From NCBI GenBank assembly GCA_000004985.1, contig GG738933.1: a DNA stretch of 64,000 bases; one strand, given 5' to 3'. Source of the DNA: Naegleria gruberi. Its lineage: Eukaryota. Made by a program: the position numbers and the translations under genes. The notes under the pieces were generated by a model. It worked only from the letters and a program-made list of their open reading frames with translations. It did no database searches and was not told the origin of the DNA. Positions 1 to 64,000 of this stretch are shown one piece after another; the first letter of the stretch is position 1, and every line of letters starts with the position of its first letter.

Positions 1-296
1 ATTATTAATTCATTCGAAACGATCCAATTTTCCCGCCATAAATATTTAATATAAACACAATTCACTTAAACCAGTCAACTGTGACTGTTTAGAAATTCCA
101 CCATGGATATTTTAATAGTCGTGTGCATAAATCCAAAGGCCTAGGGTGCACTTTTAAAATGGCCGTCATTTCTCTAAAACCAACTGAAAGATTATCCTAG
201 GTGCCTAGTGCGTACTAATTCAAACCTATTTAAGCAACAAAAACAATTATTGCAATTCTTCAAATAATAATTCAAAAAAACAACAACAACAACAAA

Positions 297-1052
297 ATGT
301 CTACAACAACAAACAAATTAGTCGTCATTACAGGTGCTTCCAGTGGTATTGGTGAAGCTACTGCAGTTTTATTCGCTCAGAAGGGTTACAAGTTGCTTCT
401 CCTTGCTAGAAGAAAGGACAGATTGGAAGAATTGGTGAATGATAGTCGTTACTCTTTCAATCAAGATAATACTCTCATTCATCAATGTGATGTCACCAAT
501 GTTGAAGATATTCGTACAGGAGTTGAATTGGCAACCAAAAAGTTCAATTTACCAGTTGACTGTTTCATTAACAATGCTGGAATTGGTCATTCTTCTCCAC
601 TTTCTGAGCAATCATTAGATAAGCAATATGCTGTCATTGATGTCAATATCAAGGGTGTCCTCAACGGCATTAACGTCGTTGCCAAGGACATGGTCCAACG
701 ACAAGCAGGAACCATCATTAACATCAGCAGTATTGCTGGAAGAAAGACCATGGATGGTGCCTCAGTTTATTGTGGTTCAAAGTTTGCAGTTCATGCCATT
801 AGTGAAACATTGAGAAGTGAGGTTGCTTCTTCCAAGGTCAGAGTTGTTGTAATTTCACCTGGAGTGACAGAGAGTGAAATTACTGGACACGATGAGAAAC
901 TACACGAAATGGTTGAAGGAATGAAGAAGGGACTTACTTTGGGTATTCTAAAGGCACAAGATGTTGCCGAATCTATTCTGTATGCCTATCAAGCTCCTCC
1001 ACATGTTTGTTTGAGAGAAATTGTTTTGGCACCAACAGAACAATCCCTTTAA
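297..1052 (+). CDS. short-chain dehydrogenase/reductase (SDR) family oxidoreductase, single exon, 251 aa
   Basis: N-terminal TGASSGIGEA Rossmann motif; catalytic YCGSK (YxxxK) motif; ATG in A-rich context (caaaATGtct); TAA stop. Confidence 0.85.
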   Translation: MSTTTNKLVVITGASSGIGEATAVLFAQKGYKLLLLARRKDRLEELVNDSRYSFNQDNTLIHQCDVTNVEDIRTGVELATKKFNLPVDCFINNAGIGHSSPLSEQSLDKQYAVIDVNIKGVLNGINVVAKDMVQRQAGTIINISSIAGRKTMDGASVYCGSKFAVHAISETLRSEVASSKVRVVVISPGVTESEITGHDEKLHEMVEGMKKGLTLGILKAQDVAESILYAYQAPPHVCLREIVLAPTEQSL

Positions 1053-1335
1053 AAACATCACAGTGATAAGGAATGAACATGATAACAATTATATGTATTA
1101 TATATGTAAAATAGCAATAAATTGTCGCAATACCTCTCTTTTTGGTGTTAGTTACAAGTCAATCCAATAGTTGTAGCGCTCCTAATAGTCAATTGAGTAA
1201 TCATACATATGAATTGGAACAACTAATCTCTTTAAAGAGATTCTAAGAAGAAAAACCTTTGAATTAGAGGAGTCATATGGAGTATTGAAAAACGTTCATG
1301 TATCCAACTCACTTTTGTTTCAACAAATAACAATT

Positions 1336-3196
1336 TTACTGCACAATAACATCACAAAACTTATTCTGTAAGGCACAATTTAACATTCCTCTTTTGGCAT
1401 GGTGATCTATACGAATCAAATGAACCATGAAAAACATTGGTGAGCTCTGAATATCCTCAATTTGCCACCACTTTCTATTGCTCTCTGGAAGAATCAAATC
1501 AGTTATATTGACAGGTTTGGAAATATTGAAATGTGCATTGCAGGTGAGAGGTGAAATCATGTCATAATCATTTGATCCAGCTGCATAGATTTCATTCTCT
1601 CTGGTGATAAAGAATGTTGTGCTTCCCTTGGTGCAAATAACCTTTTTGATAAATTCATTTCTGATATTAATATGAGTGGGTGAGGTCACTTTAGTTTGCT
1701 TGGAAGGGAGGCAACATTGTGAGAAAGTATTTTGTCCACACATGTAAACTTGTCCAAATTTGCTTAAAAAAGCACTATATTGAGGTCCACATGAAATATC
1801 GACAATCTTATCCTGTTGATATGCCAATTGGATGGCAATCTTTTTAAATTTTTCAAAAAGTGTTGCATTAGTATCTGGATCAATTTGATTATAGAGATTA
1901 TATCCACATCCATAGACATTTCCTAAATTTGATAAACATAATGAATGTTCATCTCCACAGGCAACCTTTACAATAAATTCTTGTTCAGATTCGTATGGGA
2001 ATTTTACAAGTGTAAAATCTAGGATTCTATCCAACAAGGCGTCAACTCCACATTGTCCTTTTTCATTAATTCCTACTGAGAATACTTGTCCATTACTGGT
2101 TAAAACCAGTACATGATCTTGACCTAGAGCCACATCCACGACTTGTTGATTTTGAAAATATTCTGCAGGGATGTGGAATGGAACAAATGAATCTGAAAGG
2201 TCCTTCTTTCCCTTTCCTAATTGACCAAAAGAGTTGCAACCTTGACTGAGTAAAGATCCATCCTTTGTCAAGTAATAAGAAAATGTTCCAGTCACTAAAC
2301 ATCCACTTGAAAAACATTTTACAATATTCAACTCCTTTACAGAAAATGGTATTCTCTCTGGAATTAATTTTCATTAATTTTCACTGATATCAGTTTTGAA
2401 ACTTACCAAGAGTAGTGATTGGAATTTCTTCCCTTCCTTTCATTTCCAAATACTTGTCGTAATTAGTCAGAGTATTGGTATTTGAAATTTCCTTTTGACC
2501 ATGAATGCCTGACATGAGTGCCTCCTTAGAACAATTCCAAACAGTTCCATCAGAAAGAGCAAGAAAGGCACCATTCTCATTGAGTTGCACATCCACAACC
2601 GAAAGATATCGATCTGATTCACTTTCCTCTCCATTAATTCCAACCAAATCAATAAAACCTTTCAAGTTGTGTTTTTTAAGAGGATTTTCCTTTCTAATGA
2701 ACCAATCAGTTCTATTCATATCAGAAAATTGTGAAGAATTAGCCAAAACCTTCAATTCTCTCTTTGCTTTAGTGTCTTTAAAGTCTATATGCAAATATTT
2801 ACAATTCTTTCCAAATTGACAAGCAGGAGTCAATTGATTCAAATTATTCTCGGAAGATATTGCCACTTGTTTATAATGTTTACAAACAGCACTATGTGAA
2901 AATAGACATCTATCACCATAGGAACATCCCTTGTTATGATTCTGATTCTGATTTGATGATTCACCACCTCTCCATGATGATGATGATGAATTCCTCTCTG
3001 TTGTTTTTCTCTTATTATTATAATGAAAAGAGCACGGATTCTTCTCATAGAAGGAAGTATAGAATGGAAGTGATGCGATCATCAAGACTTTGTGTTCTCT
3101 CTCGTACCGATTAAAAGTCGATGAAGTTGCCAAATGATTAGACATTAAATTTAATCTACTATTATTAGTAATTAATGATGAGGATGATGGAAGCAT
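1336..3196 (-). CDS. RCC1-repeat protein with N-terminal S/N-rich region and CCCH-like zinc-finger motifs; 2 exons (3196..2407, 2357..1336) joined by a 49-nt GTAAGT...CCAG intron
   Basis: C-terminal exon has repeated GQLG/GQCG RCC1 blade motifs (SFGQLGKG, EKGQCGV, YGCGYNLYNQ). N-terminal exon has CSYGDRCLFSH and CQFGKNCKYLH. Minus-strand donor cttgGTAAGTtt at 2406 and acceptor aattccAG at 2358 restore the frame. Confidence 0.7.
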
Positions 3197-3430
3197 TTTT
3201 TAATAAATTGTTTGAATGAAGAATTGAATATCGGATCATCATCTATTATTATTGATAATCAATTGAAGAATGAACGTTTTTTTGTTTTTATCTATTTATA
3301 CATTGGTATCAAGCTTGAAATTTATCTTTTGCAATTTTTCTTTTCATCTTTAAATTTCTGGCCGTTATATATAAAATGAAAAGCCAGTAAAAAAATTTGT
3401 AGCAAATTTCTACATGCTTCATCAGCAACA

Positions 3431-4339
3431 GTTGAACAACAAGAACAAGAACAACATGAAGAAAGTATTTCAATCCTCTCATATAATGTAAATTTTGCTG
3501 GATGTGGACGTCAAACAGGAACCTACTCGAAGAGAAGAGGAGGTAAGAGAGTTGAGCAAGCCATCGAAGAGGCTATGCATCCACATCCTCATCATAATCA
3601 TCAAGCTGGTTGCGACTTGATTTGCCTGCAGGAAACTCATAAAGGATGGGAAAAGGCTCTAAATACATCTCTGATAATTTCCACTCATTTTCCTCATCAA
3701 TATTGGGATCATTCCAATGTGGAGCAGTGCAAACCGAGTGGAGCTGCTGTGTTGGCTAGGAGTTATTTGGATATTAAGGTAAGTGTTCTGGAGAGTGGTG
3801 TAGAGGGTTCTGTCTTTCCTGCCCTGCATGTTCTTGTGAAGGATAGGAGGAATGGCCACTCTTTTCAAGTGTTGAGTGTTCACTTGAGACCACCTCTTGG
3901 ATTTGATGATAACCAGAGGGCGAATATTGAACTGTCAGCTCTGTGGACAACTAGCTCAATACGTTTGAAGGAGATGCAGAGCTATTTGGAACAAGCTCTC
4001 AGATTGAGTTCACTTCCCTTGTTAATTGTTGGAGATTTTAATGAATCTTTTGAATCTGGAAGTTGGCTCTCTCCATCCTATGCAGATTTCCTGATGGAAA
4101 AGAAGGTATGTTATTTAGAATTTGAATTGTCTTTTTCATTTGAATAGTTTGTTGATGCATTGGATAATGAAACGAGTTGGTATTGGCCATTAAGATGGAA
4201 TATTTCAATGTGGGCATCGTTTGATCACATTCTTTATAAGAAGGAGGAGTTTGAAGTGGTGGAAAAGAAGATATTGGTGGAATTTAAAGAGAATGCTTCA
4301 GACCATTTGCCTTGCTTGGCAAGATTGAAAACAAGGTGA
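3431..4339 (+). CDS. endonuclease/exonuclease/phosphatase (EEP) family protein; 3' part is 2 exons (..4106, 4148..4339) with a 41-nt GTATGT..AATAG intron; true start codon upstream not resolved
   Basis: EEP motifs LSYNVNFAG, LICLQETHK, LLIVGDFNE and, after the intron, SDHLPCLARL. The reading frame is open from 3380 with no ATG until 3575, so the 5' end is uncertain. Confidence 0.6.
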
Positions 4340-4405
4340 AAAATACAATCTCCCTTACAAATCTGTTTAAAATCAATTACGGTAATCTTTATTTATTGAT
4401 AAGAA

Positions 4406-4478
4406 GCCGACATAGCTCAGTTGGGAGAGCGTAAGACTGAAGATCTTAAGGTCCCTGGTTCGATCCCTGGTGTCGGCA
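4406..4478 (+). tRNA. tRNA-Phe (anticodon GAA)
   Basis: 73-nt cloverleaf. Acceptor GCCGACA/TGTCGGC plus discriminator A; D-arm GCTCAGTTGGGAGAGC; anticodon loop CTGAAGA; variable loop AGGTC; T-arm CCTGG-TTCGATC-CCTGG. One T/T mismatch in the T-stem relative to canonical Phe tRNAs. Confidence 0.8.
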
Positions 4479-4707
4479 AATTTTAGTTGCAAGATAAAGG
4501 CAATTTTTTGTGGATCCTTGGCTCTGTTAATTGTGGAGATTGAACATTATTCAAAATGATGTTTATTTTCTTGGTTTCTTTCTAGTTGTAAATCAAGTAT
4601 TTTGTCTTCCAATGACTTTGGAAATAATCTCATCTACTTGATCATAATTCAAAAATTGTCTCCCACTCTTTAATCACAATTTTCTTTTATTTACTATTTA
4701 CATGCAA

Positions 4708-5745
4708 CTACCTGTTCAAATACCATTCCAAGACAAGTCCTAAAACTAGTGAGGCCATTGAAAAAGCCAACATGTACCAGGTAATTTCCAAAAAGACATA
4801 GGCAAAGCCACCTACTGTTCTCTTTGCAATTCTGACCATGAGATACCTGAATATTTGAAACACCACCCTGATATAACTTGCCTTTGCTAGTCCTTCTCCA
4901 TTTCTAAACATTTCTATCAAGTTTTTGTGAGCTATCGAATTGAATCTTACTTGTTTAAACAATTCTAAGGATTTGAATGGATTTTTAGAAATGACACCGT
5001 CAGGAGAACCACTTCTCAAGAGGAGTGCTTGTTCCAAGATTGCCTTCTTGTAGTTTCTTGAAGCAGCAACATTAAAATGATCCATTGCCCTTTCGTATTG
5101 TTTAGTTTTAAGGTAAAACTTTCCCAATGCATAGTGAGCAAAATTGGAATCAAATATTTCAACCAATTCAATCAAATAGGTTTCAACAGTCGATTCAACA
5201 AGTTTCTGATTCGTCCAATCTCTGGATGCATCATATTTTGCAAGTAAGGTTTCGTATTTTCCAACTCTGACTGTCGAAACAAATCCCAAATAGGAAATAG
5301 TGGCCAGAAGTAATTGAGCTTGCTTTAATCCATTTTCAGAAGCCATTACAAGAGGTGACACATCATCAATAATTTGCTTTGAATCGAACAATAGTAAGCT
5401 ATGTAAATAGAGAGCAACTTGATTATTGTTTTGGAAAGTGTAGAATCCGAACCAATTTTTAGTAAATTCGCCAAGTTTCTTATTTGCATAGGCATAGTTT
5501 TGTTTTCTCATTTCTGAGGATATTTCTTGTACTAGATAGTCAGGCATGGAATAGTTGTGATAGGATCGGAATGTAGATGATCCACTAGTAGTATTGGTGA
5601 ATGAAATGTTGTGTGAAATAGGTTTCGTCGAGTTTCCTTTTTGTCCAAAGAAGATTAATCTCTTAACAAAGTTGAGAATAGGACCTGAACTTTCAGAAGC
5701 TTTGATTATATTTCTGACAATTGGTGTTGATGATCTTGATAACAT
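4708..5745 (-). CDS. hypothetical protein with Sel1/TPR-like repeats and a C-terminal hydrophobic segment, 345 aa
   Basis: ATG at 5745 with A-rich upstream. Repeats of the type YALGKFYLKTKQYERAMDHFNVAASRNYKKAILEQALLL resemble Sel1-like repeats. Confidence 0.5.
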   Translation of the reverse strand: MLSRSSTPIVRNIIKASESSGPILNFVKRLIFFGQKGNSTKPISHNISFTNTTSGSSTFRSYHNYSMPDYLVQEISSEMRKQNYAYANKKLGEFTKNWFGFYTFQNNNQVALYLHSLLLFDSKQIIDDVSPLVMASENGLKQAQLLLATISYLGFVSTVRVGKYETLLAKYDASRDWTNQKLVESTVETYLIELVEIFDSNFAHYALGKFYLKTKQYERAMDHFNVAASRNYKKAILEQALLLRSGSPDGVISKNPFKSLELFKQVRFNSIAHKNLIEMFRNGEGLAKASYIRVVFQIFRYLMVRIAKRTVGGFAYVFLEITWYMLAFSMASLVLGLVLEWYLNR

Positions 5746-6011
5746 TTTTTTTGTGTTGTTTCGTATTCAAACTTTTTCAAACTATTTATATTGTTTTTGG
5801 AATAGTTATAAATAAATCATTTTAATGATTGCAAGGACTTTCAATCAAAATCCTTTTTATAAAATTTCAACAAGTTATTTCTGTTTAATCACCTTGAGAA
5901 TCCAGAATACTAAATTTATCTCAGGTTTAGTATTTAAGTAAAAAGGAAATGAACATTTTCATCAAAATATTTATTTACAATACTTTACAATGTTAATATT
6001 TTACATTCCTG

Positions 6012-6782
6012 CTATTTTCTAAAAACAGGTTTTTCCAGAACTTTGATTTTTGTAATGTGAATTTCTTCCTCTAGCGGATAAATATTTTCACATCTTGTTC
6101 GAATTTCATTGCTCATTCCACATTTGATAGCCATTCGTTCAACAAATTCAAGGATTTTCATTTGGGATATTTTCTTTGAAATGACATCTGTCATAACAGT
6201 TCTGATTTTCTTGATTTGAGACTTGTTGGCATAGGATGTCTTTTTAAATTGCAAAGCTTTCATTCTTGTGCTTGCTATCATGAATATTCTAATCTTGTAT
6301 CCATCCAAACTCTTAAATTCATGATTCAAAGTGATGGTTGAGTGAAATCGTTTCGTCAAAGTTGCCAATTTATCTTTGGTCAATCTGAATCCATTAAATT
6401 CTGTGTCTGCATGTTGTGGTATCGGAATGTTATTGATCTTCAAGTTTACAATATTATAATTCATTTCCTCTTTGATTGATGGCATAATGTCAGGAGCCGA
6501 AACTTCCAATGTTCGATTGAGCACTTTTTCAAACGTTGGTGTATGGTTGACAGTTTTTTTCAATTTTTCCTGCAAGTGAATAGTGTGCTTTGATTCTGTA
6601 ATTGGTGTCACTAAAGGAGGATAGCTCCCTTGATTAGTGACAGTTGCAAATTCCATATACTTTGATTTTTCATAGCAAAGATATGGTGACTGGATGAGAA
6701 AGTATTGTTTTCTAAATTCAAATTGTGGTAATCTGTGCCTCACTTTCCTTCTAGATAGAAATGCGCTTTTTTTGGCAGGCAT
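6012..6782 (-). CDS. hypothetical protein, 256 aa (MPAKKSAF...)
   Basis: ATG in a taaaaaaaaATG context; no recognisable domain. Confidence 0.5.
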   Translation of the reverse strand: MPAKKSAFLSRRKVRHRLPQFEFRKQYFLIQSPYLCYEKSKYMEFATVTNQGSYPPLVTPITESKHTIHLQEKLKKTVNHTPTFEKVLNRTLEVSAPDIMPSIKEEMNYNIVNLKINNIPIPQHADTEFNGFRLTKDKLATLTKRFHSTITLNHEFKSLDGYKIRIFMIASTRMKALQFKKTSYANKSQIKKIRTVMTDVISKKISQMKILEFVERMAIKCGMSNEIRTRCENIYPLEEEIHITKIKVLEKPVFRK

Positions 6783-7140
6783 TTTTTTTTAATCTTCCAG
6801 TTCAAATTGCCAGTTTCTAATAATAAATTGAAACCATTTCGTAGTAATGGACGTATTTTCTGAAAATGAAAAGATAGTTTTTCGTTTGTTGTAATTTCTT
6901 ATTGAGAACTCAGTAACAAAGATGTCCCTTAATGTTGTTGAGTGGTGAACAATATTCATTTTGCTTGACTTCAATTGATCGAACATGGTAACTATCGCTG
7001 TCACGCGTCAAGAATCTATTTCAAGAAATAATTGTTGACAGAAGAATATTCAAACAAATCACAAAAAAACAAAGCCAACTAACATTCTCCACAAACCACT
7101 TCCAAGATTGGCATGTTTGCATACCATCTAATAACTTCCC

Positions 7141-7602
7141 ATGCCACATCACACAAGACAGGATTTATCCGAATCTTGTGATTCATCCAATAATAACAAT
7201 AACTCTTTCATTCCCTTCTATATGAGGGATGATTTACCAACCAACAGACAATCAAAAGCAAGAGTCAACCAGAGAAGAAGAAGAAAAACCGTTCAAGATG
7301 TTCTCCAACAAAAGGTTTCTGCTTCTCCTTCGAATAATAATAATTTGATATCAGCTGCTGCTGGACCTAATATTCAACATCCTTCCTCTAATAATATTAA
7401 TATTAATAATAATTTGAATAATAGTAATGGAGGTTTCTTGTCATCTCTTCAACAACAACAACAGAATAATAATAATAATAATTATACATCATCAACTAAT
7501 ATTCATCATCAACCTCCGTTGGCTCCCAAACCTCCTCAATTATTAAGTAATAATAATAATATTCTAATGGAATTCATTCGGTTGCAACAAATACACCACT
7601 GA
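7141..7602 (+). CDS. N-rich low-complexity ORF (153 aa) with a basic RRRRK motif; possibly the 5' part of the next gene
   Basis: ATG-initiated ORF with (AAT)n codon runs. It sits in a different frame from the downstream ORF, and I found no consistent intron to join them. Confidence 0.35.
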   Translation: MPHHTRQDLSESCDSSNNNNNSFIPFYMRDDLPTNRQSKARVNQRRRRKTVQDVLQQKVSASPSNNNNLISAAAGPNIQHPSSNNININNNLNNSNGGFLSSLQQQQQNNNNNNYTSSTNIHHQPPLAPKPPQLLSNNNNILMEFIRLQQIHH

Positions 7603-7622
7603 ATATTCTACCAAAGACTTTA

Positions 7623-10256
7623 ATGCAACAAACAAAACAAATTAATTCTCATCCTCATCCGCACCAACAACAACATCATCATCATGTACCAATTCTTCCA
7701 AAGCAACAACCTTCCATATCACCTCGACCTCCTCCGACTGCGCATGTTAATCCAAATCAATATCCTCTACCATTCCCTCCTTCTCCCCTCACCTACCAAC
7801 ACTACTATCAACAACAACAACAATACGCTCTCAATCAAAACAGCAGCAACAATAATCAACAATCCGTAACGACACCTCCTCAAGGCATTTTCCCCGCTCA
7901 AACTTTTACAGAAATTACAACAAAATTTGGCGGCAGTGTGCAATATAGAAATCGAAAAAGTTTGGGAAGCGAGCAAGAAAAATTGTCATCGTCATCTTCC
8001 TCCTCGCACTCAGATGTGATTCATCACCATCATCACAACATTAATAGTAGTAGTAACAATTTTAGTGGTGGAGAGAAACAACGAATTCAATTAGGGCTAC
8101 ATCAACAACAACAACATCATGGAATTATTTCTACGAGTGCTGCCTCGAATAATATTGAAAGTAGTGTGGTAATTATTGGAGAGAGTAGGAGACCAACAAT
8201 AGCAAATAGTATAAATAATAATGGAAAGGGTAGTGGAGAGGAAATGTTGATTGATTCAACTCCAACTCCAAAGGTATTTACACCAAGAACGACGAGTAGT
8301 AGCATGGTAAAGAAGGAAGAGCATGAAGGAAAGAAGCCATTGTCAATTTCATCATTTCTCTCTGCTCAATCTGGTAATCCTACGGCTTCAGCATCATCAG
8401 CAAGTAGAGCTCCAACTTCTCCACGTTCCAATTATATTAATGGAGTCAAGACTGTTTCTACAGCAGCTGTTCACAGATTGAAACGTTTGCAACAACAGAT
8501 TCGTTCCTCTGATTTGCATGCTATCAACTCATCTGCACAAGTATTGAACTATTTAAAGATGGTACAACAACAGCAACAAGCTTATATTCAACAAAGAATG
8601 ATGCTTCAATCAAGTTCCATTCCTTCCCTGAATATTTCTGTCAATCATATTAAGAATCAATTGTACAATCCTAACTCTGTAACTCCATCTTCCACAGCAA
8701 CAAATGCTGCTGCCAACAATAATTCACAAGAATATTTACCATCTACCTTTATACCTTCCTATCAATTGGATCCAACTGTGGATATGATGATTTCTAATTG
8801 GGAAAATCAAATCAGACAACGTCAACGACAACAGAAAATGCAAAAGTATAGAGTTCCAAATCTTCGTATTCCTCCACAAGATTTTGCCTCTAACTTTATG
8901 ATTGATTCCTCATCGAGTGGAGGAAGCAGTAAGGGATCTCATTCAGATCGTTCTGAAGCTTGGATGAGTGCACGATTTGCAAGCTCCACCATCAGTAGTG
9001 GAAGAGGAACACTAAGTAGTGGACTGGGAATTTCTCCACTCAATTCACCTAGTTCTTCTTGTGGAACTGTTAGTGACTGTGGTGTGCACTATACTGCCGA
9101 TCCAAATGATCTCATATCACCTAGGATTCAACATCATTCCAGACATAGTCACATGCTCATTACTGCCGAACAATTGTCTCCAGAGGATGGAGACAATGAT
9201 GACGAAGATGATGAGGATGGAGACACACTCATGATTGATGATTCTTCCCCAACAGCTCCTAACAAGGTTCTTCCACCAATTTCTACTTTGAATTTACCAC
9301 CACTCAACTTGCTCTCTATTTCTCCTAGTACTGGTGATCATCAACAAGATCATTCTAAGAGTTGTCCAAATTCTGTCTCTAATAGGGAAAGTGACCAAGG
9401 AATTCAAACACTGTTTGGTTCAGGAAGTCACAAATCAGTTCAACCAAATCCAATTTCACTCAACAATACACCACCAGTGAGTCATGGTACTACATATAGA
9501 CCAGAAGGATTCATTACACATCGTTCACATCAACAACACTATATCAATAATCATCATTCTAATTTAACATCATCGTCAGGAAAACAAATTCATCACCAAG
9601 TTCATTCTACCCAACGAAGAGTTGATTCTCAACATGTTGAAAGTTTAATTTCCTCAACCAATGTATGTCCATCTCCAAAACGTTCAAACCATCAATATCA
9701 TCCATATCCTCTCACCAGTCCTAGATCTAAAAAGAAGAAGGTATCCACTCAAGATCAACCAACAGAGATTGAATCTATTTCATTCAATTTCCCTCCACCT
9801 CCTACTTCAAATCCATCTGAGTCATCATCCAATGAACAAGTTGCCAATCAGGAAGAAATTCAACAACGTATGTCCATGCAACTTTTCCAAGCCATTTTCA
9901 GACATACACCTCTACCAATGTTCATTCTCAATTCCAAGGGTAAATTCATGTCTGTTAATCATGCCTTTGTTAACATGCTAGGTTATAATCAAGAGGATCT
10001 CTTTTCCAACAAGTTTGCCTCTGAATTTGTTTCGAATGAACACGAATTGATGCAACAAATTCACAAATGCTCACACGAGGGAGGACTGAACAATGGAGTA
10101 GCAAATCAACAACACTATTCATTGTCTTTTAAGGATTATGAAGGATTGGAAATTCAAGCAGAAAATACCATTTACGTTCTCAGAGATGTCATGTATGCAG
10201 GAGAATTCTTTGTATTCACAGTTACCAACTATCAATCTTCTGCCTCACGTGAATAA
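7623..10256 (+). CDS. large Q/N/H/S-rich low-complexity protein (877 aa) with a C-terminal PAS-like domain
   Basis: poly-Q/His/Asn tracts. The C-terminal segment AIFRHTPLPMFILNSKGKFMSVNHAFVNMLGYNQEDLFSNKF matches the PAS-fold pattern (...ILD.DG.I.YVN.A...LGY...EL.GK). Confidence 0.6.
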   Translation: MQQTKQINSHPHPHQQQHHHHVPILPKQQPSISPRPPPTAHVNPNQYPLPFPPSPLTYQHYYQQQQQYALNQNSSNNNQQSVTTPPQGIFPAQTFTEITTKFGGSVQYRNRKSLGSEQEKLSSSSSSSHSDVIHHHHHNINSSSNNFSGGEKQRIQLGLHQQQQHHGIISTSAASNNIESSVVIIGESRRPTIANSINNNGKGSGEEMLIDSTPTPKVFTPRTTSSSMVKKEEHEGKKPLSISSFLSAQSGNPTASASSASRAPTSPRSNYINGVKTVSTAAVHRLKRLQQQIRSSDLHAINSSAQVLNYLKMVQQQQQAYIQQRMMLQSSSIPSLNISVNHIKNQLYNPNSVTPSSTATNAAANNNSQEYLPSTFIPSYQLDPTVDMMISNWENQIRQRQRQQKMQKYRVPNLRIPPQDFASNFMIDSSSSGGSSKGSHSDRSEAWMSARFASSTISSGRGTLSSGLGISPLNSPSSSCGTVSDCGVHYTADPNDLISPRIQHHSRHSHMLITAEQLSPEDGDNDDEDDEDGDTLMIDDSSPTAPNKVLPPISTLNLPPLNLLSISPSTGDHQQDHSKSCPNSVSNRESDQGIQTLFGSGSHKSVQPNPISLNNTPPVSHGTTYRPEGFITHRSHQQHYINNHHSNLTSSSGKQIHHQVHSTQRRVDSQHVESLISSTNVCPSPKRSNHQYHPYPLTSPRSKKKKVSTQDQPTEIESISFNFPPPPTSNPSESSSNEQVANQEEIQQRMSMQLFQAIFRHTPLPMFILNSKGKFMSVNHAFVNMLGYNQEDLFSNKFASEFVSNEHELMQQIHKCSHEGGLNNGVANQQHYSLSFKDYEGLEIQAENTIYVLRDVMYAGEFFVFTVTNYQSSASRE

Positions 10257-10493
10257 ATTGATGACTTTGAATTTCTCATTAGATCATTTTACTGTTTGAA
10301 CTAAGCGCTTGGATTGATTGGGAAAATAATAATTAGCCAGACATGTAATGAAGTATTTGAAAAAGCTACTTTAAGAAAGTTAGACGAAACTTGTACATTC
10401 TAAAATAGGAAAAACACTTGACAATTCAAACGCTTCTTTGATATTTAAACAATCACATGTGGGAAGAACCAACAACATCATTATCAAAAAAAA

Positions 10494-11936
10494 ATGTTTT
10501 TTCAATTGATTAACAACTTGCCCATCTATGCAAAAAACTTCATTTCTCTAATGGGACGCTCAAACGTTCTTCCAATTGACTTGATGGTTCTTGTCAAGGA
10601 ATTTACAGAGGCACTCATTGTAACTATCTTCTATCCAGTTGTTACATTTGTTGGATTGTATCTCCAATTCATTAGATGGATTTGGGTCATGCTATTCAGA
10701 ATGACAGTTCCAGCTCCTCAACAATTGGCATCTGGCATTCAAATCAAATCATGTATCATTACTGGTATTGCATCCAATGAAGAAATGGGTAGCAATCTAT
10801 CCAACTCCAACACTGACAACACCATTGCCATGGCATACTCTTTGGCTAAGAGTTTGTGTTACAGTTGGATGAAAATCTTGGAACAAAACATTGGAGCCGA
10901 TCAGGAACATCGAATGATTACCTTGGTTGGACGTTCTGATGATTATTTGAGCGAGATGAGAGAAAGTTTGATTAAAGAGTTGGGAGAATCTTTCGTAAAG
11001 AATATTGAGATTCGTATTAAGGTTGGAGATGCTTCAGATGAAGACAAGATTAGAAAGATTGTTACTGAGTATGATTATGATTTGGTAATTGCTTGTCAAC
11101 CTTGTGGATTTGTAACCACTGCAGAAGAAGGAAAATCAAGACAACCTGTCAGAAGACGTGACATTAAGGGAACTTCTTTCAAGCAAGGTGAAGATAAGAA
11201 AGTTTCTCCTCGTCGTACTAACTCTACATCTTCATCATCCTCATCAACTGATCAAGATAGAGAAATTGACAATTCTTTCACCAATTTGACAATTATTGGA
11301 GAAGAAACCATTCGTCAACAATTCGCCAACATTATTCAACCAACTTTGAACACCATCTTGCCAGCAATTAAGCAAGCCAACGAAAGAGGAGTGATCAACT
11401 CACCAAAACATGTCGTTGTTGGTTTAGTTAATGAAGTAGATCCAACAGTTTCTAATCATTTCGTCAATGAATTTGCTCTCCAATTGCCAAGAGTTGTCTT
11501 TACACAAATTTCCTCATTGGTCAACCGTTCTCTCTCCACCGAAACTCTCTTTGGAAATCAAACTATTAGAAACCAAATCGTCGAAACTGACCTACCAACC
11601 AAATCTCAATTAGTTTTCCAAATGATTAATCCAATCACCAACATGACAGATAGGAGATTCAATCAATCTGTTTCCTCTACATATCAATTCTCCACCTCTG
11701 CATCAACTTCTTCAACCTCTCAAAATGGTAAAGATAAGAGATCTCTCACCAATCCAATTCTTCCTCAATTCTTGGATAGGATTCCATCTCAAATCTCCAA
11801 TCAAATTCTTAAGGAAATTTACAAGGGAATTGAAGTGATTGATGTTAATCTTCCAATTCGATATGCCTCCGAAAGATTCCTCTCCGTATTGCCTCATTCC
11901 ATTGGTCAATTCACAAGAACTATTTTTAATTTGTAA
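10494..11936 (+). CDS. hypothetical protein, 480 aa, N-terminal hydrophobic segment
   Basis: aaaaaaaATG start; long clean ORF; no recognisable domain. Confidence 0.55.
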   Translation: MFFQLINNLPIYAKNFISLMGRSNVLPIDLMVLVKEFTEALIVTIFYPVVTFVGLYLQFIRWIWVMLFRMTVPAPQQLASGIQIKSCIITGIASNEEMGSNLSNSNTDNTIAMAYSLAKSLCYSWMKILEQNIGADQEHRMITLVGRSDDYLSEMRESLIKELGESFVKNIEIRIKVGDASDEDKIRKIVTEYDYDLVIACQPCGFVTTAEEGKSRQPVRRRDIKGTSFKQGEDKKVSPRRTNSTSSSSSSTDQDREIDNSFTNLTIIGEETIRQQFANIIQPTLNTILPAIKQANERGVINSPKHVVVGLVNEVDPTVSNHFVNEFALQLPRVVFTQISSLVNRSLSTETLFGNQTIRNQIVETDLPTKSQLVFQMINPITNMTDRRFNQSVSSTYQFSTSASTSSTSQNGKDKRSLTNPILPQFLDRIPSQISNQILKEIYKGIEVIDVNLPIRYASERFLSVLPHSIGQFTRTIFNL

Positions 11937-12000
11937 TTTATATATAAAAAAAAATTTTGTAATTTCTAAATCCAAAAGCCTTAATAAGAAGTAAATGACC

Positions 12001-12020
12001 AAATCAAATCAAATCAAATC
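12001..12020. repeat. (AAATC)4 microsatellite
   Basis: aaatcaaatcaaatcaaatc read directly. Confidence 0.8.
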
Positions 12021-12119
12021 GCATTTTCGAGAAGGAGCAGAATCTTCTTGATAACTTCGATATGCGCGCGTTCACATTCAAATTGGTCTCTTGCGCTTAG
12101 ATTCCCTTAGTAAAAAAAA

Positions 12120-12773
12120 ATGCCACCAAAACAAAATCTCTCACGGATGGGATCTCGGCGAATCGATTCAAACAATAATCTTCAAATGCTATCTAATTTT
12201 AAACTTCCCTCAACGGCAACGCTTGGATCACTGCCCTCACAATATCATCAGAATAATCGATATGCTGTTTGCGATACTGATTCACAGTGTAGTGATGGAA
12301 TGAGCATTGCTAGCTCTGAGGAATCATCACCTGTTCCTACCCGACATTCATCACCTTCTAATAATGCAGCTGCAGCAGCCATGAGAAGTAAATATAATGC
12401 ATCACCTTTGCATAGTAGAACAGGAGGAGTATTGACCATGTCGATGAGTCCTTTGAATAATTTAAATAAGACTCCTCCACCTGGGATATTTATTGAGCAG
12501 AAATCATCAGCTGTCTTTTCAAAAACCAAGAACCTTAATACTAGTCCATCAAGCCCAAATACTTCTCCTCATAAGGATTTATCAAGTCCTTCCTTGTACT
12601 TTCAACGAAAACAATTATCACCCACACACCATCATCAGAGTCAGTATGTAAAGAAGGGATTGGAATTAGCCTCAGAGGTCTATCAAATAGCCCCAAAACG
12701 AAACCGCAGTTCAAAAACCAGACTCGTCACCAGAAGAACCTCCATGCAAAGCAGCACCCTAACTACAAAGTGA
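12120..12773 (+). CDS. hypothetical S/P/T-rich protein, 217 aa
   Basis: aaaaaaaaATG start; low-complexity ORF. Confidence 0.4.
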   Translation: MPPKQNLSRMGSRRIDSNNNLQMLSNFKLPSTATLGSLPSQYHQNNRYAVCDTDSQCSDGMSIASSEESSPVPTRHSSPSNNAAAAAMRSKYNASPLHSRTGGVLTMSMSPLNNLNKTPPPGIFIEQKSSAVFSKTKNLNTSPSSPNTSPHKDLSSPSLYFQRKQLSPTHHHQSQYVKKGLELASEVYQIAPKRNRSSKTRLVTRRTSMQSSTLTTK

Positions 12774-12964
12774 GTGTCCATGTGGAATGAGCTGTGATTT
12801 TGAGCTGAAGATATTGTTATTGTTGTGAAAAGTTCAAGAATGGGAACTATGAAAGAGCCTATTAAGTAAATTGCGGAGCGATAGAGGAGAAGATATTCTT
12901 AATAGATCCTGATGAATAAGATTTTCAGGAAATGCTAGAAATTGAGATCCAACTGTGAAATTTT

Positions 12965-13450
12965 TTAGTGTCTCTTTGAAGCACCACTGACTGTAAAATT
13001 TTCAATGACGTGATTGGTTTGTTTCTTAACAAAGGAAACAACAGTATCCATTGCCATCTTATTTCCCTTGACTTGTGGCAGTTGAGTGACATACAAGAGA
13101 TTGGCCTTGGTAGTGTTTTGTAAGAAACGATTCCATCCATAACCAATAATAGCATCTTCCACACGAGTAGCATGAGTAGGATCTGAATTATAACTCATTG
13201 GTTGATTTGGAACCATATAAACAATGGCAGTAACACTTTTAGTCGAAACTGCAGTATCATATACGAAAGTAGGAACATGAATTGGAGAAGCAGTCAAATC
13301 AGTAGCACCAGGGACTGCCAAATTATTATCACCATTAGAAATAAAGAATAAACTTTCACGATTATTCTTATTCAAAGGAATAATTAAATCTAAATTCATC
13401 ATTGAATTCTTGTTCTTTAATACAAGACAACCAATTAAAAGACGGTACAA
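12965..13450 (-). CDS. hypothetical protein; start uncertain (tool start is TTG; the first ATG-ATG is at 13403)
   Basis: open frame with a hydrophobic N-terminal stretch ILFLILYRLLIGCLVL; no domain recognised. Confidence 0.3.
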   Translation of the reverse strand: MYRLLIGCLVLKNKNSMMNLDLIIPLNKNNRESLFFISNGDNNLAVPGATDLTASPIHVPTFVYDTAVSTKSVTAIVYMVPNQPMSYNSDPTHATRVEDAIIGYGWNRFLQNTTKANLLYVTQLPQVKGNKMAMDTVVSFVKKQTNHVIENFTVSGASKRH

Positions 13451-13504
13451 GATAAGGAAAAGAATTTTAGCAAATCCACAAGTTCAATTGAAATAGGAAG
13501 ATGT

Positions 13505-14209
13505 TTAATTGCAAAGTGAAAGAGAATTATCATTTTGAGAACAAGCACCAATCTTACCAATTTGTTGACTATCAAAATTAGTGCATTGTGGACTTATATT
13601 ACGAGGAGCATACTTAATAGAGGAGAAATCAGTTGAGTTGCATCTATACATTTGTGTATATTCATACATGTCAAAGCAAGAGTCAGTTCTATAAGCAGAA
13701 GCACCAACTAACATGTCATTACCTGTTCTTCCACATTGATTATCCTTTGCATTCAAGTGGAGTTGATAATTCAATGTCCACAACAATTTAATTCCATACT
13801 TTTCTGAATTGACCACAAAATCAGGCAATTTACCACATCCATACATTTCATTGAGTGAATTACATTGATACAATTCGTAGCTACTATTGTCGACACAATC
13901 CTTGCAACCTTTCTTACATAAATTCTTAATGGTGGCTGTTTTAGAACTGCATTCATATTTGGCATAACCATATTCATAGCCAGTTCTTTCGAAACATGAT
14001 CCATTTAGTGGTTGTGATGGATTCAATGGTGAGATAATCTTATTTAAACCAATTGATTGAATAGTTTCTGGTTGACAAGTGGATGAACTGAATGAGATAG
14101 AGTAGAAGAAATCACCTTCTAGTTCTCTGATACGAGCACATGCACACATACATGCGCACAATAATAGAAATGCGAATGCAACTAATGTTCTCGGTTGAAT
14201 TGACTTCAT
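13505..14209 (-). CDS. secreted cysteine-rich protein, 234 aa
   Basis: N-terminal signal-peptide-like MKSIQPRTLVAFAFLLLCACMCACA; about 20 Cys spread through the mature part. Confidence 0.55.
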   Translation of the reverse strand: MKSIQPRTLVAFAFLLLCACMCACARIRELEGDFFYSISFSSSTCQPETIQSIGLNKIISPLNPSQPLNGSCFERTGYEYGYAKYECSSKTATIKNLCKKGCKDCVDNSSYELYQCNSLNEMYGCGKLPDFVVNSEKYGIKLLWTLNYQLHLNAKDNQCGRTGNDMLVGASAYRTDSCFDMYEYTQMYRCNSTDFSSIKYAPRNISPQCTNFDSQQIGKIGACSQNDNSLSLCN

Positions 14210-14393
14210 TTTTTTTGATGAGAGAATTAGTCCATTCGAAATCTATGGACTGTTTTTTTAGACCTGTTTTTTACTCCGTATGGGCTCCGAAACAATCTCC
14301 TGGAAGTAACTTACAATGAATTAATTAGTGTGAAAAAAGAAAGGATTCGGCATTCTGACCAATTTATTGCGCACCATCAATTTTGTTTACAAT

Positions 14394-15092
14394 TCATTCC
14401 ACCACTTTGTAAACTTCGAAATCTTCAACTAGGAAATTGAATCCTCCAAAATATTGTCTCTTTTCATCAGGGACAATATTATTAGGGAATTCATCATCAA
14501 ATACTTGATTAATCTCTCTCTGTGGTAATTTGCACTCTGGTAAAATGTAATCCTGGGTGGCATTGTGTGAACTAGAATAGGTAGATGTATTTGCATCACC
14601 ACACACCCAAAAGCAATAACCAAATGCAAACAAATACAATGAGCTATATCTGTACAATGCATGAATATTGTGGTCATGCATTAATCTGAAAATATACAAT
14701 GTGTTATCGTCAAATCTAAACGTAAATGATTCCTCATCCTTTACATTACTTCCTCTTTGATCAAGTTTCAAAGTTTCTTTCGTATATCCTCCAAATAAAT
14801 CTCCTCCTTTAGATTTAACAATAATTACAATTTTCCCCTGATCTTCGCAACGTTTACGAAATTCCACCTCTGAAAATCCATCCCTACTCGCTCTAAATAT
14901 TAATTTTGGACTTCGATGAGTCTTCAATTCTCCTCTAAATAATTGATAATATTGAGTGAAGGAAATCAATGGACTTTGAAATTTGGCATCATTCCGATAG
15001 AAATTAGTGAGTGAACGTGATCCGATGTGATGATCTAGCTTGATCACGACCGATTCTCCGATTGGTTCTTCGTAAAAGTTTGATTTTTGCAT
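14394..15092 (-). CDS. TLDc-domain protein, 232 aa
   Basis: LIFRASRDGFSEVEFRKRCEDQGKIVIIVKSKGGDLFGGYT matches the TLDc core pattern (RAS.DGFS...FH..CD..G.T..I..gg.iFGGY). Confidence 0.65.
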   Translation of the reverse strand: MQKSNFYEEPIGESVVIKLDHHIGSRSLTNFYRNDAKFQSPLISFTQYYQLFRGELKTHRSPKLIFRASRDGFSEVEFRKRCEDQGKIVIIVKSKGGDLFGGYTKETLKLDQRGSNVKDEESFTFRFDDNTLYIFRLMHDHNIHALYRYSSLYLFAFGYCFWVCGDANTSTYSSSHNATQDYILPECKLPQREINQVFDDEFPNNIVPDEKRQYFGGFNFLVEDFEVYKVVE

Positions 15093-15228
15093 TTTTTTTT
15101 TAAAATTGTAAAAAAACTAAAAATACAACAAGTTCAAATTTCATAATAATTTTACAAAAAAGTTCATTTATTGAATTTTTGTAAACTTTAGGGAAGATAG
15201 ATTGAATTTTTTAAATGATTTGTTTTAT

Positions 15229-17392
15229 TTAAGGATCTACGTTGGCAGATTTGAAAGAACCCAATAATGGAGATTCGACAAGTTTAGTTTCACTTAGTTT
15301 TCTTTCTAACATTCGAATTTTAGCTTGCATGTTTAGAATAGTTTTTCCACTTTCTCTATTTTCAACTGCCTTTCTCAAATCTTTAAGGAATGCAATTCTA
15401 AACTGTGCTGTCAGTGTCGAATTTGCAGATCCAACAAAAGTTGCAGATAATGGATCTTGAAGTTTCATATTTCTTACACGAATGTCAGCTCCCAAATCAA
15501 TTAGTTTCGTACAAATATCCTTTCTTCCAAGTTGTGAAGCTACATGAAGTGGCGTATCACTACTCAAATTCTTTTGATTCATCATGACATGAACATCCAT
15601 AGACGAATCTTCTGACATGTACGAAATGGCTATTTCCAACATTTCAACTCTTCCATAACCAGAAATCCAATGCAACATGTTATTCTTGTTCTTATCTCTC
15701 AAATTGGCAAGTTTTTGTCTATCAGAATAGAAATGATTCAAAATCCATTCGAATATTTGATCACAACCTTGTTTGTTTCCAATAGTTCTGATGGCAAACC
15801 AAATTGGTTCGTTCATGGTGATGGTTGTGTTGGTGGATGGGAAGGTTGGTTTGAAATCATAGTTGGAAATGAGTGATCCCAAAAAGTCTAATGTCTTTCG
15901 GCTAGTTTCTTGCTTGTCAGTACACAATAACATGCACAAGGTCAGTAAATTGTGAACTTCTTCCCGATCTTCCTTTGCTGCACACGATGTTGATGGACTT
16001 GAAACACCAAAACTTGAATCTAATCCATGTCTATTTCCAAATAAAGCCTTATTAACCATTGGATCAGATGCCTCAATTGAGCTACCATTGGAAGATGACA
16101 TTTTACAAGTGGCATTCATGTTAGCTCCTCGAGAAATCAAGAAGTGAGCAATATCAAAGTGACCTCTCAATATAGCCAAATGTAAAGCACTTGGAAAATC
16201 TCTACGTGATTGAGTTTCTGATTCTCTTGCTTCAACATCAACTTTGACTTCATCAATTAGATATTTGACAACATTGAATGCACCACCGAGAACTGCACTT
16301 GTCAATGGAGTATGATAATAATTATCCACATGAAGATTAACATCAATATTTGACTTTTCCAGCATTTTCTTGACGAGATGTAATCTGTTATATTTACAGG
16401 CATAGTTAATGAGAGAAACTCCTTGGTGGGTGATTCTGGCAAGTTGATCACCAGTGAGACCCATCTTGTCAAAGATGAAATCCATGCACTTGTCGTTTAA
16501 TTCTTGCTCCTTTTGGACAGTTTCGAATGATTTGGACGAAAGGGAATTATGAGGTGTACTTGTAATGATTAATTTGAACATTAACAAGTACATGTTCTTC
16601 TTACATCTTGGATCGAGATTTTCATGTTGGAGAGAAATGACACTAGATTCGTATTGAGTTTCGTATTCGTCTTGTAATCGAATAAGTTCTCTAAATAATT
16701 CTTCACTTTCATTGAAGAAACAGGCTGTGTGAATTGGTTGTAAACCTCTTGAATTGGTTCCAAAAAGGGATTTCTTGACAAGATCTTTGACTGATGGCAT
16801 TTCTTCTGATTTGAGAGTTTCTAATTTTTGTAAAGATTCGATTAATGATTTGAGGATTTTAGATTCTGCATTTGGAGTTTCACAAAGCAAGTGAACAATA
16901 TTACCATCATCAAGATAACTTGACAAGCCTTTGATCATTATTGGAAAACATGAATATTCTGTATAAATTTGCAAGTACTGATTATTCGAAAGGTAATACG
17001 AAAGTCCACTACAATCATTCTCATCAAAATAATCTCTCAGCCTCTCTGTCATCTTTTTGGTAACATATCTTTCATCCAAATTCAAAGCATACGAAGGATT
17101 AGTCTCCAAAAAAACATCAATCATCTGTTTGACAGTCTTATTAAACGAAAGGTTTGAATTCGGCAATTGTTCACCAGTTGTTGGATTAGTCTGACGTCTA
17201 ACTAACCATTCTTCAATAGCCTCTCTTTCAAAAGTATCACCAAGAGCAGTGACAACTGGATCACACATTATTCTTCTCGTAATTGGACAATATATCAAAT
17301 CTTTGATTGGATTCGAATCTGTTTGTTGCTGACCAAGTGATGGACTATTCATTCCTAAAGCAGGGCTGTTGCGATTTGACATTCTTTGTGTT
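15229..17392 (-). CDS. U-box E3 ligase-like protein with ankyrin repeats (about 720 aa from ATG 17392; the tool's upstream GTG start is rejected)
   Basis: U-box: IKDLIYCPITRRIMCDPVVTALGDTFEREAIEEWL. Ankyrin-like repeats: HLAILRGHFDIAHFLISRGANMN and TPLHVASQLGRKDICTKLIDLGADI. Confidence 0.75.
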
Positions 17393-17707
17393 GTTTTTTT
17401 TGTGTCGATTAATTTGATTAACAGCTGACAGTTCCTTACCACTCATTATTTATAACAAACACACAAACAGTTGCAGTTAGCATGAAAAACGCTCGATGAT
17501 GTGCTTGTGCAAACAAGTTTAAGTGGCAAGTAGAAAATGTGATGGAGAATTGAGAAGGTTGCCCTTTAAGGCAATAACAATTTTGGCGGGAAAGTTTGAT
17601 GTGAGGTGAAGTGTTTGCCTAGACAAAATGTATTGAGGTGCGTCGAGTTGTTTCTTGTTGATTTTAAAAGGCTTGTTAGAGGTGGGTATCTATCAGAAAT
17701 CAAAGAT

Positions 17708-17724
17708 GCGAATGAAAGAAAAAT
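17708..17724. repeat. 17-bp direct repeat gcgaatgaaagaaaaat (3'-side copy flanking the retroelement); candidate target-site duplication
   Basis: identical 17-mer also at 23137..23153. Extended similarity aaagNNgcgaatgaaagaaaaat on both sides. Confidence 0.55.
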
Positions 17725-17757
17725 CTTTTAATGCATTTTGGCGAATCTATTCAGATT

Positions 17758-20700
17758 CTATTTCTCACTTCGTTTGTAAATAGGTTTTGAATCAATTTGA
17801 TAAATAAGGAAGGCTCTTCCAATAAATTTGGAAATAGCAGCTTGGATCTCTGGCCATTTCTTTAAGACGTTATGGTTGGGGATCTTATCTATATATTCAT
17901 TCTCAAAAAAGGTTATGCCTGAGTGATGGAAATATAGCACATATGAGTATTGGAAAGGAATTTCTTGGATAGGGGAGAGTGAACACTCAGGTCTATCAAG
18001 TATTTCTGTTAATCTATTTTGACAATATCTTCTTTGATTGTCTAGTCTGGGGCATTCATGTATGTAATGTTCTAAATTTGAGGGACAATTACAATCTGAG
18101 CAGGTTGGATTCAATTCATCTTTCTTCTGTGTATATTTGATATGAGAATTTGAAGCGTTTCGCCAAATTTGATATTTGGTTTTAGGTGACAGTCGTGACT
18201 TGAGGTAGGCTACATTAATTGATGACCAGCTTTGGTTTGGAATAAAGTTGGGATTACTATCAATTGCTTCGTGCATCTCCTTAAGTTGGCGATTTACAGT
18301 CATTCTTTTGCAATCAAAGATCACAATATCGTTTTTCATAAGTAAATATTGGTTGGTTAGTAAGGATTTGATATCAAAGATCTTATCTCTTTCAGTTCCA
18401 TCTTTCGCAAGGCGATCTACTATTATATTTTCCTTATCTTCATGTCCTTTAACTTTGATTATATAAACTGAAATATTCTTTTCTTTTTGGATATTGAAAA
18501 ATTCAGTTTTGAAAGGGAGAAAGTTTCCTTTGTATTTTCTGGATAGGACATCTATTGCAACTTTGCTATCTGTGTGTATTCTAGCGGTTGTTCCATTTGG
18601 AAGTAGTTTCATTGCAGTGATAATTGCTCCTATTTCTGCAACATTGTTAGAGTATTCATTATTGATACGGAGTGAAAGGCTTTTACAAGGTGATAACCTT
18701 CCACCGGATTCATATATATTAATACCCATACCTGTTTTACCTGCAAGCTTGGATCCGTCTGTATGGATAATAAAGCATCTATTGGTTTCATTCACTTTCT
18801 TTAATCTGAATTTGGTATGATTCTTTTTGAAATCTAAATTATATTTCTGAAGTATTGACATCCATTGAATGAAAATGTTATTACTATTATCATTGGTATG
18901 ACTAATTCCAAATTTAAAAGCTTTCTGAACTAACTTGTTATTGGAATTTGCTATTAAGGAGAGAGTTCTTAAATTAAGTCTGTCTGTAAATTCTTCAATT
19001 GAGGGAACACCGAGTCCACCTTCTTCTAATGGTAGGTGGAAAAAAGCTGTTTTGGTGGTTCTGTCTAGTTTTAACTTTGTTCTGAGTACATTTCTAATGC
19101 AAATATCTATTCTTGATACCAGTGATGGAGGAATGACATTAAGTTTGGATAGATGTGTAAATAAACTAATCACTTTAGCATGAAGGACTTGTCTTAAATT
19201 ATGGGGTTGAAGTTTGAGTATTGGGAAATATTTCAGTGATTCATTGAATTTAGCTATCTTGCTTTCAATATCTTCTTTGACCAATTTATCTTCCCAAGGG
19301 TAGTGTCCGAGAACTCTAAGATTTTTCTGAATGGGAATTGGCACTTGTTTGATTTTTGGTATGATTTTGCTTTTTGTGGGAAGGAGAGTGGCAATTGACT
19401 TTTTTGCATTTAATTTGAAAAGCAATTGAGATAACCAGTCGTCGATGTTATCTAGTCTTCCATTATAATTTGTGAATCTGTCGCATACTATATTCATATC
19501 GTCAGCGAAACAACAAAGACCAATTTCGTTTGCATTCAATTCAGATGGTTCTATTGGTAGTTGCCATTGGTCTATTGCTTTGTCTATTATGAGTTGTGTA
19601 ATACAATCGTAAATAAGAGGTGCTAATGGGCAACCTTGAGGAATTCCTCGTGTTTTTGTGAAGTTATTTGATAGATGTTTGTCAATTTCTAATTGTAAAC
19701 TGTGATTGCTGTATGCATTAATTATAAAATCAGTTAGTGGTGTTGGGAATTTACAATGATTAAGGGCCATCCTAATAACCGGCATCTCCACTGCGTCGTA
19801 GGCACCTTCAATGTCAAGGTTGACTAATATAAATGTTCTTCGTCTAGTTTTCAAGGCCAGGGAGGAAAGTACTATTCCATGGTTCATTGTATTTCTATTA
19901 TTTATGAAGGCCTGTTGTCTCATATTAATCTGAGAGCTAGCCCATTCACATAATTTGTGGGCGATTAAATTAAAAAGGATTCTATAAAATATTGGTAGTA
20001 TTGTGATGGGTCTAATATCTCCTAATGTTTTAACTTCTCGCTTTGGAATCAGTTTAACCCAACCGTGTTTCCATTCTTGGGGGATATCTCCTTGTGTTAA
20101 ACATTTGTTAAACTCTTCAACTATTAAAGCTAATTTCTCTAATTTTAAGCCCTTGATGATATCTAATGAAATTTCGTCTTGTCCTGGTGTATTCGATTTC
20201 ATTCTTTTAATGGTTTCTTTTACATCTCTATATGAAATCCGACCTATATCTCTAGGACCTGAAGTGATAGTGGATGGACTTGGCATAAAGGTTGGTGTTT
20301 GATTGGAGGTTGTAAACTTTTTGGAAAAATAATCTAAAATTTCTTGTTCTCCAAATGGCAATTCTTTCCAGATAATTTCTTTAGAATGCAGTTTTCTATC
20401 AAATTGATACATGTGGGAGGCGTGACTATTGTTATATTTGTCAGTTAATTGTTCTTTGATTTCTTTACATGATTGGATGTGAGTCTCTTTAAGAATTGTT
20501 TGTAGTTCTGATATTTCATCAAGTCCAACATTTGGGTCTTCTAATTTACCCATAATCTTATTTTCTAATTTACGAATTTTACCTTTAAATATGGAGGAAA
20601 TAATGCTACCACCAAGTCTGTCAACTTTGGTTCCATATTTTGCAATGTTGTTTTGTATTTCTGCATTTAATTCTTGAAATGTATTGGCATTTGACGTATT

Positions 20701-21486
20701 TATCTCTTTGATCATTTCTTCTCTTTTCTTCTTACCAATATATGATCTCCAATTTAAATGTGATTTGAATTCAATATCAATGTAAAAAGGGATGTGATCA
20801 TTACTTGTGAGCGGTGGAAGGAGTTCTTCTTTGATAACCTTAATATCTTTAGACACGAAAATGTGGTCTAATCTTGAAGTGGTGATTCTATTCTGTTGTC
20901 TTCTAATGTAAGTCTTATTATTAGTCTTATATTCTGTTAGTTGGAGTAGATTAAATAGCCAGCACCATTCTTTATCTCTACCGTTTGAAGGATTAATGGT
21001 ATTGATATTAAGATCTCCATTAATTATGACATGTTCATCTCTACATGTCAGTACTGCATTTGTTATACTGTTCATGGCTTCAACATCATTTTCTTTATCA
21101 TCAACTCTTCCACTAAGATATGGAGTGAAAATATTAATTGGTATACCTTTGCTTTCGAATCGTGTCCATTGAAGAACACCTGGAATTAGATTGATATTAG
21201 TAATATTTCTCTTGTGAGGGTTGTTAAGGAAGTGCATAACAGCCGTCCCTTTTTTTCCTTTCGTTGTATTCATTAAGGAGTTAAATAATATATAGCCTGT
21301 TCCTGAATTTTTAACTTTATATTCTAGATCAGGAGTATTTAAATGAGTTTCGGTTAACGAAATCATGTGTATTTTATGATGAAGACACATTGATTTCACT
21401 TCTGGTGTAACCGATTTCTTACTAGCATGTTTATACAGGCCGTTTACATTGTAACACGCTAGTCGTAAATTACTATAATTACTCAT
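17758..21486 (-). CDS. retrotransposon ORF2: APE-type endonuclease, reverse transcriptase, RNase H and a C-terminal Cys/His motif, 1242 aa
   Basis: N-terminal LRLACYNVNG...ISLTETHL (EEP/APE). RT motifs including FADDMNIVCD. RNase H: IIHTDGSK...AEIGAI...HTDSK...KVKGHEDKENI..D.LAK. C-terminal CSDCNCPSNLEHYIHECP. Confidence 0.9.
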   Translation of the reverse strand: MSNYSNLRLACYNVNGLYKHASKKSVTPEVKSMCLHHKIHMISLTETHLNTPDLEYKVKNSGTGYILFNSLMNTTKGKKGTAVMHFLNNPHKRNITNINLIPGVLQWTRFESKGIPINIFTPYLSGRVDDKENDVEAMNSITNAVLTCRDEHVIINGDLNINTINPSNGRDKEWCWLFNLLQLTEYKTNNKTYIRRQQNRITTSRLDHIFVSKDIKVIKEELLPPLTSNDHIPFYIDIEFKSHLNWRSYIGKKKREEMIKEINTSNANTFQELNAEIQNNIAKYGTKVDRLGGSIISSIFKGKIRKLENKIMGKLEDPNVGLDEISELQTILKETHIQSCKEIKEQLTDKYNNSHASHMYQFDRKLHSKEIIWKELPFGEQEILDYFSKKFTTSNQTPTFMPSPSTITSGPRDIGRISYRDVKETIKRMKSNTPGQDEISLDIIKGLKLEKLALIVEEFNKCLTQGDIPQEWKHGWVKLIPKREVKTLGDIRPITILPIFYRILFNLIAHKLCEWASSQINMRQQAFINNRNTMNHGIVLSSLALKTRRRTFILVNLDIEGAYDAVEMPVIRMALNHCKFPTPLTDFIINAYSNHSLQLEIDKHLSNNFTKTRGIPQGCPLAPLIYDCITQLIIDKAIDQWQLPIEPSELNANEIGLCCFADDMNIVCDRFTNYNGRLDNIDDWLSQLLFKLNAKKSIATLLPTKSKIIPKIKQVPIPIQKNLRVLGHYPWEDKLVKEDIESKIAKFNESLKYFPILKLQPHNLRQVLHAKVISLFTHLSKLNVIPPSLVSRIDICIRNVLRTKLKLDRTTKTAFFHLPLEEGGLGVPSIEEFTDRLNLRTLSLIANSNNKLVQKAFKFGISHTNDNSNNIFIQWMSILQKYNLDFKKNHTKFRLKKVNETNRCFIIHTDGSKLAGKTGMGINIYESGGRLSPCKSLSLRINNEYSNNVAEIGAIITAMKLLPNGTTARIHTDSKVAIDVLSRKYKGNFLPFKTEFFNIQKEKNISVYIIKVKGHEDKENIIVDRLAKDGTERDKIFDIKSLLTNQYLLMKNDIVIFDCKRMTVNRQLKEMHEAIDSNPNFIPNQSWSSINVAYLKSRLSPKTKYQIWRNASNSHIKYTQKKDELNPTCSDCNCPSNLEHYIHECPRLDNQRRYCQNRLTEILDRPECSLSPIQEIPFQYSYVLYFHHSGITFFENEYIDKIPNHNVLKKWPEIQAAISKFIGRAFLIYQIDSKPIYKRSEK

Positions 21487-23123
21487 TTAGAAAGAGTACA
21501 AGATGATGAGCTTTTTGATTCTTCATCATCTTGCATAATAGAATTATTAGTACTATTATTTATATAATGGGAGATTTTGTCAATAAGTTCCATTGTATCA
21601 GCTAATGCTTTCTTAAAATCACGCAGTTCAGTTTCAATATTAGATAGTCTAGTTTCAAATAGATTGGTTGTTGTATTAATAGTAGGAGTAACTACAGAAT
21701 TAGTGGTTGAACTGGTATTATCGTTAGATTGTATAGGATTGATCATAGGATTAGTTACTTCCGGTAATTTAGAGTTAGTTAGAAATGGATATTGTTTTTG
21801 TTTTCTTTCAATTATTTCATCTAATTGTTTAATAGATGGTACGAAACAGTAACTGGTTCCATCAGTAATGTTTTGTTTGGTATTGAGAACAATTTTCTTG
21901 TCAATAAATAGATTCATTTCGTCAATATTTGAATGGACGACTTTACATAATTTAAAGGTAGTGGTATTGGATTTGTTTTTGGATTCAGTTATCATGCATT
22001 GGTTAGTATTGAAATCTTTTTTAATGCGTTCGTATACACGAGTAACACCATCGATGATTTCCTTGTTTGTAAAGGTAGGTGGAAATAAACATTCTGAAAC
22101 ATTAGTAGGAGTTTCATTACGCAATTGTTCAACAGATTTGTAATTAGTTAAATTAAGCTTCTTTCTAATAACTTCGCACACATCTTCGTTTTCGTATGAA
22201 ACTCTAATTATATATTTACCATGTGATTGGTTTGTATACATTTGGGAGATAAGTATAGTATTATCGTTATTAACTGAGTGTTTGATTAGTGATTTAATCA
22301 TATCAATGTGTTGTGAATATATGTGTGTAGAGTGAGTTAGAGCGTACAAGCTATGCTCGAATACAGCAGGTGATGGGAAGAATTTCAATATTAAATCATT
22401 GTGTACACTATCAAGCATATCTTTGCAAAGAATATAATTGTCATTACTATTGCAATGAAGATTAATGACATTACTAGTTTGGGGTCTTATTTTAATGGTG
22501 GCAAATTCCCCAAAGATGTCCATAATTTGTTCCATGAATTTGTTATTAATTCTTTCATAGCAGATAATATTAAGTGAATGTGTCAAATCGAATTTCTTAT
22601 TTTGCTTGACTGGTTTTTTACCATAGAATGAAATTGAGCGTTTCATTTTGATTTGTTTTGCTATAGTTTGTTTGATACTTGGTTGAGCTTTTATAGGGTG
22701 ATACTTCACCATATCCAAATATGGAGTAAGTTGTAGTTTGGTATTTTGCTCAATAGGGTTCTTACTACATTCATATTTTGGTTTAATATTACTAGTAATG
22801 GAATGAATTTGTTGATTTCTATTTTGGGGAGTTGACTTAATATTTTGGATTTCTGAAGTAGGTTTTTTAAATGAATCAGTAGAAATGTTAGTGGTAGAAG
22901 TATCTTCTTGATTAATATTATCAACTTTAACCTTTACATCTTTGTCTTGTACAAACTCGGATTTAAACATTATTTTGTCGTAAATCTTTTGCATAGTTTC
23001 CATGTATTTTTGAAGACGAATATTTTCAATCCGATATGAATCGACTGCTTGTTCTAACACAAGAATCCTGTTAGTCAGCTGCAGACAATTTATTGGATCA
23101 GGAGGGCGGTCATGTAAAGGCAT
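21483..23123 (-). CDS. retrotransposon ORF1 protein, 546 aa, N-terminal coiled-coil-like region
   Basis: ATG at 23123. Its TGA stop overlaps the ORF2 ATG (ATGA). No CCHC knuckle recognised. Confidence 0.75.
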   Translation of the reverse strand: MPLHDRPPDPINCLQLTNRILVLEQAVDSYRIENIRLQKYMETMQKIYDKIMFKSEFVQDKDVKVKVDNINQEDTSTTNISTDSFKKPTSEIQNIKSTPQNRNQQIHSITSNIKPKYECSKNPIEQNTKLQLTPYLDMVKYHPIKAQPSIKQTIAKQIKMKRSISFYGKKPVKQNKKFDLTHSLNIICYERINNKFMEQIMDIFGEFATIKIRPQTSNVINLHCNSNDNYILCKDMLDSVHNDLILKFFPSPAVFEHSLYALTHSTHIYSQHIDMIKSLIKHSVNNDNTILISQMYTNQSHGKYIIRVSYENEDVCEVIRKKLNLTNYKSVEQLRNETPTNVSECLFPPTFTNKEIIDGVTRVYERIKKDFNTNQCMITESKNKSNTTTFKLCKVVHSNIDEMNLFIDKKIVLNTKQNITDGTSYCFVPSIKQLDEIIERKQKQYPFLTNSKLPEVTNPMINPIQSNDNTSSTTNSVVTPTINTTTNLFETRLSNIETELRDFKKALADTMELIDKISHYINNSTNNSIMQDDEESKSSSSCTLSK

Positions 23124-23136
23124 TTTTTTAAAAGTC

Positions 23137-23153
23137 GCGAATGAAAGAAAAAT
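23137..23153. repeat. 17-bp direct repeat gcgaatgaaagaaaaat (5'-side copy flanking the retroelement)
   Basis: identical to 17708..17724; lies 13 nt upstream of the ORF1 ATG on the element strand. Confidence 0.55.
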
Positions 23154-23999
23154 GATTGGAGGATAAAGTTTACAATATTTGAGGTAATTTCAATGTTGTT
23201 GAAAGGGATCAAAAATAAGTATTTGGAGGTGATTTTGCTCCTATTGAAAAAGAGTGTTTACTTCCTGTTAAAAAAGAGTTTATTCCAATTAGTGTTACTT
23301 ATTAAAAAAATGTTTAATGAAACAATTGTTTCCTGTCACCTTAATCGCTCATCTTGCTCTTGCTGTCAAGATCATTAAAATTATAATTTAGTGGTTGTGA
23401 AACAGCTACCATCCTCCTATTTATACTAGAATCTGCCTTGTGTATGTTCATGCTCTTTTAAGAACTTTTTTAAACAACGTGAATGATCTAAACTTGAACA
23501 GAACTTTTTAAGATTTGTTTCAAATCAAATTACTCTTAATATTTAAAGCCCAAAAGCAATGGTTGTATATTGAAAGTTCAAAAATGTCTTTTAATATTAC
23601 CGTTACAATCAACAATTTAATGAAAATTGTAAACCAAGTCCGTCAAGTTCCCAATCAATTTTACCAAAAAAGATGCCGAAGAGATCAAACCGACAAATTC
23701 ATAAAAAAATCAAAAAAATTATCTCCACTCAATCAACCCACCCACCAACCTATCTTTTTTAATATTAACCTAACTTGCTCTCATAAATACAGAATTTGAG
23801 AAAATATATTATTCGGTTAGGAAAGAAGATTATATATTGTACTATTATAAATATTATTGAAGCTCTATTATACTAACTTGCATATATTGGGATTTATTGT
23901 TCGATCTAAATAGACACATATAATTCCTATCAAATATAATACAAAGGTTTAAATATATTGTAACATACCATTTAAGAAATATTGAATACTATTTAGAAA

Positions 24000-24617
24000 A
24001 TGCTTCGTTTTGCAAATCCAATAATAACAATTTCAACTCCTTCGAATTCACGAACGAATCCAGTCATTCAGTTAGCTCCTGGATCGACTCTTTCGAATAA
24101 TCAGCCGCAAATTTCTAATGAACAAATTGCCATGATCAATGCATTGGGTAATTATACAGGTGAATCTGAGGAGAAATGTCTTCGTTATTTGATCTTTTTT
24201 GGTTGGAACTTTGAGTTGGCATATAAGGCAACTGTTTTATTGAGCCAAGAGCTGTGTGAAAGAACCAAATTGTCTAATTTGTTTCTTGCGAGAAGAATTT
24301 TAGAAGAAGCACAATTTGATGTGACGTTGTGTCATCAGCGAATGGAATTAGTCTTGTATTTGATGAATAGAACTAATTTGGTTCATGTATTTGCCTATGA
24401 TTGCTTGCAACAATATCAATGGAATATCAACAGTGCTTTACAACGAGTTTTTGAGTTGGCTTCCATGAATAGATTACCTTCTCATGCATTTTCAACAATT
24501 CCTAATTTGCAAGTGCAACAACAATCGAATAACAATCAACCAGATTCTGCCAGATCACTGCTTGCTCTTCAAACTGCTTACCATAACCAATCGAGACACA
24601 ATTTATTTAAATTGTAA
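24000..24617 (+). CDS. protein with two UBA-like (TAP-C/NXF-C-like) modules, 205 aa
   Basis: ESEEKCLRYLIFFGWNFELAYKA and AYDCLQQYQWNINSALQRV resemble the ..KCLQDNNWDYTRSAQAF.. pattern of the UBA-like TAP-C fold. Confidence 0.5.
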   Translation: MLRFANPIITISTPSNSRTNPVIQLAPGSTLSNNQPQISNEQIAMINALGNYTGESEEKCLRYLIFFGWNFELAYKATVLLSQELCERTKLSNLFLARRILEEAQFDVTLCHQRMELVLYLMNRTNLVHVFAYDCLQQYQWNINSALQRVFELASMNRLPSHAFSTIPNLQVQQQSNNNQPDSARSLLALQTAYHNQSRHNLFKL

Positions 24618-24618
24618 T

Positions 24619-24672
24619 TGTAAATTATCAATCAATTGTAAATTATCAAAATATAAAAATGTAAATTACCAA
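24619..24672 (+). promoter_or_regulatory. three copies of TGTAAATTA(T/C)CAA in the 3' UTR of the preceding gene; PUF-binding-element-like (UGUA-NNN-UA)
   Basis: copies at 24619-24631, 24637-24649 and 24660-24672, immediately downstream of the TAA stop at 24615-24617. Confidence 0.25.
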
Positions 24673-24870
24673 ATAAAAAATAATTAACCGTGCAGGAAAG
24701 GTTGTAATCAAGAATAGGTTGGTTTCGTTTTGTTTAGGCAATCGAATCTGAATGATGGACCAATAATACATGTTTCCTTCCAACAACTCTCCATTATGGG
24801 TCTACTCTGAATCAAATTGGAAGATATATTCGCCTTAATTCAAAAATTAGGAAAAAAAAACACAATCATC

Positions 24871-25584
24871 ATGGCTGAATGCTTGGAATCCTTGTTATTA
24901 GCAGTGCAATGCTGTGCTGAAGTGGCAACTATTGTGCGGGAAATTGATGAAACAGATGGAGAAAATAGAAAGGAAATTGTTAAACTAAAGGCAAAGAAAA
25001 TTGGCATACTGTTGGTGGTAATTAGTTCGTGTTTAGTTTGCTTTCTGTTAGGTGTTGGATCGTTGTATTTGGTCGCGACGAGGTTGAGTGAGCAAATAGA
25101 TGTGCAATATGTTCATAATTGTTGTTTTGCTGTTGGAACGAGTTATTGTTATATGAATTCACATGATTCCAATTATGAATATTGTGAATATAAAGTTTCG
25201 TATGCAAAATTGAGTCCAACAATTGTTTCAAATCCAAACCAGTTCAATTCATCATTCATTTCTGAGCAATGTCAGCAAATCATGCCCAGTAACACTCATG
25301 CCATCACCACTTTCAATTATTTAAAGAAATTCACACCAAACAATTCAACCATTTGCTATTCGAATGCTGAAGAAACAATATTTACCTTCAATGAGCCAAT
25401 CCACACTACCACAATAAGCACTACTCAACAAGTGCTATTTTACTTCATCGTGATTTCAGTGTTAGCATTCTGTTTCTTTATGGTAATGGTATTAGTGTTG
25501 GGATTTTATTTCGTAGAAAGAAAGGGCGAAAAGAAAGATAAATCTCAATACGAAGAAATAAAGGAGGGAGAAGATAATCTGTAA
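24871..25584 (+). CDS. hypothetical membrane protein with two TM segments (about 237 aa from ATG 24871; the tool start at 24817 is TTG)
   Basis: hydrophobic segments IGILLVVISSCLVCFLLGVGSLYLV and VLFYFIVISVLAFCFFMVMVLVLGFYF. Confidence 0.45.
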   Translation: MAECLESLLLAVQCCAEVATIVREIDETDGENRKEIVKLKAKKIGILLVVISSCLVCFLLGVGSLYLVATRLSEQIDVQYVHNCCFAVGTSYCYMNSHDSNYEYCEYKVSYAKLSPTIVSNPNQFNSSFISEQCQQIMPSNTHAITTFNYLKKFTPNNSTICYSNAEETIFTFNEPIHTTTISTTQQVLFYFIVISVLAFCFFMVMVLVLGFYFVERKGEKKDKSQYEEIKEGEDNL

Positions 25585-25703
25585 TTGAGGCCTCAATGAT
25601 CGCTCAATAAACAAATGTACATAGTCAACTTGTAGAAATTTTCAATTTCATCCAACTAATATTGAATATCTAGTTATCATATTATTTAATAACTAGATTG
25701 TAT

Positions 25704-26929
25704 TTACAAGAACATTGGGTTATAGGCATCTTTGGTTTCTTTTTGCTTTTCTAAAACTTCATTAAGCTTAATTCTGATAGCTTCTCCAGTCTTTTCAAGT
25801 TTATCAGTCTTGATAAATAATTCCTCTCCCAACAATTTATCGATTGCATGAACAATAGAAATGATTGGTTTGGTTGACAAAATTTCTTGAGTTAATGAAA
25901 TTGGTGCAAATAATCCAACAACCACCAAATCAGTGAATGGAGCCTTTCCTAAAACAACAGAACTAATTCCACTTAGCACAATATTATCCTTAATTGGGAA
26001 ATGGCCATATTTCACCAAAGTATCAGCCATTTCTTGATCATTTGTAATAAAGTAAATGCTATCACTTTGGTCACTAGTATCTTCATTACTAGCAGCTGTT
26101 AACAATTTCAATAATTCCTCACGGGATGGTGGATGAATTGGAGTTTGAATATCTTCATGTGTGTTAATAATAATTGGTGTGAAATTAAATTGCCATACCT
26201 TCAACATCTTCTCCTGCAATTAATCTCTTCTTCTTTTCATCCATTGGAATAGCTTCCAAACTAACAATACATTTACATCCATGTCTCTTTCCAAATTCAA
26301 ACAAGGCATTCACCATTTGATGAGAAACGAATGGATCCTTTCTAATAATAATTTACAAAAATTATTCTCCACATTACAAGAAATACTTACAATTCATATT
26401 CACTTGTGAATACAACAATCTTGTTATTACCATATATTCTGACTCCACTTTGTGGTGTGTAATCTATTCATTGACGATAATATTAAACCATTCAATTTGT
26501 CATTAATCCAAATTGTAAACTACATACTATTAATCAAACAAACAGGTGGAAATACCTCACTGATCACATCTCCAATCAATCTATCATTCCATAAAATCAT
26601 CAAATCATCATCCATATATTAATCATCATCAATTAAAAACCTACGGAAGATCCAATTGTTCAACCACATATCCAGCAGCAGTCGAAATTGTAGTTGCCCC
26701 ACTCGGAAAGCCTTCAATTAATACAGCACCCTATTTACAAGATTCTCAATCGTCATCATCATCATCAATTCATCAATTCGATCAAAAAATTACAAACCTT
26801 GAGATCAAACTCTCCAAATTCTCTCACGATCAAATTCTTCTCCGCACTCCCATAGGTAAAAGTTTGAGAGATTTGATAGCGTTGGGAGGAAATCTTCTTT
26901 CCGAGGCCAGCCTTTTGATTTTCTGCCAT
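25704..26929 (-). CDS. PAC2-family (proteasome assembly chaperone 2-like) protein. Multi-exon: ATG at 26929, at least 4 short introns, large 3' exon at about 26340..25704
   Basis: hand-spliced N-terminus MAENQKAGLGKK...GAVLIEGFPSGATTISTAAGYVVEQLDLPLIGDVI fits the PAC2 pattern LvEGfPG.G.vG.iA..YLie.L. Introns seen: GTTTGT..AAATAG near 26780-26713, GTAGGT..GATAG near 26640-26577, and GTAAGT..ATTAG at 26388-26340. Confidence 0.45.
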
Positions 26930-27125
26930 TTTTTTTGGTTAGTATTTTAGCGAGAAATCCTTTTTTGGTCCTGATTTCAGTTTGGAAAATTCAAAACGAC
27001 CGAGAATGGAAAATTGGTTTTTTGTAAACAAATATTTTATTTATTTAGACATTACTTGAATAAAAATTAAAAGATGATTTGAAAAATTAATATTTTATGG
27101 ATATAGTTTATGAGTTTCGAATATT

Positions 27126-28302
27126 TTACAAATTGAAAGATAATCTTTCCCATTCACCAACAGCACTTCTATTGACAACAATATCTCCACTTGGTTCCAC
27201 ACAAACATAGGTATTATGTTCAGATTTCAATGCAATAGCTCCATTTCCATGCAATTCAACACTAAATTGTTCCCAAGGTCCAACAGCATCACGATTAGCA
27301 ACCAACAAACCACTTGGTTCAGCACACATCAATTTACCATGAGCAGATCTGAATGCATTCTTTCCAGCTCCATGATGTTCAACAGTGAATTGTTCCCAAG
27401 GACCAACTGCATCACGATTGGCAACCATTGAATGATTTGATTCAGCACACAACAATTTACCATGATGATGTCTCAATGAAATGCTCTGATTTGGAGCCAA
27501 TGAAAATTGGAACTGTTCCCAAGGTCCCAAAGCATCTCTATTAGCAATAACTAATCCAGATGGCTCAGCACACAAGAATTTACCATGAGCTGATTTGAAT
27601 GCCACTTGATTTCCAGATTGAACCAATGAGAAAGTTTCCCACGGACCCAAAGCATCTCTATTGGCAATAATTTCACCACTTGGTTCAGCACACATGAATT
27701 TTCCATGAGCTGATTTGAATGCATAATCATTTCCAGAAATGTGAATCAAAGTCATTGCTTCCCAAGCTCCACTGGCATCACGATTGGCGACAACTTGACC
27801 ACTTGGTTCGATACAGAAGTATTTGGAATGACAAGATCTGAGATTGGCCAATAGGGAACGATGTTTGGCTGAGTGGATAGTGTAGGATCCATGTGGACCA
27901 GAATAATTGGTTCCTGGATAGGACATGCCACCTCCAGTGACGAAAAGATAGACATTGATAAAGTCGGAGAGGGAAATGGACTTGCTCTTGGCATGATCAA
28001 CGAGTTTAAATAAGAATCTAATGAAATTTTGATTATTCGAAAGTAAACTATTTCTGTACTTACTTGATTTCTTCCTTGGCGAGACCAATATCTTGAGCAG
28101 CTTTCTTCCATTCCTTCTTATTCATGGAATTGGAGTGATCCTTGTCGTATTGTTGGAAAGTAGATTGTGCTTGAGAGATGAGTTGTTGATCTTGACCATG
28201 TTGAGGCTAAAGTAGAGTAAACTAGACGAAAGTATGAGAATGCGTACTTACAATTTGGAAACCAGAAGGTGCCCATGATGGTTGTTGTCCTTGATACCAC
28301 AT
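27126..28302 (-). CDS. EF-hand protein with six tandem hisactophilin/fascin-like beta-trefoil repeats. 3 exons: 28302..about 28252, middle exon about 28205..28062, last exon about 28015..27126, separated by introns of about 45 nt
   Basis: N-terminus MWYQGQQPSWAPSGFQI. EF-hand loop YDKDHSNSMNKKEWKKAA. Six repeats of the form AFKSAHGKFMCAEPSGEIIANRDALGPWETF, similar to hisactophilin AFKSHHGHFLSAE.. and fascin trefoils. Donors GTAAGTACGC and GTAAGTACAG read on the minus strand. Confidence 0.7.
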
Positions 28303-28540
28303 TTTGTAGAGTTTCGAATGGATCTGTTGTGAATTTTTTTTTGAGTTTTGTGTGATTGGTTTTTGATGAGATTTATTTTAGGTAAGAGATGTTACTTTCA
28401 ATGTTTAGGATAAGTTCATTCAGTGTTGCATCTTTGTGAAAGAAAGGGCAATCTCTCGAATCTCCACTATTCGAAATGTTTACAATAATTAAGTTCCTAT
28501 TCGAAAGGAATAGTTTCTCTCAGTTTTATTCAATTATTAA

Positions 28541-31210
28541 TTAGAATTTGAATGGAACAACAGTTTTGTTACTATAAGTCTTGATAGGTAATTGAGGATA
28601 AAGTGTTAAATCTGTTGTTGAATCTCCTTCTTGTTCAATGACAAGTCGTTTAACTTTTAAAATTTTCAAATTAGTTTCCAAATCCGAAAGTGGAAATTCG
28701 TCTGATAATAGATCAAATAGTCTCTCCTTGGATATTCCTTTTTGAGTTGTTTCCTTCTTCTTAATTTTGTAAATAGTTTGAATTATTCTAGTTTCGATTA
28801 AATTTTCCACAAAATTCGAATTCCTATATTCGTAATCCAGATAGGCATCTTGATACTTTTCATAACAATTCAATCGTTTCAAACATGATAGACAGAGCGT
28901 ATTAGTACTTGGATTAAAATTATCTTTTGTAATTTCCTTATTTTCCAAATATTGAATAATAAAATGTCCATTACAATCATTAATTATTCTTTGTTTCCTT
29001 AATAGTAAAGAATTGAATGGAGAATAAAAGTAAGTAGAACAGTATTGGCAGCGTACAATGCTAAATTTGCAAACTAAATGTCCATATGAATATTTAGATT
29101 TCACAAGATTTTGATTTTCTGGTAGAATTTGAAATAAATCTGAAGGTCTTTTCATAAATTCATATTCGTCAAGTTTCAATCGTTTGAGAATATCTGCTTC
29201 TGCTTCTGCTTCTTGTTCTGGTTCAAAGTTAAGAGATTGGTTACATTTTCTGCGTGATTGTTCCTTGACAGTAAATAGAATGCCATTTGTCAAACATTTT
29301 TCCACAAATTGAAAGGAAACACTCTTCAATACGACAGGATAAAGCAAATTGGATTCATCTATATCTTTCGAATTGTAGGCGTCTGGAATATATCCTTCAT
29401 TACCCTTCACAAATAATTCAACCAATGGATTATTTCCCATTATGATACCTTCAGTTTGAATTCGGTTTGCATATTTATCAATGAGTGACTTTCGAATTCT
29501 TTCCACAATAAAATCACAATGCATTGCGTGAAAGAGAGGATGAAAGGAATCAGCAACAATGGTTAAGAAACCTCTTTTTCCATATTTCAAAGCTCTTTCG
29601 TGGTGGACTTCACTGGTTCCTCCTGATTCTCTATTGATGAAATTAATCTTATACTTGAGAGATCGCAAACATTCCAAAACTGTCAATATTCTCTCGCCAT
29701 CATACACAAGTTTACAACAATCCAAATCAAAAAATAAAAGTAACTCCTCAATGGTCTCATAGTTCAGTAATACTATTTGAATATTTGCATTTCCTTCTTG
29801 GCAAATATTAATAGAAGCTTTGGAGCTCATCATATTGTACTTTAAATGTGAGGTTTTCTCTTCCAATTTCAATAAAACTTGTTTGATTGCTTGACTGATA
29901 ACCTCTGCCGATTCTCCATTATTAATGACAAATAAATCAAAATCACTGAAACCACAACCTGTCAATGTGTGAAGTAGAGATCCTCCTGAAATGACAAAAC
30001 GTTCTCTTGTCTTGGTAGTTTTGTTATGTTCAAATGCACATTCATAGAATAAAATTCTAGCCAATTCGTAATCTTTCAAAATTTCATTCTTGAATCGATG
30101 TTGAAAATCTGAAAATGTCATTTCATATGGATTCTTGAAAAATCTCACAATTCTTTCACATTTTGTGGCATTTGGACTTGTTTCTTTATCCATATAATAA
30201 TGATAATCACGAGCACGGTTGTTAAATTCGTATGAATATTCCAACATATTTGGAAGGATTACACAATCTACTTTTGGCAACCCAGAAACCACATTATACC
30301 ATGGTTTTTTATCAAAGTTCATAAATGAGCATCTTCTCTTGACCAATTCATCGAAAGTGAGATAATAAGTGTCTGGTTGAGTAAATATTCCATAGGGAAA
30401 TACTGGAATGGCTTCTTCCTGTATTTTAATAATCTCTTCAAATTCCTTATTCGAAAAAATTTTCGCCTCCTCAATGGCCTGTGAATTGATCGCATCAATC
30501 ATTGGATCTCCCACCTTAAATGTTCTAAATTTCAAATGGTCATGAAAATACCTCACTGGCCACTTGACAGTACTCTTCATCCTAAAATATTGATCATAGG
30601 TCATCATGACATTCTCATTCGAATCCTGATGATAAACTAAACTCTCATTCCAACACGGTTCTCGTACCGTATTGGAGAATAAATCCACCAATCGATTCAC
30701 ATTCCTAATATCCCTTCTCTTATTGAGAATATCAATTCTTAATCTTTCAATACTTTCTCCATAAACTCGATCAAACAAATCATAAACTCCACGACAAGTC
30801 TGAATGAAATTAAACAATGCATACTTGTCCATATAAAACATCAAATCGAGTAGAATTTCAGATGGAAGTAATTTGATTAAATTTCGATTCGGATTTTGAA
30901 ATTCTCTCAAAACATTTTGTCCATTATTTTCAACAAGTGAATTTTCATGACGATTTCCTGACCATGAATAAATATCTCGTTGTTTTCTTCTCTTTTCGTA
31001 TCTATCACAAAAGTATGGATTTACAAGATTTTTAGAGGAAATTGATTCGGGTTGAATTTGATCGAATGTGAAAGTTGTGAATTCGTCGTTTTGGTTAGTG
31101 TCGAAACTTGGAACTAACAAGGCAACGGGTTGAGGTCCTCGAGGAGAATCGTAAAAGTTATTGGAAAGTGTGGCAGTTTCTAATAGAATATCATCCCATG
31201 ATCGTTTCAT
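28541..31210 (-). CDS. F-box protein with a Pol-beta-type nucleotidyltransferase-like core and a C-terminal Cys-rich (CxxC...CxxC) region, 889 aa
   Basis: F-box-like LPSEILLDLMFYMDKYALFNFIQTCRGVYDL. NTase signature FVISGGSLLHTLTGCGFSDFDLFVIN (GS-x11-DxD) followed by LLFFDLDCCKL. C-terminal VRCQYCSTY...LCLSCLKRLNC. Confidence 0.65.
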   Translation of the reverse strand: MKRSWDDILLETATLSNNFYDSPRGPQPVALLVPSFDTNQNDEFTTFTFDQIQPESISSKNLVNPYFCDRYEKRRKQRDIYSWSGNRHENSLVENNGQNVLREFQNPNRNLIKLLPSEILLDLMFYMDKYALFNFIQTCRGVYDLFDRVYGESIERLRIDILNKRRDIRNVNRLVDLFSNTVREPCWNESLVYHQDSNENVMMTYDQYFRMKSTVKWPVRYFHDHLKFRTFKVGDPMIDAINSQAIEEAKIFSNKEFEEIIKIQEEAIPVFPYGIFTQPDTYYLTFDELVKRRCSFMNFDKKPWYNVVSGLPKVDCVILPNMLEYSYEFNNRARDYHYYMDKETSPNATKCERIVRFFKNPYEMTFSDFQHRFKNEILKDYELARILFYECAFEHNKTTKTRERFVISGGSLLHTLTGCGFSDFDLFVINNGESAEVISQAIKQVLLKLEEKTSHLKYNMMSSKASINICQEGNANIQIVLLNYETIEELLLFFDLDCCKLVYDGERILTVLECLRSLKYKINFINRESGGTSEVHHERALKYGKRGFLTIVADSFHPLFHAMHCDFIVERIRKSLIDKYANRIQTEGIIMGNNPLVELFVKGNEGYIPDAYNSKDIDESNLLYPVVLKSVSFQFVEKCLTNGILFTVKEQSRRKCNQSLNFEPEQEAEAEADILKRLKLDEYEFMKRPSDLFQILPENQNLVKSKYSYGHLVCKFSIVRCQYCSTYFYSPFNSLLLRKQRIINDCNGHFIIQYLENKEITKDNFNPSTNTLCLSCLKRLNCYEKYQDAYLDYEYRNSNFVENLIETRIIQTIYKIKKKETTQKGISKERLFDLLSDEFPLSDLETNLKILKVKRLVIEQEGDSTTDLTLYPQLPIKTYSNKTVVPFKF

Positions 31211-31957
31211 TTTTTTGGTTGACCAAAGATTGCAAGGATGGTGAGGAAATTAATAACTATCTTTTGCACGAAATTGTAACCTTTCTAATAAACTTTCGAA
31301 TAACAAATCATGCTAAAACTTTCTTCAACATTCTAACCAATACTAAAGCACCACCTCTTCATTATTTCCTTCCGATAATTTCTACCATCACAGACATTAT
31401 TTTTCTGTCAAACTTCAATTTATTCGATATCTTTCGTTCACACAAAATGTTCCCGCATCAATTAAACAATAAAAACATCCTTTTCCACCAAATAAACAAA
31501 ACCGGGAACGAAATCTACTTCCAAAACCATTTATTGAGCTTTAGTTTTTAGTAGTATTAGAACTTGGACCAACACTAAAGGTCAGTTTATTCACATTTTT
31601 CGAAAACCAACTTTCACAACAAAACACATCTGCATCCATTATGATGATGCCGTAGTACCATCAAACTTGTCAACCGCCACTTGTCAAAAATGCTCAAACA
31701 AGCAAAGAAGGGGTAACAAACAATGTTTTCAAGGCTTTGACCAAATTTCATTCATTTAGCAAACCATTTCTTTAGAATGTAACCAGATTCGACAAAGTTT
31801 GGGAAAGGAGGTATTAAAGAGCACAACAAATGAATCTGAAAGGGCCATTTTTCGAAAGGTTATCCGAAACTTGAAACACAAAACAGCAAGAAATCAATAG
31901 ATGTCATAACACAATTTAACAACAATTATTCACTTTCAAAAAAAACAAAACAACAAT

Positions 31958-33200
31958 ATGAAATCAATCTTTTTAACTGTCCTTCTCCTTGTACTTTCGT
32001 TTAGTTTCGTCCACTCACAAGTTTACGTTACTGAAAAGTATACATCTGCTGTCGATGCTGCCATCAAAACATTAGTCAACGATGTTGATTTCCAAGCAAT
32101 GATGCTCAATTTGACCTATACCCCAGTTCCAGTTTGTGGTGATGACTATGCCTATCCATCCACAAATCCAATTGCCTCTGGAAAGACTGTTTGGAATATG
32201 TGTTATCAAGAAGCTGAATATATTACCTATCCTTGGGGTTACATTTATGAGTAAGTAGAATAGTTTCGGATAATTGTGTTCGAAACCTGTAACAGATATG
32301 TCGGTAATGGTATTGTTAAAAATATCAATAAGCAATATGGACTCGCTCTGACTGCCAAATTCTTTTCTATCAATACTACTGATGGTTTCTTTGAATCACT
32401 GAAGGCTGCTGTTGATAGTGGAAAATGTGACGTTGTCGTTGCTGATGGTAAGTTTGTGAAATTTTCAACAACAGATAGATTTTCTAATTTATTCAAATGA
32501 TGATTTGATTATTTAACTGACACTGATTTCATATTCACATTAATTTTACAATATATTGTTTATAACATTATAATTATTACAAAACATTGTACACACAAAA
32601 ACAGTTACTCCATCAACTGAAAGAACTACAAAGGTTCACTTCCAAGGTTGTCAATACGGAGCTGTTTCTGATGCCTATCTCCGTGGACCATTGGCCAGTA
32701 ATCTCACAATTAACAGACACACTGATTTGAATCGTACTGGAATTATCGTTGCCGTCTATCAGGGAACCACTCACGAAGAATATGCTCGTGCCAATTTCCA
32801 AGCTGCTACCATTCTTGCTGTTTCCTATGATGATGCTTTCTTATATGTTGCCAATAGTAAGGCCCATGCTATGATTGGTAATTTGTTGGATGTTAATGCT
32901 TGGCTTTCTAATAATCCAGGTGTTTGTAAATCTTGTAGTGTTAAGGTTTGTAATATATTTGAAGCAAATTGTGTTTCTGACCATTTTTATATATTAATTA
33001 ATGATGATATCATATCAAAATGAATTATTTGAATTGTGTAATTATTTGGTGGAATTATAATAATATAGACATATGGTGCTCCAAGTCCTTTCGGAAGTTT
33101 CACAACAGCATATATCATTTCGAGTGGATCTGCATTGACCATGAATTGGCTCATGATTGGTTTGTCATTCATTGCCACAATGATTGCCTTCCTCTTGTAA
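31958..33200 (+). CDS. secreted solute-binding-protein family 3 / glutamate-receptor ligand-binding-like protein with a GPI-anchor-like C-terminus. 4 exons: 31958..32250, 32296..32447, 32605..32945, 33069..33200
   Basis: signal peptide MKSIFLTVLLLVLSFSFVHS. FFESLKAAVDSGKCDVVVADG resembles the SBP_bac_3 motif ALQSGKIDVIISGMT. Introns GTAAGTAG..TAACAG (45 nt), GTAAGTTT..AAACAG (157 nt), GTTTGT..ATATAG (123 nt). C-terminal SSGSALTMNWLMIGLSFIATMIAFLL is a hydrophobic tail. Confidence 0.7.
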
Positions 33201-33458
33201 AACAAATCATTCTGCTGCAACGGATTTAAATTCGACTTGTCTCAAAAACTAAATATTGAGATAAAAATTTTGTAAAATCTATTTAATTTATAACTTTTTC
33301 CACATTTTTGTTTTTTTTGCTAGAAGATAATTTGATGATTTAAATATTATGAACTTTACAATATTTAAATAGTTATTGTAAAAATATTTAATAATTTCGG
33401 ACAACAATAATCCAAAGAGGAGATGACAATGAGACGTGCACATTGACCAACACAAAAA

Positions 33459-36343
33459 ATGTCCACTAGTGATGGCATAATGTCATCATCATCATCTTCC
33501 ACTCCTAACAACAATCTTTCCCTCATCACCACAAACAACATCAACCCCAACAACAATACCATCCCTAGTACCATTTCCAATAATAACAATACCATCAATG
33601 CATCTTCTTCTTCATCTCCACTGCAATTCTCTCCTTCCAATGCTTCATCTTCATATTTCCCGCGCACTCATTCTCAAACTCTTCTTGAACAACAGCAAGA
33701 ACAATCATTAAAAAGAATACAAACGAGTGGTGTTGCTGCTACCGGGCAAGGAAATAGTAGAAATTCTTTAGAGGGTGGTGTGTTTGCCAAGACTACGAGC
33801 AATAGCAGTAGTAATAGTCTGAGTGAGCAGAGTACTATTGGAAGTTTGAGTACGAGTGGTAGTTGTTATGGAGGAAGACAATCATTGGAAGGAATTCAAT
33901 ATCAACAAACAATTATGAATAATAATAGTAATAACATGAATAATAGTGTAAATAATAATAGCAATAATAATAATATGAATATGAATAATAATTCTAGTGT
34001 GGAAGGAGAGAGAAGGTCCATCACTCTCAAAAGGCAAAATAGTAATAATAATAATAACAAGGATGATGAAAATATATCAAATTCAATTTCATTGGATAGG
34101 ATTGTTGATAATGATACTCATCATGGTCATCATCATCATGTAGATTTTCATATTGATGATGATACACATCATCATTTTGAAAATCCCTTGCTCATGATGA
34201 GTAAGATGAATTCAATGCCGAGTATTGAGAGCAATCTTTCGAGGGTAGCTTCATCAGTACCTCTCAATGCTGGATATCATTCCGACATCGATTCTGTGGA
34301 GGAACCACACAAAACAAGCCATCCTGCTCAATTCTTTGATCAACAATGTTTTATGGAATGGAAGAGTATCACCTTTCCGATGGGATCTCCAAAGCCAATT
34401 TTGAAGAATATTAATGGCTTTGTTGCTCCAGGTAAATTGACTGCAATTTTAGGACCTATGGGTATGTTTTGGGTTGTGAAAATTAATTATCAATTTATAA
34501 CAATATCAATGAATTTCAAATATTCATCACAAAAATAATTAATTACAAAGGAAGTGGAAAATCGACACTACTGAGAATTTTATCTGGACGAGGAGCTAGG
34601 ATTTATAGTGGAGATATTTATATTAATGGACAACTTGCAATGAATAGTGAGAAACAGTTCATTCGTATTGACTCTGGTCGATTCAAATCCCTAGTTTCCT
34701 TTGTGGCTAAAGATTTTACACCTTCTAACATGTCTCTAACTGTTAAGGAAATTTTACAATTTGCTGTGAGACTGAAATTGCCATCCAAATCTCAAAATCC
34801 ACTTTGGACAACAAGAGACGATCGTCTGGCATTACTATTATCGAGTTATGGATTGAGAGGTAAGGAACATAGTCTTTATTCTTCTCTCTCCTCTGGAGAA
34901 AAGAGAAGACTTACTATTGCCGTGCAGAATGTTCTCTTCCATAGAATTGTCTTGTTGGAATATCCTACAGAGTTTATGGAATTTGGTGAATCATTCCTAT
35001 TATTGAAAAGAATGAAAAAATTGGCTGATTTGGGAGTTTCTATTGTTGTATGTTTGCACAAACCTTCAGTGCAAGAGATTGAAATTTTTGATTACGTATC
35101 AATTTTGAATAAGGGAAGACAATTATATTTTGGTAGACCTACAGAGATTGTCACCTATTTTAATACAATTGGAGTGAGATTTCCTCATGATAGACAAAAC
35201 ACAATAGCAGCTGTTTTGGAGCTATTGCTGCTGAGTGACATGTACAATTCGAACAATGAGGATGATAAAAAGTATGCAATCAGACACATGACCGAAACCG
35301 AGCTAAAGAGGGTCGACACTCTCGATAAGGAGTATGAAGAAAAGCTGGATGAATATTACATCCCTCAAAAACATAGGGAAGAATTGCCATACTTACAAAA
35401 TACCATAGAATCCATTCAAACAGAAAAGTACTATTCGAACTATTGGTTTTCAATACTGATTCTGTTACAAAGAATTTACACTGTCAAGTTTAGAAATTGG
35501 AAGACTGAAATATTGTCACCATTATTGGAAAAGGTTATTATTTCAGTAGTAATTGGAATTCTCTTCCTTCAAATCGATCCAACTAATATGAGTATGAAGG
35601 GTAAAATATTCTCCTTCTTGAATTTGAATATTTCGCTCACTTTTGGTCTTGGATTGAAAACACTTGTTGGACAAATACCCAACCTAATGCAGGAACGAAA
35701 TTCGACCAGCTATCGGGTTAGTGCATTTTTTATTGCAAAATCTATTGAGGATACTATTGATTTTACCGTTTATCCAACAGTATTTGGAATTATAGTTTAT
35801 TTCATGTGTGGATTGGACTATGATCCAGGAAGAGTTTTCAGTTTCATCCTGATTTTTGCTCTGTTCAATTTGACTTCAATGAGTGTTGCTCAAGCTCTCG
35901 TCTCTCTAATTCCTGTCCCTTCATTCTTGAACTTTATTTCACCTGTAATCAGTTTGGTATTTATTCTCCTCTCTTCTGCTTATGGTATTACTAAGACTGA
36001 TTATATAACTTGGATGGGATACTTCTCGTACCTGTATTACGCTTTCAGAGCATTGGCAATCAATGAATTCAAAGGAGATATCATTGACATTCCACCAAAT
36101 CAGAATGGAACAATTATCATTCCATCAGGTCAATACACCAATGGCACTCTCTTCTTGGAAAAGGCATATGGAATTACTGAACCATACTACATGATGTGGA
36201 TTTATACAGCCATTCTCTTCTTGTACTTTATTTTTTGTAAGATATTGGCATATATTGGATTGAGATTTGTCTATGGAAAGAAATCACCCAAGAGAACATT
36301 GAAGAATATTCTCTCCCATTTCAAGACTTGTTGTAAAAAATAA
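33459..36343 (+). CDS. ABCG (White)-type half-transporter, NBD then TMD, with a long N/S/H-rich N-terminal extension. 2 exons: 33459..34461 and 34551..36343
   Basis: Walker A GPMG|SGKST is split by an 89-nt GTATGT..ACAAAG intron. ABC signature LSGGEKRRLTIA. Six hydrophobic TM segments of the ABC2 type follow. Walker B, D-loop and H-loop are degenerate (see findings). Confidence 0.85.
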
Positions 36344-36400
36344 ATATTTCTTTCTTCAACAGGAATTAATTCCCGCCAAATACTGAAAAAAAATACCAAA

Positions 36401-38656
36401 ATGCAATCAGAGCCTTTAACGTATCAATTTTTTAATCAGTGCATTGATCTGCGGAGGGAGGATGATAAATTCTTCATGATTGATCTTTCCGATGCCGATA
36501 ATATTGTTAAACGATTGGTCTTTAATATTATTGACAATAATGTGGAGACTGGATATTCGGTTGAACATTTGGTGTGGGATTGGGAGAGTGATTTGATGAA
36601 TCAATTGTTGGATGGAACGAAGAGACCTATCAGAGCTTCTGCTAGGTATATAACCATGAAGAATAGATGTTGTTCTGGAGAGTATTGTCATTTCATGTGG
36701 AATGGTGTCGAAACATTTGATGAAATGTTACTTTCTCCAGTGCCAAAAGCTAATGAGAAGGGATCTGCATTTGTTGGTGATGGTGAATTATTGATGATTT
36801 CCACAAGTGAAGTTCCATTTATTGAGAGAGGAAAGAGCAAAATTTTCACAATGGAGAAATGTACTGAGGTGCCAAGTGTCACATATAACACGACTGATTT
36901 TTGCACTGTTATTACCATTCCATGCAGTAATGTTTTGGAACGAGATTATTCATTGACTGCCTTTTATGCAAGTTCAAATGTTTTTTTATTTGATTTGAAG
37001 AGTGACAAGTTTTCAACTACACCAATTCAATTCATTCATCCAGACAATTTATTTTACTTTAAAGAGGCATTTATTGAATCATGCATTGTTCCATACTTGG
37101 AGGGGAGTAGAATGAGAGTTTTTGTTTGCCAAAAAGAAAGATTATTTGAATTAGTTTGGTCTGGAGAGGAATTTAAAAGTCCACTACAAATGATTAGACA
37201 TTTAGAATTTGTCCAATCAGTGTTTTCTATTACAAGGATGGACAATATTGGTCTTTTAGTTAGATCTAAAGATATTAATCAGAAAATTCAATATCATATC
37301 TATGAACCAGAACTATACAACTCCAATCAATCTCAGAAGGAAGGTATTTGGAGATTTATCACAAATGTTGATGGAAATCTCTCCTCATATCTGTATGCTC
37401 CAAAATCAAAATCACTTGTCTATAGGAAGGGCATTGAGTATACCAAATATTTATCGTTTGAGGAAATTATGAAAATGCCTTCTAATAGAATTAGAGAAGT
37501 TTTTGATGAAGAGAATTTTGAAAAATTCAAAGAATACGATGCCTCATTTAATGTTTACACACCACGTTGTAAAAGTAAAGCCATTGAAAAGGTTACCTTT
37601 GTTAAACCAAACCAGAGAATCAATGAGGCCTATCAAATCAAATTAGAACATATAGACCATATTGAAATAGTTGCAGGAATTAATTGTAAGGAGTTTGCGG
37701 AGAAACTTGGACAATTTATTTCAAAGGACTATGTGGAATTGACTCCAACAGACTTGGCTGATTATCTTGGAGCTCCATTAGTCTACCTCCATAAATGGGG
37801 AGGAAATAATTTAAGTCATGAATACTTTATTAGAGACATGCAATATCACAAAAGAACTAGCTCAGTTATTGAGCTAGGTAAATGTTTAAATGGGGGACTA
37901 GGAGGAAGTACAACAGACATTTCAAATCTCACATTCCTTGGAATCGTACAAGGTAAGCCATTTGATAGTTCTGAGGAGGATAATGCAGTTGAAGAAGAAG
38001 AAGAAGCTGAATATCAACAATTGTTTAAAAATACGCAATTTCGAATGGAGTCCAATACAATGCTCGCTACTGATCCCTTCCTTTCGGATGGTGGCGTTTA
38101 TTTTGAAAATGTAAGGGAAGGTCTGTGGCAATGGAATACCACAAACAAGCAACAGGGTTATTGTGATGGCGGATATTTCGACCCTAATGTTACTGCTCAA
38201 TTTGTTGCTGTACACACTGATTATTTGCATCTACTCAATACATCAAATATTTGGCTAATACCCAAAGATAGAACTGAAGAGTATGGTGGTGAGTATAACA
38301 GAAATGAATACCTTAATTATGAGATGGAGGGAGGATGGTTCCAAATGAGGTTGGGTGTTTCCTCAGATTGTGCAGTTGTTGGTCTATTTGACCAAAAGTA
38401 TTTTAATGATGAGAATGTTTTACCTGCCAGTAAGGTTAGACAAAAAAGTCTTCTCGAAGCTAATTTCAAGTTATGCTATGAACCTCCATACCAAGAATAT
38501 CTCACAAAGAAAATGGAGGAAGAAGGATTTCCTGATAAAATGGAAATGCCTTATGGTATCATTACATCATCAGGTTATGGAGATGGCTATTATCCAACAT
38601 TGTTCAAAAAATCAGAGAAGGGAGATGTGATTGCTGTCAAGATATTCTTTGCTTAA
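36401..38656 (+). CDS. hypothetical protein, 751 aa; starts only 58 bp after the ABCG stop on the same strand
   Basis: accaaaATG start; long clean ORF; no recognisable domain. Confidence 0.6.
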   Translation: MQSEPLTYQFFNQCIDLRREDDKFFMIDLSDADNIVKRLVFNIIDNNVETGYSVEHLVWDWESDLMNQLLDGTKRPIRASARYITMKNRCCSGEYCHFMWNGVETFDEMLLSPVPKANEKGSAFVGDGELLMISTSEVPFIERGKSKIFTMEKCTEVPSVTYNTTDFCTVITIPCSNVLERDYSLTAFYASSNVFLFDLKSDKFSTTPIQFIHPDNLFYFKEAFIESCIVPYLEGSRMRVFVCQKERLFELVWSGEEFKSPLQMIRHLEFVQSVFSITRMDNIGLLVRSKDINQKIQYHIYEPELYNSNQSQKEGIWRFITNVDGNLSSYLYAPKSKSLVYRKGIEYTKYLSFEEIMKMPSNRIREVFDEENFEKFKEYDASFNVYTPRCKSKAIEKVTFVKPNQRINEAYQIKLEHIDHIEIVAGINCKEFAEKLGQFISKDYVELTPTDLADYLGAPLVYLHKWGGNNLSHEYFIRDMQYHKRTSSVIELGKCLNGGLGGSTTDISNLTFLGIVQGKPFDSSEEDNAVEEEEEAEYQQLFKNTQFRMESNTMLATDPFLSDGGVYFENVREGLWQWNTTNKQQGYCDGGYFDPNVTAQFVAVHTDYLHLLNTSNIWLIPKDRTEEYGGEYNRNEYLNYEMEGGWFQMRLGVSSDCAVVGLFDQKYFNDENVLPASKVRQKSLLEANFKLCYEPPYQEYLTKKMEEEGFPDKMEMPYGIITSSGYGDGYYPTLFKKSEKGDVIAVKIFFA

Positions 38657-38874
38657 TTTCAAATTTCACAAACCATATGATTTAACCATTTGATGAAATG
38701 GATATGAACTAACCTCTCTTTTGTTGTGGTCATTTCACCGATTCACTGATTCACACCCTCATGGCTGCAAAACAAATGGTCGCTCCACATCTTTAAAACC
38801 AAGCATGATCTAACCATCATTAAATTCCATAACAAAAAAAACAAATTTAATTCCCCAACAAAATAATCATCAAC

Positions 38875-39033
38875 AATGGCAAAGTGTGATTGGTGTTCGT
38901 TCAATGCTTCAACATTGTCTTCAATTAGCTGCAAGAATGGTTGCTCACACAAGGTTTGTCCTGGATGCAAGAGTTCTCCATCTGGAAAGGTCGGATTGAA
39001 ATGTCCAACTTGTGGTAAGCCAGCTGGTTGGTA
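38875..39033 (+). CDS. candidate small Cys-rich (zinc-ribbon-like) protein, 52 aa: MAKCDWCSFNASTLSSISCKNGCSHKVCPGCKSSPSGKVGLKCPTCGKPAGW
   Basis: not in the ORF track (<60 aa). ATG in aacaATGgca context. Eight Cys arranged CxxC, CxxxC, CxxC, CxxC. An overlapping 102-aa minus-strand ORF (38743..39051) is the alternative reading. Confidence 0.3.
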
Positions 39034-39060
39034 AAAGTGATTCCTGCCCATTTCGTCTAT

Positions 39061-39240
39061 TTGATATTGAACTATTTGATATCATTCACAACATGAAATG
39101 TTTAATTTCTTCCACAAACTTGTAAATAAAATTTAATACATTATCCACAATTGATATTGAGCTATTATCAAAATTATTCAAAACATGAAATGTTTTATTT
39201 TCTTCCACAAACTAAGTAAAAATTACCCCAAATTCAATAC
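39061..39240. repeat. imperfect tandem duplication of a roughly 90-bp unit in the convergent 3' region between the small Cys-rich ORF and the SBP-like paralog
   Basis: ttgatattgaactatttgatatcattcacaacatgaaatgtttaatttcttccacaaact.. (39061..) versus ttgatattgagctattatcaaaattattcaaaacatgaaatgttttattttcttccacaaact.. (39151..). Confidence 0.5.
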
Positions 39241-40311
39241 AAATGAAACAATGAATATAATCATAGAAATAAAGGTCAACTGAACATTCCACTCAAACGA
39301 AGCATTTCCTCCAGAAGTTCCAGTAATATTCATAGTGATAAAAGTTCCAAATTGAGTTGAATCTCCAAAGAATGAAACCCTACATCCCTGACAAATATTT
39401 CTATTATTTCCAAGCCAAATAAACAAATCCAAAACATCAGCAATATAGGCATGGACAGTTCTATTCGAAACCATGGCCCATGCATCATCGTAACCACCAA
39501 TGACCTTGATAGTTGCCTTTTTAAAGGTGTTTTTCACGAAATTCTCATAGGAAGTATCAGCAGAAACGACAATAATAACTCCAGTGTTATCCAAATCTTC
39601 AATATTTTTGAAAATTAGAGTTTCGTTTTGGAGTTCACTTCTGAGCCAACCTTGATAACTAGTTCCATAAGCACCTGTGATAATTATGATAAAATATAAC
39701 AAATTTAGGTCAATCAAGTAGTAGTGAAAGTGAATTATTAACATGAATTTCACATTCATCCAAAAAAGGAAATGAATATCATATTAGAAACAAACCGAAA
39801 CTTTTTGAAACCTACATTGAAAATGAGCCTGTGCCAATCTTTCTGCATTCCAATTCGTTGCTCCCACAATCACATCACACTCTCCACTATCCACTCCCTT
39901 CTTCATAGTTGCAAAATATCCATTATCTGTTGGAAAGGTCTTGTAAACAGGATTCAATATTGGAATGTTATATTGTTTCTTGATGGTATCCAACAGGAAA
40001 ACACCTGAAGCTTTGTGGATTGTTATCCATGGCTCAAAAGCTTCGTAATCATAACAGAGATTCATAAAAGTTCTGTTAAAATCAAAAGTTTTAGGGAAAT
40101 CAAGTTTTTGGCAGGTTGGGATTTTGACAAAGATGTTGTTTTTGGCGAGGACGTCTTGCCATTCTTTGGTTGCTACGTATTGACTAGTGGCAGCATCAAT
40201 GACATCTGCAAAGTTTTTTGATACCTGACAGGTTATGAAATGATGAAGAGAAATAAGTAACAGTAGTGAAGAGACCACTAGTAAAGTGAGACTTTGAAAT
40301 CTTGGTTTCAT
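39223..40311 (-). CDS. paralog of the 31958 gene: secreted SBP-family-3-like protein with a hydrophobic C-terminal tail. 2 exons (40311..about 39816, about 39674..39223); the intron of about 141 nt has an ambiguous exact junction
   Basis: signal peptide MKPRFQSLTLLVVSSLLLLISLHHFITC. KKGVDSGECDVIVGATNWNAERL matches the SBP_bac_3 core. The C-terminal half aligns with the paralog (FGTFITMNITGTSGGNASFEWNVQLTF versus FGSFTTAYIISSGSALTMNWLMIGLSF). Candidate donor T|GTAGGT and acceptor tatcacAG|GT put a Cys at the conserved position. Confidence 0.65.
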
Positions 40312-41380
40312 GATTTTTTTTTCTGTTTGATTGGACCTGTCATGTCTACGATGATAATCATTGATTAGTGGCAGGTAGGGTGACTGGTTTTAAGTTGTTC
40401 CATAGCGAGTGTGCCCTTGGCTATTATTGAAAATAGTTTTACATCAATTAAAATGTATTTGAATATCATAACAAAGTTTCTAATATGGAATACTTTCTCC
40501 ATTTCACAGCCACAGCAAAATTTTACCCGCCAATTTGAATGACATCTTTTTTGTGTTCACTTCTTACTGTAATTCATCTGTGTTTCATCTCAACATCCTA
40601 AATCCTAATCATCTTATTTTGAACCAGCACACTATGTTTCGTCTCCTTTCCCTTAATATATGCGAACTAAACTTTTGGAAACCTGTCTTTCTGATGCTTT
40701 CTCCTCTTACGCTCATCAAACAGTGAAGGTGAATCATCTTCAGTTTGAGTTTCGTCTGTAAACAACTAAACTAATCTGCGGACTATGAAAATAGATGAAA
40801 AGATTGATGAAGTCTGTTATCTTTGAAACAGTTGAAGAAAAATAATGACCGTTCGAATGCTACCTTTAGAACTTGGCACCACATTCAGTTTCTCAGTTTC
40901 GAATAAATTTTATTGGACTACTAATTCGAATTGATTTGAGAATCATCATCTTAATGGATTCCGTTCAACATCAAATCGTTTTAACAGAACATCCTAAACC
41001 ACTCCATTCTTAGGCTAACTATCTTATTTGAAACAGCATGAATCTGTCACCATTCAACTTTATGTCATCCTTCATTTGAACGTATGGTAAGATTTTCACC
41101 AAAACACACATCTCCTTGCACTATCCTTTCAAGTGTCTCCTTTCCATTCTCAGAAATTAAAAATCCTTTCACTGCAGAATTTCAAAAACTTGAAAAAACT
41201 CGACAGTAAAAAATATTCAAAAAAAACACACAAACACCTGCAGCATCAACTTTGCTATCTTTGTTTTCCCTCCAAAATTTTCCCTCGCAAATTGTAGTTT
41301 TTTCAAGCCTTTCTTCTAATTTAATTGAGTTAAAGAACATCATTATCATCGAGAAGGCTTTTTAAAAGAAGAGAAGAAGG

Positions 41381-43714
41381 ATGTTTCTATCGGCAGCTGA
41401 AGGAAAATCGAGTAGTAAATCGGCTTCTCATGGTTCTCTTCATAATCAAGGTGGTAATAATAATAATGGAGGAGTAGTTGCCATGTCGAAATTAACTGTA
41501 ATGAATTCTTCACGTGGTTTGGGATTATTATCCTCCTCGAAACGATCTTCGAGTTATGGTGATGAATTTTACAGACAATACGATCAGGATTCGAATAATT
41601 CGAATAATTTAATGATAACAACGACCACGACAAGTAATGTAGTTCCTGGATCTCCGAATATGAAGGGTAGTGTTGGAGTTGGAGGATTGTATTATGCAAA
41701 TTCTGTTTTGAATAATAATTTTGAATGGAGCTACAAAGTGGAGACACAGAAGGATGGTAGGAAACGGGCCAATAGTTTCAAAGATTTGTGTTTCATGTTA
41801 CCGCTGCTTTCAATCATTAATACAAGTGCTTTCAATGTGGTGATGCAAAATGCTGGTCAACTGTTAGGAACAAATTCCGAAAATGGAAATATTTATACCA
41901 ATGACAAAAGTTTATTTACAGTTTATCACCAAATAGATCGAGAGTTATCAAAATCATTAACTGGTGATGCTGTAAGTCCTGCAACATCTTCTCCTATCAA
42001 TGCCATTTTGATGCCGAATTCACCAGGCAGTTCACAAGATGTGTTGAGTGATTGCAATTCTGACTTGGTATTGTCGATACCAAATAGTCCTTCATCAGGT
42101 TCCTTACATCTCTATATGGAATCTCAACAAAAACAGCACTCACCAAGTGAATCTAACAGTAATATTCTAAATTTGAGAGAGAAATTCATTCTTTTCATTG
42201 TAAATAATCACCCAAACCATTTAGGAAAACAATTTACCATGCATGCACACTTGAAAGAAGGTATAAGTGGTAAACAGTTGGCAGAAGTCTCTGTAAGAAC
42301 CAAGCTCATGTTTCTCGACTTGTTTTATGGTTGCAGTAGAGTACATGCCAAGAAGCCAATTCAAAACTGTACAGATATTGTAGTATTGCTAGAGCAATTA
42401 ACATACAATTTAGTTAGAACGAGTGGGGATGTAATTCTCGAAGAAATGGACATTGACATGATGAATCATATGGTTGAACAACAAACTTCATTGCCCTATT
42501 ATAGACACATGTCTGAGGCAAAGAATTTCGACTGTGTGCAAAACGAAAGATTGAAAAACTTCCTAAACAATACTTTTTCCCGAATTTTCAAATCACCAGA
42601 CGAATCAGAAAATCAAGATTCCATTTTTGCAGAACTTCTTTTAGAAATACGTTACATTTCTGATATGATTTATTTGGAAATGGAAGACATTTATTCAATC
42701 TTTCAATCTATTGCACCATTCAAAGAAGCTGTAGAAGAATTTCTTGGCAAAGGAATTCAAGAAAATACACTTCCAATGCACATTGTTCAAATGTATAAGA
42801 AGAAACTAGAGGAAGAGAAAGCTTTCCAAACTGAAAAGAACCATCTCCTCTTAAGGGATCAAGATTTTCAAGCAAAGAACATTATCGACAAGGATTGGAA
42901 TTTGGTAAAGCACCTTTCGAGAGGACATGCCACCGATTGGAAGGTAGTTCACTCCCAAAGCCACAACGAATATAAGAAGAAACATTTGAAATCGCAAAAC
43001 AATGATGAACAATTAATTAACCTATTCCCATACTCAATGATAGTGTACAATACCAAGCGACCATATCATACTGGAATAGATAGCAAGGATCTCAAGTCTA
43101 GTAAGATGGTTACAACTTTGGATTATTCGATTGAACAAGTGGCTAAAACATTTGGTCATGATTATGCTCTATCTGAAGAATTTTCAGAAGTGGAATTCAC
43201 TGAATTCATTCCTCTCAATGAATCAAACTCACTACACAAATACCCTAGTTTTACCTTCAATGCCTCTGTTGAACTTGGATCCTCAAGTAAGAAGAAGAAA
43301 ATGGAAGGAATCCTCTCTACCAAAATCTCCCTTGTAAATACACCAGGTAGAGGAAACGAATTGAATGAAATATGCTTTGTCTACAAGTCGTGTCAGGCCT
43401 CCTCGAATAAGAAGGAATCCATTATCATTTGGTGTGCCAGAGTTTTCACTAGAATCGACAATCATAGAACGAGACTATTCCAATTCAAGCTTTCGAATAT
43501 TGGATCACTTTCATCCTCATTCCTCTCCTCCTCTAAGGCATTCCTTAAAAAGAATATATCTGAAGACCATTCTCGTATTCTAAAAGAATTACAATCAGCT
43601 GAAAAGGATGAATTCCCAACTCCATCCGAATCAAATCACATCATGAGAACAATGCGAGATTATTGCCTGCATTATCACAACACGGAACTCAAAGATTTAA
43701 TTCGAAACAATTGA
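41381..43714 (+). CDS. hypothetical protein, 777 aa, N/S-rich N-terminus
   Basis: long clean ORF with ATG start; no domain recognised. Confidence 0.6.
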   Translation: MFLSAAEGKSSSKSASHGSLHNQGGNNNNGGVVAMSKLTVMNSSRGLGLLSSSKRSSSYGDEFYRQYDQDSNNSNNLMITTTTTSNVVPGSPNMKGSVGVGGLYYANSVLNNNFEWSYKVETQKDGRKRANSFKDLCFMLPLLSIINTSAFNVVMQNAGQLLGTNSENGNIYTNDKSLFTVYHQIDRELSKSLTGDAVSPATSSPINAILMPNSPGSSQDVLSDCNSDLVLSIPNSPSSGSLHLYMESQQKQHSPSESNSNILNLREKFILFIVNNHPNHLGKQFTMHAHLKEGISGKQLAEVSVRTKLMFLDLFYGCSRVHAKKPIQNCTDIVVLLEQLTYNLVRTSGDVILEEMDIDMMNHMVEQQTSLPYYRHMSEAKNFDCVQNERLKNFLNNTFSRIFKSPDESENQDSIFAELLLEIRYISDMIYLEMEDIYSIFQSIAPFKEAVEEFLGKGIQENTLPMHIVQMYKKKLEEEKAFQTEKNHLLLRDQDFQAKNIIDKDWNLVKHLSRGHATDWKVVHSQSHNEYKKKHLKSQNNDEQLINLFPYSMIVYNTKRPYHTGIDSKDLKSSKMVTTLDYSIEQVAKTFGHDYALSEEFSEVEFTEFIPLNESNSLHKYPSFTFNASVELGSSSKKKKMEGILSTKISLVNTPGRGNELNEICFVYKSCQASSNKKESIIIWCARVFTRIDNHRTRLFQFKLSNIGSLSSSFLSSSKAFLKKNISEDHSRILKELQSAEKDEFPTPSESNHIMRTMRDYCLHYHNTELKDLIRNN

Positions 43715-43853
43715 ATCAACAATAACTCTGTAATTAAACAATATTTCAATACCTCAATACCTCCTTCAAGTACCAAGAATTCTTCTTCTCTATTTCCAAC
43801 TTTACAACAATTTTATTGTAAAGTATAAATATTATTTAACCAATCAAAAAAAA

Positions 43854-45401
43854 ATGGGCAACAAACTATCATCACCACTCTCCTATTTTTCTAACGGCAC
43901 AAATAATAATGATAGTAATGATAACAATGATGATAACGATGATGAATATTCATCAAGTTCCGATCATCATAAACGTCGTCAAAAAATAGAAGCAAAAGGT
44001 GGTTATGTATCGGTTCTCTCATATCATGATCAATTATTATTGGATCATTCACAAGTGTTGCAATGTAAAGCATTATTTCAGGCATTTGGTGAACATCAAT
44101 TTGAAATTCAGGGAAATATCAATGCAAATATTTCAAAATATGTGCAGGGAAGTGAATATATTGTGAAAATTGCAAGTGGTGGGCATCATACTGTATTATT
44201 GACGAGTTTGGGAAGGATTTTATCATTTGGAAAGAATTTGGATGGTCAAGTTGGATGGAAAACTGAGCTCAATCATTCGAATGATATTGGAGAAGCAAAA
44301 CCACTTTACAAATATACAAATGAGTTTGCTGTGGATGTGTGTTGTGGAAATAATCATACTGTCATTTTGACTAATCTTGGAAATTTAATGGGATGTGGTT
44401 GGAATGCATATGGTCAACTTGCAGAAGGTCCACACAGTTCTCAATCATTGGATTATATCAAATTTAAAGCAAAAATTAGAATGGTTAGAGCTGGTAATAA
44501 TGCTACTTGTATTTTAGATGCGGATGGAAGACTTTATTTGAGTGGAACTTTGCACATGACAGAATGTAGACTTGGAGAATTTACTTTAATGGATGATTTC
44601 TCTGCCAAGCTGTCAAAACATGAAAAAATTGTGGATTTTCAAGTTGGTGGCAGACAGGTAGTGGCTGTCTCATCAAAAAATAAGGTTTTCATCTTGGGAG
44701 AGGATTATATTGACAGAGGAGGTTCCAATTATAAGAGATTTACCAATGTGACAAGCAAGTTAGGATTTGATCCAATAGAATTGAAAAGCTTTTCTGTTGG
44801 TCTCTATCATTGTCTGTTCCTCACACATTCTGGAAGAATGTATGCAACTGGCTATAATGGATATGGTCAACTTGGAACTGGTGATTTTCAAGATTTGAAT
44901 ACACCAAAAGAAATTACCAAATTTTACAAAGTTGACCCAGAAAGTATCAAGAAAGGCATCACTGCAGAACAAGATAAGATTGAATATTATGAATGTGCAG
45001 TTGCAAAAGATCCTGAATTCTACTCTGATGTTCACTTTATTGAGAAGAATGAATTTATAACAAGTATTCTCGCTGGATCATGTCATAGTTTGTTTGTGAG
45101 TAATTTGGGAACTATTTACGGTTGTGGTTATAATGCTTATGGTCAATTGGTGCTTCCACTCGAAGTGGTGGATGAATATGACGATGATGCCGTTCCAGAA
45201 CCAAAGGAAAAGAATCCAGATGTGAAACAGTTATTAATCGATACCACCCGTTCCAGTAATTTCATACTCTTTTCAAACTCTGCTGCAAATATTACTATTT
45301 TGGCTGAGAAACAAGCTATTAATCTTTGGATGTACAAGTGCTTGAAAAACAGAGCTATTGGAGGGGAATTGGGCGATGTTGTCTTTTCTTTTGATCAATA
45401 A
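43854..45401 (+). CDS. RCC1-repeat (regulator of chromosome condensation-like) protein, 515 aa
   Basis: repeated blades GGHHTVLLTSLGRILSFGKNLDGQVG, CGNNHTVILTNLGNLMGCGWNAYGQL, LYHCLFLTHSGRMYATGYNGYGQLGTG, GSCHSLFVSNLGTIYGCGYNAYGQL. aaaaaaaaATG start. Confidence 0.8.
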   Translation: MGNKLSSPLSYFSNGTNNNDSNDNNDDNDDEYSSSSDHHKRRQKIEAKGGYVSVLSYHDQLLLDHSQVLQCKALFQAFGEHQFEIQGNINANISKYVQGSEYIVKIASGGHHTVLLTSLGRILSFGKNLDGQVGWKTELNHSNDIGEAKPLYKYTNEFAVDVCCGNNHTVILTNLGNLMGCGWNAYGQLAEGPHSSQSLDYIKFKAKIRMVRAGNNATCILDADGRLYLSGTLHMTECRLGEFTLMDDFSAKLSKHEKIVDFQVGGRQVVAVSSKNKVFILGEDYIDRGGSNYKRFTNVTSKLGFDPIELKSFSVGLYHCLFLTHSGRMYATGYNGYGQLGTGDFQDLNTPKEITKFYKVDPESIKKGITAEQDKIEYYECAVAKDPEFYSDVHFIEKNEFITSILAGSCHSLFVSNLGTIYGCGYNAYGQLVLPLEVVDEYDDDAVPEPKEKNPDVKQLLIDTTRSSNFILFSNSAANITILAEKQAINLWMYKCLKNRAIGGELGDVVFSFDQ

Positions 45402-45430
45402 ATGTACATATTTCAAGAATTGGTGCCGAA

Positions 45431-48189
45431 TCATTGTTGGTTTCCTTTATTCAATCTTCTCATAATCTTAACCAACAGTTTGGGTGATACATGCTCAAAA
45501 GCTTCGTCTGGGTAGGTTTGCAAAATGATTGTGGCATATTTGCTGGCAAACTCTACCAAATGTTTTCCAAATAAAGTTACAAACTCGTCATTTTGATTTT
45601 CCTCTCTAGAATAACAGCTTGCCATCAATATAAAGCTCTCCACTGTGATATAACCCTCAATAGAATTAATAATATGATTTGATAATTCTGGAAATCCAAA
45701 TATCCGCGACAAGTTCAGCAAGGGAAGTAAAAGATGAACTGGAGGATCTTCCCACAACCCATAACAAAATTTGAGTAAAATTGTGCAAATCTCCATCAAG
45801 GTATTTGGATCTATAGTTTTCCCATCAATACCATTAAGTTTTGCAATTTCTGGCTGTATGCAGTGGATCAAATTGAAATTTGTAGCGTGTATCATGGCTT
45901 TCAATTCAGAAAGTAATGAACAACGTGAACAAATAACTGTCTTGTGTAGTCTCATATGTTTTTCCTCGGTTAAGAATATATTAATGTCAGTATTTACAGC
46001 ATTGTAGTGCAATTTTTGAAGAGCAATACGAACGTTTGGCTCACTCACAGGATTCAATATTGGAATGTTGAGCTTGAATTTTGATAATTGATCGGCAGAG
46101 AGGAAGAATTTGAACTTGTTCAGCCTTCCAGCAAAGCAAATATGATTTTCACCATAGCATCTAACAATATCAAAACAATACTTTAGAGCATAGTGAAGCA
46201 ATGCGTCGTCAGCTATTTGGACTTTCTCGTACAGGCATTCTATAGTTGTACTAATGTTAAGTGGTGAAAGCTTGTCAATTAGAATATTTACAAGACAACT
46301 CTTGAGCTGAATAAATGTATCTCTGAAAAAGGATAATACATAGATGATTTCCACAATCTCCACAGTATCCAGAGTCATTATTGGTTTGGAATAGAGTAGA
46401 ATATCTATCAAATTCTGCACATGTTTTAAATTGGATTCCTTATCATCTTTGACTAATTTTTCTAGAATTGATACAAAATCTGGTGCAATAAAGGGAAGAA
46501 TTGGGCCAAATGCTATACACTGCAATCTATCGTTAAAGTCCTGACTGTATTTGTGCAGAGGTATCGATGAATATCTACTAGAAGGAGAGTAGTATACCAT
46601 TGGATTATTATCTTTGCATACTACACGATTAACATAAAAATTACCACTAGTGTCCACAACCTCAAACACTGATCTCTTCTTTTCTCCACAACAAACAACT
46701 TCATGAAGACATGTTATAGCAAATGTACAATTTTTACCACTCGAAAAATCAATAAAAGGAATTCTCGAAGGAACCTTTTCAAAAGCTTCTCTATTGTTAA
46801 AATCTCCCAAACCTAGCTGTCCACACGAATTATCGCCACATACCCACAATTCTCCCATACTATTGAGAATGCATGTATTTGTCGTGCAGTCGATTTTTTG
46901 AATCGTGCCATACGTCCAGTTAATAACATTGGCCCCTGTTGTCATTGTTTGTTTACATGCAAGCTGTCCCAAATTGTTATTACCTCCCAAGACCAATTTT
47001 GTAGCTCCTTCTGCTGTTGTAATATGAACTACATAATGTTCCAATCCTAGATGAAAGTTTTCCACTCGATCATTCTTGGCTATATTTTCCAAGACCATAA
47101 ATTCATTAGTTACACTAGTTTTCAAATAAATATGATTATTTTCAGTTAGAAAGGCAACATGGCCGTATCCAACAAATATTCTCTTTGGAATAATGTTTGG
47201 AGTTGGTAGGTCTTTCTTGGGCACTTTGGTAAATTTTCCAACACTGAAAGAAGCCCAAATTTCATCCTCTGTCGACAGGTAGTACCTAGTAACACCTCTT
47301 CCCTCTGCAATAATTTTCGGAGTAAATGGAAGAGTAATCTTTTTCAAGTTTTTCAAATCATTGTTCAATTCTTCCGATGAAATTGGAGTGCACTCAAAGA
47401 GCTCATTCTTAATTGTTTGAAGAAATATATAGGAAGAACTGTAAATTTCCTTAATTTCCTCTCCTTTTAAGATTTGTTTCAGGTTGACACTTCTATTAAT
47501 GGTTGGTCTACTTAGCCCTTTCAGTGTTTGTTTGGAACAACACATGATTGTGAAAGGACGTTCCAAATCATCAACTACCAATTGATTACTATTTGTATTT
47601 ACACCATTCGGATCCGAATCATCAGCTGTAGAGAAGGACGGAATAACAACATTCTGTCTTCCTTGTGAATTTTCTGATTTCATTTGGGAAGAACTGGACA
47701 AGATTGGACTCGAATTTGCTTCCACACCTCTCCTCGAAGAACTCCCTAGCGAAGGAGAACCATTCATCAGTACAGGACTGCTCACTGTAGTTGTTGCTGC
47801 TGATGTTTCCTTCATCTTCTTTGATGGTGTGCTGCTCTCCAATCGTTCTTGATGATTATTACTATTATTATCGGATGATGATGAAGGCAAGGATCTCTTT
47901 CTTGTATTCTCATGATTATTAAAAGAAGGAATAACAACAGGGGGAGTGTTATTAACTACAGCAGAAGTAGACGGAAGAATAGAAGAGGCTGATGATGAAG
48001 CCTTCTTCTTCTTTTCCTTTTGATGATCAATAACACCAATAATTTCAACACCCTGCGAGGATGAACAAATCTCATCGACATCATAATCGTCCAAATTAAT
48101 ATCTAACTCATCTTCTTCATCTTCCAAATCAATTGTTGCTATAGGAGTTTGTGATTTTGTATTATTTAGTGATGATGAATGTGGTAGCA
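45431..48189 (-). CDS. RCC1-like repeat and BTB/POZ domain protein (RCBTB/IBtk-like architecture), about 919 aa from ATG 48189
   Basis: S-rich N-terminus. RCC1-like LGGNNNLGQLACK and VCGDNSCGQLGLGD. C-terminal BTB-like segments, e.g. the region containing HATNFNLIHCIQPEIAKL and the LLKFCYGLWE block. Confidence 0.7.
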
Positions 48190-48499
48190 TCTCTTTATCC
48201 TCCAACCTATTTAGTTTAATAGTAGCAGTACAACAACACAATAACAAGCCTGGAAATTACATGAGCGGCAAGGAGAACTAGCCGTTGCTTATTTTTGTTT
48301 GTTTTTTTATTAAAATTTTTTTAAATTCAAAAAAAATATCAGTACAATTGTCTTCCACTTCTTCGTCTCTTGATTGTCAACATGTATTAGCTTACTAGAA
48401 GAAGTTTGCAGATTGGGATGTACTTTTGACATGATTCTCTTGTTGGAATTTTACCTTCTCAATTTTGATGTTTGTTGTTATCATCAAGATGGCAAATAA

Positions 48500-50352
48500 T
48501 TACTGGTCGGGCAGGAAGGAAATTGGTGAATCATATCTAATGTTGAACAATTGATGAATCTCCTCATAATTGATATATCCTTCAAATGTATCGGCATTGG
48601 TTCCTTCCATTATTGGATGAGCAACATTATTAAAGTTTGTCAAAAAGCTATTCACATTATGTTCGTATTCCAATCTTTCCTTCTTCCTCTCTTCTGTATT
48701 AATGTTGGTTTCAGAGGCTCCATTTTGATTGTTGCCATTGGTTATGAATTGGAAAAAGTCCTTTGTTGTGGTCATGTTTTCAAACTCGGTGAAATCGTGA
48801 TTATTGCTACTGGTCTCAGTGTTAGTGTTGGTTTTGGAGATTAGCTCAGATAGGGCATTATAAAATTGTTTTCTCTCAATGATGGCTTCCATTTCTTTCA
48901 TCATTGATGCATGCACTAGATTGACCTTTTTGAAACGTTTGGCCATTGTTTTGATGGCTCTCAAATCCTTTGCCAATACTTGAAAGTAATCAATTGGTCC
49001 AAGAGGAGAAGCAGCATCACAATTCTTCCTCTCACCAAGTTCAATTGATTTAGCAATGTGGAGATGAACCTTACATGCTACTGCAATTGGAGTTACAATA
49101 AATGAGGGACAAAAGATAAAGTGATCTGACTCGGATTTCATTGTAATTTTCATTGCTGAATCCTCAATCATATCCTTTCCACGATTGAGTTCGCTGAGAA
49201 CCCTAATACGAATTCCATGATAAATATATTCAGCCAGCTCATCATATAATCTCAATCTCTTGATATTTCCAGAGTCTTTCAAGTGTATTCTTCCAACAGA
49301 AATCATTGCATCAATCATGTTAATTACAACGAGGCAATTATCATAGGTAAGGTCTTGATTGATTAAATCTTTCCAAGCTAATGGAAGAGTAATTCCCAAA
49401 TACTTTTCATAAATATCATACCAATCGTGAAGGATTGTTTTTAGAGAAGTTTCACTCCTCGATTCAGTTGTTAAAAATTGCTTGCATTTCCTCAAATTCT
49501 TTTGATATTTAGTCATTGACTTTTCGTCTTCCTGCAATTCATCGAAATAAAAATCCAAACATCTCACATAGAATCGAGCATTTCTAAAACGTCCACATCC
49601 AATTTCATAACTTGCCAGATGTGCATACGCACACGCCACATAAAAATTAGATTCATCAAAGAGTTTGCTGAGCTCTTCTCTTGCTTGAACAGCAGTTTCT
49701 TCAGCTCCAGCAAAACACAAGCTTTGTTCTAATTGAGCTTTGAGACAAAGTGACATGGCAATAATTTCTCTCTTGTTGGGCAGATTTTCATCGGCATGGG
49801 AAAAGAGAAATCTCTCCAAATCATTTCTCTCAATCGTGTGACAATCATCAAACAAATCCGAATAATAAATATCCAATAATCTTGTCCAATTTAAATGAGT
49901 TTGATCCAATACAGGTCTTTGAACTGGTTCATAAGGAATAGCACCAGATGGAGTAGAATGTGAAGATCCACTCGATGGAGGAGATGAAACAATCTTTCCA
50001 CTCGATTGACTCTTTTTCATTTCAAATTCCTTTCTCTTAGATACTCTTCCTTTCTTCTGTGGAGCATCATAAACACATTCTACACCTCTCCATTGGCACC
50101 CACTTGAAAAATTCAATATAATTTTCATCGTTGTAATGAAAAATCAAATTCCAACAATTTTACAAACCTGCATGCTGGTAATTCCTTACTACAAACTTTA
50201 TGCAACTTTTTACAGTGCCTACAACTGATTGGATGAAACTTGGCTTCATTCAATGTAACCTCTCCAGTGGCTGCAGGATTATCCAATGAATCATGATCGG
50301 ATAAAGAGGACGATGATTTATTTCCTTCCATTTTCCATATAAAAATTTCCAA
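48500..50352 (-). CDS. Gal4-type Zn(II)2Cys6 binuclear-cluster transcription-factor-like protein. 2 exons (50352..50168, 50102..48500) with a 65-nt GTTTGT..TCAAG intron inside the zinc cluster
   Basis: spliced: C-RH-C-KKLHKV-C-SKELPA-C-SG-C-QWRGVE-C = CX2CX6CX6CX2CX6C, followed by a basic linker KKGRVSKRKE. Start could also be the second ATG at 50331. Confidence 0.7.
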
Positions 50353-51178
50353 CTCTAATTAAATCTAATTTATAATAAATTTTAACTGAAGGAATTGAAA
50401 AATAGTTAGAATAACAAGCTGGGACAAGAAGGAAAAGAAGAATCCCTCAGTGATGATTGTTTGGTTTTTTTTGTTTTGTTATTTGGAACTTGTTTTGTGG
50501 CGGGTATATTCCAAAAGGAGGTTGGAGATTTTGAGCGGGTTCATTGGACGGATTGTTTTTTTAATCTCCTCGAATGGAATTGGAAGATGAAAGAATGGAT
50601 TCTGTTGACAGAATTCAGTGGTGATGTTGCTGATAATGTGTTGCACATTTCTTAATTCCTTGGTAGTCAATTTTGAGGAGAATTTGCAGTTTCGAATAAT
50701 GATAAACTTGTTGAAAGAAAATGAAGAAAAGCGAAAATCAGTTCACTGTTCTAAACATTAAGCAACATATGATAAAATATAAAAGGAACGACCTGGAGGA
50801 ATGATTCCAGCACAGCAATCTTGGCCAGGTTTCCACTCAGCTATGAAAGCTGTTAACAATTTTAAATTTAAAGTGTTTGCCGATAGATCACTAGAAACAT
50901 TCCCAAATATCAATGATCCCAAACAACGATCATGAATGGCCAATATTAAAGTATATTGCTCAAGTTTTGGTTCCAAACAATTTGATAATTATCTATTTTT
51001 ACATATTATAATAATCCATTCAATTAATATATTGAGTTACATCCATGTTCCAATATTGTAAACAATTTAACAAGTTAATAAATTAATTATTTGATCATCA
51101 TCATTGTAGTGGTATTATAATTCTTATCAATTAAATTCTTTTAATTTTTTATTTTTTAAAATTCCTAATTTTCAAAAC

Positions 51179-51733
51179 TTATTTTGATGGTTGTTTTGGT
51201 TCCTTTCCTTTCAAATTTTCACTCAAGAGTTTTGGCATTTTGAAAACAAGCCAATAATACATGACAGCATCCAAAATCCACAAAATATAACTTCCAATTC
51301 CACCAACGAACTTTAACTTGGAATTTGGCCATTCTTGCATGGTTTCATGGAAGATAACAGCTGACACATAACCAACAATGAATTCAGTAACATATCCAGC
51401 AGTTCCAGTAATTACAAATCCCAACCAAATGTTAATCTTTTTTGGAATTAAGAAAAAGTAATAAATGGTGAAAAATAAAATTGGCATTATGGCCCATGAT
51501 TTGACAGAATCGAATGTAAAATAATTGTATGGAGAGGTTGGGTAGATCCATCCGTAACTATTAATGATCAATTTCATGTTAATTTGTTGTTAAATTGTTT
51601 ACAATTATTGTAAATTATGTAATACAAACCTTCCAGTAACAAGGAGGTATAAATTGTTTTGGATCAACTCGACGAACCAATAGACGAATGGAATGTAGGT
51701 AAGCTGGCAGAGAACTGAAGTGATGAAAGCCAT
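51179..51733 (-). CDS. small multi-pass membrane protein. 2 exons (51733..51630, 51557..51179) with a 72-nt GTTTGT..TTAATAG intron
   Basis: exon 1 MAFITSVLCQLTYIPFVYWFVELIQNNLYLLVTG joins in frame to SYGWIYPTSPYNYF...; 3-4 hydrophobic helices. Confidence 0.5.
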
Positions 51734-52281
51734 TTTTTTTTGTGTTTTTTTTGTAAATATTTGTCAACACAATGTGAAAATGTCAAAAGTCGTGAATTAA
51801 CACGATTCTTTTTGGACAAGTCTTTCCAAAACAACCAAGATTGCAGCCATCATACAATCACTGATAAATGGACCGCCTCTGTGAAATACAATATTTACAG
51901 GAAACTTTACAATGTTTAATACAACCATGATTAAATTACACAGTTGACTACAGTGCTCTTTACAATGACACATTGGCAACATGCAACTTTCCAAATCAGC
52001 ACATGTTTTTATGTTGTTCTTGTTAACTTCCACAGAAAATCAACAATAATGACGAAGAATAACATTCAAAAAAAAATAGACGAAATTGGCCTATTCTAAT
52101 TCACGCTATTTTGTCAAACATTTATTAGGATTGGAAAACTATTCTAAAACAACATGATGGAAAGTAAGAAGGAAGTTTTCCCTGATATATCGTATTCGAA
52201 ATAATTTCCTTTCTTTTCAATGATGACAATTTATATTGGAAAGAAAATTTATTAAATTGTGCATTAATTTCAAAACAATGG

Positions 52282-53559
52282 TTGAAAATCATCAAGGAAC
52301 GAAAAGATCTTTCTCTGATCATGATTGACAAACCAATTTCGAATCGATTAATGAATTTGACTAATAGTCAATTCTTGAAATGTTTTACAAAAATTCAATT
52401 TATTTGTGTTTCGATAGAGATGATGAATTTTATGAAAGTTTTCGAAAGAATGGAAAGATTGAATGAACTTACACTTGAAACAAATGATACTAGCAGTAGT
52501 ATTGAGGCGATTAGTGAGATGAGACAGTTGACTAAATTGGGAATTAATGGAATTCAAGATAATGATATGAGACAGATTGGCATGATGAGTCAGTTGACTG
52601 AACTAGATATTGAGAGGTGTGATATTAGTGGAGAAGGAATCAAATTTTTGATTGTAATGCCTCAATTGACCAGTCTTAACGGTGGTTACAATTATTTACA
52701 ATGTGGTGATGCCAAGCTCATTAGTGAAATGAGCAAATTGACCAAATTAGATATCAACACAAACGAAATAGGTACGGAAGGTGCAAAATATATATCCACA
52801 TTGAACCAATTAACTGAGCTCGATATTGGAAACAATAATATTTTGAGTGAGGGAGCAAAATTTATTAGAAACTTGAAGAATTTGGTCAAGCTCAATGTGG
52901 AAAGAAACAACATTGGAGACGAGGGTGCTAATTACATAAGCGAAATGAAACAGTTGACTGCTCTTGACATTGGATTCAACATGTTTGGTTTTGAAGGAAT
53001 TAAAGCTATCAGTCAATTGAACCATTTGATAGAACTTTCTATACAAGGCAATGAAATAACTATTAATGGAGTGAAATTGATTACTGAAAAGAAGAATTTA
53101 ACCTCTCTTAACCTTGGAAATATTTTCTACGATACAAAAACTCCTGAACTTTCACAACTTGTAAGCCAAATGCACCAATTGACCACATTGGACATTGAAA
53201 ATAATAACATTGGACCAGAAGTAGCAAATTTATTAGCAGAAATGAAAAATCTCAAACATCTCAACATTGCATTCAATAATATTGAAAAGGAAGGTCTATC
53301 TCACATTACTCAATTGACACAATTAACATCTCTTAATGTTTGTGGAAATCAAATAGATGATGAAGGAGCTAAAATTGTGAGCTCAATGAAACAACTCTTA
53401 AAATTGAATATTGAGGAGAATTTTCTAAATGAGGGCGGATGTGAAACAATTATTGAGATGCCTCAATTGACACAACTTTATATTTCTTCCAATCGAATTG
53501 GAGAAAAACAAGTGGAAATGATTTGTGGAAAGAAAAATTTGAGAGATATAAGGATATAG
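52282..53559 (+). CDS. leucine-rich repeat protein (RNI-like LRR), about 425 aa; start uncertain (the tool start is TTG; an ATG lies at about 52318)
   Basis: about 12 repeats of the type LTELDIGNNNILSEGAKFIRNLKNLVKLNVERNNIGDEGANYISEMKQ. Confidence 0.65.
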   Translation: MKIIKERKDLSLIMIDKPISNRLMNLTNSQFLKCFTKIQFICVSIEMMNFMKVFERMERLNELTLETNDTSSSIEAISEMRQLTKLGINGIQDNDMRQIGMMSQLTELDIERCDISGEGIKFLIVMPQLTSLNGGYNYLQCGDAKLISEMSKLTKLDINTNEIGTEGAKYISTLNQLTELDIGNNNILSEGAKFIRNLKNLVKLNVERNNIGDEGANYISEMKQLTALDIGFNMFGFEGIKAISQLNHLIELSIQGNEITINGVKLITEKKNLTSLNLGNIFYDTKTPELSQLVSQMHQLTTLDIENNNIGPEVANLLAEMKNLKHLNIAFNNIEKEGLSHITQLTQLTSLNVCGNQIDDEGAKIVSSMKQLLKLNIEENFLNEGGCETIIEMPQLTQLYISSNRIGEKQVEMICGKKNLRDIRI

Positions 53560-53651
53560 ACTGTGGGCAGTGCCATTTATGCGTTGTTCCAACCATATGT
53601 TCTAATAAAGATTTAGATTGATCAGAACTAATCTATCCTAAACTTTAAAAA

Positions 53652-55433
53652 ATGTTTAAACGAAAGTTTGGCGTTATTAAAAGTAAAATTTTAAACAGTG
53701 AGGAGTCTCAACCTGCCATCACTGATCAACAAACAAATATTGTCGGAAAACAATCTGGAATAATTTCCAAAATGTTTGGTGGAAATGTTTCGAATAGAAA
53801 CGTTTCGTATAGTAATTGGCATAATATTGAATTAATTATTTTAAATATTTTACAATTTATCGGAGAAGGATTAAGAATTGATGAAATTCTTGACTTTTCT
53901 CAAGTGTGTTCTTGTTGGAGAACAGTTTGCAAATTAGAAACAGTTTCGTTAACATTTTCGAATAGATTTACATACCTTGTTACGAAACCAGTCAAATGTT
54001 ATTCACTGGAGGGCAATTTCCCTAATCTAGAGTTCATTCAATTCTTTTCCAAAGCAGTTATTGAATTAGAAAGAGATGTTTCAATTAAAATTATTGAAAA
54101 GTTTACAAAATGTAAAGAATTAGAAATTAGATTTAATTGGAAACTTGATTGGAATTCAATAGAAAATAGTTTGGAAAGAATCGAGTCGTTGAAACTTGTT
54201 TGTAAATTTTGTGAAACAAATGATTCATGGATGAATCAAGTCACAAGAATTTTTCCAAATTTGAGACATTTGACAGTCAAATATTTATACATGTCGAATA
54301 GATCAGTTGAAGTTCTCATCAATGATTTGTATCCCAAGTTGGAAAGTTGCAAAATTTATATTCATCATCAAAATACCGAATGCCCAATTGAGAAATTATT
54401 AGATTCGAATAGATTATGTGAAAAAATGAAAGATTTCGCTTGTGTGTTTGATGATGGTTCCAAGACGACCTTAAAAATTCCAAATGAGAAGTATTTTCCA
54501 AATCTTGAATGTCTCTCTACTCAAACATCCTCTTCCCCAATTTCATTTCAAAATTTGGTAAAATTGCGAGTTCATTGCATTTCAATTTTGGAAAAGAGTA
54601 ATCTTCCAAATTTGGAAGAATTGGAATTGAGGCCACGATCTCTCCCATTGGATGAAATTATAATTCCAAAATCTATGAATGCACCAAAATTGAAATTTAT
54701 TTACATGAAAACTTTGAATGGTGGCTTGAAGAATTTTGATCAATTTACAAATTTGGAAAAATTAATTATTCACAGTTCATCTTCATTAGGAAAAACTCCA
54801 TTGACCATTCTTGAAAATTTACCAAAACTCAATGATATAAGAATTTATTCATATTTTGGAGGTAATTCATTTTCAAAACTTTCCAAACAAATCAAATTTA
54901 CCAAATTAGTAATTAAACCAAAGTATGGGTATGATGAAAAACCTTATTTGGACATGGAGGATGTGAAATACATTTCAAAATTGGAATCCTTACAATATTT
55001 AGAATTGAATGTAGCGGATCAGGAACAATTTGATATTCTAATCAATGCAAATTTACCAAATTTAACACAACTCAATTTCAATAATCATTTGACAAGTGAA
55101 AATATCATTTCAATTTTACAATCTAAATTTCACAAACTCAAAACGTTGGGGATTACTCAAGCTGATAAGCCAATGATGAAATTATTTAAAAAATATTCAC
55201 TTCCTAATTTGGATACTGTGAAATTTAGAAAGAGAAGAGCTTGTACTCCATTTAAAGCTTTGAAACCATTGTTGAAATCAAATTATATTCGAAACATTAA
55301 GTATTATTGTGGAAAACGAGATTTACTCAAGTTGGAAAAGTTTTGTGAAAGAAATCAGAGAATCAAATTGGAATTGTTTAGTGAGGCAACCTCTGTTTAT
55401 CCAAATTTTATTTGTAAAATTACTAAGATTTAG
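53652..55433 (+). CDS. F-box-like and LRR protein, 593 aa
   Basis: aaaaaATG start. N-terminal IELIILNILQFIGEGLRIDEILDFSQVCSCWRTV is F-box-like; leucine-rich segments follow. Confidence 0.65.
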   Translation: MFKRKFGVIKSKILNSEESQPAITDQQTNIVGKQSGIISKMFGGNVSNRNVSYSNWHNIELIILNILQFIGEGLRIDEILDFSQVCSCWRTVCKLETVSLTFSNRFTYLVTKPVKCYSLEGNFPNLEFIQFFSKAVIELERDVSIKIIEKFTKCKELEIRFNWKLDWNSIENSLERIESLKLVCKFCETNDSWMNQVTRIFPNLRHLTVKYLYMSNRSVEVLINDLYPKLESCKIYIHHQNTECPIEKLLDSNRLCEKMKDFACVFDDGSKTTLKIPNEKYFPNLECLSTQTSSSPISFQNLVKLRVHCISILEKSNLPNLEELELRPRSLPLDEIIIPKSMNAPKLKFIYMKTLNGGLKNFDQFTNLEKLIIHSSSSLGKTPLTILENLPKLNDIRIYSYFGGNSFSKLSKQIKFTKLVIKPKYGYDEKPYLDMEDVKYISKLESLQYLELNVADQEQFDILINANLPNLTQLNFNNHLTSENIISILQSKFHKLKTLGITQADKPMMKLFKKYSLPNLDTVKFRKRRACTPFKALKPLLKSNYIRNIKYYCGKRDLLKLEKFCERNQRIKLELFSEATSVYPNFICKITKI

Positions 55434-55451
55434 TTTACTTTCTATTCGATT

Positions 55452-56593
55452 TTAAATTTCAAATATTTCATTCAGCATTTGATAAACTTGTTCAGTTTTA
55501 AATGCAGATATTACATAATACTTGACAACTCTCCTCTTCACATCCAATTCCAAATACTTTTTCACGATAAACTCAACAATGCTTTCAATACTCGTTTCGT
55601 CTCCTTTAAATTCTGAAACAAATCTCGAAAAGGAAATTCCCTTTTTAATCTTTTCTTCCAATACTTCAAATTTACTGAATATCAAATAGAGTGTATGCTC
55701 TGAAACCAATGGGGATCCATACCATTCCTCAAAATTCGATAATCCTTCATTGAATCTTGGAGTAATGTCATCTTCATAACACAACTCATCAAATTCACTT
55801 AGAGAAATGACGAATCCAATGTGGAGTTTTTGAGAGTAAGTATTATGGAGTCTGTTCCATTTGGAACGTTCGGTACGTTGTCCACCTGTTAGAGTATTCG
55901 AATTGTTGAGTTCATTAAAAATGTCAACTTACCAGTGTCAATAATTGCCTTTTTGTGATTGTTGACATATTTGAAGGGTGAAATTCCAGTTGTTTTGCGA
56001 GAAGCAAAGAAGAAATCATCAAAATTGAGTTGAAAATCATTTTTTAACAATCTTGAAGAGTTTTTCTTGTCAGTAAAATAATTAATACTTTCCAAAAATG
56101 GAATTCTTTGCCTATTCTGGAATAATTCATTTTGAAATCCTTCATCTTGATACATTTGAAATATCAATTTTGCTAATTCATTGTTCCACACACTCTCTGG
56201 AAAAAGAGAATACTCCTGACCAGAGAGTAGTTTCACCCTATTCAAATAATTATTCGAATTTTCCTTTTCCTTAAATTTCATTTCTAATCCTTCAAAATTC
56301 AATAAACAAGATAAAAGCAACGAGTAAATATTTCTATTAAATCGATTAATATTACTTTCAATCCCAGCTCTCTTCAATATCGAAGCTGTCAAAAATCAAG
56401 TTCACCAAATGTGTCAATAATTCAACAACCTACTCTTTCCACACCCACCAGTCCCTATCAATGCCAAAATACAATCCGTTTCAGCAATCACATTCTCAAC
56501 AAGTGGTGATTTCACTTCAGGTTCCTCCACCATTGAAAAAACTTCACTTTCTGAACTTGGAAAGAATTTCAAGAGTTTTGTGAGTTGTTTCAT
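55452..56593 (-). CDS. divergent heterotrimeric G-protein alpha-subunit-like protein. 3 exons (56593..56434, 56385..55933, 55885..55452); introns of 48 nt (GTAGGT..GACAG) and 47 nt (GTAAGT..TAACAG)
   Basis: spliced P-loop ALIGTGGCGKTSILK aligns with G-alpha LLLGAGESGKSTIVK. SRKTTGI aligns with RVKTTGI (switch I). DTGGQRTERSKW aligns with DVGGQRSERKKW (switch II). LIFSKFEVLEEKIKK aligns with LFLNKKDLFEEKIKK. Confidence 0.65.
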
Positions 56594-56812
56594 TTTTTTT
56601 ATTGCATTTTGTTAGGCGGTTAGTGCTGTTGTTGATGTGTAGTGAGAGAGATGAAATTTTTAAGTTTTTTCAGTGAAGATTTTTGTAGTTCAGTTCCATC
56701 ACTGAACAGCAGACCCAAAAAAGGAAAAGTTTGACAAATAAAATGTTCATGTTTAAACAATTGTTTAAATTTATTACAATAATTGATGGTTGTTTAAAAA
56801 TTTATTAATTAT

Positions 56813-57895
56813 CTAATATAGAAAGTTGGGATTGAAGACGCCAGGTAAAAGAGATGAACAGTACATGACCGGAGTTATGTCATGATCTCTTTCGAATAGA
56901 TGATCTTTCCATAGAGAGTGAATATTCTCAACAATTCGTCTAGTTTCTCCATCTTTTTCATTTTCTGGAATAGTTTGCAATCCAATCGAAACACCAAAGT
57001 CTCTGAAACCTAATCTTCTTCTAGTACTCTTAATCGTGCTTTCGAATATCTCTTCAATATTAGAAATGGCAACTTTTCTCATATGATTCGCCCAATCTTC
57101 ATCAGGAAACCAACTGGTCAACCAAAGAGTTTCTCCCAAATCCAGAGGATCCGAACTCTGATACATTAAATACTTTCCCATCACCATTCCCTTCATTTCT
57201 TCAATTTCTCTATTCAAAACACTTCCATCCACATTCTTTCCTTCTTTTAATTGCTGGTTGACCAATTGTAAAAGTCTATAAGTAACATAACCATCATACG
57301 GATCCAAATTTCCTTCAGATCTCACAACTGGTCTCGAGCCATCAATGGAAATCTTCCAGAACATCCTCAATCCACGTGAAGAACTATGATTGATAAACTT
57401 GTTATGCATGGATTGAGCCATTTCAATTGCCCATTCATTGTATTTCACATCTCGAGTGATTAGTGACGTTCTGTTGAGGGCAAACATCCATTTGGTGAGA
57501 TAGTGAAAGTATTGACCATCGCCATCTTCGTCATCTTCATCGGCTTCCTTGCCAATTCGTAAACCTCCCAACAGGGGATGTTCAGCATTGGATTTTCCTT
57601 TCGAATAATTTAGTAGATTAGTTATTAGAAACTGCATGTACTTACCCAAATAATGTTGCAATGAACGATCCTTTCCAAGAACTTGATGCACCTCTTCAAT
57701 AAGTGCCTTAGCTTGTTCCAAATACGAATCTTGACCACTTTCCACATGCAACGAAAGGAAATTACAAACTGCAAACGCATCAGTCCACAAGTATCGAGTT
57801 TGTGTTTCAGATTTCAATGGTTTGGGTTTGTAGTGTGCTCCACTGAAATTGCCATACACTTGTTCCATCACTTCAATGCATTTATCTTTTAACAT
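56813..57895 (-). CDS. hypothetical protein, 360 aa, possibly an (alpha/alpha)-barrel glycosidase-like fold
   Basis: ATG start; clean ORF; W/Y-rich helical repeats (RYLWTDAFAV...); no confident family assignment. Confidence 0.5.
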   Translation of the reverse strand: MLKDKCIEVMEQVYGNFSGAHYKPKPLKSETQTRYLWTDAFAVCNFLSLHVESGQDSYLEQAKALIEEVHQVLGKDRSLQHYLGKYMQFLITNLLNYSKGKSNAEHPLLGGLRIGKEADEDDEDGDGQYFHYLTKWMFALNRTSLITRDVKYNEWAIEMAQSMHNKFINHSSSRGLRMFWKISIDGSRPVVRSEGNLDPYDGYVTYRLLQLVNQQLKEGKNVDGSVLNREIEEMKGMVMGKYLMYQSSDPLDLGETLWLTSWFPDEDWANHMRKVAISNIEEIFESTIKSTRRRLGFRDFGVSIGLQTIPENEKDGETRRIVENIHSLWKDHLFERDHDITPVMYCSSLLPGVFNPNFLY

Positions 57896-58254
57896 TTTTT
57901 TTTTGAGAGTTGTTGTTTTTGATTTTGGAGAATTAGTAGAATTGCTTTAAAAGGAAATTTATAAAATATCAAATTACTTGATTTGGTAGAGTCTACAATT
58001 AGAATGAGAATATCAAAACCCAGTTTGTTTAAGGGTCCCTAGAGAGCGACGCTTATCTTCCTCACTTTAATGAATTTATCAAGTGTTGACAGAATTTCTT
58101 TAAATGTCAGTTATTTTTTTTGACAATTATGGAGAATCTTATGAGCTATGATATTCTTATTATGAAATACATAATATTGCTCATTAAAGAACTTGAGATT
58201 TTTGTAACCAAGTTCACAGTCAACTCAAAAACAAAAATTATCAAAAAAAAAAAA

Positions 58255-59439
58255 ATGCTCAAAATCTACCACCACGATCACGCCAACGATAGATCATCAA
58301 CCAATCACCAAGAACCCTTTCATATTGTAAATACGAACACTTGCAAAACCATTAACATTCCCAATTTTGAGAGAATTAAAAAAGTTGTAATCAATCAGAC
58401 AAGTGTACATGTCCTATCGGAGAGTGGTCAGGTTTATATTTTTAAAGATGGTTTTGATAGTAGTAGTAGCAGTAGTAACATAACAATTCAAGTTCCTTAT
58501 CTTCTCGACACTACAACAAATGGAAAATTATTGATTGAAGATGTTTCGACATTTTCGGAGGGATCAACACTTTATTTGGTTCGTGATGAGATGAATAATA
58601 CATTTCTCTATGGAAGTGGCAGTACGGCCTATGATTGTTTTGGAGGTAATCGTCAGTGTATGAATGAGGATGGTACGGAGAAATTTACTCTCCTTTACAC
58701 TCCTCCGACCGTAAATGGATACAGACATCAAATTACACATATTGCATCATGTTATTCCTTTACAATAATCGTTTTGGATTACTGTGATATTAGAATTTCA
58801 GGTCAGGATTGGGTGAATTCTGTTCACACGGTAATGGGTTGGCATGTAAGCCAGTTTTATTGTGAAAAGAAAATTAAGAAAATTGAATGTGGAAGCTTTC
58901 AATTTTTTGTAATATTTGAAGATGATACTGTAATGTTTTGTGGAGATAATGGAAGTAATCAGATGCCACATACTGAAGGTACCGCACATTTTTCTGTGGA
59001 TTATGAAATGAAAATTTCTGAAGCTTTTGGAGGATACGATTGCTCGGTAGTGAGATTTGCAAACACTACTCCAACTTATGAGAATTACATGTTATATGGA
59101 AGTGCAATGCTGGAATATAAGAATTTGAAACAGTTTTTGAGCTGTTATCCAAAATTTTCTGAATCCAATTCAGACAATGCAAAGATTAGATATATTAAGG
59201 ATATATTCTTTATTGAATTCAATGGCTTATTTTATGCGATAAGCAATAGTCATAATATGAGATTTGTGGTGGATGCTTCAAAAGAATTTGATGGAATTCC
59301 TGGAAACAATTATCAAATTACTGCACATTCAAGTACAGTTGTTTTTTACAAAACATTTTCAGCAGTCATTTATCCCAAGTTAGCTACTTATCTTAGAAAT
59401 CAATCAATACTCACTGATTGCTATTTTCAGTTTGAATGA
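58255..59439 (+). CDS. hypothetical protein (about 394 aa from ATG 58255; the open frame extends back to 58120)
   Basis: a13-ATG start context at 58255; no domain recognised. Confidence 0.45.
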   Translation: MLKIYHHDHANDRSSTNHQEPFHIVNTNTCKTINIPNFERIKKVVINQTSVHVLSESGQVYIFKDGFDSSSSSSNITIQVPYLLDTTTNGKLLIEDVSTFSEGSTLYLVRDEMNNTFLYGSGSTAYDCFGGNRQCMNEDGTEKFTLLYTPPTVNGYRHQITHIASCYSFTIIVLDYCDIRISGQDWVNSVHTVMGWHVSQFYCEKKIKKIECGSFQFFVIFEDDTVMFCGDNGSNQMPHTEGTAHFSVDYEMKISEAFGGYDCSVVRFANTTPTYENYMLYGSAMLEYKNLKQFLSCYPKFSESNSDNAKIRYIKDIFFIEFNGLFYAISNSHNMRFVVDASKEFDGIPGNNYQITAHSSTVVFYKTFSAVIYPKLATYLRNQSILTDCYFQFE

Positions 59440-59705
59440 TTTGTTATGTGAATATTGCAATCATGTCTTTAATTATGAATACTAATGAAACACTCTATTT
59501 CATGTGGAAAAACCCTTTCTTCTTGCAGCATCCAATACCTGTGTAATGGTTTCCACTTTAAGTACATATTTAATTCAATTTTATTAATTAAGTATTTAAT
59601 TGGCAGTTTATGTTAATTGCCATGTAGAATTGTTCAACTCAGCTTTCCAATCATCAGGAGTGAATTGGCTTCCAATTAAACATTGCAATAATTCACCAAA
59701 AAAAA

Positions 59706-60175
59706 TGCAAGCCCTCATTCCTTTCGATAGATCTGCAAAGCAATTTACCAGCGAATTTCCTTCCCAGTTTTCAAGCATTCTCGCTCCAGAGACCTTCGAC
59801 TCACACTTGGAACAAATTAATAAGTGTGCCATAAAACATGTTGGGCCAATTACAATTCAAACAATATCGGTTTCCACCCTCGTGACAATTAATTCTCTCG
59901 CTTTGATGGCTGCTGTTAGTGGTTTTTCTACCTTGAAGAAGTATGATACTTCACAACCAATTTTGGTCGGTTCTCTATTGGCAATAGGTATTTCCTTGCT
60001 TTTAATTGCTCACTCTATTGCTCTCATTTTAATGTCAATTAAATATAAACAAGAATTGAGAAGTGTTTTACAGAGATTATCTCAAGAGTCTGATGTTACT
60101 TATGTATTAGAGAATTCATGGTTTTCCCAAAAGATTAGAATGGAAGGAAATCAATATTCAGCTCATGAAGTTTAG
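59706..60175 (+). CDS. hypothetical small membrane protein (about 156 aa from ATG 59706; the tool start at 59600 is TTG)
   Basis: aaaaaaaATG context. Two hydrophobic segments: TISVSTLVTINSLALMAAVSGF and ILVGSLLAIGISLLLIAHSIALILMSI. Confidence 0.4.
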
Positions 60176-60247
60176 AAACAATAAAATAACAATTAAAAGA
60201 ATATAAAATCAAAAATATAGAATTTCTATAATGTAATATTTAATAAT

Positions 60248-63181
60248 TTACTTAATTTGGTAGAGTCTCCAATCGATTAAAGTACTTGTGTTGATTGAAT
60301 GCCAGATCCACTCAGAAGAAACTACATTGACTTGTGGATTTTCTGAAACAAGTTTGGCAATCTCTGGTGTAATTCTCGATGATGATGTGATAATATGAGT
60401 GATATCATCACTAAATGATGATTCTACAATTCCATCAAATGCAATAATATATCTAGTGTGCATCTTGAGAGCAGGAACATCCTTATGAATGTACATGACC
60501 ATATCAGTGAATAAATCACACAATGAAGTAAGTTCTGGTGGTGCAGTGAGAGAGGAGCTTTCTGCTTTCACTATTGTTGGTTTAACAAGTTGAGCCTTCT
60601 TGGTAGGATAATGATATGGTAATGTATCAACCAAATATCCTTTGGTGGCACATTCAAAGACCCAATATTTGGTAACAATGAGAGATCCAAGATTGAAACA
60701 ATGTTTAAAATCTTCAGTTTCTGATTCACAAATGAGGTGAGTATTTGCATTTCCAATAATGTTCCAATTATTTGTTACACTTCCTCCATTGTTGGTGATA
60801 AACTTGCTAATTGCCTCCTTCTCAGAATTGCTGTAACCAGAAATTAAAGCAACAACATTTCTGAAAAAAGTGTTATTGCTGGAACTATCTTGCTCTTCAA
60901 CTTTGATTGATGTTTGTGAAGATGATTTGGTCATCTTATTTGTTGATGTTGTTGGAGCATTATCATCAGATGTATCCATCTTATGAGATGAATCTGAGGC
61001 AGCAGCCGAGTTATCAGTTGTAGGTCTATTAGCCAACTTATTTTTTGATTCATTAACTCTATCCTTATCATCTCTATCCTTTGTATAGATGAAAACAGCA
61101 AATCCCTTGTTTGAAAGATTTTCCTTCAAAAGTTGTTCAACTCTATTCCAATCCAAACCAGAAATGGCGTGATGCAATCTATATAAATGGAATGTACCAA
61201 TCTTTTTTTGATTCATGTAGGTAGCACATTTCTTTAAACATTCATCCAAAGCATGATAGTCAACTTTTGGTGCAGATCCTTTCTTGACAAATTGAAGACA
61301 TACCATATTACATAAATGATTTGGTAATGCTACAACAATTTGAGCATCACCAATTATGTTCATATCATCAGTGTAAGCCTTCTTAATATCTTCACCATAC
61401 AAGAGTTCAATATTTCCCATTGATCCTTTATCTGACCATCTACTAGAGTCATCTACACAATGTGAAATTAGTTTTTCTTCCTTATTCATTGGCATTTTCA
61501 TAAAATCACCATAAATGTAATAGATTTGTTCTGGAGTAGAAGAGTTATTAATAGTATCAATATCAGATAATTTGATACCAATAGTTGACTTTTTAGCTTT
61601 CTTTGCTTTTGGATCATCATCATCATCAGAATTATCTGAGGATTTTGATTTTTTCTTATCATTAGGCTTTTTAGCTGACTTTTTATCATCCTCATCATCT
61701 TCATCATCTGAGGAATTTATCTTCTTCTTTCTTGAATTTTTCTTTTTCTTTGAGCTTGAATCTGATTCATCATCTTCATCATCAGATTTTGACTTTTTAG
61801 CTCTGGAACGTTTCTTTTTATCTTTTACATCTACACTTTCATCAGAATCATCTCCTGCATCTCCATCTCCAAAAATAGGTACTAAACCTTTTCTATTACT
61901 TTCATTTTTCAATTTGATAATTTCTTGATAATTGGTATGATCTAAAACATCCTTATCATCTCTAATTTTTGTAACTCTAGGGAATCTGACAGAAATTGGT
62001 CTGTCTTTTCTTGAGGAAACTGAAAATTCAGCTCCTTGAATTTCCCAAACAACACTCTTTTTTGGATCTTTAACAATAAAATCAGGTACAAGAGCATTAG
62101 TATGAATATCAATATCATCTGGAACCAATGAAGGATCCTTACTGATTCTTTTCATATTTGATTTCAATTCTTCATTCAATGTTTCAATAGTTTGATCATC
62201 GTGTCCGTTACCACATTTACAAATAATTCTCCACTTTCCTAATTTCTTGTCAAAAGAACCCATCATGAATACAGACATTAAACCACCTTTACTACCTGTA
62301 CCAAGATAAGCTCCTAGAACAACAAGATCTACACTATCTGCCATACCTTTCAAGTAATCTTTTTTCATTTTAAGCCAATGTCTAGCATTAGGTTCATATG
62401 GAGAACATAAATCTTTTAACTAATATGTAAAATTGTTAATAAAAAAATTAATAATAAATTTGAAAATAATACATACCACTAAACCTTCTTCACCCTTCTT
62501 AATCATTGCACTCATTTCAGCAGAAACAATAGCTTCTCTTGTTTGTTTTGAACCCTTTACAACCAAATATTCACCTAACATTACTCTATGTTTGATTGGA
62601 TTTACAATTTTAGTCATTAATGCCTTTCTCTTATATAAAGGAACTGAAAGGAGTGATTTACCATTATAATACAATATATCAAATAAAAATATAGTTGTTA
62701 CAGCATCTTTGTGATCTTGTCTAACATTTTTACCAAGTGTACCAAATGGAAGAATCTTATTTGTCTTTGTATCCATCATTAAAATTTCACCATCTAAAAT
62801 TACAGATTCAACCTTTTCCTTAATAGCTTTAGAAATATACTTTTTTACAGATTTGATCTTATACTCTTGAACATCTTTCAAATTTCTACTAAAATATTTG
62901 ATTTCATCATTTTTTCTATCATAGTGAATTTGAATTCTTTCACCATCATATTTAAGTTCAGAATAAAAACCATTTGGACAACGAGCAATAACATCATCAT
63001 AAGTCTTACTTGGACGAGCAAGCATTGGTTTGACAGGATGGAAAAGTTTCATCTTGGTTGATATTTTAATCTTCTTAGGAGCCTTCTTATTCTTCTTTTT
63101 CTTTTTAGAATCATCCTCTGATTCTTCATCTACAAGTTCATCATCCCATGATGAAGATGTCACCAAAACAGATAAATCCAA
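60248..63181 (-). CDS. ATP-dependent DNA ligase with two C-terminal BRCT domains. Exons ..63181..62477 and 62419..60248 with a 57-nt GTATGT..TATTAG intron. 5' end unresolved; the coding region appears to begin near the adenylation domain
   Basis: motif I ELKYDGERIQIH. Motif III VILDGEIL. FLFDILYYNG. Motif V EEGLV|LK across the intron. Motif VI HWLKMKKDYL. OB-fold region ISVRFPRV. D/E/S/K-rich linker. BRCT1 FFRNVVALISGYS...LICES and BRCT2 RYIIAFDGIV...WIWHSI. Confidence 0.85.
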
Positions 63182-63474
63182 TGTAGGTTGTATTTAAATC
63201 AATTAATTAACTTTTCAAAAGGATGTTCGACATCCAAACAATTTGATTGTGGAAGTATACAAACATGATGATCCTAATGTTTTCAAATTATTGGAAGAAA
63301 ATACGAAGAGAGAGAACAAGCCTTCCTCTACAATTAAAATTGACTGGGATAAATTCAAGTTTGTTCCAAATAATAATTCAATTCCCAAAAATCAAAACAA
63401 GATGAAGAGAAATATTAAATAAATCAAATAATATTAATTCACTGCACTATTGATTTACTCAACCCAACTAAAAA

Positions 63475-64000
63475 ATGACCAGTAAGCAATCCTCCAATCC
63501 GTTGATGAAAGAATACAAGCTCTTTGTAAATGCCAAGGCTAAGAACTTGCTTATAGAAGGTGTCTTGTATTCACTGGATCCATCAGTTCCGATACAGGTT
63601 ACAAAAGTAAGTTTAAAGAGTTTGAAAGTATTAATATGTTGAAGGTTGGTTCCAAGAAGAAGTCTTCTCCAATTGAAAAGAAGGAGGGAAAGTCATCAAG
63701 AGAGAATAGATCAGGTAAGGCATCCTCAAGCAGGAGAAATCAAAAAGAAGAAGAGGAATTATCCATTGAGGAGGAAGATGATGTATTCTCTGAGGAAGAT
63801 GAGATCATTTCAAGCAAATTAGGTAAAGTTTCCAAGAAGAAGCCCTCTTCAGGTAGTAAGGAGGTAAGTTTCATTTTTGAGGGAGCCTCAATTATTGTTT
63901 TTCATTTTTGTGATAAGAGATTGAATGGTATAGGTAAGGTGTCTGAGAAGAAGCCCTCTTCAGGTAGTAAGGAGGTAAGTTTTATTTTTGAGGGAGCCTC
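63475..64000 (+). CDS. 5' part of a K/S/E-rich protein gene running off the window. Exon 1 is 63475..63606, followed by short exons that include tandemly repeated 42-nt mini-exons
   Basis: ATG at 63475 (MTSKQSSNPLMKEYKLFVNAKAKNLLIEGVLYSLDPSVPIQVTK). Donor AAAA|GTAAGT at 63607. Repeated exon GKVS(K/E)KKPSSGSKE followed by a GTAAGTTT..GTATAG intron. Confidence 0.4.
63822..64000 (+). repeat. tandem repeat with a roughly 111-bp unit (42-nt mini-exon plus about 70-nt intron); at least 1.6 copies, truncated by the window end
   Basis: ggtaaagtttccaagaagaagccctcttcaggtagtaaggaggtaagtttcatttttgagggagcctc... recurs at 63933 as ggtaaggtgtctgagaagaagccctcttcaggtagtaaggaggtaagttttatttttgagggagcctc. Confidence 0.7.

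Follow-up and report, generated by a model that had tools for sequence, protein, structure and literature searches.

Gene structure and domain architecture

In the window, by which we mean the whole 64-kb stretch of Naegleria gruberi DNA analysed here, positions 60248–63181 of the minus strand hold a ligase gene of two exons with complete catalytic motifs, an OB fold and two C-terminal BRCT domains (Table 1). Splicing of a 57-nt intron joins the open reading frames 62420–63181 and 60248–62368 into a single frame of 958 codons, the earliest in-frame ATG of which (63052) gives a product of 915 aa. This product is the annotated protein XP_002669061 (100% identity and coverage), which carries the database name 'ATP dependent DNA ligase'. 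The translation contains the full set of catalytic motifs (KYDGER, ILDGE, FLFDILYYNG, EGLVLK, WLKMKKDYL and RFPRVTKIRDDK), and Pfam recognizes both the NTase domain (DNA_ligase_A_M, PF01068, E=1.4e-51) and the OB-fold domain (DNA_ligase_A_C, PF04679, E=4e-11), the latter housing RFPRVTKIRDDK as motif VI. The domain matches bear out the complete catalytic core, OB fold and paired BRCTs that a first-pass annotation had read from the DNA.

Table 1. Features of the ligase locus and of its duplicated neighbours, in window coordinates
Feature	Position	Strand	Remarks
351-aa neighbour, NAEGRDRAFT_54480	56813..57868	-	Outermost gene on the left with a demonstrated twin, EFC36978/D2W1U5 (326,815-bp scaffold)
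394-aa RCC1-like neighbour, NAEGRDRAFT_76052	58255..59439	+	389/394 identical to NAEGRDRAFT_75381, 326,815-bp scaffold
156-aa neighbour, NAEGRDRAFT_76053	59705..60175	+	Identical protein on the 326,815-bp scaffold (EFC36290 and EFC37027)
Exon 2	60248..62419	-	NTase end (motif V), OB fold, linker, macrodomain, BRCT, LIG3-type BRCT, stop codon
Second BRCT, DNA ligase 3 type	60287..60526	-	Pfam PF16759 LIG3_BRCT, E=2e-27; PDB matches are LIG3 and XRCC1 BRCTs
First BRCT	60650..60874	-	Pfam PF00533, E=2e-12; residues 751-825 of the 958-codon frame
Macrodomain, ALC1/CHD1L-like	61040..61567	-	phmmer, AlphaFold2, Foldseek; between OB fold and BRCTs
K/D/E/S-rich linker	about 61568-61897	-	Within exon 2
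OB fold	about 61952-62287	-	Within exon 2
Spliceosomal intron, GTATGT...TAG, 57 nt	62420..62476	-	Position matches an intron of the Willaertia orthologue
Exon 1 of the XP_002669061 model	62477..63052	-	Starts at Met 'MKLFHPVKPMLA'; bulk of the adenylation (NTase) domain with motif I (KYDGER)
Acidic/basic linker remnant, ELVDEESEDDSKKKKKNKKAPKKIKISTK	63053..63139	-	Frame kept, but upstream of the first usable ATG
Breakpoint	63140..63142	-	Homology to XP_002669721 (aa 302 onward) and the Willaertia orthologue begins, mid-exon, in the acidic linker
Ligase-unrelated sequence	63143..63474	.	Breakpoint to ATG of the plus-strand gene; occupies the expected DBD exon site

A macrodomain, which had escaped the first-pass annotation, separates the OB fold from the BRCTs. 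Searched against the PDB with phmmer, this region matched CHD1L (E=1e-9), 2fg1 (E=6e-8) and 5e3b (E=1e-5); its AlphaFold2 model has a pLDDT of 91.5, and the best Foldseek matches of that model, with probability 1.00, are 2fg1, 5e3b, ALC1 (7epu) and TARG1. The region is conserved among heterolobosean and dictyostelid Lig3 proteins, and it is a putative ADP-ribose/PAR-binding module.

The initial reading had likened the architecture to ligase IV and advised a comparison with Lig1, Lig3 and Lig4. LIG3 proved by far the closest, not LIG4: human LIG3 (PDB 3l2p) is the best solved-structure match, spanning NTase and OB domains at E=3e-97, compared with 3e-46 for human LIG1 and 9e-38 for LIG4, and the last BRCT is of the LIG3_BRCT family. 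Overall sequence similarity and this terminal BRCT identify the gene as an orthologue of DNA ligase III. The PARP-like zinc finger (PF00645), a trait of metazoan LIG3 enzymes, has no match in the product. It is equally unlisted for full-length heterolobosean and dictyostelid orthologues, so the zinc finger does not define the family outside animals.

Search for the DNA-binding domain

Pfam found no match to DNA_ligase_A_N (PF04675), the DNA-binding domain (DBD), in the product. Across the 64-kb window, tblastn with three full-length relatives (P0002, P0003 and P0004) returned no match for their first ~300 aa, and a hidden Markov model built on the N-termini of 110 Lig3 proteins reached a best E value of 1 over the six frames. 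The window has no DBD coding potential. The first-pass annotation had found no DBD-encoding exon and had proposed a search of 63182..63474 and beyond; that search yielded nothing in any frame. The sole long weak tblastn alignment (E<=10), at 21591–21989, belongs to ORF1 of a non-LTR retrotransposon and was rejected as a DBD. By sequence, then, the locus is derived from a LIG3 gene, yet it codes for an incomplete member that has no DBD.

Among the best 120 homologues, at least 200 aa precede the NTase domain in 110 and 109–194 aa in six more. Only three others have no sequence before the NTase domain; they lie on contigs of 2–5 kb and are probably fragments. The close relatives on long contigs within this set all have a DBD, and a naturally DBD-less lineage of minimal ligases is ruled out on that ground.

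The upstream region and the breakpoint

Ahead of the NTase domain the frame reads ...SSSWDDELVDEESEDDSKKKKKNKKAPKK, the acidic and basic, K-rich tail of the earlier description, and two further details of that description stand: an in-frame stop lies upstream (TAA at 63194–63196), and the divergent gene is close by, its plus-strand ATG at 63475 leaving a gap of 294 bp (earlier put at ~290 bp) and lying ~330 bp from the breakpoint. The first ATG of the frame after this TAA is the one at 63052. The tblastn alignments of P0003, P0002 and P0004 share a start at 63142, where P0003 reads ...DIEEKPEELVDEESEDD and the window ...SSSWDDELVDEESEDD.

Could a 5' exon have been overlooked, as initially considered? 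No AG acceptor occurs from 63181 to 63133. In the orthologue of Willaertia, aa 2–518, comprising DBD, linker and NTase domain, lie within one exon; on a Naegleria-like metagenome contig the ligase gene is intronless, and the same three parts are uninterrupted. Given that homology ends mid-exon, that an acceptor is lacking and that relatives encode DBD through NTase domain in a single exon, a missed 5' exon is very unlikely.

Around the breakpoint, the boundaries of the block described below show acidic-codon low complexity as their only repeats; neither a transposon end nor a long repeat was seen there. The junction sequence and a nearby conserved 23-mer had 0 matches in JGI metagenome contigs. 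A plus-strand open reading frame at 63148–63422, with a possible 38-nt intron, starts right by the breakpoint and had a coding-like look; we considered it as a second truncated gene and dropped it because neither a homologue nor a Pfam match turned up.

A full-length twin in the same genome

Another N. gruberi scaffold, of 326,815 bp, encodes XP_002669721 (P0003; D2W1U2, NAEGRDRAFT_75379), which is ~99% identical to the product of the locus over 683 aa and aligns by tblastn with window positions 63142 to 61040. This protein has a normal DNA_ligase_A_N domain (E=1e-31), and its domains follow in the order DBD, acidic linker, NTase, OB and macrodomain; at aa 984 the model departs from ligase into kinase and GST fragments, which have been wrongly fused to it in the annotation. 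Residues 1 to ~301 of this twin, which comprise the DBD and some of the acidic linker, have no counterpart at the locus, and nor does the native start codon. Within the 683 aa, every difference between the two lies in the low-complexity linker: five substitutions, among them G/A at residue 421, D/E at 451, P/A at 487 and N/D at 527 of the 958-codon frame, and an indel of one codon at residue 500. These differences are divided evenly between ancestral and derived states, and the NTase and OB domains of the two proteins are identical.

The Willaertia magna orthologue (ABK040_005715) is 74% identical in the NTase domain, OB fold, linker and macrodomain, has an intron at the same position (its introns measure 47–60 nt, the one here 57 nt) and ends in the same tail of macrodomain, BRCT and LIG3-type BRCT. 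The full architecture of DBD, NTase, OB, macrodomain, BRCT and LIG3-type BRCT is shown by Willaertia and by neither N. gruberi model. Synteny with Willaertia was uninformative as a test, since the ligase is the only gene in common.

The truncated gene lies at the end of a probable duplicated block

The three genes downstream of the ligase recur in the same order on the 326,815-bp scaffold with 99–100% identity at the protein level. Apart from a middle part that was modelled differently, NAEGRDRAFT_54480 and its twin differ by three substitutions; a scaffold of 7,259 bp carries a partial third copy, 100% identical. The UniProt accessions of the 326,815-bp scaffold are consecutive (D2W1U2, the ligase, then D2W1U3, D2W1U4 and D2W1U5), with EFC36977 next to EFC36978 on one strand and EFC37027 next to EFC37028 on the opposite strand. 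Given this colinear duplication, a duplicated block of 6.3 kb or more would end at the locus, with the 5' part of the ligase cut off.

Genes at 41–51.6 kb, to the left of the block, have no twins. By sequence comparison the block would run from 63140 leftward to about 51.6–56.8 kb, roughly 6.3–11.5 kb, an extent that, like the comparison of the copies, rests on proteins, the second copy having been compared at the protein level. The window contains no N anywhere, and therefore both block boundaries fall in contiguous sequence. To the right of the breakpoint the window continues for 858 bp; a displaced copy of the DBD region may lie further right on the 99,287-bp scaffold.

Origin of the DBD-less locus

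We interpret the locus as a 5'-truncated copy of N. gruberi ligase III at the end of a recent DNA-level duplication, and put the probability of this interpretation at roughly 0.6. The parent would be the full-length NAEGRDRAFT_75379 on the 326,815-bp scaffold. The duplication boundary would have landed within the acidic linker and, as the duplication stops mid-gene, the front end of the ligase would have been lost, its native promoter and start codon along with some 300 N-terminal codons for the DBD. The remainder would be an intact frame for NTase, OB, macrodomain, BRCT and LIG3-type BRCT, translatable solely from the internal Met at 63052. Copying went via DNA and not RNA because the intron is retained, and a processed (retro-)pseudogene is ruled out by that 57-nt intron together with the three co-duplicated neighbours.

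The same near-identity would be seen if N. gruberi had just one Lig3 locus whose two alleles diverge by roughly 1%, the second having been falsely joined into the 99-kb scaffold of a draft Sanger assembly; the truncated gene would then be absent from the organism. Protein divergence of about 1% lies in the allele-like range, N. gruberi NEG-M is reportedly heterozygous according to a statement in PMC9928731 that cites Fritz-Laylin 2010, and near-identical sequence sits on three scaffolds (99 kb, 326 kb and 7.3 kb). The regional assembly is untidy, with a chimeric twin model made of ligase, kinase and GST parts and with a third fragment, which makes an assembly or haplotype artefact possible. 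The window is gap-free, however, and the block is flanked on both sides by unique, gene-bearing sequence, so that an artefact needs two independent false joins within contigs, at a junction without a long repeat able to mislead an overlap assembler. We regard an artefact as unlikely, though with appreciable weight, and favour a real segmental duplication; we infer that the junction is present in the organism and not merely in the assembly.

Two other explanations read the gene differently. In the first, a DBD-less ligase III paralogue has evolved and is functional: the 420 bp upstream that it shares with its neighbour would drive its expression, and it would serve as a minimal ligase brought in by PAR, as a regulator that competes for PAR and BRCT partners, or together with a DBD acting in trans. 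An intact frame of 2.9 kb carries the complete set of catalytic motifs, translation could begin cleanly at the conserved Met 63052, which stands 8 residues from the NTase domain, NT and OB ligases can be active alone (review PMC7470946), and the human NTase-OBD keeps weak activity. In a young copy ~99% identical to its parent, however, an intact frame is expected by chance and is uninformative on selection; all differences from the twin fall in the disordered linker, every orthologue from a long contig has the DBD, and the copy has acquired no DNA-binding element to compensate. We therefore find this paralogue quite improbable, and it is slightly more doubtful still that transcription from the promoter region shared with the plus-strand neighbour yields a 915-aa DBD-less protein with a biological role, be it as a weak ligase drawn in by PAR, as a competitor or regulator of full-length Lig3, or as a catalytic module paired with a separate DBD. 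If it did, the protein would be a natural experiment in doing without the eukaryotic ligase DBD. The gene might instead be complete but interrupted, its DBD exon or exons lying beyond 64000 behind a long intron or an insertion carrying the gene at 63475. The scaffold is 99 kb, the window stops soon after the breakpoint, and a DBD-only model elsewhere on the scaffold would have escaped our protein search, whose query was DBD-less. This reading is, however, very improbable: no AG acceptor is present at or just upstream of the breakpoint, which orthologue comparison places mid-exon, the introns of the gene here and in Willaertia are short, and an opposite-strand gene begins 330 bp off.

The first-pass proposal of a DBD-less ligase is right in that the locus literally has no DBD; as an evolved architecture it does not hold, given a ~99% identical DBD-bearing gene elsewhere, and nothing in the sequences points that way.

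Expected consequences for a proposed truncated duplicate

Returning to the truncated duplicate, the product, if made, would be expected to self-adenylate, to bind ADP-ribose or PAR through the macrodomain and partners through the BRCTs, and, by analogy with the isolated human LigIII NTase-OBD, which by itself gives only weak nick joining (PMC4538836), to seal nicks weakly. The frame of the truncated copy is free of frameshifts and premature stops, and nothing in it is a positive sign of decay. The copy is most likely a young, redundant or non-functional partial duplicate, too recent for decay, and would be functionally inert.

We found no papers naming these accession numbers. The significance is mainly for annotation: XP_002669061 should not count as evidence of a DBD-less ligase III in Naegleria. 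The understanding of ligase mechanism is unchanged.

Comparison with known ligases

The Chlorella virus PBCV-1 ligase and bacterial Lig C and Lig E have NT and OB as their only catalytic modules and no DBD (PMC7470946, PMC5746248). Each belongs to an ancient, compact lineage that compensates with DNA-contact elements of its own, whereas the locus holds a Lig3 core with no sign of adaptation. DNA ligase IV has two C-terminal BRCTs, as here, but similarity to it is far weaker than to LIG3, and the terminal BRCT of the LIG3 type and the macrodomain set the locus apart. With human DNA ligase III it shares the C-terminal BRCT of the LIG3/XRCC1-interacting type; unlike the human enzyme it has neither DBD nor PARP-like zinc finger, and it has a macrodomain and an additional BRCT.

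A parallel in domain order comes from Dictyostelium, whose DNA ligase III orthologue with a macrodomain has already been described (Gunn et al. 2016, PMC5087659). There, likewise, the macrodomain stands between catalytic core and BRCTs, and dictyostelid matches align across the whole product (100% query coverage); unlike this locus, the dictyostelid proteins keep the DBD (Pfam PF04675). With this locus, Heterolobosea join the amoebozoan cases of Lig3 with a macrodomain in place of the animal zinc finger, an alternation that fits lineage-specific modules for ADP-ribose-dependent recruitment.

A ligase III gene without its DNA-binding domain

The ligase locus comprises two open frames on the minus strand (60248-63181), joined by a short intron. 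The 915-aa product predicted from the first in-frame ATG exactly matches XP_002669061/EFC36317/D2W3T0, on a 99,287-bp scaffold. All ligase motifs listed in the first-pass annotation are found in the joined frame, and Pfam recovers adenylation, OB and two BRCT domains (see table). The best match among solved structures is human DNA ligase III, across the NTase and OB domains (E=3e-97), with weaker matches to LIG1 (~3e-46) and LIG4 (~9e-38). Given this ranking and the terminal LIG3_BRCT, the gene is a ligase III orthologue; the ligase IV-like architecture originally proposed was not borne out.

Residues ~530-685 of the 958-codon frame, overlooked in that annotation, resemble the macrodomains of CHD1L/ALC1 and bacterial macrodomain proteins in a solved-structure search. 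A structure model of this region (window 61040-61567), with an alignment of 14 orthologues as input, reached a pLDDT of 91.5, and its top Foldseek matches were macrodomains (2fg1, 5e3b, ALC1 7epu, TARG1 and DarG).

The DNA-binding domain (DBD) at the N-terminus had been described as missing, correctly: a Pfam search of the 958-codon frame did not find DNA_ligase_A_N, and the stretch of frame ahead of the NTase domain has nothing beyond ...SSSWDDELVDEESEDDSKKKKKNKKAPKKIKISTK, with an in-frame TAA further upstream. At least 200 residues precede the NTase domain in 110 of the 120 best homologues, and 109-194 in 6 more. Besides this locus, nothing precedes it in only three; these come from 2-5 kb contigs and probably represent fragments. 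The Willaertia magna orthologue (1209 aa) is 74% identical over the whole query, carries DBD, NTase, OB and BRCT domains in its Pfam record and is 76% identical to the window in the macrodomain region. XP_002669721 (NAEGRDRAFT_75379), the paralogue or twin, is encoded on a second N. gruberi scaffold, of 326,815 bp. It aligns with 71% of the query at 99% identity and has a clear DNA_ligase_A_N domain within its first 331 residues (E=1e-31).

No protein of N. fowleri or N. lovaniensis is among the 120 best Lig3 matches; N. lovaniensis does occur among those of the neighbouring 351-aa gene. Lig3 may be absent from both species; this would agree with the patchy occurrence of the enzyme among eukaryotes.

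The truncation coincides with the edge of a probable duplicated block

When the full-length proteins of N. gruberi, Willaertia and the metagenome were compared with the window by tblastn, each query gave one strong match, all three starting at 63142, and the first ~300 residues of these relatives matched nowhere in the window. DBD-like coding potential was likewise missing from all frames of the window when searched with an HMM of 110 Lig3 N-terminal regions (best E 1). The paralogue has ...DIEEKPEELVDEESEDD at the boundary, the window ...SSSWDDELVDEESEDD; homology therefore begins partway through the acidic linker, at ~63140. Because a single Willaertia exon encodes DBD, linker and the greater part of the NTase domain (residues 2-518), and the entire Lig3 gene of a Naegleria-like metagenome contig is intronless, this breakpoint lies mid-exon. 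There is also no AG usable as an acceptor between 63181 and 63133. The missed 5' exon entertained in the first-pass annotation is thus very unlikely.

Genes downstream of the ligase likewise have twins on the 326-kb scaffold, as found by exact-sequence look-ups, and by accession order their relative arrangement there is the same as in the window (UniProt D2W1U2, U3, U4, U5; GenBank EFC36977 and EFC36978 adjacent on one strand, EFC37027 and EFC37028 on the other). No twin was found for window genes further left (41381, 43854, 48500, 51179). Since twins extend to 56.8 kb and none was found at 51.6 kb or to its left, the shared block would run leftward from 63140 for 6.3-11.5 kb, its left boundary falling somewhere from about 51.6 to 56.8 kb. 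Retention of the intron means that DNA, not mRNA, was the source of the copy. We infer that the DBD truncation is the edge of this block.

Five substitutions and one indel separate the ligase from its twin over their 683-aa overlap. Every one of them falls within the K/D/E/S linker, and comparison with Willaertia and others places the ancestral state partly in one copy and partly in the other. Past residue ~695 of the window frame, the window copy keeps the ancestral sequence whereas the twin's model does not. XP_002669721 leaves the ligase after 'DRVNESKN'; residues 985-1260 then hold protein-kinase C-lobe and GST C-terminal fragments, and the BRCTs are omitted. The twin's model is evidently chimeric, perhaps across a gap, or else the locus is rearranged; the current annotation of N. 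gruberi thus lacks a complete Lig3 model.

Other features of the window

An apparently intact non-LTR (LINE-like) retrotransposon occupies 17758-23123 on the minus strand, its ORFs overlapping by 4 nt. Three RCC1-like repeat protein genes lie within 16 kb; the one of 515 aa gives a strong RCC1-like-domain match (E=3e-50). The 351-aa gene represents a family that is widely conserved but has no Pfam domain. Its homologues, at 40-60% identity, number in the hundreds across protists, algae, rotifers and ferns, and a few carry the name alpha-1,2-mannosidase or DUF1793. Over a middle segment the window model disagrees with the twin's, which suggests that an intron was missed in one of the two. A third partial copy (XP_002668309), 100% identical over window ~56813-57469, runs off the end of a 7,259-bp scaffold, indicating assembly redundancy, or a further copy, in the region.

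A protein-like small ORF (63148-63422, plus strand) starts exactly at the breakpoint and reads MMKMSPKQINPM, a possible 38-nt GTAGGT...AG intron, then DVRHPNNLIVEVYKHDDPNVFKLLEEN...; a search of 5.8 billion proteins gave no homologue and Pfam no match, and the ORF is possibly spurious. The gene beyond it has K/S/E-rich exons after its start and a repeated 111-bp unit of exon end and intron start (63820-63889 and 63931-64000, 93% identity).

Table. Features of the window
Feature	Position	Strand	Remarks
tRNA-Phe (GAA) gene	4406-4478	plus	
Retrotransposon ORF2, 1242 aa	17758-21486	minus	endonuclease, reverse transcriptase, RNase H domains
Retrotransposon ORF1, 546 aa	21483-23123	minus	
RCC1-like gene	43854-45401	plus	
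RCC1-like gene	45431-48247	minus	
351-aa gene	56813-57868	minus	three substitutions relative to twin outside differently modelled stretch
394-aa RCC1-like gene	58255-59439	plus	389/394 identical to twin
156-aa gene	59705-60175		identical to twin on 326-kb scaffold
Ligase intron, GTATGT...TAG, 57 nt	62420-62476	minus	joins both frames into one of 958 codons
ATP-dependent ligase adenylation domain		minus	Pfam E=1.4e-51
Ligase OB domain		minus	Pfam E=4e-11
BRCT		minus	Pfam E=2e-12
DNA-ligase-3-type BRCT (LIG3_BRCT)		minus	Pfam E=2e-27
First in-frame ATG of ligase	63052	minus	
In-frame TAA	63194-63196	minus	upstream of ligase frame
Next gene	from 63475, past window end at 64000	plus	begins MTSKQSSNPLMKEYKLFVNAKAKNLLIEGV...

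Status of the truncated copy

We favour a real truncated duplicate at the ligase locus (probability about 0.63): the window contains no N, unique, gene-bearing sequence flanks the block on both sides, and a search for a long repeat at the junction found none. Metagenome scans for the junction sequence gave no match. That the block is instead an artefact seems to us unlikely; N. gruberi is reported to be heterozygous (PMC9928731), and the identical third fragment on a 7.3-kb scaffold and the disordered model of the twin point the same way, but an artefact would require two independent false joins within contigs.

If translated from Met 63052, the duplicate would yield a ligase III NTase-OBD module followed by a macrodomain and two BRCTs. 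Human ligase III NTase-OBD alone binds DNA and joins nicks weakly (PMC4538836), and natural NT+OB ligases show that a DBD is not strictly necessary (PMC7470946). The truncated copy bears no sign of compensation or selection, and at ~99% identity to its parent an intact 2.9-kb frame is as expected of a young neutral copy. That it is expressed and used is highly improbable; it is most likely a partial duplicate of recent origin, redundant or inert, and the working Lig3 of N. gruberi would be the gene on the 326-kb scaffold. The suggestion of a DBD-less ligase holds for the locus but not as a new architecture, the gene being most likely a truncated copy of a DBD-bearing Lig3 gene.

The gene was already annotated, and truncated duplicates are ordinary. 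The macrodomain-Lig3 architecture is also known, since a Dictyostelium Lig3 orthologue with a macrodomain was reported by Gunn et al. 2016 (PMC5087659).
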